This document shows positions 1 to 64,000 of a stretch of DNA of 64,000 bases, piece by piece (position 1 is the stretch's first letter; the number at the start of each line of letters is the position of its first letter). The stretch lies in NCBI GenBank assembly GCA_964533825.1, contig CAZHMU010000009.1, positions 1,168 through 65,167 on the forward strand, written 5' to 3'. The notes under the pieces are model-generated. The model made no database searches. It saw nothing but the letters and a program-made list of their open reading frames with translations, and was not told where the DNA came from. The position numbers and the translations under genes are program-made. Origin of the DNA: an uncultured Oscillospiraceae bacterium. Lineage in GTDB: Bacteria; Bacillota; Clostridia; Christensenellales; CAG-314.

Positions 1-1134
1 CCTGATGGCGACCCCAAACCCAACAAAAAGGGCGAACTGGTACAAAAAATGCGCAAGTACACCAAGGCGGAAATTGAACAAAAGGTCAATGCCGCACTCA
101 AAATGGTAGACCTGGAAGACTACGGTCACAGACAAGTATCCTCCCTTTCCGGTGGACAACAACAACGTGTTGCCATCGCGCGCGCTCTTGTAAACGAGCC
201 AGAAGTGCTTCTTTTGGACGAGCCACTTGGTGCATTGGACCTCAAAATGCGCAAGGATATGCAACTGGAACTGATGCAAATGCACAAAAAGTTGGGTATC
301 ACTTTTGTATACGTAACCCACGACCAAGAAGAAGCTCTTACAATGTCCGACAAAATTGTCGTAATGAAAGACGGTGTCATCCAACAAATTGGCACAGCGC
401 AAAAAATCTACGACGAGCCAGCCAACGCTTTTGTTGCCGACTTCATTGGCGAGTCCAACATCCTTTCCGGCACGATGGTTGCCGATTGTTGCGTGGATAT
501 CTCCGGTCACAAGTACGAGTGCGTAGACAAAGGCTTCAAACGCAACGAGCCTGTTGACGTAATCATCCGCCCAGAAGACATCAAAATTGTTGATTTGGAT
601 GACAAGCATTGTCTTGTTGAAGCGGAAGTATTGACCTGTGTTTTCAAGGGCGATCACTACCAAGTAACAGCGCTCACATTTGGCGACGAGCGTAACGAAA
701 TCATCATCCACGACAACGTGGAAGTAAAAGTTGGCGACAAAATCGGCCTGTACATCAAACCATTTGATTTCCACATCATGCACAAAGCGCGCCTTATCAA
801 CAAGGTAGAAGGGGAAATGTACGACAAGGGCATCGTTGAGTTTTGCAATGGACGCTTTGAGTGTACAAGTCAACTTGACGAAGGTACACCCGTTACTGTT
901 TCCATCGACTTTGACGACGTGGAACTCACCGATGACGAAGAAGACGGCATCATTGGCGCAACAATCATTTCCGCAATCTACAAAGGTAGCTACTGGCAAT
1001 ACATTGTTCGCACCGAAGACTACTACGACTTTTTTGTAGACAACGACTACGAGTGGTCCATCGGCGACCGCGTGGGTATCAAGATTGCCCCAGACAAACT
1101 GATAGTGGAGGCGCGCAATGAAACTCAAGAGTAA
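1..1134 (+). CDS. potA: Spermidine/putrescine-type ABC transporter ATP-binding protein (5' end outside window)
   Basis: Frame 1 is open from base 1. ABC signature LSGGQQQRVAIARAL, Walker B LLLDEPLGALD and H-loop VTHDQEEA are present. Walker A would lie upstream of the window. The gene overlaps the downstream permease gene. Confidence 0.85.
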   Translation, partial: PDGDPKPNKKGELVQKMRKYTKAEIEQKVNAALKMVDLEDYGHRQVSSLSGGQQQRVAIARALVNEPEVLLLDEPLGALDLKMRKDMQLELMQMHKKLGITFVYVTHDQEEALTMSDKIVVMKDGVIQQIGTAQKIYDEPANAFVADFIGESNILSGTMVADCCVDISGHKYECVDKGFKRNEPVDVIIRPEDIKIVDLDDKHCLVEAEVLTCVFKGDHYQVTALTFGDERNEIIIHDNVEVKVGDKIGLYIKPFDFHIMHKARLINKVEGEMYDKGIVEFCNGRFECTSQLDEGTPVTVSIDFDDVELTDDEEDGIIGATIISAIYKGSYWQYIVRTEDYYDFFVDNDYEWSIGDRVGIKIAPDKLIVEARNETQE

Positions 1135-1918
1135 GTTCCGTTTCACTCGCAAAGCACTTGCCTACCCATATATGTTGTTTTTGCTAATTTTTGTTGTGAT
1201 TCCTTTGGTAATCATCTTGATCAACGCATTTTTGGCAGATGACAACAGCTTTACGTTAGGCAACTTTGTAGAGTTTTTCAGCGACAATGGTGGTGGATTG
1301 ACCGTACTTGGCAACTCACTGCTCATTGGCATTGTTACCACAGTGATTTGTCTTGCGATTGGCTACCCTGTGGCATACTTTTTGGCAAAGTATCATGCAT
1401 CAAACAAGGTACTTGTGCTGTTTTTCATCATGCCTATGTGGGTGAATTTTTTGATGAGAACATTGTCCACCAAGGCCATCTTTCTTGCTTTGGATATCGA
1501 ACTTGGTATGGGTACAGTGCTCTTTGGTATGGTGTACAACTACCTGCCCTACATGATTTTGCCACTGCACACAACACTTGTTTCCATCGACCACAGTTAC
1601 ATCGAAGCTGCGGAAGACTTGGGCGCAGACAAGTTTACAGTGATGACAAAAACAATCATACCACTTTCGCTCCCTGGCATTATGAGTGGTATCACAATGA
1701 CGTTTATTCCTGCAATTTCCACCTTTGCCATTTCCGAAGTGTTGTCCAGCAGCAAAATCTTTTTGTTTGGCGATGCAATCAATATGCACTTCTCCAAGAC
1801 CACCAACAGCTTTGGTGTGGGCAGTGTGATGAGCTTGGTAATGTTGGTATTGGTAGTAATTTGTAATGCCGTAACAAATGCGGCAAGTAAGGACGAGGGG
1901 GTAAAAAGCGCGCTATGA
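1118..1918 (+). CDS. potB: ABC transporter permease (PotB-like)
   Basis: 266-aa multi-TM protein with an EAA-type loop (SYIEAAEDLGADKFTVMTKTIIPLSLPG). Translationally coupled to potA and potC. Confidence 0.8.
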   Translation: MKLKSKFRFTRKALAYPYMLFLLIFVVIPLVIILINAFLADDNSFTLGNFVEFFSDNGGGLTVLGNSLLIGIVTTVICLAIGYPVAYFLAKYHASNKVLVLFFIMPMWVNFLMRTLSTKAIFLALDIELGMGTVLFGMVYNYLPYMILPLHTTLVSIDHSYIEAAEDLGADKFTVMTKTIIPLSLPGIMSGITMTFIPAISTFAISEVLSSSKIFLFGDAINMHFSKTTNSFGVGSVMSLVMLVLVVICNAVTNAASKDEGVKSAL

Positions 1919-2730
1919 AAAACTTCAAGCTCAAAAAACTCTGCGCCGATGGTTACCTTGGCCTTGTCTTGGCATTTCTGTATTTGCCAATCTTGCTCAT
2001 CATCATTTTCAGTTTTTCCGGTACAAGCAACTTTTCCTTCAAAGATGGTTTCACGTTGGACTCCTACAAGGCGTTGTTTAGCAGTGACGTACAAACACAA
2101 AACCTTTTGGAGGCGTTGAAAAACACCTTTATTATCGCCATCATTGCAAGCGTTGTTTCCACAATCTTGGGTACAATTTCCACTATTGGTATCTACTGCC
2201 TTGGCTCTCGCACCAAAAAGTTTGTGCTGACAGTAAACCAACTGCCAATGATCAACAGCGAAATTGTCATGGCGGTATCCTTTATGGTGTTCTTTGCGGC
2301 ATTTAGCTGGTTGTTCCCACAAGGTATGGTGCGCCTAATTATCATACACGTTGCATTTTGTACACCTTACGTGGTATTGTCCATTTTGCCAAGATTGCAA
2401 AAAATGGACCCCAATATGTACGAGGCAGCTCTCGACTTGGGCGCAAACCCCTTCAAAGCGATGATTCAAGTAATGTTCCCATATTTGATGCCAGGTATTG
2501 TTTCTGGTTTTAGTATGGCGTTCACACTCTCTTTGGACGACTTCATTTTGACGCAATTCAACAAGGGCGACACAGGCATCGAAACCTTGTCTACCTACAT
2601 CTACGAAGACGCTCGTGTAAAAAGCCTCGAACCATTTTGGTTTGCAGTGTTTTCTATCTTCTTTGTAGTGATTGTGACACTTTTGCTTGTCACAAACATC
2701 AAACGTAACGTCAAAAAGGAGGCAAAGTAG
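1915..2730 (+). CDS. potC: ABC transporter permease (PotC-like)
   Basis: 271-aa multi-TM protein with motif MYEAALDLGANPFKAMIQVMFPYLMPG. ATGA overlap with potB. Confidence 0.8.
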   Translation: MKNFKLKKLCADGYLGLVLAFLYLPILLIIIFSFSGTSNFSFKDGFTLDSYKALFSSDVQTQNLLEALKNTFIIAIIASVVSTILGTISTIGIYCLGSRTKKFVLTVNQLPMINSEIVMAVSFMVFFAAFSWLFPQGMVRLIIIHVAFCTPYVVLSILPRLQKMDPNMYEAALDLGANPFKAMIQVMFPYLMPGIVSGFSMAFTLSLDDFILTQFNKGDTGIETLSTYIYEDARVKSLEPFWFAVFSIFFVVIVTLLLVTNIKRNVKKEAK

Positions 2731-2731
2731 T

Positions 2732-4309
2732 ATGAAAAAACTTTCCTTAATTTTGTGCGTTTTGATGGTTGCCGTTTCTCTTTTGGCATTTGTTGGTTGC
2801 GACAACACCAAGGACAAAACTGACTCCCTGGTAGTGTACAACTGGGCGGACTACATCTACGACTACGAAGCGGACTTCAAAGCCTACTACAAAGGCATCA
2901 CAGGTAAGGATATTAAAATAACCTACGTAACCTTTGATACCAACGAAACAATGCTCACAAAAATCACCAAGGGCGACTCCAACGTTGATGTTGTGTGCCC
3001 AAGTGAGTATGCCATCCAAAAACTCATCGAAATGGACTACCTTGTACCACTCAACTACTTTGACGAAGGCAAGTACACTCAAGGTATGACAACCGATGGC
3101 TACGTCCATTACTCCGACAACGTAGACGAAAATGTGGTGGAAAAAATTCGCGAAACCTTTGGCGACATCAACGGAAAAAATATGCTGGACTATATGGTGC
3201 CCTATATGTACGGCACACTGGGCATTTTGTACAACAAGTATCAGTTTATGGAACTTGGTATCTACGACTTTGACGTGATGAACCAAGCCAACTGGGGCAT
3301 TTTGTTCAACGACGACGGCAATGGCAACATTCTCCACGAAGATCTCGCTGGACAAATCTTGATGAAAGACAGTATCCGTGATACCTACGCTGTAACAATC
3401 TTCTACTTATTGGAAAGTGGCAAATTGGATGGTCTCAAGGATGCCAACGGCGACTTGTACACCGATATGAGCGCAAACCAACTCATCAACTGTGTTGACG
3501 ACCAACTGCTGGAGATTATCAAAGAAACTTTGACGGCACAAAAACAACAACTTTTCGGCTACGAAGTAGATTTTGGCAAGGACGACCTCTTGAAAGGTAA
3601 CGCAATGGTGGACCTTGCTTGGAGTGGCGATGCATTGTATGCAGTGGAAGAAAGTTGGAACGACAACCTTGGCACCGACGGCGACTACGAGCTTTCCTAC
3701 TACGTACCCCACAGTGCAGGCAACATTTGGTTTGATGGTTGGGTAATCCCCAAGACCTACAATCCCGAGCATACCGAGGCAATCAAGCTGTTTATCAATT
3801 TCTTGAATAGCCCCACATCAGCTGCCGCAAACATGATGGAAATCGGCTACTCATCTGCTGTTGCTCCTGACAAAATCTTGGCAAGCGACGATGCAAAGAG
3901 TATCCTTGCGGAAGTTTATTGTGTAAATGCTCCCGAATATTTGGACAAAGAAACACTTTCCGCCATTGAAGGTGGCGATGGTTTTAACTACGACAGTTGG
4001 GAGGAATTTGCTGACGAATTCTTCTACTACTGCGACGAAATTGATGGCACAAACTGGCGTTATCCACTGGAAAGCGACTTTGCAAACGCGCACAAGCGCA
4101 ACTCCACAACTTTTGGCATAATGCGTGACTTTGGTGACAAAAACAAAGCTGTTGTCACAATGTGGAACTATGTCCGTTCGGCAGGTTTCAGTGCCGTCCC
4201 AATGTTTTTGTGGATGCTTTTGGCAGTGGCAGTGGTAGTTGGCGGAGCGTATTTTGTTCACTTCCTTGTGGAGCGCACTCGTCACACTGTCAAGGTACAA
4301 AAGAAATAG
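2732..4309 (+). CDS. potD: Polyamine-type substrate-binding lipoprotein with an extra C-terminal TM helix
   Basis: Internal ATG at 2732 follows AAGGAGG. Lipoprotein signal MKKLSLILCVLMVAVSLLAFVGC. PotD-like VVYNWADYI motif. C-terminal hydrophobic stretch AVPMFLWMLLAVAVVVGGAYFVHFLV. The track start at 2687 was rejected. Confidence 0.7.
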   Translation: MKKLSLILCVLMVAVSLLAFVGCDNTKDKTDSLVVYNWADYIYDYEADFKAYYKGITGKDIKITYVTFDTNETMLTKITKGDSNVDVVCPSEYAIQKLIEMDYLVPLNYFDEGKYTQGMTTDGYVHYSDNVDENVVEKIRETFGDINGKNMLDYMVPYMYGTLGILYNKYQFMELGIYDFDVMNQANWGILFNDDGNGNILHEDLAGQILMKDSIRDTYAVTIFYLLESGKLDGLKDANGDLYTDMSANQLINCVDDQLLEIIKETLTAQKQQLFGYEVDFGKDDLLKGNAMVDLAWSGDALYAVEESWNDNLGTDGDYELSYYVPHSAGNIWFDGWVIPKTYNPEHTEAIKLFINFLNSPTSAAANMMEIGYSSAVAPDKILASDDAKSILAEVYCVNAPEYLDKETLSAIEGGDGFNYDSWEEFADEFFYYCDEIDGTNWRYPLESDFANAHKRNSTTFGIMRDFGDKNKAVVTMWNYVRSAGFSAVPMFLWMLLAVAVVVGGAYFVHFLVERTRHTVKVQKK

Positions 4310-4362
4310 TAGTGCACACAATTCGCCAGGCATAAAACAAGCCAATATTTTTCCTTTCAAAA

Positions 4363-4397
4363 AGACCTTTTCGCACGAACGAAAAAGGTCTTTTTTT
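4363..4397 (+). terminator. Rho-independent terminator after the pot operon
   Basis: Perfect 11-bp stem AGACCTTTTCG/CGAAAAGGTCT followed by a T-run. Confidence 0.8.
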
Positions 4398-4538
4398 GAA
4401 TAAGTAATGGGCTTTTTCTCGTAAAAACAGTGGTGAGCTTGTGGCAAACCTAATTTTTCTTTGATAAGCCTTTTTTACCCAAGTGTTTGCCCTTATATAT
4501 AAAATATACTAATAACTGCATTTTTGTATCAAAAACCC

Positions 4539-4567
4539 TTGCCAAAAATGCAAAAGTAATGTAAAAT
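4539..4567 (+). promoter_or_regulatory. Sigma-A type promoter upstream of ppdK
   Basis: TTGCCA, 17-nt spacer, TAAAAT. Confidence 0.5.
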
Positions 4568-4636
4568 GTTGTAGTTAAAATGTCCCACTATGGGCATTAT
4601 AGTAATGATAATAATTTATTCAGGAGGAATAACACA

Positions 4637-7279
4637 GTGGCAACAAAGTATACTTATTTGTTTAGTGAAGGCGATGCTTCCATGCGTGAACTTCTTGGTG
4701 GTAAGGGTGCAAACCTTGCTGAAATGACCAAAATTGGTCTTCCAGTTCCACAAGGTTTCACGATTTCTACAGAAGCTTGCACAAAGTACTACGAAGACGG
4801 TAGACAAATCAATGACGAAATCAAGGCGCAAATCATGGTCGCTATCGAAAGAATGGAAGAAGTTACCGGCAAAAAGTTCGGCGACAAGGAAAATCCACTT
4901 CTTGTATCCGTTCGTTCTGGTGCACGTGCATCCATGCCAGGTATGATGGACACAATTTTGAACCTTGGTCTTAACGAAGAAGTAGTAGAAGTTCTTTCTG
5001 CTAAATCCGGCAACCCACGTTGGGCTTGGGACTGCTACCGCAGATTCATCCAAATGTTCTCCGACGTTGTTATGGAAGTTGGTAAAAAATATTTCGAAGA
5101 ACTCATCGACAAGATGAAGGAAGAAAAGGGTGTTACATCCGATATTGAACTTACAGCAGACGACCTCAAGGAACTTGCTAACCAATTCAAAGCAGAGTAC
5201 AAAGGAAAGTTGGGAACAGACTTCCCATCCGACCCAAAAGAACAACTCTTTGCAGCTGTTGAAGCCGTTTTCCGTTCTTGGGACAACCCACGTGCTAACA
5301 TCTACCGTATGGACCACGACATCCCATACTCTTGGGGTACAGCAGTAAACGTACAAGCAATGGCATTTGGTAACATGGGTGACGATTGCGGTACAGGTGT
5401 AGCCTTTACACGTAACCCTGCAACAGGCGAAAAGGGTCTTATGGGCGAATTCTTGATGAACGCTCAAGGCGAAGACGTAGTTGCCGGTGTTCGTACACCA
5501 ATGCCTATTTCTCAAATGGCAGAAATTTTGCCAGACGTTTACAAACAATTCTTGGACGTTTGCAACATCTTGGAAAATCACTACCGTGATATGCAAGATA
5601 TGGAATTCACAATCGAAAAGGGCAAGCTTTACATGCTCCAAACTCGTAATGGTAAGCGTACAGCTGCTGCAGCTATCAAAATTGCTTGCGACCTTATCGA
5701 CGAAGGCATGATCACCGAACAAGAAGCTCTTCTCCAAATCGACGCTAAATCTTTGGATATGCTCCTTCACCCAACATTTGATACAGCTGCTTTGAAGGCT
5801 GCTGACAAAAACAACGTTGTTGGTAAGGGTATCGCTGCAAGCCCAGGCGCTGCTGCTGGTACAATCGTATTTACACCAGAAGATGCAGTTGTTCTTGGTA
5901 AGCAAAAGAAAAAGGTTATCCTTGTTCGTCTTGAAACTTCTCCAGAAGACATCGAAGGTATGAAGTACTCTCAAGGTATCTTGACAGTACGTGGCGGTCA
6001 AACATCTCACGCTGCAGTAGTTGCTCGTGGTATGGGTACTTGCTGTGTATCTGGTTGTGGCGACATCAAGATGGACGAAGCTAACAAGTGCTTTACACTT
6101 GGTGGCAAAGTGTTCCACGAAGGTGACGAACTCTCCTTGGACGGCTCCACAGGTAAGATCTACGACATCGCTATCAAGACTGTTCCTGCAGATCCTAACA
6201 GCGGTTACTTTGGACGTATCATGAAGCTTGCCGACAAGTACAAGCAACTTGGCGTACGTACAAACGCTGATACACCAACTGATGCTCAACGCGCTACAGA
6301 ACTTGGCGCACAAGGTATTGGTCTTTGCCGTACAGAACACATGTTCTTTGGCGAAGGTCGTATCGACAAGATTCGTGAAATGATCTGTGCTGAAACAGTT
6401 GCAGAACGCGAAGCAGCTCTTGCAAAGATCGAACCACTTCAACAAGGCGACTTCGAAGGCATGATGGAAGCAATGCAAGGACAACCTATCACAATCCGTT
6501 TCATTGACCCACCACTCCACGAGTTTGTTCCAACCGAAGCAAAGGATATTGAACTTCTTGCTAACACAACAGGCAAAACTGTTGACGAAATCAAACAAAT
6601 TTGCGATTCTCTCCACGAATTCAACCCAATGATGGGTCACCGTGGTTGCCGTCTTGCAGTAACCTACCCAGAAATTGCAGTAATGCAAACAAAGGCTGTT
6701 ATCAAGGCTGCATTGGCAGTACAAGCACGTCATGCTGATTGGAACGTTGTTCCTGAAATCATGATCCCACTTGTAGGCGAAATCAAAGAGTTGCAATACG
6801 TTAAGAACGTTGTTGTCAAGACAGCTAACGAACTCATCGCTGCTGCTGGTTCCGACATGCACTACAAAGTTGGTACAATGATCGAAATCCCACGTGCTGC
6901 ATTGACAGCTGACGAAATCGCTCAAGAAGCAGAATTTTTCAGCTTTGGTACAAACGACCTTACACAAATGACTTTCGGTTTCTCTCGTGACGACGCAAGC
7001 AAATTCTTGCCAAGCTACTACTCCACAAAGATTTACGAAAGCGATCCATTTGCTCGTTTGGACCAAAAGGGTGTTGGCAAACTTGTTAAGATGGCTGCTG
7101 AACTTGGTCGTTCCACACGTCCTGATATCAAACTTGGTATCTGCGGCGAACACGGTGGTGACCCAAGCACAATCGAATTCTGCCACAAAGTTGGTCTCAC
7201 ATACGTTTCCTGCTCACCATTCCGTGTGCCCATTGCTCGTCTTGCTGCTGCTCAAGCTGCAATCAAATTCCCTCGCTAA
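4637..7279 (+). CDS. ppdK: Pyruvate, phosphate dikinase
   Basis: GTG start 7 nt after CAGGAGG. N-terminus KYTYLFSEG..GGKGANLAEM, phospho-histidine loop GGQTSHAAVVARGMG, C-terminal PEP-utilising TIM domain (GICGEHGGDP). Confidence 0.95.
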   Translation: MATKYTYLFSEGDASMRELLGGKGANLAEMTKIGLPVPQGFTISTEACTKYYEDGRQINDEIKAQIMVAIERMEEVTGKKFGDKENPLLVSVRSGARASMPGMMDTILNLGLNEEVVEVLSAKSGNPRWAWDCYRRFIQMFSDVVMEVGKKYFEELIDKMKEEKGVTSDIELTADDLKELANQFKAEYKGKLGTDFPSDPKEQLFAAVEAVFRSWDNPRANIYRMDHDIPYSWGTAVNVQAMAFGNMGDDCGTGVAFTRNPATGEKGLMGEFLMNAQGEDVVAGVRTPMPISQMAEILPDVYKQFLDVCNILENHYRDMQDMEFTIEKGKLYMLQTRNGKRTAAAAIKIACDLIDEGMITEQEALLQIDAKSLDMLLHPTFDTAALKAADKNNVVGKGIAASPGAAAGTIVFTPEDAVVLGKQKKKVILVRLETSPEDIEGMKYSQGILTVRGGQTSHAAVVARGMGTCCVSGCGDIKMDEANKCFTLGGKVFHEGDELSLDGSTGKIYDIAIKTVPADPNSGYFGRIMKLADKYKQLGVRTNADTPTDAQRATELGAQGIGLCRTEHMFFGEGRIDKIREMICAETVAEREAALAKIEPLQQGDFEGMMEAMQGQPITIRFIDPPLHEFVPTEAKDIELLANTTGKTVDEIKQICDSLHEFNPMMGHRGCRLAVTYPEIAVMQTKAVIKAALAVQARHADWNVVPEIMIPLVGEIKELQYVKNVVVKTANELIAAAGSDMHYKVGTMIEIPRAALTADEIAQEAEFFSFGTNDLTQMTFGFSRDDASKFLPSYYSTKIYESDPFARLDQKGVGKLVKMAAELGRSTRPDIKLGICGEHGGDPSTIEFCHKVGLTYVSCSPFRVPIARLAAAQAAIKFPR

Positions 7280-7336
7280 TAGAGTGATTTTTGCAAAAAG
7301 ACTGCAACTATATTAGGAAACTAAATCGTAAAACTA

Positions 7337-7369
7337 CAACCCTGCAAAGAAATTTGCAGGGTTGTTTTT
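7337..7369 (+). terminator. Rho-independent terminator after ppdK
   Basis: Stem CAACCCTGCAAA/TTTGCAGGGTTG followed by TTTTT. Confidence 0.8.
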
Positions 7370-7503
7370 GTTTGTTAACAGAGTCGACATCACTTGACAA
7401 TAAGCATTTAATTTAATACAATATATACATTAGATACGCTCTATTATTTGTAATAGGGGCGTTTTTGTCAGTTTAACATTATACTTATAAGGTTGTGCGT
7501 AGA

Positions 7504-8313
7504 ATGAAAAAACTTTCAGTAGCCATTGTGTTACTTTTGCTCATAACAAATATGTTTTTGTTTTCCGCTTGCAATATGGAAAATACCATCGTGGTTTACA
7601 CCGAAGCGGGATTTGCTCCATTTGAATACATACAAGCAGGCCAAGTTGTCGGTGTTGACGTTGACATTATGAAGCTTGTCGGCGAAAAACTTGGTAAAAA
7701 GGTGGTATTTGAGTGCGTTGGATTTGATATGATTATTCCCACCGTATCCGCAGGAAAGTTGTGCAATGTTGGCGCTGCCGGCATTTCTATCACCGAAGAA
7801 AGACTCAGTAAGGTGGATTTTTCCAATCCATATTACAAGGCAAGTCTTTATGTAATTTTCCCCACCGAGATGCTCTCTTACTATAAAAGTGTCACCACAG
7901 ATAACACCAATGGCGTCTATTGGGATACTCTTGCAGGCAAAAACATTGCAATACAGGGCGGAACGACTGCCGACATTTTTCTACGTGACGAGCTGGAGTT
8001 TGGCGTGCTTGCAAACAGTGGCGCAAAACGTACCGCATACGACAAGTATTCCACAGCAGTTGCCGATGTAGGACTAAACGTTGATTGCATCATTATGGAC
8101 AAGCTTCCTGCCGAGCAACTTATTGCAAGCAATGAGGATTTAACTCTTTTGCCCCTTTATTACAAAGGCGAAGTGGATACACTTGCATTTGACGAGTATG
8201 CAATTTGCGTAACCAAAGGTCAAGATGAATTGTTGCTTGCTATTAATCAGGTTTTGGAAGAATTAGGTGAAGAGGGCATCAATGCTTTGATAAGCCGTCA
8301 TTTAGGGCTGTAG
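7504..8313 (+). CDS. Polar amino-acid ABC transporter substrate-binding lipoprotein
   Basis: Signal MKKLSVAIVLLLLITNMFLFSAC. Family-3 SBP motifs (GFAPFEY, VGVDVDIMKLVGEKLG). Confidence 0.8.
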   Translation: MKKLSVAIVLLLLITNMFLFSACNMENTIVVYTEAGFAPFEYIQAGQVVGVDVDIMKLVGEKLGKKVVFECVGFDMIIPTVSAGKLCNVGAAGISITEERLSKVDFSNPYYKASLYVIFPTEMLSYYKSVTTDNTNGVYWDTLAGKNIAIQGGTTADIFLRDELEFGVLANSGAKRTAYDKYSTAVADVGLNVDCIIMDKLPAEQLIASNEDLTLLPLYYKGEVDTLAFDEYAICVTKGQDELLLAINQVLEELGEEGINALISRHLGL

Positions 8314-8382
8314 TTTGATGGTGGTAGTGTTGTTACTGCAAAGCAACCTGCTCAACTAAAAGATTCTTATTGAAGTAATAAA

Positions 8383-8503
8383 CTCTGTCACAAACTTTGG
8401 TTGCTTTTTTGACGGTAAAGCCTTGTCTGATAGGCTCCCACTTTGGGGGAGCTGTCGGCGCAAGACGACTGAGAACAGCTAATCAACCATTTTTTGCGAC
8501 ATA
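8383..8503 (+). repeat. MITE-like intergenic repeat, short copy, between the SBP and permease genes
   Basis: Both ends match those of the 10021-10301 copy. Imperfect 18-bp terminal inverted repeat TGTCACAAACTTTGGTTG / CAACCATTTTTTGCGACA. An internal GCTCCC-ACTTTG-GGGAGC hairpin is present. Confidence 0.6.
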
Positions 8504-8536
8504 GATAATTGATAAACTTACAAAAGAGGAAAAACA

Positions 8537-9238
8537 ATGTTATTTGAAGATATAGGTAAAATATTAGCGGACAAATCAATGGTGGGGTACATTTTTGAGG
8601 GGCTGTTTCACACGTTAGTGGTAACGGCAGCAGCAGCGTTGATTGGTCTTGTGTTGGGGTTTGTGGTAGCTATTGTCAAAATATCTGCAGAAACCAACAA
8701 ACATATGAAAATCCCTGCGATAATTTGTGACATCTACACAACTATTTTTAGGGGAACTCCCATCGCATTGCAGTTGTTTATTATGGTGTTTGCAGTGTTT
8801 GCAATACCTGGATTCAAGCCTTTTGCGGCAATCATCACCTTTGGCATTAACTCTGGAGCGTACGTGTCTGAAAGCATCCGAGCTGGTATCAAATCGGTGG
8901 ACAAAGGACAGTTAGAGGCAGGTAGAGCCTTGGGATTGTCTTGGTACAAGTCGATGAAGTTGGTAGTTTTGCCACAAGCAACAAAAAATGTCATTCCCGC
9001 AATAGGCAACGAAATGATTGCCTTATTGAAGGAAACGGCTATTTTGGGCTGGGTGGGAGCTACTCCCGGAACGCTCACCTTTGATCTCAATGCAGCGGCT
9101 AACACCATTTACCATATCGTACCAAACTACCTTGCAAGCGGTTTGATTGTAAGTGTTTGCTACTTAGTCATTGTAAACTTGATGATTTTGTTGGTTAAGT
9201 ATATCGAAAGGAGATTGAGAGCCAATGATAAGCGTTAA
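8537..9238 (+). CDS. Amino-acid ABC transporter permease (His/Glu/Gln/Arg family)
   Basis: RBS AAGAGGAAAAACA before the ATG. 233-aa TM protein with an EAA loop (DKGQLEAGRALGLSWYKSMKLVVLPQA). Confidence 0.85.
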   Translation: MLFEDIGKILADKSMVGYIFEGLFHTLVVTAAAALIGLVLGFVVAIVKISAETNKHMKIPAIICDIYTTIFRGTPIALQLFIMVFAVFAIPGFKPFAAIITFGINSGAYVSESIRAGIKSVDKGQLEAGRALGLSWYKSMKLVVLPQATKNVIPAIGNEMIALLKETAILGWVGATPGTLTFDLNAAANTIYHIVPNYLASGLIVSVCYLVIVNLMILLVKYIERRLRANDKR

Positions 9239-10049
9239 AAATTTGTACAAGAGTTTTGATGGCACTCCCGTTTTGAAGGGTGTATCGTGCGATATTTCAC
9301 AAGGGGAAAAGGTTGTTATCATTGGACCGTCCGGTTCTGGAAAAAGCACTCTGTTGCGCTGTATGAACCTTATGGAAATCCCCGACAAAGGGGAAGTGTG
9401 GTTGCAAGATAAATTGCTCACAAATGCAGATGTTTCTTTGCACCCAGAGCTTGTCAACGAAAACAAACGTTTGCAAAAAAAGGCAGTAAAACTTTTTGAA
9501 AAGCAAAATCAAATGCCCATTGACAGTGCAAGATGCAAGATGGGTATGGTTTTTCAACATTTCAATTTGTTCAACAATCTAACGGTTTTGCAAAACTTGA
9601 CGTTAGCTCCAACAACACTAAAACTTAAAACGCAACAAGAGGCGGATGCCTATGCAATGCAACTACTCAAACGTATCGGTTTGGCAGACAAGGCAAATGC
9701 ATACCCATCCACACTTTCCGGCGGACAAAAGCAACGTATTGCCATTGTTCGCGCACTTGCAATGCAACCAAGTGTTTTGCTCTTTGACGAACCTACAAGC
9801 GCATTGGATATCGAAATGGTACAGGAAGTTCTCGCGTTAATTGGCGACCTTGCTAAAGAAAACATTACAATGGTAATTGTTACGCACGAACTCAAATTTG
9901 CCAAACAAATCGCCAGTCGTGTCGTTTTTATGGCCGATGGACAAATTGTTGAAAGTGGCACTCCTGACGAAATTTTTGATAACCCGCAAGCACCACGTTT
10001 GCAAGAGTTTTTGAATAAGGCTCTGCCACAAACTCTGGTTGCTTTTTGA
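9225..10049 (+). CDS. Amino-acid ABC transporter ATP-binding protein (GlnQ-like, with an insertion before the Q-loop)
   Basis: Walker A GPSGSGKST, signature LSGGQKQRIAIVRAL, Walker B LLFDEPTSALD. About 30 extra residues lie between Walker A and MVFQHFNLF. The last ~9 codons and the stop lie inside a repeat element. Confidence 0.85.
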   Translation: MISVKNLYKSFDGTPVLKGVSCDISQGEKVVIIGPSGSGKSTLLRCMNLMEIPDKGEVWLQDKLLTNADVSLHPELVNENKRLQKKAVKLFEKQNQMPIDSARCKMGMVFQHFNLFNNLTVLQNLTLAPTTLKLKTQQEADAYAMQLLKRIGLADKANAYPSTLSGGQKQRIAIVRALAMQPSVLLFDEPTSALDIEMVQEVLALIGDLAKENITMVIVTHELKFAKQIASRVVFMADGQIVESGTPDEIFDNPQAPRLQEFLNKALPQTLVAF

Positions 10050-10301
10050 CGGCAAAACGACTGTGCAATCTCCCACATTGCTCGGTCACAGACTTTGCAA
10101 GTATGCTCCGCGTCGCAACTAACGCTACATTGTTCGCAATGATGCAAAAAAAGCATCATTGCTCACTTTTAGCGTTGTTGCTCCTTTCCCGACAAACCAG
10201 GATTTGATTTTTTTGGGGGATCCCATTAGTTGCAATGTGGTTCTTGCTTGCGTTTTATCCGCCAAACCGCCTAACGGCAATCAACCATTTCTTGTGACAT
10301 A
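10021..10301 (+). repeat. MITE-like repeat, long copy, overlapping the 3' end of the ABC ATPase gene
   Basis: Left end CTCTGCCACAAACTCTGGTTGCTTTTTGACGG and right end AATCAACCATTTCTTGTGACATA match the 8383-8503 copy. The interior holds a long imperfect hairpin centred on CAATGATGC-A7-GCATCATTG. Confidence 0.55.
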
Positions 10302-10537
10302 ACCTTGGATGTCCTTTGATAGTACAACACATTGGATAGCGGACTTTACAAGCAAAACGCAAATAACTAAATGCATCAACAGCCCTTGGATTTTTTCCAG
10401 GGGCTTTTTGTACTCTTTTATTCAATTTTGGGTATTTACTTTTGTGTTTCACTGTTGTATAATAAAATACAAGGATGGTCGCACACACATCCACAAACAC
10501 AGTAAAAATTTCTGCTGCAGTACAATGGGGTAATATT

Positions 10538-11566
10538 ATGAGCGAACAAATCATTTTGACAGCTGGCAAACTGCTTAACGAAAAGGGCGACCTTTGCCAA
10601 GCAGGTTACGCAACAAGTTTGGTAAAAGAGTACAACCGAAAGGACATCAAAGCAAGCGGTTGGCGCATCAAGGAGTGGGACTACTACTACATCGGCAACG
10701 ACGAGTGTGGTGTGGCTCTTACCATTGCCGACAACTCCTATATGTCACTTGTTTCCGCAAGCTACTTGGACTTTGTAGGCAAACACTATGTAACCGAGTC
10801 GGAAATGAAGTTCTTTACTTTTGGTAAACTCAATTTGCCAAGCACTTCAGCAGAAGGCGACCTTGTGTACAGCACCGACCGCGTCAAAATGAGTTTTTGC
10901 TTTGAAGATGGCAAACGTGTTTTGAAATGTTCCTTCAATAGGTGGGGTCCCAAAAAGCAGCTGTTTGAAGTGTATGCAGAGTTGACCGATGAGCCACGTG
11001 ACTCAATGGTTATTGCAACTCCATTTGACAAGCCTAAACATTTCTACTACAACCAAAAAATCAACTGCATGACGGCAAAGTGCACATTTGCCATTGGCGG
11101 TGAACAACAAACATTTGACGGCCACGCCGTTTTGGACTGGGGACGCGGTGTTTGGACATACAAAAACACCTGGTACTGGGGCAGTTTGAACACAACAGTT
11201 GATGGTCGCAAGGTTGGTTTCAACATCGGCTACGGCTTTGGCAATACCGATGCAGCAAGCGAAAATATGATTTTTGTGGATGGCATCTGCCACAAGGTTG
11301 ACCGCCTAACATTTGACATCCCAGTGGACGAAAAGGGCAAGGACGACTTTATGTCCCCTTGGAAAATTGTATCCAACGATGGCAAAATCAACCTGACCTT
11401 TGAACCCATCATTGACCGCGCAGACAACACCGACTTTGGCGTTTTGGCATCAAAACAACACCAAGTTTTCGGTCATTTCTTTGGCGACCTTGTGTTGGAT
11501 GACGGCAGTGTAATTACGCTTACAGGCCAAGTTGGCTTTGCGGAAAAGGTTGCCAACAAGTGGTAA
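10538..11566 (+). CDS. DUF2804-family protein
   Basis: 343-aa ORF from the internal ATG (MSEQIIL). The motif KEWDYYYIG and overall pattern are remembered from DUF2804. The upstream extension runs into repeat DNA. Confidence 0.55.
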   Translation: MSEQIILTAGKLLNEKGDLCQAGYATSLVKEYNRKDIKASGWRIKEWDYYYIGNDECGVALTIADNSYMSLVSASYLDFVGKHYVTESEMKFFTFGKLNLPSTSAEGDLVYSTDRVKMSFCFEDGKRVLKCSFNRWGPKKQLFEVYAELTDEPRDSMVIATPFDKPKHFYYNQKINCMTAKCTFAIGGEQQTFDGHAVLDWGRGVWTYKNTWYWGSLNTTVDGRKVGFNIGYGFGNTDAASENMIFVDGICHKVDRLTFDIPVDEKGKDDFMSPWKIVSNDGKINLTFEPIIDRADNTDFGVLASKQHQVFGHFFGDLVLDDGSVITLTGQVGFAEKVANKW

Positions 11567-11612
11567 TTTGCAACAATATTTTGCAAAACCTAACTAACTA
11601 TACAAGCAAAAA

Positions 11613-11650
11613 ATAAAGCATAGTGTAATTTCTATGCTTTATTTTTTTTG
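11613..11650. terminator. Bidirectional rho-independent terminator
   Basis: Stem ATAAAGCATAG/CTATGCTTTAT flanked by an A-run and a T-run. It lies between convergent genes. Confidence 0.75.
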
Positions 11651-11693
11651 CAAATAGTTTTTGTGCATATTTTGCAACATGTGGAGCTTTTTT

Positions 11694-12053
11694 CTAAAAT
11701 ACTCTTTGTATGATGAGCGTAACAACTGCACCAATGGCAGCAAACAGAACGCGCCAAATGGTGGTGTTTATAAGCTCTCGCCTACGTTGTACAAGTTCTC
11801 GATTGAAAGCTTTGCCCTTTTGTTTTAGGTTGATAACATTTACTGTTGTGCCATCTCGGTTGGATTTTGTACACTCAAAGTAGCCATCATACTCCAGTTG
11901 CTTGAGGATGGTGTCCAACTTTACGTTGTCCAATTTGTGCTTTTCTGGGATGCTTTGCAATACAAAAGAATTGGCAACAATACAAGTGCCGTTGTTGCCT
12001 TTGCAGGTATCAAAAATGACGCGCATTACAGATACTTCCTTTTGATTGAGCAT
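11694..12053 (-). CDS. Small membrane-anchored protein, possible N-terminal winged-helix domain plus C-terminal TM helix
   Basis: RBS AGGAGG 5 nt before the ATG. 119 aa. C-terminal hydrophobic helix IWRVLFAAIGAVVTLIIQRVF. No family recognised. Confidence 0.5.
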   Translation of the reverse strand: MLNQKEVSVMRVIFDTCKGNNGTCIVANSFVLQSIPEKHKLDNVKLDTILKQLEYDGYFECTKSNRDGTTVNVINLKQKGKAFNRELVQRRRELINTTIWRVLFAAIGAVVTLIIQRVF

Positions 12054-12062
12054 ATTTGCCTC

Positions 12063-12428
12063 CTAAAATATCAACTGGAACAAAACCATTGCTAAAAAAG
12101 CCCCCACAAAGGCGCACATTCCAACGCACACAAGCAACAAACCAAACTGCTTGCCCACAAGCTTGGTGCCTGTTGTTTCCTTCAATCCACCAAAGTGATT
12201 TTGCGTCTTGACAGTTACGCACAGGCAGACAGTTTCCTTGTCGTGATACTTGACATCAATGTATCCTTGCTCCTTCAAAAAGCTCATAATGGAGCAAAAG
12301 ACTTGCATATCAAACCCCATCTTTGGGGGAAGTAGGTCCAACAATGATTGTTTTTGTAATACTGTGTAGCCATTTCCTGCTTGCTCGTTCAAAACTTGCA
12401 AAACGGCATCTGTTTTTTTGTCCAACAT
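12063..12428 (-). CDS. Small membrane-anchored protein, similar architecture to the adjacent gene
   Basis: RBS GGGGAGTG before the internal ATG (MLDKKTDAVL). 121 aa. C-terminal TM FGLLLVCVGMCAFVGAFLAMVLFQLIF. Same length and layout as 11694-12053. Confidence 0.5.
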   Translation of the reverse strand: MLDKKTDAVLQVLNEQAGNGYTVLQKQSLLDLLPPKMGFDMQVFCSIMSFLKEQGYIDVKYHDKETVCLCVTVKTQNHFGGLKETTGTKLVGKQFGLLLVCVGMCAFVGAFLAMVLFQLIF

Positions 12429-12543
12429 TTTCACTCCCCAAGTAGCTAACAAAAATTTTGCGCTTGCTACGTTTTCCTTTGATTATTGGTTATTATTGCC
12501 CATTTTGTAGCAGATTATGTTTTTTACAAATATTGCCAAAGGC

Positions 12544-12572
12544 TTGAAAATTATCAAAAGATATGTTATGAT
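12544..12572 (+). promoter_or_regulatory. Sigma-A type promoter for the tmk-holB operon
   Basis: TTGAAA, 17-nt spacer, TATGAT, with a TGT extended -10. Confidence 0.5.
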
Positions 12573-12723
12573 AAAATGTAGAAAAATTTAGGCTATTTTT
12601 CAAGTTGTGGCTATGTTTTGTTTGTCAAGCAAAGCCTTGCTATGTATGTACGCACAGCGTTACGCACAAGGGCAACCAGCCAGTAACTTTTTACAATACG
12701 GCCAAGCCAAAGGAAGGACGACA

Positions 12724-13350
12724 ATGAAAAACTTTATCACAATCGAAGGTTGCGACGGTGTAGGTAAAACCTATCAAACTAAATTGTTGCGTGAATTTTG
12801 CCAACAAAATGGCTACAATAACATTGTGTTTACTCGTGAGCCAGGTGGCTCGGATATTGCCGAGCAAATCCGCGGAATAATCCTCGATGCAAAAAACAGT
12901 GGTATGGATGACCTTTGCGAAGCATTTTTGTACGCAGCAAGTCGTATCCAACACCTAAAGGACATTGTCAAACCTGCTCTCGAACAAGGCAAGGTAGTTT
13001 TTTGCGACCGCTTTGTTCACTCATCCTACGTTTACCAAGGTTTGGGACGTGGTCTTGGACTTGATCGTATCATCAATTTGAACGATCTTGCCGTTGGTGA
13101 GTATATGCCAGAGTTTACCATCTTTTTGGATTTGTCTCCTGCAAAGGCTTTCGAGCGCAAGGGCGGTGCGGACCAAAACGACCGCATGGAAGCAGTTGAC
13201 TACTCCTTCCACCAAAAGGTGTACGATGGCTACCGCGCTTTGATTGAAAAAGACCCCGACAAGTTTGTTGTTATTGATGCATCTGGCACAATCGAGCAAA
13301 CTCAACAAGCACTACGAAAGGTGCTTTTCGACAAAGGTATTTTGAAATGA
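12724..13350 (+). CDS. tmk: Thymidylate kinase
   Basis: RBS AAAGGAAGG before the ATG. P-loop IEGCDGVGKT, DRF motif (CDRFVHSSYVYQG). Confidence 0.9.
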   Translation: MKNFITIEGCDGVGKTYQTKLLREFCQQNGYNNIVFTREPGGSDIAEQIRGIILDAKNSGMDDLCEAFLYAASRIQHLKDIVKPALEQGKVVFCDRFVHSSYVYQGLGRGLGLDRIINLNDLAVGEYMPEFTIFLDLSPAKAFERKGGADQNDRMEAVDYSFHQKVYDGYRALIEKDPDKFVVIDASGTIEQTQQALRKVLFDKGILK

Positions 13351-14324
13351 TAACTTTGGATCCAAACGTTGTCGGCTATCTGTTTCGCGCATTTACCGAA
13401 GGACACGCCGTCCATGCTTACATAGTGGAAGGGGACAAGGCCTACATTCCATCATTGCTACGTCAATGTGCCGCTGTAACTCTTTGCCCAACACACAGTG
13501 CCTGCGGTTGCGACGTTTGTCAAAAGGTGCACGATGGCGTTCATCAGGACGTAATTTGTCTACCTCGTGACGGACGCGTTCGCCTCAAGGTGGAAGACAT
13601 TGCCTACTTGGTGGAGGAAAGTTCCCTTCGCCCAGTGGACAATTCCATCGCGCGCGTTTTTTTGATTGATGCAACCAGCTCCACCAGTGGCATTGGTAAC
13701 GATTTGTGGCAAAACAAACTGCTTAAAACCATCGAAGAACCAACAAAAGACACCTACATCTTTATCGGTGTAACGGACGCTGATGGTCTGCTTGCAACAA
13801 TTCGCTCTCGTTGCCAAGTTCTAAAACAAACAAGACTCAACAGCAAGGTTATTTGCAACGAGCTCATCTGCCGTGGCTACGACCTAAAAACTTGCCAAAT
13901 TGCCAGCATCATGGCAAACGGCAGTGTGCAAATGGCGGAAAAATTCATTGCCGACAACGGCGTTTTTGAAGCGTACAACTGCGCCATCGACACCTTGGAA
14001 AATATGCTTTCCACAAAGGTGGCTTTGCCGTATGTTAGCCGTATTGTCAACAATCGCGCAAACATCGCCCATTGTTTGGCATTTATGACTGTGTTGTTGG
14101 GCCAAAGCTTGCATTATCGCATTGCCCCACAACTTTTTGAGCTAACCGCTCTCAAAAAAACTATTGACAAAATTTGTGCAAACTACTCAATTCAAGCGGC
14201 CAGAGTTTGCATAGAAAAGATAAATTTGGCCAAAAAAAGTTTAGACGATGGATGCAACTTGAACGTTGTCATTGACAGCCTGGCAAGTGGCATTTTGGAG
14301 GTAAGATATAGATGTCAACTGTAA
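13347..14324 (+). CDS. holB: DNA polymerase III delta' subunit
   Basis: Position after tmk. HAYIVEG motif, zinc-module cysteines, Walker-B-like VFLIDA, sensor motif TIRSRCQ. Confidence 0.8.
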   Translation: MITLDPNVVGYLFRAFTEGHAVHAYIVEGDKAYIPSLLRQCAAVTLCPTHSACGCDVCQKVHDGVHQDVICLPRDGRVRLKVEDIAYLVEESSLRPVDNSIARVFLIDATSSTSGIGNDLWQNKLLKTIEEPTKDTYIFIGVTDADGLLATIRSRCQVLKQTRLNSKVICNELICRGYDLKTCQIASIMANGSVQMAEKFIADNGVFEAYNCAIDTLENMLSTKVALPYVSRIVNNRANIAHCLAFMTVLLGQSLHYRIAPQLFELTALKKTIDKICANYSIQAARVCIEKINLAKKSLDDGCNLNVVIDSLASGILEVRYRCQL

Positions 14325-15184
14325 TAGTAGGAGTTCAATACAAACCAAAGGGAAAGGTTTACTACTTTGACCCAAAGGGCCTCACTTTTGAGAAAGGTGA
14401 CGGTGTAATTGTAGAAACGGCTCAAGGACAAGAATATGGTGTTGTTGCCATTGCCAACAAGGAGATTGACGACTCCCTTTTGAAGGGGGAACTAAAACCT
14501 ATTGTTCGCAAAGCGACAGAAAAGGATATCAAACAACATCAAAATCTTATGGAAAAACGCACCAAGTATATGGCTGATGCGCAAAAACTCATTGCAAAGC
14601 ATAACTTGGATATGAAGATTGTCGATGCCGACATTATGTTTGATGGCTCAAAAATCATTGTGTATTTCACATCGGAGAACCGCGTGGACTTCCGCGATTT
14701 AGTCAAGGAAATGGCATCGCAATTCCGTATGCGTATTGAACTCAGGCAAATCGGCATCCGTGACGAGTGTAAAATGAAGGGCGGTCTTGGCCCTTGCGGA
14801 CGTGTTTGCTGTTGCAATGCACATCTTGACGAGTTTGCTCGCGTATCCATCAAAATGGCCAAAAACCAAGGCCTTTCCATCAACCCAACAAAAATTTCCG
14901 GTCTGTGTGGACGACTTATGTGTTGTTTGAAGTACGAAGACGACTACTACGCTCAAACACTCAAGTTTATGCCCAAGGTACACTCGGATATTGAGACCCC
15001 CGACGGCAAGGGCAAGGTGGAAAGTGTGGACATCTTACACCAAACTGTTCGCGTGCGTATCACTCGCGCTGACGACAGTGTAGAAGTTGCTGACTACACA
15101 TTGCCACAGCTTGGTATTGTTCCCGTGTACAAGGACACAACAACACAAACGCCAGCTGATGACGACGATTTGTCTGAGGACTAA
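14312..15184 (+). CDS. yaaT: PSP1-domain protein / stage 0 sporulation protein YaaT (RicT)
   Basis: Conserved YaaT pattern, Cys cluster GPCGRVCCC...LCGRLMCCLKYE, and synteny after holB. Confidence 0.85.
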   Translation: MSTVIVGVQYKPKGKVYYFDPKGLTFEKGDGVIVETAQGQEYGVVAIANKEIDDSLLKGELKPIVRKATEKDIKQHQNLMEKRTKYMADAQKLIAKHNLDMKIVDADIMFDGSKIIVYFTSENRVDFRDLVKEMASQFRMRIELRQIGIRDECKMKGGLGPCGRVCCCNAHLDEFARVSIKMAKNQGLSINPTKISGLCGRLMCCLKYEDDYYAQTLKFMPKVHSDIETPDGKGKVESVDILHQTVRVRITRADDSVEVADYTLPQLGIVPVYKDTTTQTPADDDDLSED

Positions 15185-15187
15185 TCC

Positions 15188-16186
15188 ATGGCAATACAAA
15201 CCAAACTACTAAATTTTACCGATGAGCATTTGGCCCTTGCTGGGCAGCTAATTCGTCAAGGGCAACTTGTAGCTTTTCCCACCGAAACGGTGTACGGTCT
15301 TGGTGCAAATGCCTTGGACGAAGGGGCAGTTTTGTCCACTTTTACAGCCAAAGGTCGCCCCAACGACAATCCGCTGATTGTCCATATCTACGATAAAAAG
15401 CAAATTTGGGATATCGCGCGTGAGGTTAGTGACGATGCGCAAAAGATAATTGAGCAAATCATGCCCGCAAGCATAACGATAGTGCTCCCCAAAAAGGCAA
15501 CCATTTCCAATGCCATCACTGCAGGGTTGGACACAGTGGCAATCCGTATGCCAAAGTCGCTTGAAGCGCGCAAGTTTCTTGCAGCTTGTCAAGTGCCAGT
15601 CACAGCTCCAAGTGCCAACACAAGCAGTCGCCCAAGCCCCACAACATGGCAACGTGTGGAAGAGGATATGCAAGGCAAGATTTCCGCAATTTTGTGTGGA
15701 GAGCCCTGCCAAGTGGGCATTGAGTCCACAGTTTTGGATCTCTCTCACGATGAGCCACTAATTTTGCGCCCGGGTGTAGTTACTCCAGAGCAAATCTCCC
15801 AAGTGTTGGGCAAACAGGTGCGTATGCTCACAAACCCCACCGAAAAGGTCAACTCCCCCGGTGTCAAGTACAAGCATTATGCACCAAAAGTGCCAATGGC
15901 GTTGGACTTGACAGGCAATGTTGACAAACTGTGCGCTCACTACGACACTCTTGTAAGCCAAGGCCACAACCCAGTATTGCTTGTGGAAGACGTAACTGCT
16001 TTTGGAAACCGCAATGTGCATCCAATAGGCTCAACGGACGAGCAAGTTGCACAAAACCTATTCGAAAACTTGCGCATTTTGGAAAAGTCCTACACACACA
16101 TCATCGCAAGCTACACATCAACAACGTCTTTTGCAAAAAGCATTTTGAACCGACTTACACGTTCGGCATCAAACAATATCATTTAG
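15188..16186 (+). CDS. tsaC: L-threonylcarbamoyladenylate synthase (Sua5/YwlC/TsaC type, long form)
   Basis: YrdC-domain motifs FPTETVYGLGANA, KGRPNDNPLIVH, SANTSSRPSP, plus a C-terminal Sua5 domain. Confidence 0.85.
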   Translation: MAIQTKLLNFTDEHLALAGQLIRQGQLVAFPTETVYGLGANALDEGAVLSTFTAKGRPNDNPLIVHIYDKKQIWDIAREVSDDAQKIIEQIMPASITIVLPKKATISNAITAGLDTVAIRMPKSLEARKFLAACQVPVTAPSANTSSRPSPTTWQRVEEDMQGKISAILCGEPCQVGIESTVLDLSHDEPLILRPGVVTPEQISQVLGKQVRMLTNPTEKVNSPGVKYKHYAPKVPMALDLTGNVDKLCAHYDTLVSQGHNPVLLVEDVTAFGNRNVHPIGSTDEQVAQNLFENLRILEKSYTHIIASYTSTTSFAKSILNRLTRSASNNII

Positions 16187-16201
16187 CGGAAGGGCATACC
16201 T

Positions 16202-16630
16202 ATGAAAATTTCTCTCGCCTGCGACCACGGCGGACTACAACTCAAAAACCACGTTGCAGATTTTTTGAAAGAGCACGGCTACCAAGTGGTGGACTTTGGC
16301 ACTTTCACTACCGACAGATGCGACTATCCAGACTTTGCCAAACAAGCAGCTCAAGCTGTTAGCAGTGGTGCGTGCAAGCGTGGTATTGTCATCTGCACAA
16401 CAGGTATTGGCGTATCTATGGTGGCAAACAAGGTCAAAGGTGTGCGTTGCGCACTTTGTACAAATGCCGACATGGCCACACGCACTCGCGCTCACAACGA
16501 TGCCAACATGATTGCTATGGGCCAAATTTACGTTGACTTTGAAACGGCCGACGAAATTGTCACAGCATTTTTGACAACCGATTTTATGGGTGGACGTCAC
16601 CAAGAGCGCGTGGACAAAATTGAAGACTAA
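16202..16630 (+). CDS. rpiB: Ribose-5-phosphate isomerase B
   Basis: MKISLACDHGG..., CTTGIGVSMVANK, HNDANM motifs. Confidence 0.9.
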   Translation: MKISLACDHGGLQLKNHVADFLKEHGYQVVDFGTFTTDRCDYPDFAKQAAQAVSSGACKRGIVICTTGIGVSMVANKVKGVRCALCTNADMATRTRAHNDANMIAMGQIYVDFETADEIVTAFLTTDFMGGRHQERVDKIED

Positions 16631-16704
16631 CGCAAAACGCAGTAAAACAAAACCTTGATGTTGTGCAAAATCACTTACAATTTTAGATACAATTACATCA
16701 AAAA

Positions 16705-16734
16705 AGGACTTGCAGTAGTGCAAGTCCTTTTTTT
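16705..16734. terminator. Bidirectional terminator between rpiB and the GNAT gene
   Basis: Stem AGGACTTGCA/TGCAAGTCCT flanked by A6 and T6. Confidence 0.8.
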
Positions 16735-16755
16735 ATGTGCTACAGTGCTGTTTGC

Positions 16756-17190
16756 CTAAATACGTTTTGTAAAGCAGATGATGCGATTTGCTTCATTAAA
16801 GCCCATTGCCATGTGAAAGCGCAAACTGTCGGTATTGGTCAGTTCGCAATCACTTGCAAACTCGCAGCAGCCCTTGTCCTTCGCCCAACTTTCGCAAGCA
16901 AGTAGTAGCTGCTTTGCGTAACCTTTGTTTCGGTGGTCTGCTCGGACAAAAATACCTTCCAAGTAGCCCACAGGACTACTTTCTGTGCCTTCGACGTAGT
17001 CTGTTCGCAAGCTACATTGAGCAAAACCCACAGGTGTATTGTCCACATATTTGACGAAAAATGCTACCTTTCCGCTGTTTAGCGATTGCTCAAACTCTCT
17101 TTTAAGTTCGTCAACAGTGTGGGCGCCCCACATTTGAATTGCCATTTCCGCCAAAATACTGCTGTCATGATTAGTTGCTTTACATACCAT
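16756..17190 (-). CDS. GNAT acetyltransferase resembling aminoglycoside 6'-N-acetyltransferase AAC(6')-I
   Basis: RBS AGGAGG. 144 aa. The block DYVEGTESSPVGYLEGIFV...KGYAKQLL...KGCCEFASDCELTNTDSLRFHMAMGFNEANRIICFTKRI aligns by eye with AAC(6')-Iy-type enzymes. Confidence 0.65.
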   Translation of the reverse strand: MVCKATNHDSSILAEMAIQMWGAHTVDELKREFEQSLNSGKVAFFVKYVDNTPVGFAQCSLRTDYVEGTESSPVGYLEGIFVRADHRNKGYAKQLLLACESWAKDKGCCEFASDCELTNTDSLRFHMAMGFNEANRIICFTKRI

Positions 17191-17233
17191 AAAACACCTC
17201 CTGTAATTTTATCCTTTTGTTATATCGTCAAAC

Positions 17234-18766
17234 TCACTTGCGAGAGTTTTCGACAGTGGCGCGTTTGGTGTTGATGTAATTTTGTACTGTTGTGCCGTCA
17301 AATTGTGCAAGCTTGTTGCAGTCAACTTGTGTCAGCGTGCTTTGTAGTGCGCTGGATGGCTCAATCAAGCTTTGGTAGTTGCGCCAAAATGCGTTCATCA
17401 GCGTTTGGTAGTATTCGTAGGTAAACCAATCGCCCTCCAAAATTTCTTCAATGCGCATATTCAACAACTCGTTGTAGTAGGCGCTACCGCCCTTCAAAAA
17501 GGTCTTGCGGTACAATGGGTTTTGACATTTACCAAGAGCGCCTTGCACGTCATTTGGCGCAATGTACTCCGTCTTGACATCGTTGTTGTTCCAAGTGTTA
17601 CCCAAACTCCAGTCGTAGTCGTACACGCCAAAAATTGCCAAGCCACTTGGTGCAAAGTAGGTGTAGTAGTTGTTGTAGTTGTTACGGATACAGTCGGGGT
17701 TGCCCAACAGATAGTTGACAGCTTCAAGTTGCGCAAAGTAGTTCATTGGCACAATCTTTTCCAAGTCCTCCACAAAACCCTCTTTGTGTGGATCAAGGGC
17801 GTTGATAGCGCTAATAAACTCACGCAAACGGCTGTGGTCGGAGTAGCCGTCCTCGTCCTCGTCGTTGTTTGTTTTGAGGTCGTATGTTGGCGTCCACGAT
17901 GGCGTTTCGATGCCGTAGTTTTCAAACTTGGTCATGTCGGCTGGTGCTCCTTGGTACAAGCATTTGTACAAGTCGCCACCTTGCTCGGCGGTATCAAAAT
18001 ATCTTTCGATAAATTGCTCGTCAATGGTTTCGTACAGCGTGCCAACGCCAACATTTTCCATACTTCCATTTTGTGTGATGGCAAAGTTGGTCCAAGTTAC
18101 GTGCGGATTCATTATGCCGTAGTTCCACAACATACGAGATGCAAACACTTCGCGAGTGTAGCTTGTGTCGTAGCTTTTGTTCCACTTGACGTACAACTTC
18201 TCCATTGTAGCAAAGGTTCTTGCCTTGCGTTCCTTGCGCAGAGCCTTGCCTTCGGGGGTGTCTTTGTGCCAATCGTGGTAGATACTTGTGCCTTCGTATT
18301 CGTCACCGTCAAAGGTCTCCGTAAACTTAAAGCGGAAGTTCACAAGAGCGTACATGATGCCATCTGTGTCGCAAAAGGCACGTTTGGAGGTGTTGCCGTG
18401 CAAACGTATGCCAACTTCTTCAAAGTAGTAGCTTGTGTCGTTCACAACAATGGTAAGGTTGCACTTGCGATACGTTTCCAACAGTTGAGGATCTTCCTGT
18501 TTGTGCTCAAAAGCGTACGTCATTGCGTACAATTCGCTTGGCTCAATGTCAATTTGGAAGGAAATAACTGTGTCATTTTGCCACAATGTTTGGTACAAGG
18601 CTGTTTCTTCGGTGGAAAAGTCGTCGTAAAAGTCGTTGTTTGCACTAAACTCTTGCAAAAACACGTTGTCGGTGGGCTGACGTGACATATCTGGTTCGGT
18701 TGGTTGACAGCAGCAAAACGTTGCAAGCATCACCAAGCACAGTGCCACAAGCAGTAGCTTTTTCAT
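17234..18766 (-). CDS. cotH: CotH-family protein (spore-coat kinase-like), secreted or lipoprotein
   Basis: N-terminal signal MKKLLLVALCLVMLATFCCC. CotH-like C-terminal pattern NNYNNYYTYF...YDYDWSLG. Confidence 0.6.
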   Translation of the reverse strand: MKKLLLVALCLVMLATFCCCQPTEPDMSRQPTDNVFLQEFSANNDFYDDFSTEETALYQTLWQNDTVISFQIDIEPSELYAMTYAFEHKQEDPQLLETYRKCNLTIVVNDTSYYFEEVGIRLHGNTSKRAFCDTDGIMYALVNFRFKFTETFDGDEYEGTSIYHDWHKDTPEGKALRKERKARTFATMEKLYVKWNKSYDTSYTREVFASRMLWNYGIMNPHVTWTNFAITQNGSMENVGVGTLYETIDEQFIERYFDTAEQGGDLYKCLYQGAPADMTKFENYGIETPSWTPTYDLKTNNDEDEDGYSDHSRLREFISAINALDPHKEGFVEDLEKIVPMNYFAQLEAVNYLLGNPDCIRNNYNNYYTYFAPSGLAIFGVYDYDWSLGNTWNNNDVKTEYIAPNDVQGALGKCQNPLYRKTFLKGGSAYYNELLNMRIEEILEGDWFTYEYYQTLMNAFWRNYQSLIEPSSALQSTLTQVDCNKLAQFDGTTVQNYINTKRATVENSRK

Positions 18767-18882
18767 TGATGGATCTCCTATCTAATTTTTGTCGCAGGTC
18801 CATTATACCAAAGATGATTGTCAAAATCAAGCGGTGGTAAAAACTTGATGACCAAAACAAAGCTATGCATTTGTTCTTCCGC

Positions 18883-18907
18883 ACTCTTCACTCTTCACTC
18901 TTCACTA
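18883..18907. repeat. Short tandem repeat, (ACTCTTC) about 3.5 copies
   Basis: ACTCTTCACTCTTCACTCTTCACTA read directly in the intergenic region. Confidence 0.8.
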
Positions 18908-19212
18908 TTACTTAACACTCGTAAGAGCAAACTTTGTTTTTCCGCAGAGAAAATAGTTTGCTTTGGATAACAAAGTGTGCTAATTTCACACGATGTATAT
19001 ATAATATAAAATATTATAAAAAAGTTCATTTTTTATAGGGGAGTTTTTTTGTCATTGTCGAAATTGTTATTGGAAAAGGAAAAATGCAACTTTTTTGAGT
19101 AATTTTGCCTACTTTTTGGGCAAATTTCCCCAATTTTGTGGTTTGTCCCTTTTTGCAAAGGGCAGGCCGATTTTTCTTTTACAAAGGATTTGAAACTACA
19201 ACAGGAGGAAAT

Positions 19213-20982
19213 ATGGCTGATTACAAAGCATTTATACAGCAGGTGAAACAGGCTAACGATATTGTCGACGTTATCGGCTCATATATCGAACTGCGACAAC
19301 GTGGCGCAAACTTTTTGGCGCGATGTCCTTTCCACGGTGAAAAGACCCCCAGTTTCAACGTCAACCGTAATATGCAAATTTTCAAGTGCTTTGGTTGTGG
19401 CGAAAGTGGCGACGTTATCACCTTTGTGGAAAAGTTCGAGTCCTGTTCCACGTGGGAAGCGGTGGAGATTTTGGCAAAGCGTGCCAATATACCCATGCCG
19501 GAAACGCGTGAGCAACGCGAAGACAGACAGTTTGGCGAGCGCAAAAAGCAACGCGAACTGCACTTGGAAATTTGTCGAGAAACGGCCGTATTCTACTTCA
19601 AGGCCTACCGCTCGGACAAAGGCAAGCACGCTCGTGACTACTTTGAAAGTCGCGGATTTACCCCTGATACAGCCAAAAAGTTTGGCATTGGCTACTCGCC
19701 AGACAGCTTTTCCTTGCCAAAGCACCTGCTTTCTTTGGGTTTTAGCGAAGATGAGTGTATCAAAGCAGGCGTAATCCAACGCACGTCCAAAGGTAACGTC
19801 ATCGATGCGCTTTCTCGCAGGTTGATTGTACCCATCTTCAATATGCAAGGCAAGGTTATCGCCTTTGGTGGACGAGCTCTTGACGAGCAAAATCTCAACT
19901 ACGGCAAGTACAAAAACACAGGCGACACACCTTTGTTTACCAAAAAGAACAACCTGTTTGCGCTTAACATTGCCAAGGAGCAAAAGCAACTGTCCGCTTT
20001 GAAACACCTTGTCGTTGTGGAAGGCTACATGGACGTAATTGCTATGTATCAAGCCGGCTTTACAACAACCGTTGCCAGTATGGGCACAAGCTTGACAGTG
20101 GAGCAAGCACGTTGGTTGTCAAGGCTTGCGGACACTGTGTATATCTGCTACGATGGCGACGCTGCCGGTCAAAAGGCAACTGTACGTGGTCTGGACATCT
20201 TGGACCAAGCCGGACTGGAAGTCAAAGTTATGTCAGTGCCAAACAACCAAGACCCGGACGAGTACATCAAGGCGTACGGCCGTGATGCTTTCGAAAAACT
20301 CATCGAGCAAGCAATGCCATTGCCTGACTACAAAATTCAAATTTTGGACAAGACCTTTGATATTGCCAGCTCCGACCCAGTAGTGCGCAACAACGCATTA
20401 CCCAAGTACGTCAAGGGCGCAATTTCAATGCTCAAACAACTGGACGAAACTCGTCAACGCCAGTATATATCGGTACTTTCCGCAAAAACTGGCTACTCGC
20501 AAGACTACTTTTTGCGCAAGATTGCCGAAAAAGGCAACACGCAAAAGGACGAGCCAGCCCCAACGGACTCGGCAACAAGCCCCGAAACGAAGGCAAAGTT
20601 CTTTGTGGCAAGTTGTTTGTTGCACGGCCAAGACTACGCAGTCTTGGAGGAAAAACCACGTTGCGACACGCTGTTTTTGTCCAACTTGTACAACTACCTG
20701 TTCGATTGCAAACTCAAAGGGGAAAGCCCCACAGTGGATATGCTCTACACGGTTTGTCCCAACGGCACCCCAGATGAGTACGCTCAAATCATCAACGTTG
20801 ATTTCTCCCCCAAACGCTACGCTAAAAACGCTCAATACTTTGCCGAGTGCAAGCACGTAATAGTGGTGGAAGAACTACAACGACAAAAAAATCAAATTTT
20901 GGCACAAATGAAAAAGGACCCAACAAATACGGAACTTTTGCACAAACTGGCGGAAATTTCCGCAAAAATTACTTCAAAGTAA
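19213..20982 (+). CDS. dnaG: DNA primase
   Basis: RBS AGGAGGAAAT before the ATG. Zinc-ribbon [11 protein letters not shown]...[27 protein letters not shown]...[11 protein letters not shown]. Confidence 0.95.
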
Positions 20983-20996
20983 AAAGGAAGGGAAAA

Positions 20997-22046
20997 ATGG
21001 AACTCACACAAGATTTTTTGAAAGGTATTCTTGAAGAAATCAAAGGCACAGGCGCAACAAAAATCACTTTTGACGAGCTGGAAACCAAGTTGGAAAAACT
21101 TGATCTCACAGCTGACCAAAACGCCGAAATCTACAAGTTTTTGGAAACAAACGGAATTGCAGTTACCGACACTTTGGACAAGGACAACTCCGCTTTGTAC
21201 AAGTCCATTGGCGACGTATCTGTGGATGACCCTGTAAAAATGTATCTTCGCGACATCGGTAAAGTGCCCCTTTTGACCAGCGAAGAAGAAATCGAAATTG
21301 CCAAACTCATCTTGGAAGGTGACGAAGAGGCAAAACGCAAGCTTTGCGAAACAAACCTTCGTTTGGTTGTAAGCATTGCAAAGCGCTACATCGGCCGTGG
21401 CATGCTGTTTTTGGACTTGATCCAAGAAGGTAACGTAGGCTTGATGAAAGCGGTAGAAAAGTTCGACTACACCAAGGGTTTCAAATTCTCTACATACGCA
21501 ACTTGGTGGATTCGTCAAGCAATCACACGTGCCATTGCCGACCAAGCGCGCACAATTCGTATTCCTGTACATATGGTGGAAACAATCAACCGCCAAGTTC
21601 GCGCACAACGTGCACTGTTGCAAGAGCTGGGACGTGAACCCACTCCAGAAGAAATTGCCGAGTATATGGGTATCACCCCCGAAAAGGTAATTGAAATTCA
21701 AAAGATTGCCCAAGACCCAGTTTCACTGGAAACCCCCATTGGCGAAGAGGAGGACTCTCACCTTGTGGACTTTATTGAAGATACAAAAACCATCGCTCCT
21801 GGCGATATGGCAGCGCAATCTATGCTCCACGAACAACTTGTTGCAACCTTGCACAAGCTTACCCCTCGTGAAGAAAAGGTCATTCGCTTGCGTTATGGTC
21901 TTGATGACGGCAAACAACGCACTTTGGAAGAAGTAGGCAAAGTGTTCAACGTTACTCGTGAACGTATCCGCCAAATCGAAGCAAAAGCGCTCCGCAAGCT
22001 CCGCAACCCAACTCGTAGCAAAAAGTTGCGTGACTACCTTGACTAA
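20997..22046 (+). CDS. sigA: Primary RNA polymerase sigma factor
   Basis: RBS AAAGGAAGGGAAAA before the ATG. Regions 2-4 present ([34 protein letters not shown]). dnaG-sigA synteny. Confidence 0.95.
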
Positions 22047-22047
22047 G

Positions 22048-22692
22048 ATGACACTCCGATTGGACACAATAGTGCAAGCAATACCAAACGTTATAACCCT
22101 TTGTGACGTTGGTTGTGACCACGGCTACATTGGTCTTGGTGCGTACAGCCTTGGTAAAGCGCAAAAGGTCATCTTTGTGGACGTATCGGCACCCAGCCTT
22201 GCCAAAGCAATGCAAAACTGTACAAATGCACAAATGAGCAACTGTCAGTTCGTGCATCAAGACGGTTTGCAAAATATACTTTGCGACTGCGCAGTGATTG
22301 CTGGCATGGGTGGCTTGGAAACAATCTCCATCTTGCAAAATGCAAAGGCATTGCCACAGCATTTGGTGCTTCAACCAATGCGAAACCAAGTAGACGTTCG
22401 CAAATATCTGCTTGCCAACAACTACAAAATTACCCTTGATGTCAAGTTTTGTGACATCAAGTACTACGACCTAATTTGTGCCGAACAAAGTTGCGACAAG
22501 ATGTCCTTGGACGACTTGCAACTGTACTTTGGCATGACAAATCTTGTAAACCCAACGCAAGACTTTGTTCAATTTCTTTTGGATGAAAAACAAAAGTACA
22601 CTCAAATACTAACTCAATGCAGGGATCAAGACGTTGCAGACAAATTGTCACGCGTGTGTCTTGCCCTTGAACATATAGGAGGCCAACAATGA
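22048..22692 (+). CDS. trmK: tRNA (adenine22-N1)-methyltransferase TrmK-like
   Basis: Motif LCDVGCDHGYIG, AGMGG, and position after sigA as in Bacillus yqfN. Confidence 0.7.
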   Translation: MTLRLDTIVQAIPNVITLCDVGCDHGYIGLGAYSLGKAQKVIFVDVSAPSLAKAMQNCTNAQMSNCQFVHQDGLQNILCDCAVIAGMGGLETISILQNAKALPQHLVLQPMRNQVDVRKYLLANNYKITLDVKFCDIKYYDLICAEQSCDKMSLDDLQLYFGMTNLVNPTQDFVQFLLDEKQKYTQILTQCRDQDVADKLSRVCLALEHIGGQQ

Positions 22693-23399
22693 TTCAACAA
22701 CAAATGTTAGAGTATCAAAAAATCGACGGCGAACTCAACCGTATCGAACGTGATTTGCGCAAGAGCGAAGCGTACCAAAATCTCAAAAAGTACAAGGCAC
22801 TTCGCGCCGAGTACGAAGATACTTTGAACAAGCTTGATGCAAAAGCCAGCGACCTCAAAAATCGCCTTGCTCAAGCTAAGCAATCCATTGCAAAAATCAA
22901 CGCTGTAATTGACGAACACACCAACGAAATGACTCACGTGGAAAGCAGTGACGAACTCAAGTACATGAGCAAAAAGTTGGACGAACAACTCAAATTGCTT
23001 GCTCAAGTAGAGGCAGACATCCGCGAAATTCTCCGCGAAGGTGAGGAAATTGCCAAAAAGTTTGAGGAAATCAACGCAAAACTTCCAGCTATCGCCAAGG
23101 CTTACAAAACTGCAAGCGAAGAGTTCGAAAACCAAAAGGAACAAATCAAGCCACGCGTAAAGGAACTCCGCGACAAGCTTGACGCTTTGAAACCACAACT
23201 GGACAAAAATTTGTTTGCAACTTACGAGCGTATTTCCGCAGGCAAGGTGTTCCCAGTGTTTGTACCACTTCACGACGGAAATCGCTGTGGTGGTTGCCGT
23301 ATGGATATGCCGCTTGGCGTGGTTGAAACGGAAATGCAAAAGCACGGCGGCATCATGCGTTGCGAACACTGCGGTCGCATTATCTACAAGGCTGACTAA
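22689..23399 (+). CDS. Coiled-coil zinc-ribbon protein (COG1579 / DUF164-like)
   Basis: Long coiled coil followed by CGGC...CEHCGRI zinc ribbon. Confidence 0.7.
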   Translation: MIQQQMLEYQKIDGELNRIERDLRKSEAYQNLKKYKALRAEYEDTLNKLDAKASDLKNRLAQAKQSIAKINAVIDEHTNEMTHVESSDELKYMSKKLDEQLKLLAQVEADIREILREGEEIAKKFEEINAKLPAIAKAYKTASEEFENQKEQIKPRVKELRDKLDALKPQLDKNLFATYERISAGKVFPVFVPLHDGNRCGGCRMDMPLGVVETEMQKHGGIMRCEHCGRIIYKAD

Positions 23400-23440
23400 T
23401 TTTGTGCAATAAGATTTTAACAAAACACAAATAACAAGAA

Positions 23441-23471
23441 ATACTAACGATCGCCTCGTTAGTATTTTTTA
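23441..23471 (+). terminator. Rho-independent terminator; left edge of AT-rich islet 1
   Basis: Stem ATACTAACG/CGTTAGTAT followed by T6. Confidence 0.8.
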
Positions 23472-23493
23472 TTAGAAAAAAATCAAAAAAATC

Positions 23494-23543
23494 TTGCCAA
23501 TTTGGCAATTTTTATTGACAGATTTATTTTGATGTGTTATTAT
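23494..23543 (+). promoter_or_regulatory. Perfect 7-1-7 palindrome (operator candidate) plus consensus promoter for the XRE gene
   Basis: TTGCCAA-T-TTGGCAA at 23494-23508. TTGACA (23515-23520), 17-nt spacer, TATTAT (23538-23543). Confidence 0.6.
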
Positions 23544-23575
23544 AGTATTGCCGAACAGGCCAAGGGGAAAAGCAG

Positions 23576-23884
23576 ATGAAAACATTAGGAGAAAGAATAA
23601 CCATATTATTAAACGAAAAACACATATTGCAAAAAGATCTTGCCATTATGATTGGTGTGACTGAATCTGCATTGTCAAGATATATTAACAACGAACGAGA
23701 ACCCAAAATAGAAGTTTTGGCAAATCTTGCAACTGCGTTGGAAACAACCGTTGACTACTTGACTACTGGTAAAAAACCAGAAACAGATTTTGATGAAATC
23801 TATCGTTTGGTTGCAAGAAGCTCCTACAGCTTGACAGAATCACAAAAAATGCAAATTATTGAGGCGGTAATGCGTAACAAATGA
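23576..23884 (+). CDS. XRE-family helix-turn-helix transcriptional regulator
   Basis: RBS AAGGGGAAAAGCAG before the ATG. HTH_3 pattern LGERITILLNEKHILQKDLAIMIGVTESALSRYINNEREP. Confidence 0.9.
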   Translation: MKTLGERITILLNEKHILQKDLAIMIGVTESALSRYINNEREPKIEVLANLATALETTVDYLTTGKKPETDFDEIYRLVARSSYSLTESQKMQIIEAVMRNK

Positions 23885-24447
23885 TAGATACAGCTCGTGT
23901 AAACCCATCAAAAATACCATCGTGGATGTATGATGAAATCGAAAGAAAAGTGGTTGACTTATACAAAGAACAAGGAATAACGGAAGTACCAATAAACCCT
24001 TTCGAAATTATCAAAAAAAGAGGATACATATTGGTTCCATTTTCAAAGCTTCAAAATACTTTTTTATCTGGAAAGGATGGCGATAAACACGATGCCTTAT
24101 CCTTTTTCGTTCCAGAGCTTCAAAGATATGTAATAGCTTATAACGATGAAAAGCCATTACCACGTCTTCGTTTTACACTTATGCATGAAATTGCTCACAT
24201 TGATTTGGGTCACAGGGGGGAAAGTGACTTGGCAAGACGTATGGCAGACTATTACGCAGGGTATGCTTTGGCGCCATCCCCATTGATAGGCCTTTTTACA
24301 AGCGGAAGCAAAACGGAAATTCAAACTAAATTTGAGGTATCCAATGAGTGTGCTGAAGTTTCTCAAAATAGGTACTACAAATGGTCCGTCTATGGCGGTA
24401 ATAATTACAAGGATTATGAACTTGTTTTACTAAATTTATTTAATTAA
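23881..24447 (+). CDS. ImmA/IrrE-family zinc metallopeptidase
   Basis: ATGA overlap with the XRE gene. HEXXH motif in TLMHEIAHIDLGH. Classic XRE+ImmA pairing. Confidence 0.85.
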   Translation: MIDTARVNPSKIPSWMYDEIERKVVDLYKEQGITEVPINPFEIIKKRGYILVPFSKLQNTFLSGKDGDKHDALSFFVPELQRYVIAYNDEKPLPRLRFTLMHEIAHIDLGHRGESDLARRMADYYAGYALAPSPLIGLFTSGSKTEIQTKFEVSNECAEVSQNRYYKWSVYGGNNYKDYELVLLNLFN

Positions 24448-24518
24448 ATAACAAAATTCTTTAACAAAAAAGAAAAGCACCTAACAGTTGCTACCAACAA
24501 CTGTTAAGTGCCTATCAG

Positions 24519-24537
24519 GAAATGTGTTACACATTTC
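24519..24537. promoter_or_regulatory. Inverted repeat upstream of the DUF4417 gene
   Basis: GAAATGTG-TTA-CACATTTC. It follows a second hairpin GCACCTAACAGTTG...CAACTGTTAAGTGC at about 24477-24511. Confidence 0.35.
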
Positions 24538-24633
24538 ACAGGACACAAATAGTATAACACTTCCTGTCTTTTTTGTCAAATCTATTTTTGACGCCAACCA
24601 AAGGTTGAGATTACATTTTACAGGAGGTGTTAT

Positions 24634-25302
24634 ATGGACACTCTTTTTACCATACCCAAAATGGCACAAAAAGACGTTTTTAACTCGTTTTTAGTTACAA
24701 ACGCGACGTATGACGGTGAAGACGAAATTCCCGTTATCAAAACAAGTAACCTTATTCCCGAAAAGGTTATTTCCTTTTCAAAAGCCAAAAGTAAACAAGA
24801 CTACAATGCTTGGGTTCATTTTTACCAGTGTGATAGTGAAATTGAGCGCTTTTGGAGAAATCCACAGAAGTATTTGCCAATGCTAAAAAGGCACAAAGGA
24901 GTTATTTCTCCAGATTATAGTTTGTACTATGATATGCCTTTATGTATGCAAAAGTACAATACATATCGTGGTAAAGCACTTGCGCATTGGCTAATAGAAA
25001 ATGGTGTAGAAGTAATACCCAACGTTCGGTGGGGAGATGAGCGTACCTTTGATACTGCCTGTCTTGGTGTTGAACCTAACAAGACCATTGCCGTAGGTAC
25101 CCATGGTTGTATCAAGACAGTCGAAGGAAAAAGGATGTTTATTGCTGGCTTTGACTATGTAGTAAACAAACTTACTCCCCAAAGGATAGTAGTTTACGGA
25201 CGTATGCCGGACAAAATCTTTTGCTTGGCAAGGATGTATGGCGTAGAACTAATTCCATTTGAAAGCGAATTTGGCTTAACCCACAAAAAGGGGGTGAGCT
25301 GA
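24634..25302 (+). CDS. DUF4417-domain protein
   Basis: RBS CAGGAGGTGTTAT before the ATG. 222 aa. Pattern WVHFYQCDSEIERFW...ISPDYSLYYDMP...NTYRGKALAHWL..GVEVIPNVRWGDERTF is remembered as DUF4417. Confidence 0.65.
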   Translation: MDTLFTIPKMAQKDVFNSFLVTNATYDGEDEIPVIKTSNLIPEKVISFSKAKSKQDYNAWVHFYQCDSEIERFWRNPQKYLPMLKRHKGVISPDYSLYYDMPLCMQKYNTYRGKALAHWLIENGVEVIPNVRWGDERTFDTACLGVEPNKTIAVGTHGCIKTVEGKRMFIAGFDYVVNKLTPQRIVVYGRMPDKIFCLARMYGVELIPFESEFGLTHKKGVS

Positions 25303-25332
25303 TATGGGAGCTGGATATCATGGCGGATTTGG
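25230..25332 (+). repeat. Direct repeat copy A (DUF4417 3' end + stop + first 10 codons of the next ORF)
   Basis: Aligns with 26304-26405 with about 7 differences by eye, including one 1-nt indel in an A5G5/A5G4 tract. Confidence 0.9.
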
Positions 25333-25735
25333 TAATACTGCTGGAGAAAATAAACATAAAAATAATGTTGACACTATTAAAAAGAGTAAAGGTAAATATT
25401 TAGCAAATTTTGGAACTATAGATAGCAATGCAAAAGCAATGAGTTCTATATATCCCATGAAAAATGGATATTTTGGGGTAAAGGGAAAAAACCATAGAGT
25501 TATATATAGTAAAGATCAATATAAAACGGCTTCTGATTTTTATTTGAGAATTTCTCGTGGTGGCAGCGAAAAATCTTTGCCTAATAATAAGGGTAAAATT
25601 AGTTATTTGGAAGATGGCACTAAAATTGTTTACAGACCTAAAACCTCTACTCCAGATAGTCCAGCTGTTGAAATAACTATATATTATCCCAATAGTGTTC
25701 GCGGTCAAAAAATACATTTCTTAAAGGAGGATTAG
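25304..25735 (+). CDS. Variable cassette 1, small basic protein (putative effector/toxin), shared MGAGYHGGFG N-terminus
   Basis: The ATG lies 1 nt after the DUF4417 stop. 143 aa, Lys-rich. The C-terminal region (..IVYRPKTSTPDSPAVEITIYYPNSVRGQKIHF) matches no family I can name. Confidence 0.45.
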   Translation: MGAGYHGGFGNTAGENKHKNNVDTIKKSKGKYLANFGTIDSNAKAMSSIYPMKNGYFGVKGKNHRVIYSKDQYKTASDFYLRISRGGSEKSLPNNKGKISYLEDGTKIVYRPKTSTPDSPAVEITIYYPNSVRGQKIHFLKED

Positions 25736-25737
25736 AG

Positions 25738-26304
25738 GTGATAGAAGCTAAATTTTCAAATGAAATGCTACAGTATTTGGGAAAATTAAATAACTCGTGG
25801 TTTATTAAATACATCACTGATGATGAAACAAGTGGCAATTCAACATATTGCAAGTTAGGGATTGATTCCGATAATGTTTGTTTGGATATATTTAATGAAG
25901 AAACAAATGTTGATTGGTTTGTATCTGGAAATAAGATTCAACAAGAAGACATCTCAGTTTTTTCTTGTGCAATCAGGAATGATGGCGAAAAATTTCAACC
26001 ATATTTGGGCGAATCCCAAATTATTGCTATTGATGTTAATGAAAAAATAGGTAAAGTAGAAATTGTTTCCGATTTGATTGATGTAAATAATGGCGAATAT
26101 ACAATTGACTACGATATGGCAATAATTATAGAAACCGAAAAGCACAAATATATATTCTCTCGCGGATGGTATTTTGATGAAGAAATATATATCAATGTTG
26201 ATAAGAGCATAGATGAAATATATCCAATTCGAGAAGTTCAGGAATCGTGGAGTAATGATGGAGAATTTGTCGTCAAAGTAAGCAGAGTAGTAAAGACAAT
26301 CTAA
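25738..26304 (+). CDS. Variable cassette 1 partner, acidic protein (putative immunity/antidote)
   Basis: GTG start 2 nt after the upstream stop, with AAGGAGG upstream. 188 aa, Asp/Glu-rich, no recognised family. Confidence 0.4.
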   Translation: MIEAKFSNEMLQYLGKLNNSWFIKYITDDETSGNSTYCKLGIDSDNVCLDIFNEETNVDWFVSGNKIQQEDISVFSCAIRNDGEKFQPYLGESQIIAIDVNEKIGKVEIVSDLIDVNNGEYTIDYDMAIIIETEKHKYIFSRGWYFDEEIYINVDKSIDEIYPIREVQESWSNDGEFVVKVSRVVKTI

Positions 26305-26405
26305 AGGATGTATGGCATAGAACTAATTCCGTTTGAAAGCGAATTTGGCTTGACCCACAAAAAGGGGTGAGTTGATATGGGGGCTGGATATCATGGTGGA
26401 TTTGG
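26304..26405 (+). repeat. Direct repeat copy B (orphan DUF4417 3' fragment + start of the cassette 2 ORF)
   Basis: It would encode ..RMYGIELIPFESEFGLTHKKG* against ..RMYGVELIPFESEFGLTHKKGVS* in the intact gene. The substitutions are mostly synonymous. Confidence 0.9.
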
Positions 26406-26799
26406 CAAGACATATGGGGAAAAAAGCAGGCTGAATAATATCAAAAAACCCATTACAAGAGTTGGCGATGTTAGGTATAGCTCAAGAAAGACTGAAGGGT
26501 ACTTGTTGAACATAAATCATCCATATGGTAGTTCTAAGGCAAAATTTATGAGAGATGTTTTGGGCTATTCTGTAGATGATTCAAAACTATTTCACAAAAA
26601 TGTTGTAAAATCGATAATTAACGAGGAACCATACAAGACTATTGAAACGATGTATGGACTAAAACACACATACCATACAGTATTAATTGGTAAAAATGGT
26701 GATAAAGTTACTGCAAATGTGGTAGTGGTAGTGCAGAAAGATAAAAAAAGGGTTACATATAAGATTGTAACTGTATATCCTAACAAAAAGGGGGATTAG
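26377..26799 (+). CDS. Variable cassette 2, DUF6883-like protein with the shared MGAGYHGGFG N-terminus
   Basis: 140 aa. Pattern TEGYLLNINHPYGSSKAKFMRDVLGY...YG.KH...L.G.NG.......VVVQKD....YKIVTVYP is remembered as DUF6883. Confidence 0.5.
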   Translation: MGAGYHGGFGKTYGEKSRLNNIKKPITRVGDVRYSSRKTEGYLLNINHPYGSSKAKFMRDVLGYSVDDSKLFHKNVVKSIINEEPYKTIETMYGLKHTYHTVLIGKNGDKVTANVVVVVQKDKKRVTYKIVTVYPNKKGD

Positions 26800-26801
26800 G
26801 T

Positions 26802-26993
26802 ATGAAAGAATTAGACGTAGTAATGTTAACAGAAAACTTTGAGAATATTCTTGCAGGAACAAAAGGCACTGTCGTTTGCGAATACGATAGAACCGCTTTT
26901 GAAGTTGAGTTCTTCGATAATGATGGGGATACTATTGATGTTGTTACAATTCCAGCTAATTTACTGGTTTTAGTTGAAGAATATAAAATGTAA
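26802..26993 (+). CDS. Variable cassette 2 partner, DUF4926-like small protein
   Basis: RBS AAAGGGGGATTAGGT before the ATG. 63 aa. Pattern D.V.L......L..G..GTVV.......FEVEF.D..G.T..V..IP...L matches my memory of DUF4926. Confidence 0.5.
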   Translation: MKELDVVMLTENFENILAGTKGTVVCEYDRTAFEVEFFDNDGDTIDVVTIPANLLVLVEEYKM

Positions 26994-27064
26994 TTGACGG
27001 TAAATTGTCAAAGTGAGTATAACATTCTTTGTAATTTTCATTAAATAAATTAATGCACAACAAC

Positions 27065-27094
27065 AAAAGGACGAGAAAATTTTCTCGTCCTTTT
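27065..27094. terminator. Bidirectional terminator; right edge of islet 1 and terminator of upp
   Basis: Perfect 30-nt palindrome AAAAGGACGAGAAAA/TTTTCTCGTCCTTTT. Confidence 0.85.
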
Positions 27095-27149
27095 GTCTTT
27101 AGCATCAATTCAGTTATTTGCAAATCGGTCAATATTTTTGATACAAACC

Positions 27150-27779
27150 CTATTTTGTACCAAACAATCTGTCGCCAGCATCGCCAAGACCGGGCAAAAT
27201 GTAGCTTGCTTCGTTGAGCTGTCTGTCTTGTGTTGCGCAGTAGATTTGTACGTCAGGGTGAGCTTCGTGCAAAGCTTTGATTCCCTCTGGTGCAGCAATG
27301 ATGTGCATGCATTTGATGTTCTTTACGCCTTTTGCCTTCAAAAGGTCAACTGCAGCAATGGCGCTACCGCCAGTTGCAAGCATTGGGTCAAGTACGATGC
27401 AAATCTTTTCTTCAATGTGAAGTGGCAACTTGCAGTAGTACTCTTGTGGTTGGCAAGTTTCTTCGTCACGGTACATACCAATGTGACCAACCTTTGCAGT
27501 GGGGAACAATGTGTGTACGCCGTTTACCATACCAAGACCAGCGCGCAAAATGGGGATGATTGCAACGGAGTTGTCGATGATAACTTGTTGTGGTGTTACT
27601 TCCAATGGTGTTTCCACCATGATTTCTTCAGTCGGGATATCTTTGAAAGCTTCGTATGTCAACAGTGTAGCAATTTCTTCAACAAGTTCTCTAAATTGCT
27701 TTGTGTTTGTGTTTTTGTCGCGAAGCAATGCAACTTTGTGTGACATGAGTGGATGGTTGATGATTGTAACGTTTTCCAT
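27150..27779 (-). CDS. upp: Uracil phosphoribosyltransferase
   Basis: RBS AAAGGAGAG before the internal ATG ([11 protein letters not shown]). PRPP motif [11 protein letters not shown]. 209 aa. The track start at 27920 was rejected. Confidence 0.95.
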
Positions 27780-27989
27780 AGTTATCTCTCCTTTATGTAT
27801 GATATATTTTTTGTTGATTTGTATTGTTTGTGTAGCGCAAGTATTGCGATTGAGATGTTGATGTTTATCCAAGCCCAGTACATTGATTTCAACAAAAACT
27901 GTGGTAAATGTCATTTCCAATGCCCTTGTGATGGTGCAATCACACGAACAGCATTTTTACTTTCCACCAAGCTGTGCAACACCGCAAAC

Positions 27990-28028
27990 TAAAAAAATAA
28001 CGCTCGATTGAACAAACAATCAAAGCGT
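27990..28028 (-). terminator. Intrinsic terminator/attenuator inside the upp leader
   Basis: On the minus strand, an imperfect stem ACGCTTTGATTG...CAATCGAGCGT is followed by TTATTTTTTT. It starts right after the stop of the small ORF. Confidence 0.5.
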
Positions 28029-28109
28029 CTAAAAAATAGGGGCAAAAAGGGAACAAGATGCCATTGCACTGATGTTTTGGAATTGACTTGTGCAAACGAT
28101 TCTCTTCAT
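28029..28109 (-). CDS. Candidate 26-aa leader peptide upstream of upp (MKRIVCTSQFQNISAMASCSLFAPIF)
   Basis: AAAAGGAG lies 7 nt before the ATG. The ORF sits between a promoter (28134-28162) and the terminator. It is absent from the ORF track because it is under 60 aa. Confidence 0.3.
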   Translation of the reverse strand: MKRIVCTSQFQNISAMASCSLFAPIF

Positions 28110-28133
28110 GGCTGTGCTCCTTTTCTCTGCAAT

Positions 28134-28162
28134 ATTGTACTACAATTTGATTTTGCAATCAA
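28134..28162 (-). promoter_or_regulatory. Sigma-A type promoter for the upp leader
   Basis: Minus strand: TTGATT, 17-nt spacer, TACAAT. Confidence 0.5.
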
Positions 28163-28230
28163 GCGTTTTGGGGTTTGTGTTTTAATATTTTTTTTGTAGG
28201 TATTATAAGATGGTATTTACATAACAAAAT

Positions 28231-28259
28231 ATGCTCTATAAGTTTGACCTATAGAGCAT
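28231..28259 (-). terminator. Hairpin downstream of the methyltransferase gene
   Basis: 10-bp stem ATGCTCTATA/TATAGAGCAT. The T-tract on the minus strand is weak. Confidence 0.45.
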
Positions 28260-28278
28260 TGTTAGTTATATAAGCATA

Positions 28279-28833
28279 TTAAATTTTCTTAAACACAAAC
28301 AGGTATTCGTGGGCGAGTAGCAAAAAGTTGTATTTTACGCTATTTGTTTTCCAAAAACCTGTTGCTTTGCAATTGTGTTGTTCTTTTATGATTATTTCTT
28401 TTGCTTTGAATCCTGCAAGTTCAAAAATGCGCATTGTTTCAAATGCAAGAGGTTGTACCATGCCATTTTTACGAGTATCGCCCATCAATACAGCACAATA
28501 CTTGCCCTTTTTTAAAACTCTATAGCTTTCCTCGGCAACCTTGCCAATTTCCATCAAAAATGGCTTGATGGATAGTTGTGACAAGTCGCCATCGATACCA
28601 TCGCTGTATTGAATAATATCTGCATAGGGTGGATGTGTGCAAATGAGGTCAACGCTTTCGTCAGGCAAGTCCAATTTGCGAGCATCGCCAAGACGGATGG
28701 AAATATCCACGTTTGAGTCAAACTCAAAATCGCATTTTCTTTGAGAAAGTTCTACAGCGTTAGGATTGATGTCAATGCCAATAAAGTTTCTGCCTGTTAG
28801 CTTTGCTTCAACTGCGGTTGTGCCACCGCCCAC
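28279..28833 (-). CDS. SAM-dependent DNA (N6-A/N4-C) methyltransferase, apparently 5'-truncated
   Basis: Motif I (ILDQF)VGGGTTAVEA..GRNFIGIDINP sits at the very N-terminus and motif IV is CTHPPY. In-frame TAA and TAG lie 6-7 codons upstream of the GTG. No RBS is visible. Related enzymes, as I recall them, carry about 40-60 residues before motif I. Confidence 0.6.
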   Translation of the reverse strand: MGGGTTAVEAKLTGRNFIGIDINPNAVELSQRKCDFEFDSNVDISIRLGDARKLDLPDESVDLICTHPPYADIIQYSDGIDGDLSQLSIKPFLMEIGKVAEESYRVLKKGKYCAVLMGDTRKNGMVQPLAFETMRIFELAGFKAKEIIIKEQHNCKATGFWKTNSVKYNFLLLAHEYLFVFKKI

Positions 28834-28863
28834 AAATTGGTCTAAAATAATCTATTATGATAT

Positions 28864-29193
28864 TTAACTAATCATCTGTTTTAGTTGTTTTAATATTAGA
28901 AAGATGTGATTGCTACATTGGTTTTCTTCGTAATGTTTTTCTTCTTCTGTCCACAAATATTCTACAATCTTTTTAATGTTATTCTTTAGAGACTCATCCA
29001 ATAGTTGCTCTCCTATAATGCAGTTTTCATTAAAGCCGTTTTTTGTTATCCATTGATTATTTTTTAATAGTGAATTAAGCGCATCACCCATATTATGCCC
29101 AGATGCTTGACCTAAAACCTGAAGGTTTTCTACTGGTTGATTAGTTGGACTTTCGGTATAGCCATCTGGTGTGTAAAATATATATCGTTTCAT
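28864..29193 (-). CDS. Hypothetical 109-aa protein in the DpnI-like operon
   Basis: TAATG overlap with the upstream endonuclease gene. No recognised motif. Confidence 0.45.
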   Translation of the reverse strand: MKRYIFYTPDGYTESPTNQPVENLQVLGQASGHNMGDALNSLLKNNQWITKNGFNENCIIGEQLLDESLKNNIKKIVEYLWTEEEKHYEENQCSNHIFLILKQLKQMIS

Positions 29194-29960
29194 TACTTTT
29201 TTCTATAAACCCCGTTTCCTAAGAATTCTATATATCCCTTATCTCGAAGTATTTGAAGCTGTTGGCGTATTTTTGCTTCAACATTTTTATTTTGCGGATG
29301 CAATGTTGATAAAAAATGAGCAAACTTGTATACATCTCCTAATGTGAATAAATCTTGTGGGATTTGATTGATGCAGTTTAGCACATCAATTAACCAACTT
29401 CTTTTATCAATGCTTTCAATATATAATGAATTGCTTCTATTTACGCATCGAACAACATCCAGCGCGCTATTTACTAAGCCGTCCTTTACTATGTCAATTC
29501 GACCTTGTAGCGGTATCTTGTCAATTAAAATATTACACCCTATCCAACCTGCACGGCGAGCAGACTGGGATAAAGGGGCACGAGCTTCAATAACCGATGG
29601 TGTAAAAAAGTGTCTGGGGATTATTATTAAATCCTTTACACGATATTCTATTTTTGAATAGCTCATAAACAAAAAATCAGGGTTTTGATTGCTTGTTATT
29701 CTTGAAATCATAGTTGAGTATGCGCCATCATTAATTTTGTTTCTTATTGGGCCAACTTTGCTTTTTAATTCAAATTGATTATTGCAAGATGGGCAATAAA
29801 AATCAGCTACTGGTCGATTGTTTTCAAAATGCAAAATATGGGTATTTCCACATCTTGGGCAGTACAAATTGTCTAACACCCATTGTTCAGTTAAAACACG
29901 TGCCTTTTGTGTATTGCTATGATATTGATTTGTAATATTAGTATTAAAATCCAAGTTCAT
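29193..29960 (-). CDS. DpnI-family methyl-directed type IIM restriction endonuclease
   Basis: 255 aa. Blocks QKARVLTEQWV..YCPRCG...HFENNRPVADFYCPSC..QFELKS, NDGAYSTM, ARRAGWIGCNI and C-terminal KIRQQLQILRDKGYIEF match my memory of S. pneumoniae DpnI end to end. Confidence 0.8.
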   Translation of the reverse strand: MNLDFNTNITNQYHSNTQKARVLTEQWVLDNLYCPRCGNTHILHFENNRPVADFYCPSCNNQFELKSKVGPIRNKINDGAYSTMISRITSNQNPDFLFMSYSKIEYRVKDLIIIPRHFFTPSVIEARAPLSQSARRAGWIGCNILIDKIPLQGRIDIVKDGLVNSALDVVRCVNRSNSLYIESIDKRSWLIDVLNCINQIPQDLFTLGDVYKFAHFLSTLHPQNKNVEAKIRQQLQILRDKGYIEFLGNGVYRKK

Positions 29961-29961
29961 A

Positions 29962-30159
29962 TTATTGCAGTTTGTCCTTATTTTCTTTTTTTCGTTTATC
30001 TATGGGCTTTTCGGCTGTGCTTGGAATAATCCACATATTGCCAACCATCATTGCACCTTTGATGCGTTCTTCTGAACACAGGATAGCAACTCTTCTTTGA
30101 GAAATATTCCATTTTTGAGCAGCTTCTTTTGCTGACATATAACTAAGCATAGCAATCAC
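29962..30159 (-). CDS. Small helix-turn-helix DNA-binding protein (possible controller)
   Basis: 65 aa. SAKEAAQKWNISQRRVAILCSEERIKGAMMVGNMWIIP is typical of the excisionase/MerR-like HTH_17 type. First gene of the operon. Confidence 0.65.
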   Translation of the reverse strand: MIAMLSYMSAKEAAQKWNISQRRVAILCSEERIKGAMMVGNMWIIPSTAEKPIDKRKKENKDKLQ

Positions 30160-30177
30160 CTCAATTATGATGACTAT

Positions 30178-30206
30178 ATTATATTCTAAATCGCGAATAA
30201 TAGCAA
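30178..30206 (-). promoter_or_regulatory. Promoter of the HTH-DpnI-like operon
   Basis: Minus strand: TTGCTA, 17-nt spacer, TATAAT. Confidence 0.6.
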
Positions 30207-30230
30207 GGGGTTTTCTTATTGAAATAAAAA

Positions 30231-30264
30231 ATAACCTAACTTATTTTTAGCAAAGTTAGGTTAT
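30231..30264 (-). terminator. Terminator of fba
   Basis: Stem ATAACCTAACT/AGTTAGGTTAT with a T-run on the minus strand. Confidence 0.7.
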
Positions 30265-30292
30265 TTGATGGAATAAAATAATTTACTAAGTT

Positions 30293-31228
30293 TTATGCCT
30301 TGTTTGCAGAACCAAGTACGTTGATGATCTTGTGTTTTACCATTTCTTTCATCATTGCACGTGCATCGCCCAAGTATTGACGTGGGTCAAAGTGGTCTGG
30401 GTGTTCAGCAAAGTGCTTGCGGATTGCAGCCGTGAAAGCAACGCGAAGGTCACTGTCGATGTTGATTTTGCAAACAGCCATTGCTGCTGCCTTTTTGAGT
30501 TCGCTCTCGGGGATACCGATAGCGTCAGGCATATGTCCGCCAAATTGGTTAACGATTGCAACCTTGTCTTGTGGAACGGAGCTTGCGCCGTGCAGTACGA
30601 TTGGGAACTCTGGTAAACGCTTGCCGATTTCCTCCAAAATGTCCAAACGGAGCTTTGGATCTTGACCTGGCTTGAACTTGTATGCGCCGTGGCTTGTGCC
30701 GATAGCAATAGCAAGGCTGTCAACACCAGTTTTAGCAACAAACTCTTGTACTTCGTCTGGGTTTGTGAACATTGCATCATCTGCGGAAACGTTTACGTCA
30801 TCCTCGATACCAGCAAGTTTGCCAAGCTCTGCTTCTACAACGCAACCGTGAGCGTGAGCGTACTCAACAACTTGGCGAGTAATTGCGATGTTTTCTTCCC
30901 AAGGTTTACTTGATGCGTCAATCATTACGGATGTAAATCCGCCGTCGATACTTGCTTTACAAATTTCAAAGTCAGCACCGTGGTCAAGGTGAAGTGCAAT
31001 GGGCACTTCGCTTGTTTCTACTGCGGCTTTCACAAGATGGATGAGGTATGTTGGATTAGCATACTTTCTTGCACCTGCGGATACTTGCAAAATCACAGGG
31101 GATTTGCACTCGTTTGCAGCTTCGACAATAGCTTGGATCATCTCCATGTTGTTTACGTTAAAAGCACCAATGGCGTAACCGCCTTCGTAAGCCTTTTTGA
31201 ACATCTCTTTTGTTGTTACAAGTGGCAT
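30293..31228 (-). CDS. fba: Class II fructose-1,6-bisphosphate aldolase
   Basis: MPLVTTKEMFKKAYEGGYAIGAFNVNNME..., LHLDHG, GTSHGAYKF motifs. Confidence 0.95.
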   Translation of the reverse strand: MPLVTTKEMFKKAYEGGYAIGAFNVNNMEMIQAIVEAANECKSPVILQVSAGARKYANPTYLIHLVKAAVETSEVPIALHLDHGADFEICKASIDGGFTSVMIDASSKPWEENIAITRQVVEYAHAHGCVVEAELGKLAGIEDDVNVSADDAMFTNPDEVQEFVAKTGVDSLAIAIGTSHGAYKFKPGQDPKLRLDILEEIGKRLPEFPIVLHGASSVPQDKVAIVNQFGGHMPDAIGIPESELKKAAAMAVCKINIDSDLRVAFTAAIRKHFAEHPDHFDPRQYLGDARAMMKEMVKHKIINVLGSANKA

Positions 31229-31311
31229 AGTTTACCTCCAAAAAATGTTGATATAAATAGATTTTATATAGGGCAAAATGGAATTTTATAAATAAATCCT
31301 AACGATTTTGT

Positions 31312-31340
31312 TGCAAATAACCTGCCCTTATGATATAATA
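31312..31340 (+). promoter_or_regulatory. Promoter of gap
   Basis: TTGCAA, 17-nt spacer, TATAAT with a TGA extended -10. Confidence 0.6.
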
Positions 31341-31426
31341 ACAAAGGTATTGTACCACACCCCTTTGTTTTAGTAAAGCAAAGAGTCAAATTTAAGATAA
31401 AAATTATTTTTTGGAGGATTACTCAA

Positions 31427-32497
31427 ATGGCACAAAAAAATGTTAGAGTTGCAATCAACGGTTTTGGACGTATCGGTCGTCTTGCTTTCCGTCAAATGTT
31501 TGGCGCAAAGGGATACCAAATTGTTGCTATCAACGACCTTACAAGCCCAAAAATGCTTGCACACCTCTTGAAGTACGACACAGCACAAGGTAACTACGTT
31601 GCTATGGGTCACACAGTTGACTACCGCGATGCAGTACTTTCCGAAGATGGCAAAAAGGTTCTTCAACCTGGCGTTATCATCGTAGACGGCAAAGAAATCA
31701 AAGTTTACGCAGAAAAAGACGCAGCTAAACTTCCTTGGAAAAAGCACAAGGTAGACGTAGTTTTGGAATGCACAGGTTTCTACTGCTCCAAGGACAAGAG
31801 CCAAGCTCACATCAACGCTGGCGCAAAGAAAGTTGTTATCTCCGCTCCTGCTGGCAAAGACCTTCCTACAATTGTTTACGGCGTTAACGAAAACGTTTTG
31901 ACAGCTGATGACACAATCATCTCCGCTGCAAGCTGCACAACAAACTGCCTTGCTCCAATGGCTAAGGCTCTCAACGACTACGCACCAATCGTTTCCGGTA
32001 TCATGACAACTGTTCACGCTTACACAGGCGACCAAATGGTACTTGACGGTCCACACCGCAAGGGTGACCTTCGTCGTGCTCGCGCAGCTGCTCAAAACAT
32101 CGTTCCTAACACAACAGGCGCTGCTAAAGCTATCGGTCTTGTTATTCCAGAACTTGACAAAAAACTCATTGGTTCCGCACAACGCGTTCCTGTATGCACA
32201 GGTTCTTCCACAATCTTGGTTGCAGTTGTAAAGGCTGACGAACTCACAGCAGAAGGCATCAACGCTCACATGGCATCCGTTGCTACCGAATCTTACGGTT
32301 ACAACTCCGACATGATCGTTTCCAGCGACGTTATCGGTATGCGTTATGGTTCTTTGTTTGACTCCACTCAAACAATGGTAAGTAGCCTTGGCAATGGTTT
32401 GTGGCAAGTTCAAGTTGTTGCTTGGTACGACAACGAAAACAGCTACACCACACAAATGGTTCGCACAATCAAGTACTTTGCTGAACTTAGCAAATAA
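31427..32497 (+). CDS. gap: Glyceraldehyde-3-phosphate dehydrogenase (type I)
   Basis: INGFGRIGR, active site [27 protein letters not shown]. Confidence 0.95.
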
Positions 32498-32598
32498 TTG
32501 AATTGTAATTCTCAACAAAAATTAACATAAAAGTCCTTGTGGTCTCCACAAGGGCTTTTTTTATTGACAAACTGCGCAATTTTTTGTACCATTAAACT

Positions 32599-33126
32599 AT
32601 GATTTACTTTATTCGACATGGACAAACAGATTGGAACGTTGCCGAACTTATGCAAGGCCAAACGGACGTCCCATTGAACGACACAGGGCGCTCACAAGCC
32701 CAACAAATGGCAAAAACTCTCAAAGGTGTAACCTTCGACAAGGTGTTTTGTTCACCTCTCACAAGAGCCGTTGAAACCTGCAAAGCAGTGGTGGACGAAA
32801 GTCAAATCACCCTTGATAGTCGTCTTGCCGAGCGTTGCTTTGGCGAGTTCGAAGGGGAGTCCATCTATGTTATGCGTTCTCGCCAATTTTGGAATACCAA
32901 CGGCTACCAAACATTTGAGCGTGCGGAAAGCTTGCAACAGTTCATCGACCGCGTGTACGACTTTTTGGATGAAATAACTCAAAAGTACGCAGGTCAAAAT
33001 GTGTTGCTTGCCGCTCACGGTGGTGTAGGTATGGTGGTGCAAAGTTATTTTCTCGGCAAACCTGCCGACGGCGACTACCTACATTACCTTGTTGCAAATT
33101 GCCAAGTGTTGCAATTTTCCAACTAA
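32599..33126 (+). CDS. Histidine phosphatase (phosphoglycerate mutase family)
   Basis: RHGQTDWN catalytic motif and later AAHGG. Confidence 0.8.
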   Translation: MIYFIRHGQTDWNVAELMQGQTDVPLNDTGRSQAQQMAKTLKGVTFDKVFCSPLTRAVETCKAVVDESQITLDSRLAERCFGEFEGESIYVMRSRQFWNTNGYQTFERAESLQQFIDRVYDFLDEITQKYAGQNVLLAAHGGVGMVVQSYFLGKPADGDYLHYLVANCQVLQFSN

Positions 33127-33330
33127 CAGTTGCGCACATTTGCATATGTGCATTTTGTGTAAGTGTTAGCCTTTGCTCTACAACTTGAGCTACAACAAGC
33201 TGCCAACAGCGCAATTTGCATTGTAAGCCGTCTGCAAAAGCATTGCATTTTCATTTGCATCCACGCAAAACAACAAATGTATCAATTAACAACATTCGAA
33301 TATAAAATATTTTAATTGTCACACAGCAAG

Positions 33331-33345
33331 TGATAAATATTATCA
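33331..33345. promoter_or_regulatory. Fur-box-like 7-1-7 palindrome
   Basis: TGATAAATATTATCA matches 14 of 15 positions of the Bacillus Fur box TGATAATNATTATCA. It lies 20 nt upstream of the -35 at 33365. Confidence 0.45.
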
Positions 33346-33364
33346 CTTATTATACTAAATTTGG

Positions 33365-33393
33365 TTGACAATTCTTTCCTTATTGCGTATAAT
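33365..33393 (+). promoter_or_regulatory. Consensus sigma-A promoter
   Basis: TTGACA, exactly 17-nt spacer, TATAAT. Confidence 0.7.
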
Positions 33394-33399
33394 GTAACT

Positions 33400-33634
33400 A
33401 CAAACAAAATCTTTCTCAATGAATTCGGCGAGACGGATTGCAAAAACTCGTGAAACTCTCAACTTGTTTATGCGTAAACAAATTGACAGCAAACGTTTGT
33501 AAGGCAGACTTTGCCTTTGCGCAACTTGACAACCAAAGTTGTATCGCACGCTTTGAGCAAATTATTGGCGCACACAAACATTTCACATCATATTTGCAAC
33601 CGCTACCCTTTTCATCGAGAAAAGGGTATTTTTT
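33400..33634 (+). ncRNA. Candidate structured leader RNA or small RNA (unclassified), terminator-ended
   Basis: It starts after the consensus promoter. Local hairpins include TTGTTTA-TGCG-TAAACAA, AAGGCA-GACTT-TGCCTT and CAACTT-N8-AAGTTG. A possible closing helix is GGATTGCAAA/TTTGCAACC. It ends in an intrinsic terminator. No SD-preceded ORF is present. Confidence 0.3.
33604..33634 (+). terminator. Rho-independent terminator ending the leader/sRNA
   Basis: Stem TACCCTTTTC/GAAAAGGGTA followed by T6. Confidence 0.8.
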
Positions 33635-33713
33635 GTTGAAAATTCGATATTGAATCATACCCTTACATACATCAATCTTGTTGCTCGTTGTTGCGCAATT
33701 TGGTTTGCCATAA

Positions 33714-33738
33714 CGTAGGAGCGAGCTGTGCTCGTCCG
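33714..33738 (+). repeat. REP-like hairpin repeat, family A, copy 1
   Basis: CGTAGGAGCGAGCTGTGCTCGTCCG. The stem is G(A/G)GCGAGC / GCTCGTCC. Confidence 0.8.
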
Positions 33739-33817
33739 AATATTCAAACAAGTTACTACAAAAATATGGGCAATAGTTTATTACTAAAATTCGATAAACA
33801 TTCCCAAAGGAGAAATT

Positions 33818-34060
33818 ATGAACAGAACAGGAGTTGTGGCAGTTGTCGTAAGTGACGCTCAATCGGTGCCACAAGTACAAACAGTGCTAACCAACCACAG
33901 TAGTGTTATTTGCGGACGTATGGGGATTCCCGATCATGACAGTGGCAAAAACGTCATCGCATTGATTGTCAAGGGCAGTGTTGAGCAAATTTCTGCATTG
34001 ACAGGCGCGCTTGGTCGCATTGCCAACGTTCAAGCAAAAAGTATGCTAACAAAGGATTAA
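33818..34060 (+). CDS. TM1266-family ACT-like small regulator (putative iron-only hydrogenase system regulator family)
   Basis: RBS AAAGGAGAAATT before the ATG. 80 aa. Pattern GVVAVVVSD...V..VL..H...I.GRMGIP.....NVIALIV.G....I.ALTG.LG......KS.L matches my memory of the family. Confidence 0.7.
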   Translation: MNRTGVVAVVVSDAQSVPQVQTVLTNHSSVICGRMGIPDHDSGKNVIALIVKGSVEQISALTGALGRIANVQAKSMLTKD

Positions 34061-34099
34061 AGTTCTTACGCAAACCCAAGGTTCGCTCCCAAGTTCTGC

Positions 34100-34126
34100 T
34101 TGACTTTTGACGTCAAATTCTATAAT
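34100..34126 (+). promoter_or_regulatory. Possible internal promoter with the 12-bp palindrome TTTGACGTCAAA
   Basis: TTGACT, 15-nt spacer, TATAAT. The short spacer consists mostly of the perfect palindrome at 34106-34117. Confidence 0.35.
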
Positions 34127-34133
34127 GGCGAAT

Positions 34134-34158
34134 CGTAGGGGCGAGCTGTGCTCGTCCG
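34134..34158 (+). repeat. REP-like hairpin repeat, family A, copy 2
   Basis: CGTAGGGGCGAGCTGTGCTCGTCCG, identical to the copy at 43219. Confidence 0.85.
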
Positions 34159-34204
34159 CAAACAAACCAATATTACAAAAAATAATTTCAAGAGGAGACT
34201 AACT

Positions 34205-35224
34205 ATGAAAAAACTTATTTCAATTTTACTTGTACTCTTTGTGCTTTGCACGGTTCTTGTTGCTTGCACACCAAACAACCCCGATCCACAATCCTACACA
34301 ATGGTTGCTCCAGATGGCGCACCAGCATTGGCAATAAGTGAGCTTATGGCGAAAAATATGCAATTTGACAACAACTTTACCTACAAGGTTGTTGGCGCAA
34401 ACGACATCAAAACCCACGTTGTGGGCAATGTAAACGCTCATGCCGACTTTGCGTTGTTGCCCATCAACCTTGCATCTTTGTTGCTTGGTGATGGCGACGA
34501 GTACAAAATGGTTGCCGTTGTAACGCACGGAAACCTGTACTTTTTGAGCAAAAACGACACACAAATCACTTTGGACAATGCAAGCACACAACTCAAGGGT
34601 AAGTCTATTGCCGTTGTTAATCTTGCTGCAGTGCCAGGGCTTACCACCAAGGCGCTTCTCACAAAGGTGGGACTTGCTTACACCGAAGACGAGTCTCAAA
34701 GAACGGATGACAATGTGTTCTTGAAGGGCATCAACGGCACAGAAATTGCTACATCCTTGAATGGCGAAAACGCTGTTGACTACGTTGTTGCTCCAGAGCC
34801 AGCCGTATCCACCATCACAGGCAAAGCGCCTGTAATCAAAAAGGTAGGCGCATTGCACGACGTTTATGGCCGTTATCCACAAGCAGTGCTTGTTGTAAAA
34901 AGTAGCATTATCGAAACAAACGTTCAACTTGTCAAAGACGTTGTCAACGCCATCAAGGGCGCAACCGACTACGTCAAGGCAAACACTCAAGATGCAGTTG
35001 ATGCCGTTGCAAGCCACCTTCCCGAAGGCACAACGCCATCCTTCAACGCAAACAACACAACTGCATCATCTGTTGACGGATGTGGCATCAACATCAAAAC
35101 TCTGGATGACACAACATTGCTCACACAAATTGAAACATACATCAACGATATCATCGCGGTAAATGCAACCAGCGCAAATGTATTGCCGGAAACATTTTTG
35201 GTGAACATCAACAAAGTTAAGTAA
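34205..35224 (+). CDS. ABC transporter substrate-binding lipoprotein (NMT1/THI5-like, NitT/TauT family)
   Basis: RBS AGAGGAG. Signal MKKLISILLVLFVLCTVLVAC. Operon with a NitT/TauT-type permease and ATPase. Confidence 0.65.
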   Translation: MKKLISILLVLFVLCTVLVACTPNNPDPQSYTMVAPDGAPALAISELMAKNMQFDNNFTYKVVGANDIKTHVVGNVNAHADFALLPINLASLLLGDGDEYKMVAVVTHGNLYFLSKNDTQITLDNASTQLKGKSIAVVNLAAVPGLTTKALLTKVGLAYTEDESQRTDDNVFLKGINGTEIATSLNGENAVDYVVAPEPAVSTITGKAPVIKKVGALHDVYGRYPQAVLVVKSSIIETNVQLVKDVVNAIKGATDYVKANTQDAVDAVASHLPEGTTPSFNANNTTASSVDGCGINIKTLDDTTLLTQIETYINDIIAVNATSANVLPETFLVNINKVK

Positions 35225-35312
35225 TTGGGCTTTTGATGAAACTATCCGTATTTTGATTGCTAAATTTAAGCCTCGCCCAGTGGCGATAGCGCAATTCATA
35301 CAGTCAGACGAA

Positions 35313-35355
35313 GGCTCCCACTTTGGGGGAGCTGGCAGCGATAGCTGACTGAGAG
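35313..35355 (+). repeat. Hairpin repeat, family B copy (GGCTCCCACTTTGGGGGAGCTG...CTGACTGAGAG)
   Basis: The first 25 nt are identical to 8433-8457 and both copies end in GACTGAGA. Confidence 0.8.
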
Positions 35356-35421
35356 GGTCTTTTTACATCCTTTTCAACTTAATATACAAATTGCAAACAA
35401 TCCCATTTTTACACTATAATA

Positions 35422-36183
35422 ATGAAAAACCTTTTCAAAAAAATATCTCCCATATTTTACCCAATCCTGTCGATAGCGGTGATGCTACTGGTGTGGCACC
35501 TGATTTTTGTGTGGGCTGGTAGCGAGTACGTATTCCCTTCCATTGGCGCAACACTGTCAAAAATGTGGCAGTATTTTACCGATGGTAACTTTTGGCTCGC
35601 CCTTTTATCCACGCTTGGTAGGGTAATGTTGTGTTTTGCGCTTTCCCTTGTGATGGCGCTTGCCGTTGGCGTTTTGTCCAAGTTTGTGCCAGCCGTTGGC
35701 AAGGTGCTTGCGCCCGTTATTGCCCTGTTCCGCTCGGCACCAACCGTCGCTGTGATGGTAATCTTGACCTTGCTTGTCAAGTCTGCCACCGCCCCCATAG
35801 TAGTGGGCTTGTTGGTGGTGTTTCCAATGCTGTACGCAAGTGTCACTTCCGCCATCGACCAAGTGGACAAAGGCCTTGTGGAGATGTGTAGCTTGTACAA
35901 CGTTCCCAAAACACACCAGCTAAAGTATGTTTATTTGCCAACTGTTGCCCCTTACCTTTTGGGCGAATTGCCAGCAACGCTATCCTTTACCGTCAAACTA
36001 ATTATATCTGCGGAAATTTTGTCCTACTCTTACCAAAGCATTGGCGGACTTATCCAATCGGCAAACGTGTATGTAGATATGGCATCACTATTTGCACTTA
36101 CATTGCTGTCGGTGCTGGTTGCCACATTGCTTGACGTCGCATTGCGACTTGTAGCAAAGGCTGTCAAAGGGGGTGCAAGATGA
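35422..36183 (+). CDS. ABC transporter permease (NitT/TauT family)
   Basis: 253-aa six-TM protein in operon context. Confidence 0.75.
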   Translation: MKNLFKKISPIFYPILSIAVMLLVWHLIFVWAGSEYVFPSIGATLSKMWQYFTDGNFWLALLSTLGRVMLCFALSLVMALAVGVLSKFVPAVGKVLAPVIALFRSAPTVAVMVILTLLVKSATAPIVVGLLVVFPMLYASVTSAIDQVDKGLVEMCSLYNVPKTHQLKYVYLPTVAPYLLGELPATLSFTVKLIISAEILSYSYQSIGGLIQSANVYVDMASLFALTLLSVLVATLLDVALRLVAKAVKGGAR

Positions 36184-36911
36184 CAAAACAAACAAATGCA
36201 AATATGCACACCTGTGCAAGTGACGTAAAAGTGCATAACTTGACACTAACCTATGGCACCAACGTCATCTACAACGACTTTTCTCACACTTTCGAAGGGA
36301 GCAAAGTACACGTAATTTTGGGCAAATCTGGCTGTGGCAAAACATCACTCTTGAACGCCATCGCAAGCCTTGTTCCATTTGATGGTCAAATTGAGTGTGG
36401 CAAACTGTCTTACGTTTTCCAACAACCACGACTTGCCCACACAACAGTTTTCAACAACGTAGAAATGGTCTTGCTTGCCGAAATTGCCGACAAACAAGAG
36501 CGCGTCCAAACTGTGCAAACTTACCTTGACTTTGCGGAAATAAGCCACCTTGCGGAAAAACAAGTTGCAAAACTCTCTGGCGGCGAGCAACAACGCGTCT
36601 CCCTTGCGCGAGCGTTTGCTTTTCCATCGCAAGTGCTGTTGATGGATGAGCCTTTCAAGTCGTTGGACCTTGGCATCCGCAAAACACTGTACAAAACTTT
36701 GGACAATCTTCTTTGCCAACACCAACGTACAACAATTTTGGTTACCCACGATGTGGACGAAGCACTTGCCCTTGCTGACACAATCTACGTTTTACAAGAC
36801 AAACCCTGCAATCTTGCAGAAGTGTGCCAAATTGACACTCCACGCAACTCGCGCGACTTGTACAGCCAAGATATGCTCACACTCCGCAAACAGCTTGAAA
36901 GCTTGTTATGA
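36180..36911 (+). CDS. ABC transporter ATP-binding protein (NitT/TauT family)
   Basis: Walker A GKSGCGKTS, signature LSGGEQQRVSLARAF, Walker B LLMDEPF. Confidence 0.85.
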   Translation: MTKQTNANMHTCASDVKVHNLTLTYGTNVIYNDFSHTFEGSKVHVILGKSGCGKTSLLNAIASLVPFDGQIECGKLSYVFQQPRLAHTTVFNNVEMVLLAEIADKQERVQTVQTYLDFAEISHLAEKQVAKLSGGEQQRVSLARAFAFPSQVLLMDEPFKSLDLGIRKTLYKTLDNLLCQHQRTTILVTHDVDEALALADTIYVLQDKPCNLAEVCQIDTPRNSRDLYSQDMLTLRKQLESLL

Positions 36912-37078
36912 CATAAGCTATTACGATTAAATAGTAAACTACACAAAAAGCATCCCCAATGCGCCAATTTGGGGATGCTTTTTGCCGTTTGCAACCAATT
37001 CTCGACCGATGGCGCAATCAATATTGCAAAAAAAATTACTTGTGCTATAATGCCATCAAGGAGGTAGGAAAAACAACT

Positions 37079-37519
37079 ATGAAATTCCAACTTACAATTT
37101 CTCCCACGCAGGAGGAATCGGTGCACGTCACCGTCAAGAAACACAATGACTTTTGTGCGGAAATAGAAAAACTGTGCCTTGCCTACAATGGTGCGGACAA
37201 CATCCCAGTGTACACTGATGACGAAGTGCAGTTGTTGTCCTTTGAAAATATCACTTGCTTGACTGTTGCCGATGGCAAGACATACGCAGTGGATTTGCAG
37301 GGCAAACGCCACCTTGTCAAAATGCGCCTGTACGAAATTGAGCAAATTTTGCCCACCTACTTTGTGCGCATCAACAAGTCTGCCATTGCAAACGAAACTC
37401 AAATTGCAAAGTTCAAAGCATCTTTTTCTGGTGCGGTGGATGTAATCTTCAAATGTGGCCACGTGGATTACGTTTCTCGCAGATGCTTTAGCGAAATCAA
37501 AAGGAGGTATCAATTATGA
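37079..37519 (+). CDS. LytTR-domain DNA-binding protein
   Basis: RBS AAGGAGGTAGG. C-terminal LytTR pattern FVRINKSAIAN...VSRRCFSEIKRR. Confidence 0.75.
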   Translation: MKFQLTISPTQEESVHVTVKKHNDFCAEIEKLCLAYNGADNIPVYTDDEVQLLSFENITCLTVADGKTYAVDLQGKRHLVKMRLYEIEQILPTYFVRINKSAIANETQIAKFKASFSGAVDVIFKCGHVDYVSRRCFSEIKRRYQL

Positions 37520-37941
37520 AACAATTTTGGAAAAACTTTTTTATGCGTGGATTGGTTGCCGCTTGGGGCGGTCCAATCATCTTGGCTATTGTCTACTTTA
37601 TCTTGGGGCTTACGGGTGTTGTAACGACGCTGGACGTGTATCAAGTAGTGCTTGGTGTGGTGTCCTCTGCGGTGATGGCATTTATCGCAGGGGGCATAAC
37701 AGCAGTGTACCAAGTGGAAAAATTGCCACTTATGCACGCTAGTGTGCTACACGGAGTGGTGCTGTACATCGACTACCTTGCCATCTATCTTTTGAACGGC
37801 TGGCTGGCTGACGGCATTGTGCCACTGTTGGTGTTTACCGCAATCTTTGTTGTGGGCTACGCCATTGTTTGGTTGATTGTCTCATCCATCATCAAACACC
37901 ATGCCAACAAGCTCAACCAAAAGTTTAGCGCACAAAACTAA
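37516..37941 (+). CDS. DUF3021-family membrane protein
   Basis: ATGA overlap with the LytTR gene. 141 aa with four TM helices. The LytTR+DUF3021 pairing is common. Confidence 0.6.
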   Translation: MKQFWKNFFMRGLVAAWGGPIILAIVYFILGLTGVVTTLDVYQVVLGVVSSAVMAFIAGGITAVYQVEKLPLMHASVLHGVVLYIDYLAIYLLNGWLADGIVPLLVFTAIFVVGYAIVWLIVSSIIKHHANKLNQKFSAQN

Positions 37942-38007
37942 AAACAAGTAGTGCCCAAACAAAAAAAGCGACCACGTGGTCGCTTTTTCTATTATTAATT
38001 CATGTTG

Positions 38008-38832
38008 TTATTCTTCAACTGATAGTTCAATGGATGGCTCAACTGATGGCTCCAACTTTTTGCTTTTGTTTTTGTTTATCCTTTTGACAATGGCGTGGTA
38101 TACAGCGTAGAACACCACAATGTACACAAGGAAGGTGCCAATTACCAACATCGGGTACAATACAGGGTTACCATTTACCAAGTTGTAGTAAAGTACGTAT
38201 GGTGTGCCGTCATCGCGTTTTAAGAACATATAGTTGTAGTTACCTGTCGCGTTGATAACTAACGCAATCGCGCAAACAGCAAGCAAAATACCCATTACCC
38301 AAAACATTGTCTTTTTCTTCATGGATTGCATGCCGGAAATAACAATATACAATGCAGCAAAGCCCGCTGCGGTGTGCGTGATGTTTGAGCAAATGTTGTA
38401 GTAGGAAAGTACTGGGTAGGTATTGTAGAAGTGCACAGCTGCAAATGTGCCAAATGTACAACTCAAAAAGCCGAAAACAAACACGTAGTCCAATGCTGCT
38501 TCCTTAAGTTTTCCTTTACCAAGTGCTGCAAGGGGCACTGTAATAAACTGCATACTGCACAAAAAGAAAGGCAACTCCCACAACCAGGACATACCATCAC
38601 TGGATGCGCCAATACCAACTGCAATGCGGAAAGTTTCCACAGTGTGCATCAGTAGTGCTGTCCAAATGAGCACTTTGTTCTTTTCTTGTAGGCTTTTGTT
38701 GCGATTCTTTTTACCCAAAACAATTGCCAAAACTATGGCTATTGCCAAAGATATGCTAACGTGCAAAAGGTGTTGCCAAGAGTAAGCCCCCTCTGGAGTT
38801 CCAAACTCTGGCTTACCGAAAAATTCTCCCAT
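38008..38832 (-). CDS. Integral membrane protein (YwaF/TIGR02206-like)
   Basis: RBS GAGGGAGGAAAT before the internal ATG (MGEFFGKPEF). About 7 TM helices. Confidence 0.45.
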   Translation of the reverse strand: MGEFFGKPEFGTPEGAYSWQHLLHVSISLAIAIVLAIVLGKKNRNKSLQEKNKVLIWTALLMHTVETFRIAVGIGASSDGMSWLWELPFFLCSMQFITVPLAALGKGKLKEAALDYVFVFGFLSCTFGTFAAVHFYNTYPVLSYYNICSNITHTAAGFAALYIVISGMQSMKKKTMFWVMGILLAVCAIALVINATGNYNYMFLKRDDGTPYVLYYNLVNGNPVLYPMLVIGTFLVYIVVFYAVYHAIVKRINKNKSKKLEPSVEPSIELSVEE

Positions 38833-39080
38833 ATTGAGATTTCCTCCCTCGTTACTTTGTGTGGAGTCTCTCACTTCCAAACAAACCACACATCGGCACA
38901 ATTTTACCAATGCTATTGATTCACATTCTATACCGTTGGGCTTAATTTGTCAATTATTTTGCATCGCTATACCTTTTTGATGAAAGACAAAGCAATCAAA
39001 GGCTCGCAAAAGTGCGCAAAAAGAAAAAAGAGCAATCAATTTGATTGCCCTTTTGCATAAAACTACAAATATTTTTTCAA

Positions 39081-40313
39081 TTAGATAACCCATTCGCCAT
39101 CGCGGAAGAGTGGCACAACTGTGCCGTCAAAGCCGATACCATCAATATTGATGTCCTTTGTGCCTACCATAAAGTCAACGTGCTTGATACTGCTGTTCAT
39201 ACCACGTTCAGCAAGTTGTTCATCGGTAAGACTGTTGCCGTTTTTGACTGTTGTTGGGTAGCTTTGACCAAATGCCAAGTGGCAACTTGCATTTTCGTCA
39301 AACAATGTGTTGAAGAACAAAATCCCGCTTTCCGCAATGGGGGAGTTTTTGCCAATCAACGCAATTTCGCCCAAGGACAAAACGCCTTCGTCAGCTGTCA
39401 ACAAGCCCTTCAATGCATCGTAGCCAACTTCTGCGCTGTAGTCAACAACGCGACCGTCCTTGAAAGTGATGCTGAAGTTATCAATGATGTTGCCGTTGTT
39501 TACAAGTGGAAGTGCGCTAACAACTGTACCATTGATCTTTTTGTTGTGTGGTGCAGTAAAGATTTCTTCTGTGGGCATATTTGCTGTAAAAGGAATACCA
39601 TCTTGGCCTTCTTCACGAGCGGCAATCCACAAGTGGTCAATAGCAAGACCAACGTGAAGGTCTGTGCCGTGTGCGTTGTACATATGGATTGTTTCAAAGT
39701 TGTGGCTTGTCAAAAATGCCGCACGACGAGTGAGCACGTCAATGTGCTTGAACCACGCCTCTGTTGGGTCCTCTTGATCAAGGCGCATGATGTGTCCAAT
39801 AGCATCCCACATCTTGTCAACAGCTTCGTCCACTGGCAACTCTGGGAAAACTTGCTTTGCCCAAGCTGGTGTTGGGATGGAAACAAGTGTCCAACGTAGA
39901 AGGTTGGACATTGTAGCCTTGCGGAAGTTGATCATTGCTTTGCCACTTGCAAGAGCAGACTCTTTGAGTTTTACTGGGTCGCATCCCTTGTAGATGTTGG
40001 GGTCGCCTGCCTTGATGGAAATGAGGCACACGTCGTTGTCGATGAAGTATTGAGATTGGTCAATTGCCCATTGTGGCACTTCGCACAAACTTTCCAAAGA
40101 TTGGTTGAGCATACCCATGCGAGCAACAATTTCGTCACTCCATTGCATGATTACTTTTTTTGCGCCAAATTCGTACGCCTTTGCAACGATGAGATGTGCA
40201 AACTCTTGGCAGGCAACGTCACAACGAACAACCACGATTTGTTCCTTTTGCATATTTGCACCCACGCGTACAGTAAGTTCGGCAAATTGTTCCATTTGTT
40301 TTTGATTCAACAT
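39081..40313 (-). CDS. Aminopeptidase, M29 family (AmpS/PepS-like)
   Basis: RBS AAAGGAG before the internal ATG (MLNQKQMEQFAELTVRVGANMQ). M29-like motifs through to the C-terminus. Confidence 0.8.
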   Translation of the reverse strand: MLNQKQMEQFAELTVRVGANMQKEQIVVVRCDVACQEFAHLIVAKAYEFGAKKVIMQWSDEIVARMGMLNQSLESLCEVPQWAIDQSQYFIDNDVCLISIKAGDPNIYKGCDPVKLKESALASGKAMINFRKATMSNLLRWTLVSIPTPAWAKQVFPELPVDEAVDKMWDAIGHIMRLDQEDPTEAWFKHIDVLTRRAAFLTSHNFETIHMYNAHGTDLHVGLAIDHLWIAAREEGQDGIPFTANMPTEEIFTAPHNKKINGTVVSALPLVNNGNIIDNFSITFKDGRVVDYSAEVGYDALKGLLTADEGVLSLGEIALIGKNSPIAESGILFFNTLFDENASCHLAFGQSYPTTVKNGNSLTDEQLAERGMNSSIKHVDFMVGTKDINIDGIGFDGTVVPLFRDGEWVI

Positions 40314-40615
40314 AATTTTGCTCCTTTTGTGTGATAGCAACAAAGTTTTCCATCAAACATTTTCCATCTGGATATATTTTATTTAGAAAAAACTGTCATC
40401 TATCGTATATTTATGAAAATATTATATAAAAATTAAGTGAATAAGTCAAGAAATACATCTATAGCAAAATTATTTTTCCAAACAGTATTGAATATTGCCT
40501 TTGTTTGTGGTAAAATGTATCACACGCTTGAGTAACACAGGCAAATATCACGAAAAACAATCCCTTTGCTCACATCAAAATTGTGCACAAAGGATACAAT
40601 TTGGAGGACACAACA

Positions 40616-41134
40616 ATGCAAAACCCTATCGTTACGATAACCATGCAAAATGGCAAACAAATCAAAATTGAGTTGTACCCAACAGTTGCACCAAACACAG
40701 TCAACAACTTTGTTTCCCTTGTCAAAAAAGGCTTCTACAACGGACTTATCTTCCACCGCGTAATCCGTGGCTTTATGATTCAAGGCGGTTGCCCACTTGG
40801 TCGTGGCACAGGCGGACCGGGCTACGGCATCCGTGGCGAGTTTGCACAAAATGGTTTCAAAAACGACCTTTGTCACCACCGCGGAGTAATCTCTATGGCC
40901 CGCGCTCAAAACCCCAACAGCGCAGGAAGTCAATTTTTCATCATGCACGAAGATGCTCCCCATCTTGACGGTGCTTACGCAGCATTTGGCAAGGTAATCG
41001 AAGGCATCCAAGTAGTGGACGAAATTGCCGACGAGTACACCGACTACAACGACCGTCCTTACGAAAAACAAGTAATGGAAACTGTAACGGTAGATACTTT
41101 TGGCGTAACCTACCCAGAGCCTACAAAAGTTTAG
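40616..41134 (+). CDS. ppiB: Peptidyl-prolyl cis-trans isomerase (cyclophilin type)
   Basis: RBS GGAGGA. Motifs FHRVIRGFMIQGG, SAGSQFFI. Confidence 0.9.
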   Translation: MQNPIVTITMQNGKQIKIELYPTVAPNTVNNFVSLVKKGFYNGLIFHRVIRGFMIQGGCPLGRGTGGPGYGIRGEFAQNGFKNDLCHHRGVISMARAQNPNSAGSQFFIMHEDAPHLDGAYAAFGKVIEGIQVVDEIADEYTDYNDRPYEKQVMETVTVDTFGVTYPEPTKV

Positions 41135-41188
41135 TAGTGCAGGGCAAGTTGGCCATCAAAATTGACTTAGAAATTGACAAAAACAAAA

Positions 41189-41219
41189 AGGGGGTATTGC
41201 TGTTGTAATACCCTTTTTT
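41189..41219 (+). terminator. Terminator after ppiB
   Basis: Stem GGGTATT/AATACCC followed by T6. Confidence 0.65.
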
Positions 41220-41396
41220 AACCCAAATTAGCTGAGATTTATCAGTAAAATTGCATATCTTTGGCACGAATTTGCCAAAAAGATGCTCCTGTTTCTCCAC
41301 AAAGCAGCTTTGAACAGAAGTCGCTTTAGCAATTCACGCAAAAATTTACGACAAGTTTTTGCGACAGTTAGAACATTTGTCGCACAAGGAGTAAAA

Positions 41397-43040
41397 ATGC
41401 TAAACATAACAATAGACAACAAAACAATTCAAGTGCCCAAAGGCACAAAACTTATCGACATCATCAACGACACCAACAAGCAAGTGCTTGTGGCAAAGGT
41501 TAACAACCGCTTGCGTGAGCTGACCTACGCGCTCAGTTTTGATGCGGAAGTGGAACCACTTTCCTACACAAGCAGTGATGCAATCAAGGTGTACGAAACA
41601 AGCTTGAGATACCTGCTCACTTTGGCCTTCCGCAATCTTTATCCAGACTTGCACATCAAGATTTCCTATGGCGTATCTCGTTCTATTTTTATATCGTTAC
41701 CCAGTCCACAAAGCATCGACAGCAAAATGGTGCAAGCAGTGCGTGCAGAAATGCTCCGCTTGGTAGAGCTTGATCTACCATTTGAACGCTTGACAATGAC
41801 CAAGGAAGAGGCACACGACTACTTTGTTGCCAACAACTACCCCGACAAAGCGGAAATCTTGCAATATCGCCCAGACAAAATTTGCCACTTTTACAAGTGT
41901 GGCGATTTTATCAACTATATGTACGGCTACATGGTGCCATCCACTGGCTACCTAAAACTGTTCAATCTCTTCCCCTATGATGGCGGTATGACAGCGCAAT
42001 ACCCACGTTACGAGGCCGGAGGCACAATCCCTGTGTTCGATGACGAGCCAACCTTTGCGCGCGTTATCAAACGCTCTTATCTTTGGGCAAAGCGTTGCAA
42101 ATCTCACTTTGTTTTCGACATCAACAAGCATTTGGAAAACGACACCTACGTTGATTGCATCAATATGAATGAAACTCTGCACAACGATATGTTGCACGAA
42201 CTGGGTAGCAAAATTGCCGAAGACATCGAAAACATCCGCCTTATTTGCATTGCTGGCCCCAGTAGCTCTGGCAAAACAACCTTTTCCAACCGCCTTCGTA
42301 TCGAACTGATGGCGCGTGGCATCAACCCACTGCGTATTTCGCTGGATATGTACTACAAAAATCGTGATGACATCCCACTTGACGAATTTGGCGAAAAGGA
42401 CTTTGAACACATTGACGCATTGGATGTGGAACTGTTCAACGAGCATATGACGGCACTTATCAATGGCGAAGAGGTGGAATTGCCCGTTTACCAGTTTGGT
42501 GCAGGTCGTGCGGCACAAGGTCAAAAAATTCGTATTTCCAAGGATACCCCAATCATCATTGAAGGCATCCACGCACTAAACGACCAACTTTCCCACGCCA
42601 TCCCCAAGCACCAAAAGTTCAAAATTTACATTGCGCCACAGTTCCAAATCAACATTGATATGCACAACCCAATCAGCTTTACAGATATTCGCTTGCTCCG
42701 CCGTATCGTTCGCGACCGCAAGTACCGCAACTCATCTGCCGAGCGTACTTTGGAGATGTGGCCGAGCGTTCGACGTGGCGAGTTCAAGTGGATCTACCCC
42801 TATCAAGAGGGTTGCAACTTTGTGTTTAACTCTGCTTTGACCTACGAGCTTTGCGTAATGAAAAAGTACGCCCTGCCCGCCTTGAAAGAAGTGCACAGCG
42901 ACAGCCCCCACTTTATCACAGCCAACCGCTTGATCAAATTCTTGAAGTACTTTTCCGATATGGACGACAAATGGGTACCCTGCAACTCCCTTTTGAGAGA
43001 ATTCATTGGTGGCAGTTGCTTTGCCGAAGTGGATGAGTAA
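41397..43040 (+). CDS. TGS-domain / uridine-kinase-family nucleoside kinase-like protein
   Basis: RBS AAGGAG. N-terminal TGS-like ITIDNKTIQVPKGTKLIDI. P-loop IAGPSSSGKTTF and PRK/uridine kinase-like core. Confidence 0.7.
   Translation: MLNITIDNKTIQVPKGTKLIDIINDTNKQVLVAKVNNRLRELTYALSFDAEVEPLSYTSSDAIKVYETSLRYLLTLAFRNLYPDLHIKISYGVSRSIFISLPSPQSIDSKMVQAVRAEMLRLVELDLPFERLTMTKEEAHDYFVANNYPDKAEILQYRPDKICHFYKCGDFINYMYGYMVPSTGYLKLFNLFPYDGGMTAQYPRYEAGGTIPVFDDEPTFARVIKRSYLWAKRCKSHFVFDINKHLENDTYVDCINMNETLHNDMLHELGSKIAEDIENIRLICIAGPSSSGKTTFSNRLRIELMARGINPLRISLDMYYKNRDDIPLDEFGEKDFEHIDALDVELFNEHMTALINGEEVELPVYQFGAGRAAQGQKIRISKDTPIIIEGIHALNDQLSHAIPKHQKFKIYIAPQFQINIDMHNPISFTDIRLLRRIVRDRKYRNSSAERTLEMWPSVRRGEFKWIYPYQEGCNFVFNSALTYELCVMKKYALPALKEVHSDSPHFITANRLIKFLKYFSDMDDKWVPCNSLLREFIGGSCFAEVDE
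43014..43039 (+). repeat. 26-nt direct repeat, copy 1 (last codons of the kinase-like gene)
   Basis: AGTTGCTTTGCCGAAGTGGATGAGTA against AGTTACTTTGCCGAAGTGGATGAGTA at 43138-43163. Confidence 0.9.
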
Positions 43041-43137
43041 CATCCGTCGGCAAACACAAAACCCACCCAACACAACATTACCGATGAACCAAAAAGTGAT
43101 GTCACAAAAGACATCACTTTTTATTTCTGCCGCAAAA

Positions 43138-43163
43138 AGTTACTTTGCCGAAGTGGATGAGTA
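43138..43163 (+). repeat. 26-nt direct repeat, copy 2 (intergenic)
   Basis: One mismatch to 43014-43039. The intervening ~100 nt contains the hairpin GTGATGTC-ACAAAA-GACATCAC followed by a T-run. Confidence 0.9.
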
Positions 43164-43218
43164 GTGTAAAATATTACCATCGACTTGAATCCAAAACCAA
43201 GTCAAATGGTTGCTATAC

Positions 43219-43243
43219 CGTAGGGGCGAGCTGTGCTCGTCCG
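43219..43243 (+). repeat. REP-like hairpin repeat, family A, copy 3
   Basis: CGTAGGGGCGAGCTGTGCTCGTCCG. Confidence 0.85.
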
Positions 43244-43300
43244 CACAAAAAAAGAGTGACGTCTTTACCGATGTCACTCTTTCTATTTGTATTTATTTGG

Positions 43301-44053
43301 TTACCCCAACAAAACGTCCATCACAAGCATAAAGCAAAAGCCAAACAGTAGCGAGTAGGTCACGCCACGATTGTTGCCGTCAGAGTGCGTTTCGGGGATC
43401 ATTTCGTCACTTACAACGTACAGCATTGTTCCGCCGGCAAACGCCAAAGCAAATGGCAGTATCACTTGGGCAATTTTGACAGCAAAGTAACCAACAAAAG
43501 TGCCAACCACTTCAATCAGCCCCGTAAGCGCTGCAATCAAAAATGCCTTTTTCTTGCTTACGCCAGAGCTAATCATTGGCGCGATGATAACCATACCTTC
43601 TGGGATGTTTTGCAATGCAATACCAACTGCAATCAAAATGCCTGCGTTTTGGTCGTCGGTACCAAAACCAACGCCAGCAGCAATGCCTTCGGGCAGGTTG
43701 TGGATGGCAATGGCAATCACAAACAGCAACACTTTATTCAGGCTGGATGTTTTGTGCTCTTCGATGTCGGCACCAATCATCTTGTGCAAGTGTGGTGTCA
43801 CTTTGTCAATCAAGTTCAAACAAAACGCCCCTGCAAAGATGCCCAGCACAGTGATTACCAACCCCCAATCGCCACCATATTCAAGCGATGGCACAATCAG
43901 CCCAAACACCGCCGCGGCAAGCATGATGCCCCCTGCAAACGCCAAAAAGATTTTGGAGTACCTTTGTGTTAAGTTTTTGAATATCAGCCCAAGCAGTGCG
44001 CCAATGACAGTAGCGCCACCAACGCCCAAGGCCGTCAATGCAACAATCAGCAT
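43301..44053 (-). CDS. zupT: ZIP-family zinc/metal transporter
   Basis: 250-aa eight-TM protein with motif AIAIHNLPEGIAAG and GIALQNIPEG. Confidence 0.85.
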   Translation of the reverse strand: MLIVALTALGVGGATVIGALLGLIFKNLTQRYSKIFLAFAGGIMLAAAVFGLIVPSLEYGGDWGLVITVLGIFAGAFCLNLIDKVTPHLHKMIGADIEEHKTSSLNKVLLFVIAIAIHNLPEGIAAGVGFGTDDQNAGILIAVGIALQNIPEGMVIIAPMISSGVSKKKAFLIAALTGLIEVVGTFVGYFAVKIAQVILPFALAFAGGTMLYVVSDEMIPETHSDGNNRGVTYSLLFGFCFMLVMDVLLG

Positions 44054-44099
44054 AGTTGTTTACCTTTATCGTTTTCTAAAATAGATTATCCCTGAAAAA

Positions 44100-44215
44100 G
44101 CCTCTCGCTTTGGGAGCGCGACGCGTTAAACAAACAACCCAGTGAGTTGTTGGTAGCCAAAGCGTCGAAGTGAGTTTGCTCGCGCGAAATGGCAGTCGTG
44201 AAACTGACGGAGAGG
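44100..44215 (+). repeat. Degenerate family-B-like repeat
   Basis: GCCTCTCGCTTTGGGAGCGCGACGCG ... AACTGACGGAGAGG resembles GGCTCCCACTTTGGGGGAGC...CTGACTGAGAG. Confidence 0.4.
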
Positions 44216-44307
44216 TTAATTTACAGGTCCTGTCTTTGAGTGTGCGCAATTTTTGCGATAACAACATCTTACAAAACCCAACAATATATGCACAAATGCA
44301 CATATCA

Positions 44308-46452
44308 TCAAATCTTCATTGTCAAAGAAATGCGTTTTTTGTCAAGATCAACGGAAAGTACCTTTACGTCTACAATGTCGCCAACTTTTACCACTTCAAG
44401 TGGGTGCTTGACAAACTTTTTGGAGTTGAGTTGCGAAATGTGCACCAAACCATCTTGGTGAACGCCAATGTCTACAAACACACCAAAGTCGATAACGTTG
44501 CGCACTGTGCCTTTCAAAATCATACCTTCTTTGAGGTCTTTCATTTCCAACACGTCACTGCGAAGTATTGGCTTGGGCATTTCGTCACGTGGGTCACGCG
44601 CAGGTTTTTCCAACTCGGCAACGATGTCGCGCAAAGTCAGTTCGCCAATGCCAAGTTCGCTTGCAAGTTTTGGGTAGTTCTTGATGATTTTGGATAGTCC
44701 CGCAAGCTTGCCGATGCTGTCCATCTTGATGCCTTGCTTTTTCATAAAGGCAATGGTTGCGCCGTAACTTTCGGGGTGCACGCTGGTTGCATCAAGTGGG
44801 TTTGTGCCGTCATTGATACGCAAAAAGCCTGCACATTGTTCGTACGCCTTTGCACCCAGTTTGTCAACCTTCAACAGTTGTGCGCGCTCGGTAAACTTGC
44901 CGTTTTTCTCGCGGTAGGCAACGATATTTTTTGCAATGCTTGCGTTGATGCCGGAAATGTATGTCAAAAGTGGCGCAGACGCAGTGTTCAAGTCAACACC
45001 AACTTTGTTTACGCAGTCCTCAACAACGCCGTTCAAGGTTTCGCCAAGCTTCTTTTGGTTCATATCGTGTTGATATTGTCCAACGCCGATAGATTTTGGG
45101 TCAATTTTTACAAGCTCCGCAAGTGGGTCTTGCAATCTGCGTGCAATGCTTGCCGCACTACGTTGTCCAACGTCAAAAGTTGGGAACTCTTGCGTTGCAA
45201 GCTTACTTGCCGAGTATACTGATGCGCCCGCCTCGCTGACGATAACGTACTGAACAGGCAGTCCTGTTTCCTTCAAAAGGTCAACAATGATTTGTTCGCT
45301 TTCTCTGCTTGCAGTACCGTTACCCAATGAGATGAGTTCAACCTTGTATTTGTTGATGAGTTTTACAAGCGTTGTCTTTGCTTGGGCAATCTTTTGTGGC
45401 GTGGTTGGAGCAGTAGGGTAGATAACTGTTGTATCAAGCACCTTGCCCGTGCCATCAACAACGGCCAGTTTGCAACCTGTACGGAAAGCTGGGTCCCAGC
45501 CCAAAACCACCTTGTTTGCAATGGGTGGTTGCATGAGTAGTTGTACCAAGTTTTTGCCGAAAACGGAAATTGCTCCGTCTTCTGCCTTTTCCGTCAACAT
45601 ATTGCGCACTTCTGTCTCGATGCTGGGTGCAATCAAGCGTGTGTAGCTGTCTTGTAGCGCCAAACGCACAAATGGCTCGGTATTGGGGTTGTTGCCCACA
45701 ATTACGTGACGCTCCAAGTAGCCGATGATCAAGTCTTCTGGTGCAACAACTTTGACAGTCAATACCTTTTCCGCTTCGCCACGGTTTACAGCAAGCACGC
45801 GGTGTCCAGCAATTTTGACGATGTCTTCTTCGTAGTTGTAGTAGTTGTCGTAAACAGTTTTTACATCTGGCTTTTTGGCAACAGCAGTGATTTTACCAAG
45901 ACGGAAAGTAAGGTCGCGGATGTCCTTGCGGTATTGCGCATTGTCGGAAATAACTTCTGCAATGATATCCAACGCCCCTTGAACAGCCTCTTTTGCCGTT
46001 TTTACGCCCTTTTCGGCGTCAATATATTGTTTTGCGATAACTTTGATGTCGGCAGTTTCTTGTTGCAACAAGATGATGTTTGCCAGTGGCTCCAAGCCCT
46101 TTTCCTTTGCAACGCTCGCGCGAGTTTTGCGCTTTGGACGGTATGGGCGGTACAAGTCGTCAACTGCCACTTGCGTTTCGGCAGCTTCAATTTCCGCACG
46201 CAGTTCCTCCGTCATTTTGCCTTGCTCCTCGATGCTGGAAATAACTTGTGCTTTCTTTTCTTCCAAGTTGCGCAGATATGTCAATCTTTCAAAGAGTTTG
46301 CGCAGTTGTTCGTCGTTGAGTGATCCTGTTGCCTCTTTGCGGTAACGAGAAATAAATGGGATTGTGTTGCCTTCGTCAATCAAATTGACGGCAGCTTCCA
46401 CCTGCCATTTGCCAACTTCAAGTTCTTCGGATAGTTTCAAAATAATGTCCAT
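44308..46452 (-). CDS. tex: Tex-like transcription accessory protein (YqgF + HhH + S1 domains)
   Basis: N-terminus WQVEAAVNLIDEGNTIPFISRYRKEATG. C-terminal S1 domain GTVRNVIDFGVFVDIG. Confidence 0.9.
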   Translation of the reverse strand: MDIILKLSEELEVGKWQVEAAVNLIDEGNTIPFISRYRKEATGSLNDEQLRKLFERLTYLRNLEEKKAQVISSIEEQGKMTEELRAEIEAAETQVAVDDLYRPYRPKRKTRASVAKEKGLEPLANIILLQQETADIKVIAKQYIDAEKGVKTAKEAVQGALDIIAEVISDNAQYRKDIRDLTFRLGKITAVAKKPDVKTVYDNYYNYEEDIVKIAGHRVLAVNRGEAEKVLTVKVVAPEDLIIGYLERHVIVGNNPNTEPFVRLALQDSYTRLIAPSIETEVRNMLTEKAEDGAISVFGKNLVQLLMQPPIANKVVLGWDPAFRTGCKLAVVDGTGKVLDTTVIYPTAPTTPQKIAQAKTTLVKLINKYKVELISLGNGTASRESEQIIVDLLKETGLPVQYVIVSEAGASVYSASKLATQEFPTFDVGQRSAASIARRLQDPLAELVKIDPKSIGVGQYQHDMNQKKLGETLNGVVEDCVNKVGVDLNTASAPLLTYISGINASIAKNIVAYREKNGKFTERAQLLKVDKLGAKAYEQCAGFLRINDGTNPLDATSVHPESYGATIAFMKKQGIKMDSIGKLAGLSKIIKNYPKLASELGIGELTLRDIVAELEKPARDPRDEMPKPILRSDVLEMKDLKEGMILKGTVRNVIDFGVFVDIGVHQDGLVHISQLNSKKFVKHPLEVVKVGDIVDVKVLSVDLDKKRISLTMKI

Positions 46453-46745
46453 TGTTTGTTCTCCTTTTTTTGTATCCCGTGACTTGTCACGGCCTAATTG
46501 GTTTTTGGCACTTTTGCAATGTTAGTCATTGATGTCACAACTTTGTTGATTGTTTGTGGCACTCAAACACGCTTTGCTTTTGCCAATTTTGTTTCTACAT
46601 AGTGGGTTGCGTATCCATTGAGATTTGCAACATCCACAATAGAATTATTATACAAAATTTTGCACATTTTTGCAATACACCAAAAGAAAAATTGCACAAA
46701 AATAATGTTTGTTTTTTTGCCAGCCATTACGTGCAACTTTTACAA

Positions 46746-46781
46746 TAAAAAAACTACCACCAACTGTAGGTTGATGGTAGT
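46746..46781 (-). terminator. Terminator of glyQS
   Basis: Minus strand: ACTACCATCAAC...GTTGGTGGTAGT followed by T8. Confidence 0.7.
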
Positions 46782-46802
46782 GCAAATTTGCCTACGTAAC
46801 TA

Positions 46803-48191
46803 TTAGTAAATAAAAATTCTCTTCTTGAGATACTCTTTCAAATCGGCAATAGCAACGCGTTCTTGTTGCATTGTGTCACGATCACGAACTGTAACGCATC
46901 CGTCCACTTCGGTGTCAAAGTCCACAGTGATGCAGAATGGTGTACCAATTTCGTCTTGACGGCGGTAACGCTTACCAATGCTACCTGCTTCGTCGTAGTC
47001 GCAAACAAAGTCCTTCAAAAGGTCGTGGTAAAGTGCAGTTGCGCTTTCACTAAGCTTTTTGGAAAGTGGCAACACGCAAGCCTTGATGGGGGCAATTTCT
47101 GGGTGCAGGTGAAGTACAACACGTGTGTCGTTTTCGCCGACAACTTCCTCTTCGTATGCGTTGGAAAGGAAAGCCAAAAATGCTCTGTCTGCGCCAAGAC
47201 TTGGTTCGATTACGTATGGGATGAACTTTTCGTTTGTGATAGGGTCGGTGTACTCCAAGCTTTCGCCACTAACTTCTTGGTGACGACCAAGGTCGTAGTC
47301 GGTGCGGTCAGCAATGCCCCAAAGTTCGCCCCAACCAAATGGGAACTTCACTTCAAAGTCGGTTGTAGCCTTGGAGTAGAAACACAATTCGTCCTTGTCG
47401 TGGTCGCGTAGACGAAGGTTTTCTTCCTTGATGCCAAGGTCCAAAAGCCATTGCTTGCAGAAGTTTTTCCAGTATTCAAACCACTCAAGGTCAGTGCCGG
47501 GCTTGCAGAAAAATTCCAACTCCATTTGTTCAAACTCACGAATACGGAAAATGAAGTTACCTGGTGTAATTTCGTTACGGAAGGACTTACCGATTTGACC
47601 GATACCAAATGGCAACTTTTTGCGCGTTGTACGGCAAACGTTTTTGAAGTTTACAAAGATACCTTGCGCTGTTTCTGGGCGAAGGTAAACTGTGGAAGTG
47701 GAGTTTTCCGTAACACCGATAAATGTCTTGAACATCAAGTTGAACTTACGGATAGGTGTAAAGTCGCACTTACCACAAACAGGGCAGTGGATTTGGTGCT
47801 CAACGATGTACTTTTCCATGTCTTCGTTGGACATTGTTGCAACTGCAACGTCCACACCATGCTTTGCTTGGTAGTCTTCGATGAGATTGTCCGCGCGATG
47901 ACGAGCGTGACAACCCTTGCAGTCCATCAATGGATCGCTAAATCCGCCCAAGTGACCGCTTGCTTCCCAAGTTTTCGGGTTCATCAAGATTGCCGAGTCC
48001 AAACCAACGTTAAGTGGGTGCTCTTTGATAAATTTGCGGTACCAAACTTGCTTGATGTTGTTTTTCATTTCCACACCAAGAGGACCGTAGTCCCAAGAGT
48101 TGGAAAGACCGCCATATATTTCACTTCCTGCGTAAACAAAGCCTCTGCCTTTTGCAAGATTTACCAGTTTGTCCATAGTAAGTTGTGCCAT
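46803..48191 (-). CDS. glyQS: Glycine--tRNA ligase (dimeric GlyQS type)
   Basis: 462 aa with class II aaRS motifs ([30 protein letters not shown]). Confidence 0.95.
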
Positions 48192-48221
48192 AGTTTTTCT
48201 CCTGAAAATTGTTGTGATAGT

Positions 48222-48250
48222 ATTCTAAACTTATCCAAGTCTTTTGTCAA
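48222..48250 (-). promoter_or_regulatory. Promoter of glyQS (short 5' UTR, no T-box)
   Basis: Minus strand: TTGACA, 17-nt spacer, TAGAAT, about 30 nt before the RBS CAGGAGAAAAACT and the ATG. Confidence 0.55.
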
Positions 48251-48465
48251 GCAAGTGCAAGCAGTGCACCAAAAATTGTTACAAATGCAGGATAATTCGC
48301 CTATTATTTGATGCATTTTTAACAAATCATTGGACATTATCTCTTGGCGGTGGTATACTATATAAGTAACAAAAGTATTGCAAACACAACAAAAGGCCAA
48401 CAAACACTTTTATCCGTTTGCAAAAAAACACATTATCGCGCAACTTGCGCAAAAGAGGTAAAACC

Positions 48466-49632
48466 ATGCTCAACAAACGCTTGAACCGCATTTTGATATC
48501 CCTTGTACTCACAATTGTATGCTTTGTGGGCTACTATTTGTTGGTAGACGTAGTGATAGAAGAAACTGACTCTAACACAGGCATACCTGCAGTATTTACT
48601 GCTTTGTTGGCTTTTGCTGTACTGGACTTTTTCTTTGTGCTGATTATGGACAAAGGAGAACGTACAAGTCGAAGCGGTGCTGACTTCAAAAATGGTTTGT
48701 ACCAAGTACTTACCAGTTTGGAGTTTGTTGTTGGTGCAATGGTGGTGCTTTGTGGCGCACTTGACTACACCGATATCACACACAGCGATATGCAAGCATC
48801 AACGTTGATGTTTGTTGCTGGTTTTGTTGGTATGATAATTGTGCACTGCACAGCCAAAATTGCAGTGTATCATAGCATCTGCCACGGCAAACTCCCCAAA
48901 GCATTGTTCCCATTTGTGCACCTTGGTTGCACCCTTGTTGGCTACGTTTTTGGTGTGATTGTTAATTGCTTGGGATTGCTTGCGCCATTTTTGTACGGCA
49001 TTGCAAACATAGTTGTGTTTATTGTTGCAGTAGTGGTATTTTGCAAGCGTGGCTACTTTGACGCTGGCATTACCGAAGGCTATAACACAACCACTTACTC
49101 GGATGATAGCCCATTTGGTGGATATCCCGCAAAACGCAAGCAAAAGGGCAACAACCCTCCAAAAGGTAACAACAACCACAAAAAGACCACACGCAAAACA
49201 CTCAATACCTTCGACAAACTACCTCTCACCTCGCAAAAAGCACGCAACAGCCTTGCCTACAACGAAATTGACAGAAAGTTGCGCTCTTACCTTGCAACCA
49301 TCAGCAAAACTTTGTCCGCAAGCTCTCCATTGAACAGTGCAACAATCAAGGTGACTCACCTTTGGGAGGACGTTGGCTACAACATTGTGCTACGTTTCCA
49401 CATTTCCTACAACACAACAAGCGCAACAATGAAGGGTCACAGTATGGAGTCATGGGGCGATCTTGTTAGCGAATCCATCCTTGCCTTTAGAAATTCCTAC
49501 GGGCCCATGGTAGATGGCTATTTGCAACACGTCTGCAACATGGTAGACTCCGTTGGTCAAAGGGACGATCCCTATTACTTGGGCGATTGGCAAATTGATG
49601 CCGACTTTGCCGAAGACCTTGTGATTGACTAA
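48466..49632 (+). CDS. Hypothetical polytopic membrane protein with a basic linker and a C-terminal soluble domain
   Basis: RBS AAGAGGTAAAACC before the ATG. About 6 TM helices in the first ~190 aa, then a Lys/Asn-rich linker, then an unrecognised domain of roughly 140 aa. Confidence 0.5.
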   Translation: MLNKRLNRILISLVLTIVCFVGYYLLVDVVIEETDSNTGIPAVFTALLAFAVLDFFFVLIMDKGERTSRSGADFKNGLYQVLTSLEFVVGAMVVLCGALDYTDITHSDMQASTLMFVAGFVGMIIVHCTAKIAVYHSICHGKLPKALFPFVHLGCTLVGYVFGVIVNCLGLLAPFLYGIANIVVFIVAVVVFCKRGYFDAGITEGYNTTTYSDDSPFGGYPAKRKQKGNNPPKGNNNHKKTTRKTLNTFDKLPLTSQKARNSLAYNEIDRKLRSYLATISKTLSASSPLNSATIKVTHLWEDVGYNIVLRFHISYNTTSATMKGHSMESWGDLVSESILAFRNSYGPMVDGYLQHVCNMVDSVGQRDDPYYLGDWQIDADFAEDLVID

Positions 49633-49717
49633 CTCAAAGATTTACATTTTTCTAATGATACTTACAACTTTTAACTAACAAAAAACAGCGAGAAACAAAC
49701 TCGCTGTTTTTTTAGTC

Positions 49718-49969
49718 TTACAAATTGCTCTTGTACTTCCGTTTGGTGCTTTCGCCACCACGGATGTACCTTTCTGCCCAGTTTTCTCCCAAAACTTTGG
49801 CTACCTCTCGGTATAAACTTGCGTCAAGCAGTGGCAAACGGCAACTCAAATCTTTGTGCGCTGTCGATTTGGATACGCAAAACACCTTTGCCACCTGTCG
49901 TACAGTACACTTTGTGTGCAACAAGTAGTGGGCAATTTCCAAAACTCTTTGTTTGATGTAACTTTTCAA
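49718..49969 (-). CDS. spoIIID: Sporulation transcription regulator SpoIIID
   Basis: YIKQRVLEIAHYLL..KCTVRQVAKVFCVSKSTAHKDL..RLP......VAKVL........IRGGESTKRKYK aligns with SpoIIID. The start is probably TTG at 49969 (GGGGA upstream), though ATT at 49972 is possible. The long track ORF to 50116 was rejected. Confidence 0.8.
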   Translation of the reverse strand: MKSYIKQRVLEIAHYLLHTKCTVRQVAKVFCVSKSTAHKDLSCRLPLLDASLYREVAKVLGENWAERYIRGGESTKRKYKSNL

Positions 49970-50142
49970 AATGCATCCCCATTTTGTATAGTAGATGCGT
50001 GCAAATAGCAAATTATGCGTAAAACTTGCAAAATCTAACGCAAAATTGCCCATTTGTGACAAATTTCTGTCGCTTTGCGCTTTGTCGCAACTAATTCCAG
50101 ACAAAATATTGCACAAAAAAAAGATGCAACAATAGCTGTATC

Positions 50143-50880
50143 TTAGTTATCATCCTTTTTGTCCCACAGGTGGTATCTCTCGGGGTGCATGATTGCATTG
50201 GCAAACTTTTGGCGGATGTTGGGGTACTTTTCCGCAAGGTCACGCAAAATTTGTTTCATACTCTCCCTTTCGGTATGTTCGTCAGCAGGGCAGGGGTTTT
50301 TGACAACGGGCATCTTTTCTGCAAAACCCACAATGTCGCGCTCCTCGATGTAAATCATTGGTCGGATCAACGTCACACCCATCCTTGACATAAAGGACTT
50401 TGGTTGAAATGTGTTTAAGCGTCCTTCGTGGAATAAACTCAGCATAAAGGTCTCCACAACGTCGTCTTGATGGTGCCCAAGCGCCAACTTTGTAAATCCG
50501 CGCTCCACAATGGCAGAGTTCAACGCACCACGACGCATCTTTGCGCATAAACTGCAAGGGTTACTTTCCTTCCTTACATCAAAGATGATTTCAGCAATGT
50601 CCGTTTTTACAATGTGGTACTCCACGCCAAGCTCTTTGCAGTACTCCGCAATGGGCGCAAAAGTATCTTCCGCAAAACCCATATCAATGGTGATGCCCAT
50701 CAGTTCAAACGGCTTATCTGCAAAGCGTTGGTAGGCTTTCAAAAGGGTCAACAGCACCAAGCTGTCCTTTCCGCCGGAAACTCCCACAGCAATTTTGTCG
50801 CCGTGCTCAATCATATCAAAATCTTGTATAGCTCTTCTCATTGGAGAGAGCAGCTGTTGCATTGTCATATTCTTACCCAT
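50143..50880 (-). CDS. ttcA: PP-loop ATPase, tRNA 2-thiocytidine synthase TtcA-like
   Basis: PP-loop VGVSGGKDS, CSLCAKMRRG, LALGHHQDD, C-terminal CP..E motif. The exact start is uncertain (ATG at 50880, 50868 or 50862). Confidence 0.6.
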   Translation of the reverse strand: MGKNMTMQQLLSPMRRAIQDFDMIEHGDKIAVGVSGGKDSLVLLTLLKAYQRFADKPFELMGITIDMGFAEDTFAPIAEYCKELGVEYHIVKTDIAEIIFDVRKESNPCSLCAKMRRGALNSAIVERGFTKLALGHHQDDVVETFMLSLFHEGRLNTFQPKSFMSRMGVTLIRPMIYIEERDIVGFAEKMPVVKNPCPADEHTERESMKQILRDLAEKYPNIRQKFANAIMHPERYHLWDKKDDN

Positions 50881-51143
50881 CTCAAATCTCTATTATTTTG
50901 TCGTAGTGTTGCAGTTTTTTTTGTTACAAAACGACCGCCAATCATTGGCAATTACTGCAGGGAGCGGCCTCCCGATTTTTCAGTCACTGCCAACCTTTGT
51001 GAGTTAATTTTATAGTGCTTGTGCCAATTTGTCAATTAGTTTGTAAAATCTCACAGAAAAGTAGTAAAAAGGATGCCAAAAAAGTGCAAAAAAATACTAC
51101 TTTTTGTAAATCAAAATTTTTTAGGAAAAATTACTAAAAACTC

Positions 51144-51172
51144 TTGACAAAATAAATAGTAAATGTTATCAT
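51144..51172 (+). promoter_or_regulatory. Promoter of the Fur-family gene
   Basis: TTGACA, 17-nt spacer, TATCAT. Confidence 0.55.
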
Positions 51173-51220
51173 TTAAGCACAAAAGATAAAATTGTTGTTT
51201 GTCAATTCAGAGAGGTAAAA

Positions 51221-51586
51221 ATGAGGTACTCACGTCAGCGCGAAGCAGTGTACAATGTGGTTGCATCCACAAAGTGTCATCCAGATGCATCCTACGTGTA
51301 CGAACAAGTTCGCAAAGTCATGCCCAATATTAGCCTTGGTACGGTGTACCGCAATCTTGCGGAACTATGTCAAGATGGTCGCCTTATCAAAGTTAGTGTC
51401 GAAGGCAGTGCCGAACGCTTTGATGCTTGTTGTGCGCCCCACGTTCATCATGTTTGCAGCAGTTGTGGTGCAGTTACCGATTTGTCAATGGACAAAATAA
51501 CCATCAGCCACGACTTTGAAAGCGTAGATCACTACCAAATCACTTTTTATGGCACTTGCGAAAGCTGCCGTAATAAAACTAAGTAA
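51221..51586 (+). CDS. Fur-family transcriptional repressor (PerR-like by context)
   Basis: RBS AGAGAGGTAAAA. HP..S..V......[23 protein letters not shown] zinc site. It precedes oxidative-stress genes. Confidence 0.8.
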
Positions 51587-51633
51587 TCAAACGGCAATGC
51601 CGTAAAAAAAATATTATCCAAGGAGAAACTACT

Positions 51634-51747
51634 ATGAAAAAATTTGTTTGCACAGTTTGCGGTTACATCCACGAAGGCGATACCCCACCAGAAGAGTGCC
51701 CACTTTGCGGTGTCGGTCCAGACCAATTTGAGGAAGTAGACGAGTAA
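51634..51747 (+). CDS. Mini-rubredoxin (37 aa), not in the ORF track
   Basis: RBS AAGGAGAAACTACT before the [40 protein letters not shown] carries CxxC...CxxC rubredoxin-type knuckles. Confidence 0.7.
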
Positions 51748-51915
51748 TATCACAACAAAAGCTGATCATGGTTGGTTTTGCAACTGTCAACAATATCACA
51801 CCAAAACAAAACTTGCTACAAAGCCAACCACATCCAATCACACAAAACTAATGACGTCTGTCGAAAAATCAAAAAAATACTATTAAAAGACTAATTATTT
51901 AAGGAGAAAGCTACT

Positions 51916-52458
51916 ATGAAATTTGTATGCTCCGTTTGCGGTTATGTTCACGAAGGCGACTCTGCACCTGAATTTTGCCCACAATGCAAAGTTCCTTCAT
52001 CAAAGTTTGTTGCTCAATCTGACGAAATGAGTTGGGCTGCAGAACACGTTATTGGCGTTGCTCAAGGCGCACCACAAGATATCATCGAAGACCTCAGAGC
52101 TAACTTTATGGGCGAGTGCACCGAAGTTGGTATGTACCTTGCTATGGCACGTGTTGCTCACCGCGAAGGTTACCCCGAAATTGGTCTCTACTGGGAAAAA
52201 GCTGCCTGGGAAGAAGCAGAACACGCAGCAAAATTTGCAGAACTTCTTGGCGAAGTTGTAACTGACAGCACAGCAAAGAACCTTCAAATGCGTATCGAAG
52301 CGGAAAATGGCGCAACAATGGGCAAAGCAGACCTTGCAAAACGCGCAAAACTCTTGAACTTGGACGCAATCCACGACACGGTTCACGAAATGGCTCGCGA
52401 CGAAGCTCGTCACGGCAAAGCATTCCTTGGCCTTTACAACCGTTATTTCAAGAAATAA
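51916..52458 (+). CDS. Reverse rubrerythrin (N-terminal rubredoxin-like + C-terminal diiron ferritin-like domain)
   Basis: RBS AAGGAGAAAGC. N-terminal CSVCGY...CPQC followed by diiron ligand motifs (E..G...[12 protein letters not shown]). Confidence 0.85.
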
Positions 52459-52554
52459 CAGTTTGTATATATCGTTGCCTTTTGTATGCTACAATCAATG
52501 TGACTGTAAGGGCAGTGCTATCATTGGTAGTCATTTGCAAGCAACCAAAGTGGT

Positions 52555-52584
52555 CGTAGGGGGGGCGACGTCCGCGACGCCCCG
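52555..52584 (+). repeat. REP-like hairpin repeat, family A variant
   Basis: CGTAGGGGGGGCGACGTCCGCGACGCCCCG shares the CGTAGGGG lead-in and a GC-rich hairpin (GGGGCG/CGCCCC). Confidence 0.6.
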
Positions 52585-52660
52585 CACGTCAATACAACAA
52601 TCGTTTTTATTCAGTGCTAATCAGCACATATATCAAGCATAAATTCCTTCCAATAAAAAA

Positions 52661-52692
52661 GAGATACCACAATTTTTGTGGTATCTTTTTTT
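52661..52692 (+). terminator. Terminator after the rubrerythrin gene
   Basis: Stem GATACCACAA/TTGTGGTATC followed by T7. Confidence 0.8.
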
Positions 52693-52862
52693 GTTTGTTG
52701 TGCCTAATTTTACGCAAGCACTTGCAATAGTGATTGCTTTTGTTGTATAATTATATATACTGGTAAATATAATGCAATCGCAATAATATCGCCAATTTTT
52801 TCATTAACTAAATGAACAAGTCGGCTACCCCCCCCATTACAATCAAATAGGAGCGCGCAACT

Positions 52863-55343
52863 ATGAAAAATTCACGCACACTAAAATCTATCTTTGCAAT
52901 AGTTATGCTTGTTGTCACACTTTTTACCTTTGGTGGCTGTGACATCATCATGGACTATCTTGGTATCAAAAATGAACTTACTATCACTGCGACCTACGTT
53001 GGTGACCCAATCGAAGTTGGTGGCACTCTCGACAAAAATGATATTGTTGTAGAAGCCACCTTTGTGGAAGGCATCGCTGGCACAGAAAACGTGTATCTCG
53101 TTACTAACTTTACAGTCAGTTCACTGGATACATCCACTGAAGGCGACAAAACTGTGCAAGTAACCTACACCGAAATGGGCATCGCTGCAAGTTGCCAGTT
53201 GACAATTTCCGTTGTCAAAAAAGCAGTTCCCGTAAGCATTTATGCAACCTACAATGGTGGTGACGTTGCCATTGGCGGAGCTGTCAACCAAAGCGACTTT
53301 TCCGTACTGGTGGTCTACGACGACAACACAACCAAAGTTGCCGACAGCTTTACTATCAGCAAAATTGACACAACGACCGCTGGCGACAAGATTGTCACAG
53401 TGACTTACATATATCTTGACGGCGCAGCCACAAAAACATTGCAAACAACAGTAAAAGTCACCGTTGTAGCAACGTTTGTACGCATCAGTGCAAGCTTTGT
53501 TGGCGAGCCACTTCAAGTGGGCGACACTCTAACAAAGGACAATTTGTTGGTGCAAGAACTCTACGATGACGGCACCAAAATTACAGTGGATAACTTTACT
53601 TTCGGCCAAGTGGATACGTCCACCGTAGGCACAAAACAAGTAACAATTTCCTACGACAAAAATGGCACAACATACAATGCAACAATCAACGTTACGGTGG
53701 TGGAAGTGCCAGTAACGCTCACAAGCATTTCCGCAACCTTTACCAATAGTAATTTCTATGTTGGTCAAACTCTCAGTCTTGCTGACTTTGTTGTTGTAGC
53801 ATCTTTTTCCGATCAGCACGACACAATCGTTACCGACTTTACAATTACAGGTACAACCACCTTTGCCACAAGCGGTAGCCACACAGTACAACTGTCCTAC
53901 ACACACGAAGGCGTAACCAAAACTTGCAACGTTACTGTAAACGTTTTGGCGTTGCCTTTAACCCTTGACAGTATCACTGCCACCGCAAGCAAAAGTGAGT
54001 TTTACGTTGGCAACACATTGCAACTGACAGATTTTGTTGTAACAGCACACTTCATCGACGGTAACTCATTGGCAGTAAGTGACTTTGCAATCGTTTCCCC
54101 AACTGGTGCACTGGAGTCAACGGGCGACGTGGAAGTTGAACTTTCTTACACCTTCAACAGTCAAACACGCTATGCAACGCTTTACATCACAGTTTTGGCA
54201 GTGGAAGAAGAAGTTGCCAACTACGGCAAGTACGGTATCTTGTCTGAGGATGGCAAGAGCGTTAAGGTTGTAGATACAGCAAAAGTTGTGGACACAACGG
54301 ATTTGCAAATCCACTTTCTTGAGCTTGGTAACCAATACACAGGCGATTGCATCTACATCAAGGCTGGCGACACCGACATTTTGATTGATGCTGGGTCAAG
54401 GTATGATAGTACTAACGCTATTGATAATTATATCAAACAATATATCACAGATGGCACATTAGAGTATGTAATCGCAACTCACGCAGACCAAGACCATATT
54501 TCTGGATTTGTTAGCGATTCTAAAAATAGTAACAAAGGTATATTTAAGAGATATGTTTGTGAAAACATTATAGACTTTCCACGTTCTAATAAATCAACAA
54601 ATGTGGCAACAAACTACAAGTCTGAACGTGATGCAGAGGTAGCCTTGGGGGCAAATCACTACACAGCACTCGAATGTTGGAACAACAACAATGAGTCCAC
54701 AAGATTTAGCCAATCGGTAGACGCAACAGGCGCGCGCAGATACATCAAACTTTCTTCCAATGTGGAAATGGAAATTTTGTACAACTATTACTACGAAAAC
54801 AAAACTTCCGACGAAAACGACTACTCCGTTTGTTTGATGATCAACCAATATGGCGCAAACTACGACTTTGCAAACGTCAACAACCCCGACAACGCAAAGA
54901 ACGTAAACCATTTCTTGTTTACTGGTGACTTGGAAGAGTCCGGCGAAGGCTATCTTGTACAATACAACGACCTACCTGAAGTGGTGCTTTTCAAGGGTGG
55001 TCACCACGGTAGTAAAACATCAACAACCGATATATTACTTAATGTAATTAAGCCAAAGGTTGTATGTATATGTTGTTGCACAGGTACTGGCGAATACAAC
55101 GCCAACCCCGAAAATACTTTCCCTGCCCAATCAATGATAAATCGTGTTGCGCCTTACACCGATCTGGTATTTGCGACATCTTTGTGGGTAAATAGCAGTA
55201 CTGTTGCATTGCCTCTCAACGGAAACATCACACTTACTTGTAACAATTTGGGCATTAACATCACAGCATCCAACAATGTGACTTTGCTCAAAGATACCGA
55301 GTGGTTCAAGGCTAACCGCACCTGCCCAACAGAGTGGCAATAG
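52863..55343 (+). CDS. Surface lipoprotein: five tandem Ig-like repeats + C-terminal ComEC-type metallo-beta-lactamase-fold domain
   Basis: Signal MKNSRTLKSIFAIVMLVVTLFTFGGC. About five repeats of ~85-90 aa (I[ST]A[TS][FY]..........L...D..V.......T..V..F......T...G...V...Y). MBL motifs LQIHFLELGNQYTGDCIYI, ATHADQDHISGF, FTGDLE, KGGHHGSKTS. Confidence 0.75.
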   Translation: MKNSRTLKSIFAIVMLVVTLFTFGGCDIIMDYLGIKNELTITATYVGDPIEVGGTLDKNDIVVEATFVEGIAGTENVYLVTNFTVSSLDTSTEGDKTVQVTYTEMGIAASCQLTISVVKKAVPVSIYATYNGGDVAIGGAVNQSDFSVLVVYDDNTTKVADSFTISKIDTTTAGDKIVTVTYIYLDGAATKTLQTTVKVTVVATFVRISASFVGEPLQVGDTLTKDNLLVQELYDDGTKITVDNFTFGQVDTSTVGTKQVTISYDKNGTTYNATINVTVVEVPVTLTSISATFTNSNFYVGQTLSLADFVVVASFSDQHDTIVTDFTITGTTTFATSGSHTVQLSYTHEGVTKTCNVTVNVLALPLTLDSITATASKSEFYVGNTLQLTDFVVTAHFIDGNSLAVSDFAIVSPTGALESTGDVEVELSYTFNSQTRYATLYITVLAVEEEVANYGKYGILSEDGKSVKVVDTAKVVDTTDLQIHFLELGNQYTGDCIYIKAGDTDILIDAGSRYDSTNAIDNYIKQYITDGTLEYVIATHADQDHISGFVSDSKNSNKGIFKRYVCENIIDFPRSNKSTNVATNYKSERDAEVALGANHYTALECWNNNNESTRFSQSVDATGARRYIKLSSNVEMEILYNYYYENKTSDENDYSVCLMINQYGANYDFANVNNPDNAKNVNHFLFTGDLEESGEGYLVQYNDLPEVVLFKGGHHGSKTSTTDILLNVIKPKVVCICCCTGTGEYNANPENTFPAQSMINRVAPYTDLVFATSLWVNSSTVALPLNGNITLTCNNLGINITASNNVTLLKDTEWFKANRTCPTEWQ

Positions 55344-55355
55344 GACATAAACACA

Positions 55356-56444
55356 ATGATAACTTTCAACTTTGACGGAACGTCCCATGGCGTTGGATAC
55401 CACGGCACAATTTGTGGCATCCCCAAGGGCGTTTGCGTCAACATCAACAACATCAATAGTGCCCTTGCCACACGCAAAAGCGGTTTTGGTCGCAGTTCTC
55501 GCCAAGTATTCACCGACAAAGTAGTGTTCACTGGTCACGAGATGGAAAACCAGTTTTTTACCGATGGGGGCGATTTGCAATTTTTTGTTGCAAACACTTC
55601 GGTAGAAACTCGACCAAACATCACTGCTGTGCGTACAGGTCATGCCGACTTGGTGGGCACAATTCGCCATCCCAATTTGACCGCACGCGACATTGCAGAA
55701 GTTGCATCTGCTCGCAGTTCCCTTTGCTATGTTGTTTTGGGGTGCATTTGCGAGCAAATTCTCAAAGACTGGAGTATTTGTACCAACTACTACGTTGAGC
55801 AAATTGGTAGCGTAACTGCAAAAACGCAGTACCCCAAGTGGCACGCGTTGCACCCAGGTGAGTTGGACGACGAGTCCTTCCCTTGTGGTGACAGAACTGC
55901 CAAACAGCAAATGCTCCAACAAATTGACATTGCCAAACAAAAGGGCGACAGCCTTGGCGGAATGGTGTGCGTGGTTGCAAAGGTTCCCGCTGGCATTGGC
56001 GAAATCTTCCCCTACGACAAACACCTTGATGCGCAACTGGCATCACATCTTGTGGGTATTCCGTCCGTCAAGGGAGTTTCCTTTGGTGTGGGCTGTGAGT
56101 TTGCAAGCTCCACTGGCACAACGTGTCACGACGATTTGCAAGTGGACAAAGACGGCACAATCTCCTACAAAACCAACTATTGTGGTGGCATTGTTGGCGG
56201 TGTAACTACTGGTCAAAATATAGTTATTAACTTGATTGTAAAGCCCATCCCAACAGTCAAGGGTGTTACCACCATCGACACAGTCACAAAGCAACCAGTT
56301 GCGCAACACTATGAGCGTGCAGATACCTGCATTGTACCCAACGTAGGATTTGTAGCAACACACATTGTCAACTACGTTTTGGCAAACCAAATACTCAAAC
56401 AATTTGAGCAAAACCCCAATCAACTACCCAAAAAGGCCAAATAA
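55356..56444 (+). CDS. aroC: Chorismate synthase
   Basis: Divergent N-terminus (GTSHG), RTGHADL, GDSLGGMVCVVAKVPAGIGE, SVKGVSFGVG, GGIVGGVTTG, KPIPTV. Confidence 0.8.
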   Translation: MITFNFDGTSHGVGYHGTICGIPKGVCVNINNINSALATRKSGFGRSSRQVFTDKVVFTGHEMENQFFTDGGDLQFFVANTSVETRPNITAVRTGHADLVGTIRHPNLTARDIAEVASARSSLCYVVLGCICEQILKDWSICTNYYVEQIGSVTAKTQYPKWHALHPGELDDESFPCGDRTAKQQMLQQIDIAKQKGDSLGGMVCVVAKVPAGIGEIFPYDKHLDAQLASHLVGIPSVKGVSFGVGCEFASSTGTTCHDDLQVDKDGTISYKTNYCGGIVGGVTTGQNIVINLIVKPIPTVKGVTTIDTVTKQPVAQHYERADTCIVPNVGFVATHIVNYVLANQILKQFEQNPNQLPKKAK

Positions 56445-56446
56445 CA

Positions 56447-57367
56447 ATGGATTTTAGAAAATTCGATTTACAAGATTTCAAAGACTGTCTTATTGTCACC
56501 GATGGCAAATTGCAAGAGCTGTACAATATCCGTGGCGACAACGTGTTTATCATCCCACGTGGCGAAGATGCAAAAAACTTTGGCACAGTACAAGAACTGT
56601 GCAGTTGGTTTTTACAAAAAAATCTCAAACGCAACCAAACTGTCGTTGCCATTGGCGGTGGCAGTGTGGGCGATACTGTCGGCTTTGCTTGCTCCATTTT
56701 TAAGCGTGGAGTGGGTCTTTTGCACGTGCCTACAACCTTGCTTGCCATGGTAGACTCCTGTGTGGGTGGCAAAACTGCAATCGACCACGATGGCATCAAA
56801 AACGCCGTTGGGTCCTTTTACCCAGCCGAAGCATTGGTTGACCCAGAGTTTTTGAACACGTTGGATGACGAGCAAATGACAAACGGCATGGGAGAAATCT
56901 TGAAGTACCGTATGCTAACAATTCAAGTGGACGATGCCTACAACGAGTGCGATTTGCTGGATGTCATCCGTAGCTGTTACCACTACAAACTGGCCGTTTG
57001 CGAACTGGACCCATTTGACGAAGGTATCCGTCGCCAGCTCAACTTTGGACACACAATCGGCCACGCAATGGAGCTTGCCCTTGGCATCCCACATGGCGTT
57101 GCCGTGTTGAATGGCATCTACTACGAAACATTGCTTGCCCACAAGCTTGGCCTTTGCGATCAAGATTACTGCCAAAAGTGGCAAAAGGAAGTACTCAAAC
57201 TTGTTAGCAATATTTCTCCTTTAACAAGCGCAATGTTAGACCTTACCCTGCAAGACAAAAAGAACGACGACGAACTTGTTGCATTTGTTTTGCCACGCAA
57301 GTTCTACGAACAGGTCAAACTTCCCCTTGACCAAGTAAAACGCTTGCTTTTGGACGAAAATAAATAA
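56447..57367 (+). CDS. aroB: 3-dehydroquinate synthase
   Basis: IGGGSVGDTVGFACSIFKRGVGLLHVPTTLLAMVDSCVGGKTAID, LNFGHTIGHAME. Confidence 0.85.
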   Translation: MDFRKFDLQDFKDCLIVTDGKLQELYNIRGDNVFIIPRGEDAKNFGTVQELCSWFLQKNLKRNQTVVAIGGGSVGDTVGFACSIFKRGVGLLHVPTTLLAMVDSCVGGKTAIDHDGIKNAVGSFYPAEALVDPEFLNTLDDEQMTNGMGEILKYRMLTIQVDDAYNECDLLDVIRSCYHYKLAVCELDPFDEGIRRQLNFGHTIGHAMELALGIPHGVAVLNGIYYETLLAHKLGLCDQDYCQKWQKEVLKLVSNISPLTSAMLDLTLQDKKNDDELVAFVLPRKFYEQVKLPLDQVKRLLLDENK

Positions 57368-57396
57368 AAACAACACACCCAAGGTCAACACCGCCT

Positions 57397-59373
57397 ATGC
57401 TAAACTTCAACTCACAATTTAATATAGATAGTTCCGTTTGCTATGGCGACAAATCGTTGACGCACCGCGCGCTGATTATTTCAGCAATCGCAAGTGGGCC
57501 AAGCAAAATAGGCAACATTTCACTGTGCGACGACGTGCTTGCAACAGTCGATTGCTTGCGCACTTTGGGCGCGCAAATTGCCATCGACGGCACCACAGCC
57601 ACAGTCACACCTATTGTCAAACCTAACAACAACGTTGTCTTGAACTGTCAAAACAGTGGCACAACGGCAAGATTGCTTGCTGGTGTTGTGTGCGGACTTG
57701 GCATCACTGCAACCTTTGTTGGCGACACAAGTTTGACATCTCGCCCGATGAAAAGGCTGATTGAACCACTAACACAGCTTGGCGCGCGCTTTACACAAAA
57801 TGATGGCGAGCTATTTACCATCCACCCATCAAAACTTGTCGGTAAGGTGCTACACGCACAGGTAAACTCTGCACAAGTCAAAAGCGCAGTTTTGCTCGCA
57901 GGCCTGTTTGCAGATGGTACAACGCAGTACGTAGAAACCATCCCTACACGCACTCATACGGAAAATATGCTTGCACACTGTGGCATTGACACAACCAACT
58001 GCGCAGTTACAAAGAGCATCCCCAAACCCCTTGACGTGACGTTGCCCAACGACATCTCTTCTGCAAGTTTTCTTGTGGCGTTGGCATTGCTCACAAACAA
58101 GCCTTTGAAACTACCCAATGTTTGCATAAATGACGGCCGAATTGGCTTTTTGACAGTGCTACAACGCGCTGGTGCGCAAATTTTTGCAGAAAACACTCGC
58201 ATTGTTGCTGGCGAAAAGGTTGCGGATATCCGCGTTGAACCCAGCACCCTTGCACAACTTACAGCAACTGCTGTGGACGTAGTAAACGCCATTGATGAAA
58301 TTCCCATTTTGGCAGTTTTGGCGCTTGCAACCAAGGGCACGCACACATTTGAAAGTGTTACCGAACTGCAACACAAGGAGTGCAACCGCATACAAGCCAT
58401 CATCGATATGGCACGTATTTGCGGACAAACAGCCACATTTGATGGCACAAATCTAACAATAGTATCCAACGGAGTTTTGCCTACAAAGGCGCACTTCCAC
58501 AGCTTTGACGACCACCGCATGGCAATGTGTGCAGCCGTAGTCGCTCTTGCAAGTGGCGGTGGCAGTGTGGACAGCTTCCCAGTGGATGTATCCTTCCCCA
58601 ACTTTTTGCAAGCAGTGGGCGTTACCCCAAAAAAGTTTTGCGTTATTGGTAGCAACGTTTCTCAAAGTATGTCCCCAATTTTGCATACATCCTTGGCTCA
58701 AAATGCCAACGTTTGTTGCAGTTACGATGCAGTAAGCATACCAACAGACGCAACCGACCAACAACTGCTCGACACACTTGCCCTTTATGACGGCGCAAAC
58801 ATCACGTTGCCTTTCAAAAACCGCGTAGCAACTTTGCTTGGCGCAAGCGAGCCATCCATCAATACCGTAGGCAAAAACATTGCTCCACGGTCTACCGATG
58901 GCTACGGGGTACAAATGGCACTGTTGCAAAATGGCATCGACATCACAAACAAGTCACTTTGGATAGTAGGCGCAGGTGGTGGTGCAGAGGCAACAATTCG
59001 CCAGCTCAACGGCAAGTGCAAAATGCAAGTTATCAACCGCACAGCCCAAAAGGCGCAAGCACTGACACAAAAATATCACCTTGCAACGGACATAACAGAG
59101 CCATTCGGTATATTGACGTTTGTTCCCGAGTGCGATTTTGAGCAAAGTTTGCAACTTCCACTAAGTTGTCAGTTTGTGTTTGTTTCCGCCTACAATGGCG
59201 CAAGCGGACTGCGTACCCAGGCGCAAAAACGTGGTATCACAGTGGTGGACGGACTACAAATGCTCTACCATCAAGGTGCAAAAGCTTTTGCATTGTGGAC
59301 AAACACTCCAGTTCAAAACAATTATCAAGATTTTGTACAATTCCTAAGGAAAAACGACCATCTCAAAAGATAG
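57397..59373 (+). CDS. aroA: Fusion protein: 3-phosphoshikimate 1-carboxyvinyltransferase (EPSP synthase) + shikimate dehydrogenase
   Basis: The N-terminal ~420 aa are EPSPS (GDKSLTHRALI, NSGTTARLLAG, LTSRPM, DDHRMAM). The C-terminal ~235 aa are AroE-like (VIGSNVSQSMSPILH, VGAGGGAEA). Confidence 0.8.
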   Translation: MLNFNSQFNIDSSVCYGDKSLTHRALIISAIASGPSKIGNISLCDDVLATVDCLRTLGAQIAIDGTTATVTPIVKPNNNVVLNCQNSGTTARLLAGVVCGLGITATFVGDTSLTSRPMKRLIEPLTQLGARFTQNDGELFTIHPSKLVGKVLHAQVNSAQVKSAVLLAGLFADGTTQYVETIPTRTHTENMLAHCGIDTTNCAVTKSIPKPLDVTLPNDISSASFLVALALLTNKPLKLPNVCINDGRIGFLTVLQRAGAQIFAENTRIVAGEKVADIRVEPSTLAQLTATAVDVVNAIDEIPILAVLALATKGTHTFESVTELQHKECNRIQAIIDMARICGQTATFDGTNLTIVSNGVLPTKAHFHSFDDHRMAMCAAVVALASGGGSVDSFPVDVSFPNFLQAVGVTPKKFCVIGSNVSQSMSPILHTSLAQNANVCCSYDAVSIPTDATDQQLLDTLALYDGANITLPFKNRVATLLGASEPSINTVGKNIAPRSTDGYGVQMALLQNGIDITNKSLWIVGAGGGAEATIRQLNGKCKMQVINRTAQKAQALTQKYHLATDITEPFGILTFVPECDFEQSLQLPLSCQFVFVSAYNGASGLRTQAQKRGITVVDGLQMLYHQGAKAFALWTNTPVQNNYQDFVQFLRKNDHLKR

Positions 59374-59450
59374 TCGCTCATCTAAAAAAAACAGTGGCCT
59401 AACTGCAAAAACGCAATTAGGCACAAATAAGCACTGAAAAGGTAATTCAA

Positions 59451-59903
59451 ATGAAAATTCTACTACTTAACGGCGTAAATATGAATATGCTCGGCAAACG
59501 CGACCACAGTTTGTACGGTGCAGACACTCTCCCCATGTTGGAGAAAAAAGTGCAAGACTTTGCCAAAACTCTTGGGGCAGAAGTGGTTTGCGCGCAAAGC
59601 AACATCGAAGGCGAACTTGTCAACATCTTGCAACAAACGGACTGTGATGCCGTTGTATTCAACGCTGGCGCGTATGCTCACTACAGCTACGCCCTGCGTG
59701 ATTGTATCGAGTGCATTGGTATCCCCGTTGCAGAGGTTCACATGAGCAACATCTATGCGCGTGAGTCTTTCCGCCACACCGATGTTTTGGCTGGTGTGTG
59801 CGTTGTAAACTTTGTTGGCAAGGGTATTCAAAGTTACTTTGATGCGGTAGATTTTCTCGTAAAAAACAACGGAACACTTAACCTTCTATTCGAAAAATTT
59901 TAG
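59451..59903 (+). CDS. aroQ: Type II 3-dehydroquinate dehydratase
   Basis: MKILLLNGVNMNMLGKRD...YG, QSNIEGELV, NAGAYAHYSYALRD, EVHMSNI. Confidence 0.9.
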   Translation: MKILLLNGVNMNMLGKRDHSLYGADTLPMLEKKVQDFAKTLGAEVVCAQSNIEGELVNILQQTDCDAVVFNAGAYAHYSYALRDCIECIGIPVAEVHMSNIYARESFRHTDVLAGVCVVNFVGKGIQSYFDAVDFLVKNNGTLNLLFEKF

Positions 59904-60071
59904 TCCACCAACATTTAGCCCATCAACATTGAGTAAATCAAATATCACACACGTACAATTTGTAAGAGTGGTGTTGATCGTCGCACAGCAAAGTGCACAA
60001 AAATCTCTGCCTTGTATTTTACGGACGCAAACAAAGGCGGTCAACTATTACAAATCAGCAAATCAATCGCT

Positions 60072-60569
60072 ATGAAACTTGTTATCATTGGTTTTGCAAC
60101 CAGCTACAAAAGCACCGTTGCAAAACACCTTTCTCAAAAACTAAATTTACCTTTGTTTGACGTGGACAAGCTTGCGGAGAGCAAATCTGGTATGACAGTT
60201 AGTCAAATTTTTGCCACGCAAGGGGAGCAGGCCTTTCGCCAAATTGAAAGTGAAGTGTTGAGAGACCTTGCCTTAAAGTCTGCAGGTATTGTATCTTGTG
60301 GCGGTGGCAGTGTGCTGTCTCACGCTTTTCCACAACTTGCTCAAAACGCAACAGTGGTGTGGCTACAAGTAGACGGCAAGACGGCTCATGCAAGGCTCAA
60401 TGGTCACACTCGCCCCTTGTTCGACAAGTTGAGTGTAAGTGAGCTTACCGCCAAAATTGACGAGCGCAACCCCCACTACGCCAAGTATGCAACACTCACA
60501 CTTGACACAAGCAGAAAAACGTCCAAGCAAGTGATTGACCAGCTGTGCGACCTTTTGCACATCAAGTAG
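60072..60569 (+). CDS. aroK: Shikimate kinase with a non-canonical P-loop
   Basis: IIGFATSYKSTVAK replaces the usual GFMGSGKST. The other AroK motifs are kept (FDVD, SQIF...GEQAFRQIE, SCGGGSV). No clear RBS, so the start is uncertain. Confidence 0.65.
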   Translation: MKLVIIGFATSYKSTVAKHLSQKLNLPLFDVDKLAESKSGMTVSQIFATQGEQAFRQIESEVLRDLALKSAGIVSCGGGSVLSHAFPQLAQNATVVWLQVDGKTAHARLNGHTRPLFDKLSVSELTAKIDERNPHYAKYATLTLDTSRKTSKQVIDQLCDLLHIK

Positions 60570-60628
60570 AGATACATATCAAATCCAATTATCAAATATA
60601 TAGTCTAATTAGCGCCTTACAACAATTA

Positions 60629-60669
60629 AAAGAGAGAACAAATCGTAAAACTGAAATGTTCTCTCTTTT
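60629..60669 (+). terminator. Terminator after the aro operon
   Basis: 12-bp stem AAGAGAGAACA/TGTTCTCTCTT with a trailing TTTT. Confidence 0.7.
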
Positions 60670-60674
60670 GTATT

Positions 60675-60845
60675 ATTCAAATGAAATCGTGGATATGCCA
60701 AGGCGAAATATTCATTTCACCCAGATGAAATCCAAGGCTCAACCTTTGATGAAATCAAATACGCCTAATCTCACCCCTGCTAAGCAGGATTTAATCGCGA
60801 AAGAAATTTTGTGAACCAAACGTGGATTTCGTCCGCCCAAGACAA
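60675..60845. repeat. Cluster of GAAATC/GATTTC-type short repeats
   Basis: ATGAAATC occurs at 60681, 60725 and 60749. Inverted GGATTT(C) units occur at about 60788 and 60825. A GAAAT-ATTC-ATTTC palindrome sits near 60706-60719. Confidence 0.6.
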
Positions 60846-60850
60846 ATGAA

Positions 60851-60889
60851 AATGCGTGATGCTCTGCAAAGAGTATCACGCATTTTTTT
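60851..60889. terminator. Bidirectional terminator (serves the 847-aa gene on the minus strand)
   Basis: Stem AATGCGTGAT/ATCACGCATT with an A-run and T7. Confidence 0.75.
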
Positions 60890-60933
60890 AGGGTTTGTTT
60901 TCAAGTATTTGGTTAAGTTACTTACTACTCAAA

Positions 60934-64000: not shown

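Follow-up and report, generated by a model that had tools for sequence, protein, structure and literature searches.

A probable polymorphic toxin-immunity module with DUF4417 and an XRE/ImmA regulator pair in an uncultured Oscillospiraceae bacterium

Background

The chromosome of an uncultured Oscillospiraceae bacterium (GTDB lineage Christensenellales, CAG-314) carries a small low-GC islet in which two regulatory genes and a gene for a DUF4417 protein precede two pairs of short genes. This raises the question whether the assemblage is a functional unit and, if so, whether it acts within its own cell or against others, or whether it is the residue of a phage. A preliminary description of the DNA regarded the islet as a candidate inducible toxin or defence module. 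The window analysed here is a stretch of 64,000 nucleotides (contig CAZHMU010000009.1, positions 1,168 to 65,167).

Results and discussion

Seven ORFs, all on the plus strand, lie between a COG1579-like gene (Pfam CT398_CC and Zn_ribbon_9) and upp (Pfam UPRTase), bordered by two hairpins:

23432..23474, no strand: left boundary, terminator-like hairpin and T-run of the dnaG-sigA-trmK-COG1579 operon (inverted repeat I1, 19-nt arms)
27063..27096, no strand: right boundary, perfect 17+17-nt palindrome (inverted repeat I2, 100% complementary), a bidirectional terminator common to the convergent upp

The GC content is 0.30-0.40 over 23400-27200 compared with 0.44-0.50 in the flanks, and the drop starts at the left hairpin. 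The seven same-strand genes, the abrupt shift in composition and the terminators of the housekeeping operon and of upp as borders had all been proposed previously and are borne out here, as is the lack of an integrase for the islet, of tRNA genes (between 15 and 35 kb of the window) and of direct repeats flanking the islet (repeat search of the window). A DpnI restriction islet is situated 1.2 kb away. In a sister species (L013) the corresponding locus follows the window collinearly from dnaG through the first 20 codons of the toxin gene, up to 25362, and differs beyond. Because this species has the islet at the same site, diverged as much as the housekeeping flanks, the islet did not arrive recently, and it appears to be a stable resident of its chromosomal site, not a prophage.

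The regulatory genes and their control elements are as follows:

23494..23508, no strand: perfect palindrome TTGCCAATTTGGCAA closely preceding the XRE -35 box (palindrome search), a candidate autoregulatory operator with presumed binding
23515..23543, plus: sigma-70 promoter of XRE-ImmA, TTGACA-17-TATTAT with TG extension (11/12 consensus matches)
23576..23884, plus: XRE-family HTH repressor, 102 aa (Pfam HTH_3, 2.4e-11)
23881..24447, plus: ImmA/IrrE-type M78 zinc peptidase, 188 aa, HEIAH motif (Pfam Peptidase_M78, 2.8e-8)

The operator palindrome and consensus promoter formerly noted ahead of the XRE gene are present, and the palindrome recurs identically and at the same position in L013 and nearly identically in L026, L027 and L014. 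The XRE and ImmA genes overlap by 4 nt. The XRE protein matches a PHROG transcriptional regulator (5e-18) and the PADLOC models capH (5.7e-10) and RmrA (4e-8), and the ImmA protein a PHROG metallo-protease and PADLOC capP (4e-7). The CapH/CapP-like character given to the regulators is consistent with these HMM matches (6e-10 when rounded, and 4e-7), but they are weak and RmrA models are matched too; the downstream proteins match no known defence system among the PADLOC models. For comparison we surveyed loci encoding close DUF4417 relatives, namely the 80 best of 468 matches in species-representative genomes, nearly all of them Clostridia MAGs. The expected co-occurrence was found in 59 of 70 related loci from this set, with XRE and ImmA upstream of DUF4417, and the M78 peptidase is invariably paired with XRE. 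A single fused XRE-M78 protein stands in place of the pair in L075, and at some loci a Fic-motif protein or an ATPase replaces the upstream regulator.

Between ImmA and DUF4417 a small-RNA gene occupies the minus strand (24466-24579), running towards XRE-ImmA and away from DUF4417:

24466..24544, minus: predicted small RNA of about 80 nt with two hairpins, conserved in 37 diverse loci (putative start site)
24551..24579, minus: small-RNA promoter TTGACA-17-TGnTATACT (11/12 matches)
24588..24617, plus: promoter of the DUF4417-toxin-immunity operon, TTGACG-18-TACATT (9/12 matches)
24595-24607: palindrome CAACCAAAGGTTG in the DUF4417 promoter spacer, a candidate operator conserved at this position in many loci

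The second hairpin of the RNA is an intrinsic terminator (stem 24513-24475, T-run to about 24466) with compensatory changes at 12 of 16 pairs, and in all 37 loci the minus strand folds more stably than the reverse complement (p = 1e-7). Across these loci the promoter keeps its extended -10, and its -35 box, TTGACA in most of them, shows little or no variation in the opening tetranucleotide TTGA. In L024 this RNA is the best-conserved DNA of the locus, with 90% identity to the window versus 76% for DUF4417; no Rfam family was matched. Its promoter and that of DUF4417 stand back to back. A second class of loci has another, GC-rich palindrome at the position of CAACCAAAGGTTG, and no operator common to the XRE and DUF4417 promoters was found. 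The islet had been presented as one ordered series of genes: the seven same-strand genes remain, but they are not one simple operon, since a separate promoter serves DUF4417 and a convergent small RNA lies between it and ImmA.

The operon behind this promoter contains the following features:

24634..25302, plus: DUF4417 protein, 222 aa, constant partner of the toxins (Pfam PF14386, 1.2e-58)
25230..25350, plus: first copy of the recombination homology block, made up of the final 24 codons and the stop of DUF4417 and the first 16 codons of toxin 1, the tag (direct-repeat families D1, D2)
25304..25735, plus: toxin 1, 143 aa, tag MGAGYHGGFGNTAG and an unnamed toxin domain (no Pfam family)
25738..26304, plus: 188-aa protein, presumed to be immunity protein 1, with a GTG start codon 2 nt past the toxin 1 stop (role inferred from position)
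26304..26423, plus: second copy of the homology block, in two parts that match the first copy at 95% and 85% identity, with one indel
26308..26370, plus: DUF4417 3'-end remnant of 20 codons, MYGIELIPFESEFGLTHKKG and stop (read from sequence)
26377..26799, plus: toxin 2, 140 aa, tag as in toxin 1 and DUF6883 (BECR-Tox3, predicted RNase; Pfam 5.4e-13)
26802..26993, plus: immunity protein 2, 63 aa, DUF4926 (Pfam 4.1e-16)

DUF4417 has 409 close homologues, and its alignment contains 38 invariant columns. The AlphaFold2 model (pLDDT 89) consists of beta-alpha repeats, and the invariant Asp, His, Cys, Lys and Arg residues are mostly located just after predicted beta-strands. No PDB relative was found by fold or sequence, and the only fold match is a weak one to phage queuine tRNA-ribosyltransferase-like proteins (E = 7e-4, TM 0.5). 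DUF4417 looks like an enzyme, so that the role of a pure carrier may be wrong.

HMM searches, which had been recommended for DUF4417 and the two proteins encoded directly behind it, assign Pfam families to DUF4417 and, in cassette 2, to toxin 2 and immunity protein 2, but none to the 143-aa and 188-aa proteins; for the 188-aa protein no family matched in searches that included Pfam, PHROG and PADLOC. The toxin 1 domain nevertheless belongs to a family with 500 cluster representatives (E<=1e-3), with some members fused C-terminally to MuF-like phage head proteins and others bearing different Gly-rich tags, and a partner of 187-188 aa accompanies its homologues in unrelated genomic contexts. AlphaFold2 models an alpha/beta core, which has no match in the PDB, behind 36 disordered residues (1-36, pLDDT below 50); by this prediction the N-terminal tag would be a flexible peptide. 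DUF6883 has been assigned to BECR, with DUF4926 as its partner (bioRxiv 10.64898/2026.08.28.747851).

In the survey the gene directly 3' of DUF4417 is hypervariable (median identity 20% for the toxin body versus 59% for DUF4417 and 79% for the tag). A Gly-rich-tagged ORF touches the DUF4417 stop in all 72 loci with enough downstream sequence, strictly as MGxGxxGGFG in 55, with the toxin start 0-4 nt from the stop codon. The conserved tag comprises about 14 residues, MGAG[YFI]HGGFGxTxG, and a distant variant (P0174) is likewise found behind DUF4417. Tag and DUF4417 go together in a further respect, in that a variant locus without DUF4417 has an untagged toxin. Recognised toxin domains are DUF6883 (11), Ntox50 (8), PBECR1 (3), LHH and SprT-like, and the small partner genes that follow include DUF4926 (6) and SUKH (3). 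These results confirm the predicted variable gene, its MGAGYHGGFG-like opening and the small partner, and support the interpretation of the pairs as effector and immunity. The module of XRE, M78 peptidase, DUF4417, toxin and immunity recurs in unrelated chromosomal and ICE-like contexts, the latter with ArdA and serine recombinases. Its constant part consists of XRE, the M78 peptidase, the small RNA on the minus strand, and DUF4417 together with the promoter belonging to it; what varies is a short toxin and the immunity gene behind it.

How such pairs are exchanged can be seen in the islet itself, where both toxins start with MGAGYHGGFG and a direct repeat of about 120 bp, equal to the DUF4417 3' end plus tag, precedes cassette 2. 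The preliminary description had mentioned neither this repeat and the DUF4417 remnant nor the internal DUF4417 promoter and the small-RNA gene. Longer DUF4417 fragments (55-142 aa) stand ahead of extra cassettes in the orphan arrays of L005, L010 and L017, and the DUF6883 cassette is the primary one, directly behind DUF4417, in L024 and L025. This pattern, with the loss of L013 collinearity inside the toxin gene, shows that pairs are swapped by homologous recombination, for which the DUF4417 3' end and the tag provide the shared segment, and that the displaced pair stays downstream as an orphan that can still supply immunity. Of the two tandem two-gene cassettes reported previously, both are present, but cassette 2, marked by copy 2 of the homology block, is a displaced orphan and not an equal second cassette. 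The co-inheritance of tag and DUF4417 could be due to linkage alone, because the tag and the DUF4417 3' end share this block; a physical interaction is a candidate explanation.

DUF4417 is also encoded in 492 phage records. The Jekyll and Javan91 copies have terminase genes nearby, that of Che12 is gene 1, at the left end of the genome, and the phage genes downstream of DUF4417 open with Gly-rich segments. Roseburia phage Jekyll has a cleavage motif of Prp type, NLQFF (PMC9405229), immediately ahead of GRGGSSGFGKLSG. MuF phage toxins have toxin domains in common with the islet modules. The position of phage DUF4417 near packaging genes and ahead of Gly-rich effectors, together with the toxin domains fused to MuF, points to a possible delivery route through DNA-packaging or virion-type particles. 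It had been held that placement in a known phage module would overturn the reading of the islet as a defence module; this is partly touched by the phage relatives near packaging genes, but the strict tag occurs in only 1 of 2.9 million viral contigs. We read the phage relatives as the probable origin of the module. They do not make the locus a prophage, since the tag is so rare in viral contigs and no phage structural genes adjoin the modules in the window or in related loci with gene calls.

We therefore regard the islet, with moderate confidence, as a self-contained, phage-derived polymorphic toxin-immunity module under an XRE/ImmA switch and a stable resident, which may be inducible and may have a role in defence. 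Its targets may be competitor cells or invading phage. For toxicity, immunity, XRE cleavage and induction we infer the following course. XRE would repress the DUF4417 operon, probably via the palindrome in the promoter spacer, until a stress or invader signal causes the ImmA-type peptidase to cleave it, by analogy with the peptidase-repressor cleavage of ICEBs1 ImmR/ImmA and CapH/CapP. The convergent small RNA would stop XRE-ImmA read-through into the toxin operon or tune the switch, the tag would couple the expressed toxin to DUF4417 as carrier, loader or activator, and the immunity protein would shield the producer cell.

To an intracellular defence of the abortive-infection or toxin-antitoxin type (RosmerTA or CapH/CapP-controlled style), with nothing exported, we give some, though limited, credence. 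Phage infection or DNA damage would act through ImmA, and a toxin burst following XRE cleavage would stop the infected cell, with DUF4417 as sensor or co-effector on nucleic acid and the "immunity" protein as a threshold-setting antitoxin. The capH, capP and RmrA matches and the fused regulator of L075 suit this idea, as do the fusion of DUF4417 to ParB and its position in phage proteins, in the place of DNA methylase domains, both suggesting action on DNA. Secretion or delivery genes were not found near the module in related loci, and the DpnI islet makes the region resemble a defence neighbourhood. Furthermore, a variant locus lacking DUF4417 has the same regulatory spacer driving an untagged toxin and its immunity gene; the regulator-toxin-immunity core can evidently exist without DUF4417, so that a toxin-antitoxin-like role inside the cell fits as well as delivery. 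On the other hand, displaced-cassette arrays and SUKH/DUF4926-type immunity families typify toxins directed against other cells (Zhang 2012), the downstream proteins lack PADLOC matches, and induction alone should not be toxic, given the co-transcription and translational coupling of toxin and immunity.

A colicin-like bacteriocin, induced by damage in a fraction of cells and freed by lysis through a resident prophage or DUF4417 as release factor, is doubtful. The toxin would enter neighbours, with kin protected by the immunity genes, orphan included; the islet matches the logic of colicin operons (stress-responsive repressor, toxin, immunity gene, one further gene), and polymorphism and a kept orphan immunity gene suit competition between strains. 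However, the toxins, 113-188 aa long, lack domains for receptor binding and translocation, the DUF4417 model resembles no lysozyme or holin in the PDB and no membrane segment is recognisable in DUF4417, nor, by eye, a signal peptide in it or the toxins; phage DUF4417 lies outside the lysis cassette. Already disfavoured, and in our view very unlikely, is a decayed prophage or ICE fragment, with XRE/ImmA as relic lysogeny switch, DUF4417 as relic phage gene and the pairs as addiction modules, all without joint function. The frequency of the DUF4417, XRE and ImmA families in phages, the low GC content and the ICE-like settings of some loci would agree with decay, but Clostridial families share the five-gene order, the spacing, the regulatory spacer and the stop-start junction in varied genomic settings, and the conservation of DUF4417, the residence of the islet since the split from the sister species and the near absence of the strict tag from viral contigs likewise speak against it.

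Conclusions

No described system combining DUF4417 with swappable effectors was known to the preliminary description, and our literature search likewise found no paper linking DUF4417 to toxins, so that the link has no earlier report that we could find. Judged from its recurrence in the genomes compared, the toxin-immunity module is common in gut Clostridia.

Gene content and setting of the islet

Comparison of related loci shows the islet to be one copy of a conserved module, in which the XRE and M78 regulator genes, a predicted small RNA, DUF4417 and a glycine-rich tag of about 14 residues (MGAG[YFI]HGGFGxTxG) are constant, while the putative toxin and immunity genes vary. All seven co-directional ORFs of the preliminary description were recovered with their families by an ORF map and Pfam.

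Features of the islet (positions in the window; E-values and bit scores are from Pfam)
23494-23508: TTGCCAATTTGGCAA palindrome
23576-23884, plus strand: XRE regulator, 102 aa; HTH_3, 2e-11, 43.9 bits against a cut-off of 23
23881-24447, plus strand: ImmA peptidase, 188 aa, HEIAH motif, 4-nt overlap with the XRE gene; Peptidase_M78, 3e-8, 34 bits against a cut-off of 22
24466-24544, minus strand: predicted small RNA
24579-24551, minus strand: predicted small-RNA promoter, TTGACA-17-TGnTATACT
24588-24617, plus strand: predicted DUF4417 promoter, TTGACG-18-TACATT, back to back with the small-RNA promoter
24595-24607: CAACCAAAGGTTG palindrome, in the spacer of the DUF4417 promoter
24634-25302, plus strand: DUF4417 protein, 222 aa; PF14386, E = 1.2e-58, 198.1 bits against a gathering cut-off of 28.9, profile positions 2-174 of 183
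25304-25735, plus strand: putative toxin 1, 143 aa; no Pfam family
25738-26304, plus strand: partner 1, 188 aa; no Pfam family
26377-26799, plus strand: putative toxin 2, 140 aa; DUF6883, 5e-13, 49.6 bits against a cut-off of 27
26802-26993, plus strand: partner 2, 63 aa, 2 nt from the toxin 2 gene; DUF4926, 4e-16, 58.6 bits against a cut-off of 29.1

The shift in composition is real (GC 0.30-0.40 in the islet, 0.44-0.50 in both flanks), and the TTGCCAATTTGGCAA palindrome, the near-consensus XRE promoter and hairpin terminators at both ends were all found, the flanking genes being, as proposed, a COG1579-like zinc-ribbon gene and upp (Pfam). A prophage or integrative element can be rejected: the reported lack of a tRNA, of an integrase and of flanking repeats was borne out, and the strict form of the tag (MGxGxxGGFG) is almost absent from viral contigs. 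It occurs in one of 2.9 million of them, so this DUF4417 subfamily is essentially cellular. No window protein matches a MuF domain in Pfam, and the ORF map of the window shows none of the structural genes of a phage.

An HTH_3 repressor gene followed by a HEXXH-bearing Peptidase_M78 gene does lie upstream of the operon, but the likeness to CapH/CapP claimed for this pair is weak (capH 5.7e-10, capP 4.1e-7; PADLOC). PADLOC gives no match for DUF4417, for either toxin or for either partner, and by this measure the operon is not a recognised defence system under CapH/CapP-type regulation; the toxins and partners have no match in PHROGs or NCBIfam either.

A second low-GC islet follows just past upp on the minus strand (28279-30159), so that the toxin islet adjoins a restriction module. 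It encodes a DpnI-family (Dam-replacing) restriction enzyme (PF06044, 7e-75, plus DpnI_C), a 108-aa ORF without a family, a small HTH_17 protein and a short N6_N4 DNA-methylase-like ORF of 183 aa, which may be truncated.

Recurrence of the module across genomes

Toxin 1 has few homologues (12 proteins), each encoded in the order XRE, M78, DUF4417, toxin, 188-aa partner, and their modules occupy unrelated genomic surroundings: flanked by alcohol dehydrogenase and VanW genes (locus L001), beside tRNA-modification and transporter genes (L012), or within ICE-like regions that also encode ArdA and serine recombinases (L005, L006, L008). The DUF4417 subfamily comprises 409 close homologues, and 468 matches were confirmed among contigs representing one genome per species. 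The detailed survey covered the best 80 of these 468, almost all from gut or rumen Clostridia MAGs; downstream genes were counted in the 72 loci extending at least 450 bp past DUF4417 and upstream genes in the 70 loci with room.

The survey agrees with the expectation that the gene behind DUF4417 is hypervariable and begins with a segment like MGAGYHGGFG. Within the best 80 of 468 loci, a Gly-rich start follows DUF4417 in 72 of 72: an ORF beginning MGxGxxGG[FY]G starts 0-4 nt past the DUF4417 stop codon in 55, a looser Gly-rich start (e.g. MGAGRSGHFxGTxGG, MGGGAGGNFG) is found in a further 14, and the last three have MG followed by a Gly-rich segment. Median pairwise identity is 59% for DUF4417 and 79% for the tag, whereas the remainder of the toxin reaches 20%, and still 22% among loci that share 70% or more identity in DUF4417.

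The anticipated co-occurrence with XRE and ImmA genes was likewise found, the pair lying upstream in 59 of 70 loci. Among the exceptions found, L075 encodes XRE and M78 as a single fused protein, L044, L049, L070 and L078 have proteins with a Fic motif (HPFxDGNGR), and L062 has an ATPase; the replacement of XRE and ImmA by a Fic-motif protein or the ATPase in a minority of loci indicates that the input side of the module is exchangeable as well. The four Fic-motif proteins have about 360-385 aa and read HPF(S/M)DGNGR(V/I)GR by eye (L044 4667-5740, L049 4596-5738, L078 1351-2439, L070 26-1183); the P-loop of the ATPase (L062 3995-5104) was also recognised by eye. Beyond the module, no conserved neighbour such as a secretion apparatus was seen in the surveyed loci; an apparatus at a distance, or a shared one, is conceivable.

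Some MAGs carry two DUF4417 toxin modules on separate contigs (L015/L016, L019/L021, L044/L056, L050/L084), and the toxins of such paired modules are either different or identical. Such multiplicity within a genome is typical of polymorphic toxin loci.

Variable toxins and their partners

Pfam assigned DUF6883 to 11, Ntox50 to 8, PBECR1 to 3, SprT-like to 2 and LHH to 1 of 64 tagged proteins, and among 50 partners it recognised DUF4926 (6), SUKH/SMI1-KNR4 types (3) and zinc ribbons; a partner ORF lies directly 3' of 75 of 85 toxins. Recognised toxin families with DUF4926 or SUKH partners are what one would expect if the downstream pairs were of the effector/immunity type, as had been suspected. 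In cassette 2, a DUF6883 toxin is followed by a DUF4926 protein. A 2026 preprint (bioRxiv 10.64898/2026.08.28.747851) places DUF6883 among the BECR ribonucleases, with DUF4926 as its downstream partner and frequent fusion to Phage_Mu_F, and Zhang et al. 2012 (PMC3482391) count Ntox50 among the BECR toxins, with links to T7SS, T6SS and MuF.

The toxins measure 113-222 aa with the tag as their only N-terminal addition, and DUF4417 is a separate ORF in 72 of 72 loci. For toxin 1 no solved-structure relative was found, and its AlphaFold2 model is of moderate confidence (pLDDT 68), with residues 1-36 disordered. A profile search with toxin 1 retrieved 500 cluster representatives, many of them small proteins with other Gly-rich N-termini; its domain is also C-terminally fused to a MuF-like region in the related protein P0139 (PPFHPNCDC motif) and present in a longer protein, P0141.

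The orphan cassette and exchange in place

The preliminary description reported two tandem cassettes; both are present, but the second is better described as a displaced orphan. A direct repeat of about 120 bp (25230-25350 and 26304-26423), which had escaped the first reading, spans the final 24 DUF4417 codons, the stop codon and the initial 16 codons of the toxin. Because the repeat covers the DUF4417 3' end, a 20-codon DUF4417 remnant (26308-26370) precedes cassette 2. Together, repeat and remnant mark cassette 2 as an 'orphan', a toxin-immunity pair that recombination has displaced. Arrays of displaced cassettes also occur in L005, L010, L017 and L092, and L005 has three cassettes in series, with DUF4417 fragments ahead of the second and third.

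The locus of a sister species (L013) aligns continuously with window positions 18996-25362 at 82.6% nucleotide identity, through dnaG, sigA, trmK, the COG1579-like gene, XRE, ImmA and DUF4417 to about 20 codons inside the toxin gene; past the point equivalent to 25362 it encodes a different toxin. The two species share the islet site, and the islet has diverged as much as its flanks. This collinearity implies that the islet is an old resident of its site in which the toxin has been replaced at the tag boundary. Cassette 2 of the window is the primary cassette in L024 and L025. These loci show the variable part being exchanged through recombination across the tag and the 3' end of DUF4417, with displaced cassettes kept downstream.

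A run at this junction reads AAAAAGGGGG in the intact DUF4417 gene (25286-25295) and AAAAAGGGG in the remnant (26359-26367), a one-G difference that shifts the stop codon and may reflect ordinary decay or a slippage-prone tract. A DUF4417-toxin fusion by frameshifting at AAAAAGGGGG was rejected: in the window the -1 and +1 frames run into stops or the wrong frame, and across loci the toxin start is offset by 0 or 2 nt, leaving no conserved frame relationship.

A conserved regulatory spacer

The 186-bp spacer between ImmA and DUF4417, which the preliminary description did not report, is a conserved regulatory unit. In 37 loci it carries the minus-strand promoter, in which the first four positions of the -35 box vary little or not at all (most loci read TTGACA) and the extended -10 element is conserved, and a hairpin plus T-run follows about 80 nt downstream, with compensatory changes in 12 of 16 terminator base pairs. 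In every one of the 37 loci, the RNA read from the minus strand has a more stable fold than its reverse complement (-28.7 against -20.0 kcal/mol, p = 1e-7), as would result from G-U pairs on the minus strand, and this strand is therefore probably the transcribed one. Between L024 and the window the small-RNA segment is 90% identical, against 76% for DUF4417. An Rfam search of the spacer found no relevant family.

An RNA antitoxin of type I or III fails as an explanation, since in the 37 loci duplex energies match those of shuffled controls and positions vary. Likewise, an antisense action in trans on the DUF4417-toxin mRNA finds no support, the best duplex being no better than with shuffled RNA and the sites inconsistent across the same loci.

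The CAACCAAAGGTTG palindrome is conserved in many loci; in a second class, its place is taken by a different palindrome. No word or palindrome common to the XRE and DUF4417 promoters was found within loci, as one operator for both would require; loosely similar AACC...GGTT palindromes do occur in some loci. The arm of the first hairpin has a third copy, AGGAAGTGT, at about 24559-24567 inside the small-RNA promoter spacer; judged by eye, this copy co-varies with the hairpin between loci, and it could be an operator half-site.

DUF4417 and its phage relatives

The literature found that mentions DUF4417 makes no connection with toxins, consistent with the earlier statement that no such described system was known. 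The AlphaFold2 model of the protein is confident (pLDDT 89, pTM 0.85) and consists of alternating strands and helices. Its invariant residues include D94, S96, R132, D135, R137, G158, C159 and K161, with H157 nearly invariant; as they mostly lie just past predicted strands, the model suggests an enzyme active site. No solved-structure relative was found by sequence or profile, and PDB fold matches are weak and TIM-barrel-like (TM 0.3-0.4). In a viral structure library from which DUF4417 proteins were excluded, the top matches are phage proteins annotated as queuine tRNA-ribosyltransferases (E = 7e-4, TM 0.5), which we take as a lead and not as an assignment. A lysozyme or holin role of the protein finds no structural support in the PDB fold search.

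DUF4417 genes are also frequent in phages (492 records; matches occur in 385 Mycobacterium phage records), often fused to a ParB-CTPase-fold domain in forms of 350-370 aa. In Roseburia phage Jekyll and Streptococcus phage Javan91 the gene shortly precedes the terminase genes; in Che12 it is gene 1, at the left genome end.

The ORF after phage DUF4417 genes commonly starts Gly-rich: MGRGSSKAGGSGSGG in L103, MGRGKSKGG in L105, MGRGKSKGSGS in L106 (where, by eye, terminase-like ORFs come next) and MGRGRSGLSGGGGG in L107, while the corresponding protein of L096 starts MGGGYSPSRGGWDGGGKGG and has a HEMGH motif. In Che12 (L116, 381-1900), the one Mycobacterium phage in which gene 2 was inspected, DUF4417 is annotated 'nuclease' and overlaps by 4 nt gene 2, an annotated peptidase with a HELGH metallopeptidase motif and the N-terminus VTGGGGSGSGGGSGGGSS. 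In Jekyll (L108, 5570-5842), a 91-aa protein with the start VVVNLQFFGGRGGSSGFGKLSG follows DUF4417, 600 bp upstream of the terminase large subunit gene. It reads VVVNLQFF-GGRGGSSGFGKLSG, so that NLQFF directly precedes a GxGxxxGFGxxxG copy of the tag, six positions of which align with GAGYHGGFGNTAG; NLQFF corresponds to the motif at which Prp cleaves ribosomal protein L27 and the capsid and scaffold proteins of 80alpha (PMC9405229). A distant variant of the tag (MGSQSGGGY...) is found in protein P0174, directly behind a DUF4417 gene.

Tag and DUF4417 are also absent together. A variant locus (L113 2230-3492; also L114) keeps XRE, an ImmA-like gene and the spacer with its small RNA and CAACCAAAGGTTG palindrome; a 49-aa ORF replaces DUF4417, and the toxin, of the toxin 1 family, lacks the Gly-rich tag.

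Relation to known systems

The module appears to work like a polymorphic toxin system. As in Rhs, CdiA, LXG and MafB systems (Zhang et al. 2012, PMC3482391), hypervariable toxins of Ntox50, LHH and BECR type have an immunity gene (SUKH, DUF4926) immediately 3', recombination at a conserved segment 5' of the toxin puts a new one in its place, and the displaced cassettes stay downstream with a piece of the constant region. In contrast to those systems, which are defined by toxin and trafficking domain in one polypeptide, the constant region here is a separate DUF4417 protein and the toxin polypeptide keeps the tag of about 14 residues only; the window has no T5, T6 or T7 secretion system, no signal peptide recognisable by eye, and no repeat or pre-toxin scaffold, and the locus has its own XRE/M78 switch and small RNA. 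With the MuF toxins of phage heads (Zhang et al. 2012; Jamet et al. 2017, PMC5576092) the module has toxin domains and a phage origin in common: Ntox50, DUF6883/BECR-Tox3, metallopeptidases and the toxin 1 domain are shared, DUF6883 is paired with DUF4926 as immunity protein in either case, and relatives in phage genomes lie beside packaging genes. Unlike MuF toxins, however, the toxin is not covalently joined to its phage-derived partner, the window lacks MuF domain, portal, terminase and capsid genes, and the module is chromosomal and vertically retained.

The regulator pair resembles ImmR/ImmA of ICEBs1, CapH/CapP of CBASS and other defence operons, and a split RmrA. As in the former two, a small XRE repressor gene is overlapped by an M78 (HEXXH) peptidase gene upstream of an operon expected to be harmful, with weak HMM similarity to capH and capP; the differences are that the controlled operon is neither an excision module of a mobile element nor a known defence system, that the regulator and target operons are co-directional with a convergent small-RNA gene between them, and that cleavage is putative. 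In RosmerTA, RmrA is an XRE+M78 fusion and RmrT a variable toxin. Our module likewise has an XRE/M78 regulator next to highly variable small toxins, and PADLOC RmrA models match both regulators (4e-8 for XRE, 9e-5 for the peptidase), yet RosmerTA was rejected: the window has two separate genes and no RmrT match, the fused form occurs in L075 only, and a dedicated immunity protein, DUF4417 and arrayed cassettes set the module apart.

Internal proteins IPI-III and Alt of phage T4 carry capsid-targeting sequences, a short N-terminal peptide marking small effectors. The tag is similar to these, and to the Prp-processed head proteins of 80alpha (PMC9405229), in being a short N-terminal peptide on small effectors, and in Jekyll it directly follows a Prp-type NLQFF motif, as in the capsid and scaffold proteins of 80alpha. 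The difference is that our islets are chromosomal and without capsid genes, and that a place of the tagged DUF4417-linked proteins in virions is hypothetical.

Possible function and significance

Cleavage of XRE-type repressors by M78 peptidases is established for ImmR/ImmA, IrrE/DdrO and CapH/CapP. By analogy, the M78 peptidase would cleave the XRE protein on a stress or invader signal and so derepress the toxin operon. The convergent small RNA may, to judge from its position, shield this operon from read-through out of XRE-ImmA or tune the switch, and the co-occurrence of tag and DUF4417 suggests that the tag couples the toxin to DUF4417. The latter may be a carrier, a particle loader, an activating enzyme or an independent co-effector.

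The overlap with the MuF toxin repertoire, the phage DUF4417 genes near packaging genes and the Prp-type motif together point to a virion or DNA-packaging route, by analogy with phage systems, although the occurrence of the module in chromosomal islets without particle genes counts against it. Alternatively, the toxin may act within its own cell, in toxin-antitoxin or abortive-infection fashion, a role that the DUF4417-less variant fits equally well. Taken furthest, the virion or packaging route would make DUF4417 and the Gly-rich tag a new, phage-inherited and non-covalent mode of trafficking, in which the tag is recognised and the effector loaded onto DNA or phage-type particles, or activated there; we regard this as rather unlikely. 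If it were true, chromosomal islets would arm helper-phage or other particles with swappable toxins, and the same pair, gp1-gp2 in Che12-like phages, would serve mycobacteriophages and Firmicute phages in their hundreds as a general device for delivering an effector with phage DNA.

Our analysis places DUF4417, known from hundreds of sequenced phages and from at least several hundred species of gut Clostridia, in a first functional context. It also defines a polymorphic toxin architecture with a separate protein as the constant part that guides recombination, the toxin retaining just a tag of 14 residues. Should this tag serve as a signal for loading or recognition, it would be a short, portable handle with which to study or engineer effector delivery. 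The XRE/M78 switch, the back-to-back promoters and the convergent small RNA form a compact, testable circuit. For gut anaerobes, whose inter-strain warfare is poorly characterised, the module adds at least one unnamed toxin domain and one unnamed immunity family.

Follow-up and report, generated by a model that had tools for sequence, protein, structure and literature searches.

Recognition of polymorphic toxins usually relies on a large delivery domain at the N-terminus, for example CdiA, Rhs, LXG, MuF, or PAAR. In the T6SS auxiliary clusters of Vibrio cholerae, an adaptor gene is reportedly followed by effector and immunity genes in arrays. In the CDI (cdiA-CT/cdiI) and Rhs systems, variable toxin ends follow a constant region, the cognate immunity gene lies directly downstream, and cassettes displaced farther downstream retain a stub of the constant region, within which recombination brings about exchange (Poole et al. 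2011; Koskiniemi et al. 2014). Here, a locus resembling the CDI and Rhs systems in each of these respects was analysed within a window of 64,000 nucleotides, the whole stretch of DNA under study, from a gut Clostridia genome.

With a probability of roughly 0.85, a direct repeat in this window serves as the constant junction in a polymorphic locus of replaceable toxin-immunity cassettes. The constant part would comprise the DUF4417 gene, whose last codons contain a Shine-Dalgarno (SD) sequence, and a 14-residue tag on the next gene. Everything after the tag, namely, a small basic toxin domain and an acidic immunity protein, would be replaceable. A new cassette would enter by recombination, with the DUF4417 end and the tag serving as homology, and the resident cassette would be displaced downstream while retaining the old DUF4417 3'-end stub. 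In the window, slot one would hold an unclassified toxin and its immunity gene, and slot two would hold a DUF6883 RNase-type toxin with DUF4926. The proteins, presumably toxic and produced under regulation, may act on competing cells, with DUF4417 cooperating with the tag. The features of the locus are listed in Table 1.

Table 1. Coordinates of the features of the locus within the window
Feature	Position	Strand	Description and evidence
XRE-type HTH regulator, 102 aa	23576..23884	+	First island gene; Pfam HTH_3 2.4e-11; PADLOC capH 5.7e-10
M78 (ImmA/IrrE-like) metallopeptidase, 188 aa	23881..24447	+	HEIAH motif; Pfam Peptidase_M78 2.8e-8; PADLOC capP 4.1e-7
Conserved intergenic block, putatively regulatory	24466..24580	-	Promoter-like TTGACA-17-TATACT, two hairpins, T-run
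DUF4417 gene, 222 aa	24634..25302	+	Constant gene of the system; Pfam DUF4417 1.2e-58
Repeat copy A	25230..25350	+	Last 24 codons of DUF4417 (codon 199 on, 25230-25302), SD, first ~15 codons of toxin 1
SD of toxin 1	25288..25297	+	AAGGGGGTGA, inside the last DUF4417 codons, covering the G5 run
Toxin 1 (predicted), 143 aa, pI 9.8	25304..25735	+	Tag MGAGYHGGFGNTAG (25304-25345), disordered linker, C-terminal domain without family
Presumed immunity protein 1, 188 aa, pI 4.3	25738..26304	+	Acidic; also follows toxin 1 homologues in L011, L120, L121, and L130
Repeat copy B	26304..26423	+	Alignment, repeat search, shuffle test
DUF4417 3'-end remnant	26305..26370	+	21 codons plus TGA, RMYGIELIPFESEFGLTHKKG then stop; SD (A5G4) kept; DUF4417 HMM positions 197-220
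Toxin 2 (predicted), 140 aa, pI 9.9	26377..26799	+	Complete gene; same tag plus DUF6883 (BECR-Tox3 RNase-type), Pfam 5.4e-13
Immunity protein 2 (predicted), 63 aa, pI 4.1	26802..26993	+	DUF4926, Pfam 4.1e-16
GC-rich palindrome	27069..27100	+	A-run before, T-run after; read from the sequence

The repeat and its junction

A preliminary description had noted by eye a ~103-bp direct repeat with about seven differences, including an A5G5/A5G4 indel. Global alignment of 25230-25350 with 26304-26423 gave exactly seven between 25230-25332 and 26304-26405. Six are substitutions, at positions 25243, 25257, 25278, 25299, 25309, and 25324 of copy A, and one is a 1-nt indel, where the A5G5 tract of copy A (25285-25294) is A5G4 in copy B. 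The earlier observation was confirmed. When the first 64 nt of copy A were searched with up to three mismatches, the 64 kb contained two matches, both the known copies, compared with an expectation of 0.00 from 100 shuffles. The copy pair was listed as D1 (95%) and D2 (85%) in the repeat search, and the longest stretch over which the copies match perfectly was 20 nt. The left edge is abrupt, with 9 of 40 bases identical immediately 5', and copy B begins at the TAA stop of a 188-aa ORF. On the 3' side, similarity past the core is gone by ~25350/26423, and 20 of 60 bases are identical beyond the repeat, which is the random level.

The translations agree with the origin proposed earlier for each copy. 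Copy A, the genuine DUF4417 3' end with the SD and the start of toxin 1, reads RMYGVELIPFESEFGLTHKKGVS, a stop, and then MGAGYHGGFG. Copy B, a leftover DUF4417 end with the same SD and the start of toxin 2, opens on a stop and reads RMYGIELIPFESEFGLTHKKG, a second stop, and then the MGAGYHGGFG of cassette 2. Compared with the true end, the remnant carries two synonymous changes (CCA/CCG and TTA/TTG) and one nonsynonymous change (V to I), so that most of its substitutions are indeed synonymous. The divergence of the ORFs after the shared segment was also confirmed: the two toxins are unrelated beyond residue 22, and so are the two downstream ORFs.

The A/G tract lies in the SD of the toxin gene. 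At the equivalent site, 15 related junctions read AAAGGAGGTG, and the ATG of toxin 2 at 26377 is preceded by AAAGGGGTGA. A role of A5G5 as a slippery or phase-variable site was rejected, the tract being the SD. The tag, a 14-residue N-terminus of the form MGAGYHGGFGxTxG, is invariant among tagged toxins. Its codons vary synonymously among loci, which argues that the peptide itself is under selection.

The two cassettes

Both toxins are basic and both immunity proteins are acidic. No Pfam match was found for toxin 1, whose family comprises 12 proteins. Its structural model (pLDDT of 68 overall and below 50 for residues 1-36) gave no significant match in the PDB. A homologue in L130 shares 52% identity from residue 34 on and has a different Gly-rich N-terminus. 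In strains L115 and L119, the toxin 1 gene is frameshifted and the immunity gene is intact. For immunity protein 1, there was neither a family match in Pfam nor a structural match.

For cassette 2, DUF6883 has been reclassified as a BECR RNase toxin, with DUF4926 as its conserved downstream partner (bioRxiv 10.64898/2026.08.28.747851). The likening of the locus to CDI/Rhs orphan arrays holds for the displaced cassette and its constant-region stub but not for a truncated orphan. The toxin 2 gene is complete, has an SD and an ATG of its own, and follows no terminator that could be detected; it is thus not a silent, 5'-truncated orphan of the CDI/Rhs kind. Both toxin genes are intact and probably cotranscribed. 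No signal peptide, transmembrane segment, or secretion-system gene was found in the island or its immediate flanks, which leaves delivery to other cells unsupported.

Cassette replacement in related loci

As the preliminary description had predicted, relatives carry different cassettes behind the same junction. In L114, a 93% identical DUF4417 gene is followed by an Ntox50 toxin, and in L001, with 89% identity, by a PBECR1-like toxin. The DNA of both loci is ~90% identical to the window through DUF4417 and becomes random from ~25325-25355. The breakpoint of DNA identity coincides with the 3' edge of the repeat.

Cassettes also change slots. The toxin 1-immunity 1 cassette occupies slot one in the window and in L120 and slot two in L121 and L122, where it lies between DUF4417 remnants of 55 and 80 aa. 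A DUF6883 toxin stands directly behind full-length DUF4417 in L104 and behind a frameshifted DUF4417 in L089. Additional downstream cassettes with constant-region remnants occur in the window, L005, L011, L089, and L121/L122, and the DUF4417 remnants between cassettes range from 21 to about 150 codons. Comparison of these loci demonstrates, at the level of sequence, both the replacement of cassettes between relatives and the pairing of predicted toxins with their immunity genes.

Tagged toxins and DUF4417 homologues

The tag was found in 133 protein clusters among 1.84 billion representative proteins. All members are at most 184 aa long, and the tag lies at residue 1 in 131 of the 133 clusters and at residues 19 and 11 in the others. 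The tag profile retrieved only truncated ORFs of 32-72 aa from a 5.8-billion protein set, which hence gave no census. A search of 2.9 million viral contigs in IMG/VR with the tag pattern gave 0 matches. When metagenome contigs were retrieved by the toxin tag alone, DUF4417 was present on 79 of 82.

The C-terminal parts of 95 tagged toxins fell into 15 unrelated clusters. Domains reaching the Pfam thresholds include Ntox50 (5e-25), LHH (2.6e-30), EndoU_bacteria (5.7e-8), and DUF6883; for about 29 of 37 sampled representatives, there was no family. Toxin clusters and the clusters of the next ORF are paired almost 1:1, with SUKH_5 (1.6e-26) following LHH and DUF4926 following DUF6883. Tag-immunity fusions without a toxin also occur. 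In a rumen subclade, tagged cassettes are also found upstream of DUF4417, beside an AAA_21 ATPase, a context that fits a defence role no less than antagonism.

DUF4417 has 409 homologues. Its invariant residues are D14, E31, D67, D94, R132, D135, H157, and C159. Its AF2 model (pLDDT of 90) gave weak TIM-barrel-like matches in the PDB, none of them significant (best E value, 1.6e-2; TM score, ≤0.40), and a profile search of PDB sequences yielded nothing meaningful. Phage models annotated as queuine tRNA-ribosyltransferase matched weakly (E values of 1.4e-3 to 3e-2; TM scores of 0.38-0.50); TGT was absent from the PDB matches, and there was no TGT/DpdA match at the sequence level. DUF4417 is mainly a phage protein, present in 508 phage records and always close to packaging genes or genome ends. 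Proteins with a Gly-rich N-terminus, which can be toxins, are tightly linked to it. The tagged ORF of phage Jekyll matched itself alone by tblastn. PADLOC and NCBIfam yielded no model for DUF4417 or for any of the toxin and immunity genes, and searches of the literature on DUF4417/PF14386, the tag sequences, and ImmA with polymorphic toxins found no description of the system.

A broader reading, which is speculative and rather doubtful, is that DUF4417 and a protein with a Gly-rich N-terminus are an ancient module of two genes, carried on phages, plasmids, and chromosomal islands of Firmicutes and turned by gut Christensenellales-like Clostridia into a new polymorphic-toxin route. The Gly-rich N-terminus would be MGGRGxSSG, MGAGYHGGFG, or one exposed after a Prp-type NLQFF cleavage site. 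DUF4417, often fused in phages to ParB-CTPase domains, would be an enzyme-like alpha/beta protein whose fold faintly resembles that of TGT/DpdA. By recognising or processing the N-terminal peptide, it would load, deliver, or activate its partner.

Regulators and island setting

The start of the M78 gene overlaps the stop of the HTH gene. An HTH gene occupies the same position in every related locus inspected, and an HTH-M78 pair lies upstream in all of them, sometimes of a different type; diverged M78 partners occur in L005, L006, L010, L093, and L116. Because an HTH repressor and an M78 peptidase precede the operon, its expression may be induced by stress or DNA damage.

The intergenic block has a minus-strand promoter match of 11/12 and an 18-pair terminator-like hairpin at 24513-24475. 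It is conserved in 10 related loci, with compensatory changes in six pairs, and is a candidate for a ~78-nt minus-strand small RNA at 24466-24544 and/or an operator region. No known RNA family was found within the island in Rfam. The palindrome behind cassette 2 is likely a bidirectional terminator closing the operon; the strong hairpin at this position also gives spurious miRNA-precursor matches. The GC content of the island is 35%, compared with 40-45% in the flanks, and a DpnI-type restriction island adjoins it.

Alternative explanations

Seven contigs of the same species agree both in the two cassettes and in their chromosomal site. The arrangement is identical in two independent metagenome contigs, with small variants in four more. 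Repeats are a general risk in short-read assembly, and nothing further speaks for an assembly error. Independent assemblies agree, and k-mers can distinguish the copies, given a spacing of less than 31 nt between variant sites; a simple tandem duplication of one cassette is contradicted by the unrelated toxins and immunity genes. Both ideas are thus refuted, with a probability close to nil. It is unlikely, though less drastically so, that the repeat is the scar of one past insertion with no continuing role in recombination and with a fixed two-cassette layout. The uniformity of the seven contigs fits such a scar, as do the perfect-identity blocks of at most 20 nt. However, strain differences within the repeats form a patchwork: L119 shows states of copy B in copy A and the reverse, and the copy B tract of L117 has G5 in place of G4. 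Among strains of the species, patches have been exchanged between the copies. Junction remnants with varying left ends also recur across many lineages, and one cassette is found in different slots of different genomes. The proposed recombination deleting cassette 1 is possible but unproven, because the longest identity is 20 nt and the recombinant junction was sought in the seven contigs and found in none. Perfect identity over 20 nt is short for RecA-type recombination.

Recoding at A5G5, by frameshift or stop read-through, would fuse DUF4417 to the toxin and make it an N-terminal delivery domain. DUF4417 and the toxin do share a frame with one stop codon between them in copy B and L010, and P0012 is a DUF4417-tail variant with a G-tract frameshift. 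However, their frame relation varies freely across loci, a TGA at 25295-25297 closes the toxin frame in copy A, and the A/G tract fits the SD consensus at all loci. Tagged genes upstream of DUF4417 exist too, and among the 133 short tag-bearing clusters, with the tag at or near residue 1, there are no fused proteins. Recoding is therefore largely refuted and highly improbable. Somewhat unlikely is the alternative that the same anatomy serves inside the cell, as a toxin-antitoxin or abortive-infection module that responds to stress or phage, has exchangeable effectors, and exports nothing. In that case, DUF4417 would act as sensor or activator and the immunity genes as antitoxins. This would account for the lack of a secretion signal or apparatus, for regulators resembling CapH/CapP of defence systems, for the restriction island next door, for the AAA_21 ATPase, typical of defence systems, that replaces the regulators in the rumen subclade, and for the many phage records of DUF4417. 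On the other hand, LHH with SUKH_5, Ntox50, and EndoU are highly characteristic of exported polymorphic toxins (Zhang et al. 2012). Arrays of displaced cassettes, toxin loss with the immunity gene kept, and tag-immunity fusions typify interbacterial antagonism, and no PADLOC model matches DUF4417 or either toxin.

Comparison with known systems

Under the reading of a constant junction with replaceable cassettes, the repeat points to a family of swappable small toxins. What they have in common is a tag of 14 residues, together with a conserved gene that stands apart. Standard searches miss such toxins, and for most of their C-terminal domains there is no family. The system occurs commonly in Clostridia of gut and rumen, among them Christensenellaceae-type MAGs; the weaponry of these bacteria is poorly known. 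DUF4417 gains its first functional context, and searches for new toxin and immunity domains could start from the tag and junction.

As in other polymorphic toxins (Zhang et al. 2012; Jamet & Nassif 2015), a common N-terminus is combined with unrelated C-terminal toxin domains, some of recognised families (toxin 1 itself has none), the immunity gene lies immediately downstream and covaries with toxin type, and orphan cassettes with constant-region remnants follow. An N-terminal secretion or trafficking domain was not found; the tag has no hydrophobic segment or Pfam match. Unlike in CDI/Rhs, the constant region is a separate 222-aa DUF4417 protein plus the tag rather than a giant CdiA/Rhs protein, the VENN and PxxxxDPxGL boundary motifs are missing, displaced toxins are complete, with their own translation signals, and the hosts are Clostridia, with no two-partner or T6SS genes.

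The Vibrio cholerae T6SS clusters share with this locus a conserved accessory gene directly upstream of a polymorphic effector and arrays of older modules left by successive displacement of effectors. However, no T6SS is found here, DUF4417 is unrelated to DUF4123, DUF1795, and DUF2169, and the effectors are merely 110-190 aa long. The MuF phage toxins and the PBECR effectors of polyvalent proteins have DUF6883/BECR-Tox3, Ntox50, PBECR1-like, and DUF4926 immunity domains in common with the tagged family, and the constant partner is again linked to phages. In contrast, there is no MuF domain here, the toxins are small stand-alone proteins, and the tag has no match in viral contigs.

Compared with colicin and pyocin operons, no lysis or release gene was recognised here, and the regulation is deduced from domain content. 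The likeness to these operons and to the ImmR/ImmA and CapH/CapP systems lies in a toxin-immunity operon controlled by a repressor open to stress-induced inactivation by a partner peptidase. As in CapH/CapP- or ImmR/ImmA-type systems, adjacent XRE HTH and M78 (COG2856) genes stand upstream, and the capH and capP models match them weakly.

Structure of the repeated junction

The preliminary description took a ~103-bp direct repeat in the window as a cassette junction; the observation was correct, and the interpretation is well supported. Copies A (25230-25332) and B (26304-26405) had been credited with about 7 differences, and alignment gave six substitutions and one single-base indel. Weaker similarity extends on to about 25350/26423. 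The left edge is sharp and coincides with the stop codon of the 188-aa ORF (immunity 1); beyond the limits of the repeat, the copies are no more alike than random sequence, and shuffled sequence gave no match comparable to the pair. Copy A is indeed the genuine DUF4417 end with the start of the following gene, and copy B is a 21-codon DUF4417 remnant, still reading RMYGIELIPFESEFGLTHKKG and a stop codon, followed by the MGAGYHGGFG start. The ORFs diverge after the shared segment as claimed, the two toxin-like ORFs being alike in their first ~22 residues only; the two immunity ORFs have nothing in common. Because independent metagenome contigs carry the identical two-copy arrangement, an assembly artefact was ruled out.

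The island has a GC content of 35%, versus 40 to 45% in the flanks. Its toxins are basic (pI 9.8 to 9.9) and their partner proteins acidic (pI 4.1 to 4.3), and no hydrophobic segment was found in any of the four. A second low-GC island (27800-30200, minus strand) lies beyond upp.

Features of the island and of the second low-GC island
Feature	Position	Strand	Remarks
XRE HTH gene	23576-23884	+	
M78 peptidase gene	23881-24447	+	
18-pair hairpin with T-run	24513-24465	minus	in conserved block
Short hairpin	24519-24537	minus	in conserved block
DUF4417 gene	24634-25302	+	Pfam 1.2e-58
Toxin 1	25304-25735	+	143 aa
Immunity 1	25738-26304	+	188 aa
Toxin 2	26377-26799	+	140 aa, DUF6883 domain
Immunity 2	26802-26993	+	63 aa, DUF4926
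Short N6_N4 DNA methylase ORF	28279-28833	minus	second island
DpnI-family methyl-directed restriction enzyme	29193-29960	minus	second island; 9e-76
Small HTH gene	29962-30159	minus	second island
109-aa ORF		minus	second island

The alignment covered seventeen junctions, that of the window included, with 14 related genome loci as the other source. The Shine-Dalgarno sequence of the downstream gene is supplied by the last DUF4417 codons (..CAT AAA AAG GAG GTx..), and the ATG of that gene lies 0 to 2 bases from the DUF4417 stop; the A5G5 tract of the window is this ribosome-binding site. Since the MGAGYHGGFG codons vary synonymously between loci while the peptide is constant, the tag (the 14-residue Gly-rich toxin N-terminus, MGAGYHGGFGxTxG) is selected as a peptide and not merely as DNA homology. 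Conserved recoding at the junction was excluded because the reading-frame relation of DUF4417 to the toxin differs among loci. The C-terminus of one 242-aa DUF4417 homologue (P0012, ..HKKGGGVNGCRLSRRFWKNKRRIEKK) is a frameshift variant in the junction G-run and continues, in a different frame, into the region where the toxin starts.

Cassette exchange between relatives

The expectation that related strains would carry different cassettes behind one conserved junction was borne out. A DUF4417 93% identical to that of the window (P0001) is followed by an Ntox50 toxin in L114, and one 89% identical is followed by a PBECR1-like toxin in L001. For both, DNA identity to the window is ~90% through DUF4417 and drops to random within 25325-25385, where the repeat has its 3' edge. 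The toxin 1/immunity 1 pair is the sole, first-slot cassette in L120 and the second of three in L121/L122, between 55- and 80-codon DUF4417 remnants; it also stands behind DUF4417 in a gut phage-like scaffold with another Gly-rich N-terminus, where homology to toxin 1 begins only at residue 34. DUF6883 toxins come directly after DUF4417 in L104, where that gene is full-length, and also follow it in L089, where it is frameshifted.

The remnants before non-first cassettes have varied left ends (HMM positions 73, 138, 160, 177, 181, and 197) and a constant right end, as would be expected if exchange relied on homology within the constant region at one end and on illegitimate joining at the other. 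L006 retains what a deletion has left of a cassette that once held the first slot: a 152-aa ORF (5875-6333) in which the DUF4417 middle (..GTHGCIK) runs in frame into a DUF6883 toxin reduced to its C-terminal two thirds, with DUF4926 next.

Variation within the species

A DUF4417 or toxin 2 protein identical to the window's is encoded on seven contigs of a single sample series (SRR143076xx), always at the same site, with trmK/DUF164-type genes on one side and upp on the other. All seven hold the same two cassettes, and the deletion variant proposed to arise by recombination between the repeats was found in none of them. The repeat copies themselves show patchwork variation. Position 25243 of copy A has the copy-B base in four contigs, and copy A in L115 and L119 has a copy-B-like patch lacking one G; copy B bears a copy-A patch in L119 (GAGCTGATATGGGAG) and G5 in place of G4 in L117. 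These variants are real sequences, because mixing k-mers of the window's two copies cannot yield them, and as read from the contigs they indicate gene conversion between copies A and B. The longest run of perfect identity between the copies in the window is 20 nt, so outright deletion is probably rare. In L115 (2929-3359) and L119 (1089-1519), corresponding to 25304-25735 of the window, toxin 1 is frameshifted by the loss of one base in the ATGGG(A/G)G run within that copy-B-like patch, and immunity 1 is intact, which is toxin loss with immunity retained.

Repertoire of tagged toxins

A degenerate DNA pattern for the tag retrieved 82 metagenome contigs, 79 of which carry DUF4417; the other three measure 1.3 to 3.8 kb. 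A full-length DUF4417 immediately precedes about 75 of the 105 tagged ORFs. Clustered on the sequence after residue 16, the 95 tagged proteins with a length of 100 aa or more formed 15 clusters, with Ntox50 (5e-25), LHH nuclease (2.6e-30), EndoU (5.7e-8), and DUF6883 domains recognised and weaker signals for PBECR1, JAB, and HExxH motifs. Each toxin cluster has its own next-ORF cluster (e.g., 22/29, 9/9, 7/8, and 5/5), such as SUKH_5 after LHH and DUF4926 after DUF6883; DUF6883 was recently assigned to the BECR RNase toxins, partnered by DUF4926 (bioRxiv 10.64898/2026.08.28.747851). Among 1.84 billion representative proteins, a tag profile found 133 clusters, all of at most 184 aa, with the tag at residue 1 in 131 and at residues 19 and 11 in the others.

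Several variants of this layout were observed. In eight contigs (L035, L052, L061, L081, L085, L090, L096, and L109), DUF4417, full-length save in the contig-end-truncated L109, is followed by a 135-aa ORF in which tag and linker are fused to an immunity-type protein (..LLDYLQGPIWKSD.., like L003 3515-3844), with neither a toxin domain nor a following partner ORF. One toxin cluster (L047, L053, L067 [4735, minus-strand orientation], and P0165) has a Prp-type cleavage motif (..MNLQFF'ASK..) ~20 residues past the tag. Ribosomal protein L27 and the capsid proteins of phage 80alpha lose the same motif by cleavage (PMC9405229), and the host Prp protease may remove the tag from the toxins of this cluster. 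In rumen metagenomes (L067, L071, L093, and L110), tagged cassettes also lie upstream of DUF4417, separated from it by a conserved ~76-nt spacer. In L121, a WapI-family immunity gene (1443-1934) with three other small ORFs lies just upstream of the HTH/M78/DUF4417 array and may belong to an immunity gene cluster.

Putative regulation of the island

HTH and M78 peptidase genes precede DUF4417 in every related locus except three of the rumen sub-clade, where an AAA_21 ATPase gene (1.1e-31) takes their place. At least four mutually diverged versions of the pair occur. The same-species contig L116 (1195-2078) has another pair, an HTH_31 protein of 118 aa and a 174-aa weak M78 match, before a DUF4417 nearly identical to the window's, so the regulatory module is also exchanged. 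The pair has an ImmR/ImmA layout and weak CapH/CapP model matches; from published systems, we infer that the island may be induced by stress.

A conserved block (24466-24580, minus strand) separates the M78 gene from DUF4417. Its promoter-like site, on the minus strand, is strong (11/12 match, with TG). The block is kept in 10 related loci with some compensatory changes and matched no Rfam family; it is a candidate for a small RNA of ~78 nt or for an operator region. The second cassette is likely expressed: in the gap from immunity 1 to toxin 2 the promoter/terminator scan found no intrinsic plus-strand terminator, and immunity 2 is followed by a palindrome with a T-run.

DUF4417 and its wider occurrence

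No description of DUF4417 function was found in the searched literature, where it was mentioned only as a partner, enriched in phages, in fusions with ParB-CTPase domains. AlphaFold modelled the protein confidently (pLDDT 90), with an architecture of the alpha/beta type. Among 54 homologues, 24 positions are invariant, including D14, E31, D67, D94, R132, D135, and C159, and H157 is nearly so. The PDB gave no significant match; among predicted viral structures, the next matches after DUF4417 relatives were phage queuine tRNA-ribosyltransferase (DpdA/TGT-like) proteins (E 1.4e-3 to 3e-2, TM 0.38 to 0.50). This resemblance between models is a lead, not an assignment, and is suggestive because DpdA acts together with the ParB-fold ATPase DpdB. 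In a distant Clostridia clade (L017, L019, and L020, with DUF4417 of 361 to 396 aa; also L022 and L028), DUF4417 is fused to a C-terminal Cys_rich_CPCC zinc ribbon or accompanied by a separate CPCC protein; in the latter arrangement, a small protein with the N-terminus MGAGGIPSGG/MGSGGVTNHG and a ..RWYD.NG.. motif precedes the CPCC protein upstream of DUF4417.

DUF4417 occurs in 508 phage records. It lies ahead of terminase genes in Firmicute phages. In actinophages it either comes first or sits close to the right end of the genome, and in cluster-A-type mycobacteriophages it is the first gene at the left end. Its neighbour in these elements likewise begins with a Gly-rich peptide: MGGRGASSG in phage A25, ..GGRGASSG in proPhi6, MGGRGSSSG in a gut phage, MGGRSGLKG in Dulem virus 39, NLQFF-GGRGGSSGFGK in phage Jekyll, ..GGRGASSGLG in an Enterocloster plasmid, and MGGRGTFAAGN beside a second, distant DUF4417 of L071, which adjoins an hsdM-like gene. 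Only 3.2% of the other ORFs of these loci start in this way. For Streptococcus phage A25 gp23 (L124 3142-3552), the annotation, which begins at MSDKG.., probably omits nine codons; the extended ORF, with MGGRGASSG as its start, overlaps the DUF4417 end, like tagged partners elsewhere. Toxin-like neighbours also occur: an EndoU toxin starting MGTGELG in Bifidobacterium goeldii and, in Mycobacterium phage CRB1 (gp1-gp2, L127 577-2177), an ADP-ribosyltransferase exoenzyme-type toxin gene (Pfam 8.9e-22), which as annotated shows no Gly-rich peptide at its start. Taken together, these neighbours make DUF4417 with a Gly-rich N-terminus protein look like an old module, of which the window's system would be a toxin-bearing offshoot.

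The searchable literature yielded no description of a DUF4417/tag toxin system. The locus belongs to a known kind, the polymorphic toxin-immunity loci that carry displaced cassettes. Its novelty lies in the form of the constant part, in which DUF4417 is a gene of its own, accompanied by a tag of 14 residues and an HTH/M78 regulator pair, together with small stand-alone toxins, in Clostridia.

Follow-up and report, generated by a model that had tools for sequence, protein, structure and literature searches.

The question raised by this locus is what two small adjoining ORFs encode, which lie head to tail behind a DUF4417 gene in a 64,000-nt stretch of DNA from an uncultured Oscillospiraceae bacterium (the whole stretch that was analysed, hereafter called the window), and whether they are a toxin and the protein that protects its producer, as was proposed in the original prediction made from the letters of the sequence. 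Competition in densely populated communities, for example that of the gut, is shaped by polymorphic toxins. The two ORFs, ORF1 and ORF2, make up cassette 1 of an islet at 23.4-27.1 kb, the GC content of which is low (31-37% vs 45-49% in the flanks). Its features are collected in Table 1.

Table 1. Features of the islet (window positions) and segments of the ORF1 product (residue numbers)
Feature	Position	Strand	Evidence or content
XRE-type HTH repressor	23576-23884	+	Pfam HTH_3 2.4e-11
M78/ImmA-type (CapP-like) metallopeptidase	23881-24447	+	Pfam Peptidase_M78 2.8e-8; PADLOC capP 4.1e-7
DUF4417 gene, constant upstream partner	24634..25302	+	Pfam PF14386 E=1.2e-58
Direct repeat, copy 1	25230..25350	+	Last 73 nt of DUF4417, junction, first ~15 codons of ORF1
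ORF1, predicted toxin	25304..25735	+	ATG start, 143 aa
ORF1 leader, Gly-rich, conserved	residues 1-14	+	MGAGYHGGFGNTAG
ORF1 linker, variable, disordered, Lys-rich	residues 15-34	+	Model
ORF1 compact alpha+beta domain	residues 35-143	+	pLDDT >90
ORF2, predicted cognate immunity protein	25738..26304	+	GTG start, 188 aa, acidic
Direct repeat, copy 2	26304..26423	+	DUF4417 C-terminal relic and start of cassette-2 toxin
DUF4417 relic, 20-codon mini-ORF	26308-26370	+	MYGIELIPFESEFGLTHKKG
Cassette-2 toxin, same leader (MGAGYHGGFG start) and DUF6883	26377..26799	+	Pfam PF21814 E=5.4e-13
Cassette-2 immunity protein, DUF4926	26802..26993	+	Pfam PF16277 E=4.1e-16

Results

ORF1 and ORF2 are conserved genes of no known family

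The genes are tightly packed, with a single nucleotide between the stop codon of DUF4417 (TGA 25300-25302) and the ATG of ORF1, two nucleotides between the stop codon of ORF1 and the GTG of ORF2, and the Shine-Dalgarno sequence of ORF2 (AAGGAGG at 25725-25731) within the 3' end of ORF1. Their products are oppositely charged, ORF1 being basic (pI 9.76, net +12) and ORF2 acidic (pI 4.27, net -19), and a hydrophobic segment fit for a signal peptide or a membrane helix is absent in both. Neither has a match at E<=1 in Pfam, NCBIfam or PADLOC, or below E=0.1 in PHROGs, and nothing meaningful was found in PDB sequences searched with profile alignments of ORF1, ORF2 and DUF4417. Moreover, no member of the ORF1 or ORF2 family matches a relevant Pfam model (0/80 for the ORF1-family members). 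These results confirm the positions, the gaps of 1-2 nt and the AAGGAGG given in the original prediction, and bear out its description of a small Lys-rich basic protein followed by a larger acidic partner of no recognisable family.

A word-indexed search of 5.8 billion proteins recovered about 10 close homologues of ORF1 and 9 homologues of ORF2, together with 2 further ORF1 matches in which the similarity is confined to the first ~20 residues and is followed by complete divergence. Over all searches, the homologues recovered are 30-98% (ORF1) and 44-99% (ORF2) identical. The ORF1-type and ORF2-type genes keep their order in many genomes, wherever the context was examined. Since homologues are recovered and stand in the same order in many genomes, ORF1 and ORF2 are real genes.

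A constant leader precedes many unrelated domains

A scan with a DUF4417 profile, using one genome per species, yielded 80 loci, mostly from gut and rumen Clostridia. In ~70 of these 80, the ORF abutting DUF4417 (spacing 0-5 nt or 1-nt overlap) carries a leader with the consensus MG[AT]G[YFIL]HGGFGxTxG. Across 64 distinct DNA sequences its residues G2, G4, G7, G8, F9 and G10 do not vary, while every Gly position draws on three or all four of the Gly codons; selection thus acts on the leader peptide and not on the DNA alone. The leader is joined to at least 12 C-terminal domain families, which are mutually unrelated by BLAST clustering and by hhalign (probabilities all <5%), and hhalign found no relationship between the ORF1 family and 11 other leader-linked toxin families. 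The sister domains include Ntox50 (5e-25) and an LHH HNH-type nuclease (1e-30), the partner of which is a SUKH_5 immunity protein (3e-29); weaker members are PBECR1-like, HExxH and JAB-like. The toxins of this system range from 113 to 190 aa, and the type of the downstream partner is specific to each toxin type.

Among the close homologues, every contig recovered has the order XRE-HTH, M78 peptidase, DUF4417, ORF1-type, ORF2-type, and the module is found at differing chromosomal insertion sites. The XRE-M78 order also occurs in loci L001, L004, L007, L008, L100 and G005 and in a second copy in the window's own genome. Furthermore, L004 contains three successive cassettes, and the 270-nt repeats between them contain DUF4417 relics of 55 and 80 aa. 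A programmed frameshift that would fuse DUF4417 to ORF1 was also considered and rejected, as the ORF1 frame has a stop at 25295-25297, two codons ahead of the ATG, and as the junction differs by locus (TAAtATG, TGAtATG, overlapping TAATG/TGATG).

ORF2-type genes follow ORF1-type genes and also occur alone

All fetched loci were searched with HMMs of the ORF1, ORF2 and DUF4417 families. An ORF2-type gene was found directly 3' of every ORF1-type gene that has downstream sequence (~15 independent loci), and the pairing survives with another leader (MGGGKGG, in L100), with a long linker (L089) and, in L091, without DUF4417 within the 5-kb flanks fetched. In addition, an orphan ORF2-type gene follows an unrelated cassette in L103, and another stands in a string of orphan immunity genes with a truncated Ntox50 remnant in G005, a species of the same genus; in G019 the ORF1-type/ORF2-type pair is reduced to decayed fragments. 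Orphan immunity genes would be expected if the toxin arrived from other cells. ORF2 has no similarity to known immunity families and no HTH, RHH or AbrB domain, whereas the antitoxin of a type II toxin-antitoxin system is a DNA-binding, autoregulating protein. Unlike the two-gene operon of such systems, the ORF1-ORF2 pair sits inside a longer operon behind DUF4417.

Some of the leader-linked domains belong to known polymorphic-toxin families, and their partners to known immunity families. We read ORF1 and ORF2 as a probable toxin and its cognate immunity protein, which would be one of the cassettes of a polymorphic toxin locus with DUF4417 and the 14-residue leader as its constant part; we put the probability of this reading at about 0.8. 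The toxin/immunity pair suspected in the original prediction thus gains comparative support, namely from the leader shared by unrelated domains, the pairing of toxin types with partner types, the orphan ORF2-type genes and the position of the ORF1 domain at the C-terminus of longer proteins described below. The locus shows one N-terminal region followed by many unrelated C-terminal domains (the leader, at least 12 domains, 64 distinct sequences), a co-varying immunity gene directly downstream (the partner types and the ~15 ORF1/ORF2 loci), and displaced cassettes and orphan immunity genes (the 120-nt repeat of the islet, the arrays of L004, L103 and G005), as polymorphic toxin loci do. No secretion feature that would define an export route is found in the islet, which lowers the claim for a classical exported polymorphic toxin and leaves that for a toxin-immunity pair unaffected. 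Judged by these comparisons, ORF1 and ORF2 are a putative new toxin family and a putative new immunity family within the DUF4417-linked architecture.

The ORF1 domain has a conserved C-terminal core

The ORF1 profile was searched exhaustively with HMMER against 1.84 billion cluster representatives, giving 499 matches at E<=1e-3 and 272 at E<=1e-10, most of them 120-160 aa long. Of the ORF1-family proteins retrieved, 77% start with Met-Gly, including some in which the remaining leader residues differ. In some longer proteins the ORF1 domain forms the C-terminal end, behind a helical Ala/Gly-rich linker in P0029, P0030 and P0189 and behind a MuF-type N-terminus in P0028 (289 aa; Phage_Mu_F 2.6e-5, 25.3 bits, under the Pfam cut-off of 29.6 bits). 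P0028 may be a fragment.

Among 123 diverse members the conserved polar residues are N42 (95%), R65 (88%), D104 (95%), R111 (100%), S119 (90%), Q135 (86%), K136 (94%) and H138 (99%), and F57, F79, P120 and F139 are conserved hydrophobic or structural positions. The most conserved part is the C-terminal stretch IVYRPKTSTPDSPAVEI...QKIHF, with R111, S119, P120, K136, H138 and F139. The AlphaFold model used was built from an 80-sequence alignment (mean pLDDT 82.7); a first model from 9 sequences was discarded (pLDDT 55.8, Foldseek result meaningless). The model is disordered at residues 5-8 and 18-32 (pLDDT <50) and contains, in this order, a helix at 39-45, a short hairpin, a strand at 65-69, a helix at 72-83 and strands at 88-91, 98-101, 107-111, 121-125 and 135-141.

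The Foldseek comparison suggested along with the original prediction was run on this model and gave no match at E<0.001 in PDB and BFVD. Glyoxalase/FosX (VOC) entries, including 3E5D, make up 11 of the top 25 PDB matches at E 0.14-0.7, TM ~0.2 and rmsd 8-15 Å, and this likeness of the model is a lead only and not significant. As for the BECR fold, Foldseek found only YafQ at rank 46 with E ~1, hhalign against the DUF6883 family gave a probability of 4.8%, and neither ORF1 nor its family members have a Pfam BECR match. A reading of 'YR..TST..VEI' as the R-S-E signature of ADP-ribosyltransferases was rejected, since the spacing is far too short and E123 lies outside the residues conserved in >=70% of the family representatives.

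The C-terminal segment had earlier been likened to the ends of polymorphic-toxin nuclease domains. The likeness is borne out only in part: the segment is the conserved core, and its Arg/Lys/His/Ser set is compatible with a metal-independent nuclease, but sequence, profile and structure searches assign it to no family. From the conserved Arg/Arg/Lys/His/Asp/Asn/Ser set, together with an immunity protein predicted to be cytoplasmic, our guess is that the target is cytoplasmic and most plausibly a nucleic acid or nucleotide, with ORF1 acting, for example, as a metal-independent RNase.

Repeats and regulatory genes of the islet

Cassette 1 is tied to cassette 2 by the direct repeat of ~120 nt, with identities of 95% and 85% over its two halves. 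The relic mini-ORF in its second copy begins 3 nt after the stop codon of ORF2 and ends 6 nt before the ATG of cassette 2; therefore the coupling chain runs on into cassette 2, and this copy is likely to be both a recombination handle and a link in a translational coupling chain. There is no terminator-like site between the cassettes, and cassette 2 is followed by a perfect 17-bp inverted repeat. DUF6883 is classified in a 2026 preprint (10.64898/2026.08.28.747851) as a BECR-fold RNase toxin (BECR-Tox3), for which DUF4926 is reported as the conserved downstream partner and MuF as a frequent N-terminal fusion. The DUF6883-DUF4926 pairing recurs in 7 other loci.

The XRE gene is preceded by a strong promoter-like site (TTGACA-17-TATTAT), and a second, weaker one lies in the 186-nt spacer between the M78 and DUF4417 genes, along with a 17-bp palindrome (AAATGTGTTACACATTT) and an 18-bp hairpin. 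By analogy with known repressor-peptidase pairs, the XRE/M78 pair is predicted to be the regulatory switch of the islet. The islet contains neither secretion or lysis genes nor phage structural genes, and signal peptides and membrane segments are likewise absent from it.

Distribution and links to phages

The distribution of the system is patchy. Of 24 other species in the genus, 7 have DUF4417; among these, 1 has an intact ORF1-type gene and 2 have intact ORF2-type genes. The second module of the window's genome lies on another contig and adjoins a serine recombinase gene. Its XRE, M78 and DUF4417 genes are followed by those of an Ntox50-like toxin, the leader of which is divergent, and of the matching immunity protein. 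The metagenome scan gave 5 loci only, and no match was found in the viral contigs scanned with the ORF2 profile.

There are 492 phage records with DUF4417, the usual neighbours of which are packaging or structural genes. At the left genome end of mycobacteriophage Mulciber, the annotated order is gp1, a DUF4417 'nuclease', gp2, a 'VIP2-like toxin' with a Gly-rich stretch at its N-terminus, and gp3, an 'immunity protein'. Moreover, the human-faecal sequence MT835627, deposited as a phage, carries XRE, M78 and DUF4417 together with an ORF2-type gene and a toxin of the ORF1 type that is 53% identical. Because the order DUF4417-toxin-immunity recurs beside phage structural genes and because of the sub-threshold MuF-type fusion, the evidence points to a delivery route that may be phage-derived. 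The papers that mention DUF4417 describe no more than a domain of unknown function, which in phages is often part of a ParB fusion. The protein looks enzyme-like and has a conserved Gly-Cys motif.

Discussion

Comparison with known systems

No description of the DUF4417-leader toxin architecture was found in the literature, and it is absent from the accessible part of the 2012 polymorphic-toxin survey (PMC3482391). The polymorphic toxins known from CdiA-CT/CdiI, Rhs and LXG/T7SS (Zhang et al. 2012, PMC3482391) share with the present locus a constant N-terminal part with variable C-terminal toxins, each followed immediately by the gene of its own immunity protein. Also common to both are orphan immunity genes, the families Ntox50, LHH and SUKH, and displaced orphan cassettes in which part of the constant region is retained and serves as a recombination handle. 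They differ in that the constant part within the toxin is here only ~14 residues long, the remainder being a separate coupled gene, DUF4417, and in that neither a signal peptide nor any secretion domain or apparatus can be recognised. In addition, the orphan cassette retains a full start codon and Shine-Dalgarno sequence here, and the locus stands behind an XRE/M78 switch.

The MuF toxins of temperate phages (Jamet et al. 2017, PMC5576092; Zhang et al. 2012) are likewise toxin/immunity modules that are linked to phages and in which the C-terminal toxin can be exchanged. The ORF1 domain stands once behind a MuF-type N-terminus, the sub-threshold case of P0028, and DUF6883 is reported as a frequent MuF fusion. 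However, ORF1 itself has no MuF domain and no structural phage genes nearby, so that it does not belong to the MuF toxins, and its constant partner is a separate protein, DUF4417, while the toxins are small (113-190 aa). The three-component S8-PTS of Gram-positive bacteria (Li, Tan and Zhang 2022, PMC9424270) resembles the present system in having toxin sets rich in BECR RNases and novel folds. It includes VOC-like toxins with a conserved Arg-Ser-Lys-Lys set, for which 3E5D is cited there; several of the weak Foldseek matches of ORF1 are VOC/glyoxalase entries including 3E5D, at E>=0.1 and TM ~0.2, which is not significant. S8-PTS toxins have a signal peptide and BetaH and are processed by a subtilase, whereas no signal peptide, BetaH or S8 peptidase is found here. 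Finally, ImmR/ImmA of ICEBs1, CapH/CapP of CBASS and the predicted three-component toxin-antitoxin systems (Makarova et al. 2009, PMC2701414) likewise have a toxic or defensive payload that lies behind the genes of an HTH repressor and, next to it, an M78-type metallopeptidase, but the payload here is DUF4417 with leader-tagged cassettes and not RelE/PIN, CBASS or an ICE.

Proposed mechanism

We propose that the operon has its own promoter-like site and palindrome downstream of the XRE repressor/M78 peptidase pair, which by analogy to ImmR/ImmA and CapH/CapP would de-repress it upon a stress or DNA-damage signal. Cassette 2 (DUF6883/DUF4926) would be co-transcribed with cassette 1. The acidic, cytoplasmic ORF2, made by translational coupling, would bind the ORF1 domain and neutralise it in the producer, while the target of ORF1 may be cytoplasmic, most plausibly, as a guess, a nucleic acid or a nucleotide. 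Recombination between the 120-nt repeats could swap the toxin that stands directly 3' of DUF4417.

A further-reaching proposal, which we regard as speculative and rather improbable, is that DUF4417 and the invariant Met-Gly leader form a phage-derived effector-handling system of a kind that has not been described, with the ORF1 domain as a new toxin fold with a new activity. DUF4417 would then recognise or covalently modify the exposed N-terminal Gly-rich peptide of its payload and load or release it, for example into capsids or particles. The Met-Gly start of 77% of the ORF1-family proteins retrieved, which is kept also where other leader residues differ, is a hint in this direction.

Other explanations

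The toxin-immunity reading has to be weighed against an intracellular role, in which the genes form a toxin-antitoxin or abortive-infection module of three components, with ORF2 as a labile antitoxin and with a toxin that acts in its producer without export, and in which the XRE/M78 pair senses phage or DNA damage, whereupon the operon is de-repressed. The lack of a secretion signal and apparatus agrees with such a role, as do the resemblance of the M78 protein to CapP, the BECR fold of the cassette-2 DUF6883, which is common to toxin-antitoxin toxins, and the tie of XRE + COG2856/M78 pairs to RelE/PIN toxins in predicted three-component systems (PMC2701414). We consider it unlikely, since toxin-antitoxin modules are not known to have one constant leader on a dozen toxin domains of unrelated kinds, nor displaced cassettes in arrays that retain remnants of the upstream gene, nor strings of orphan antitoxin genes and truncated toxins. 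Moreover, the ORF1 domain ends longer proteins with possible MuF or linker-type N-termini, and its sister domains Ntox50 and LHH with SUKH are typical of polymorphic toxins acting between cells.

The phage links also allow the variable protein to be seen as phage-type cargo or an effector and not as a toxin proper, which DUF4417 and the leader would load into a capsid or particle and which would act in the newly entered cell, e.g. against host defences, with ORF2 as a chaperone or inhibitor in the producer. As regards the delivery route, this overlaps with the toxin-immunity reading. The 492 phage records with DUF4417 usually by packaging or structural genes, the Gly-rich N-terminus of Mulciber gp2 and the single sub-threshold MuF-type N-terminus before an ORF1 domain would suit cargo, yet the islet is without phage structural genes, the sister cassettes are bona fide toxin domains with bona fide immunity families, and the orphan ORF2-type genes fit protection from an incoming toxin better than the role of a chaperone; a phage effector of this kind is accordingly very improbable in our judgement. 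That the ORFs are due to chance or are decaying and functionless, as the absence of database family matches might suggest, can be dismissed, because they are conserved as intact genes at 30-99% identity over many genomes with order and coupling kept, and the ORF1 domain is modelled at pLDDT >90.

Significance

If ORF1 and ORF2 are a toxin and its immunity protein, as we think, cassette 1 adds a large toxin-domain family, with hundreds of sequence clusters, and an immunity family, both without a Pfam model, and the model of ORF1 is without a significant structural neighbour in PDB or BFVD. The locus is also a clean example of a toxin architecture for which we found no description: the large secretion domain usual in such toxins would be replaced by the 14-residue leader together with DUF4417, and a repressor and a protease would act as the switch. 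The pair is small, predicted to be cytoplasmic and experimentally tractable. The same DUF4417-toxin-immunity order is present in a real phage, and phage records with DUF4417 number nearly 500; an understanding of this system would therefore assign a first role to the widespread DUF4417, and could reveal a new route for moving toxic proteins between cells.

Related modules, displaced cassettes and flanking features

The window's own genome (G000) holds a second complete module on contig C10 at 20245-22334 (6245-8334 of locus L099), the genes of which are listed in the table. Since genes for a serine recombinase, a cytosine methyltransferase and a replication-protein-like product lie next to it, this module probably sits on an integrated mobile element. 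Moreover, the cluster-A mycobacteriophage Mulciber carries, in a region (367-2362 of locus L101) that adjoins the tail genes, gp1 to gp3, which have the three-gene logic of DUF4417, toxin and immunity genes in common with the window, here within a real phage.

Features of the second module, the phage Mulciber region and the M78-DUF4417 spacer
Feature	Size or position	Locus	Strand or order
XRE	106 aa	G000 contig C10 module	minus
M78 peptidase	189 aa	G000 contig C10 module	minus
DUF4417	228 aa	G000 contig C10 module	minus
Toxin, divergent leader MREMGRGHCGLFRGTKGSK, Ntox50-like end	123 aa	G000 contig C10 module	minus
Immunity-like gene	92 aa	G000 contig C10 module	minus
gp1, DUF4417 protein, annotated 'nuclease'		Mycobacterium phage Mulciber, L101	
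gp2, annotated 'VIP2-like toxin', N-terminus VKNPSGGGKGGAGGGSS		Mycobacterium phage Mulciber, L101	after gp1
gp3, annotated 'immunity protein'		Mycobacterium phage Mulciber, L101	after gp2
18-bp hairpin	24475-24513	window, M78-DUF4417 spacer	
17-bp palindrome AAATGTGTTACACATTT	about 24511-24527	window, M78-DUF4417 spacer	
Strong promoter-like site, TTGACA-17-TATACT with TG	24579-24551	window, M78-DUF4417 spacer	minus

In another species of the same genus, the DUF4417 locus (L116, G005:C5:98800-103800, minus strand) has one active cassette. Behind this cassette lie a truncated Ntox50 remnant and four immunity-like genes in a row, one of which is an orphan of the ORF2 type and one a paralogue of the immunity gene in the active cassette. 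At the DUF4417 locus in L089 (1505-6431), the toxins have the leader MGAGKSGNFGNTKG and a helical Ala/Gly-rich linker of roughly 90 aa, which the displaced cassettes there retain only in part; one of these cassettes is fused to a ParB_N-type domain, with a metallophosphatase gene after it.

The features of the M78-DUF4417 spacer span 24465-24580 of the window. The promoter-like site is directed into the spacer hairpin and a T-run, and transcription from it could yield a short RNA, about 75 nt long, with an antisense or regulatory role; alternatively, the palindrome could be an XRE operator. Across upp from the DUF4417 islet lies a second low-GC islet of the window, formed, as the ORF list shows, by the operon of a DpnI-like endonuclease, which includes a short ORF for a methyltransferase (28279-30159, minus strand).

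A further member of the ORF1 family, P0183 (202 aa), joins roughly the first 95 residues of an HsdM N-terminal domain to the toxin domain. An intact hsdM gene in L100 (1690-3525), a locus whose ORF1-type toxin has another leader, begins with this HsdM N-terminus as well, which suggests that P0183 arose by insertion of a cassette into a type I restriction-modification gene or by recombination between the two.
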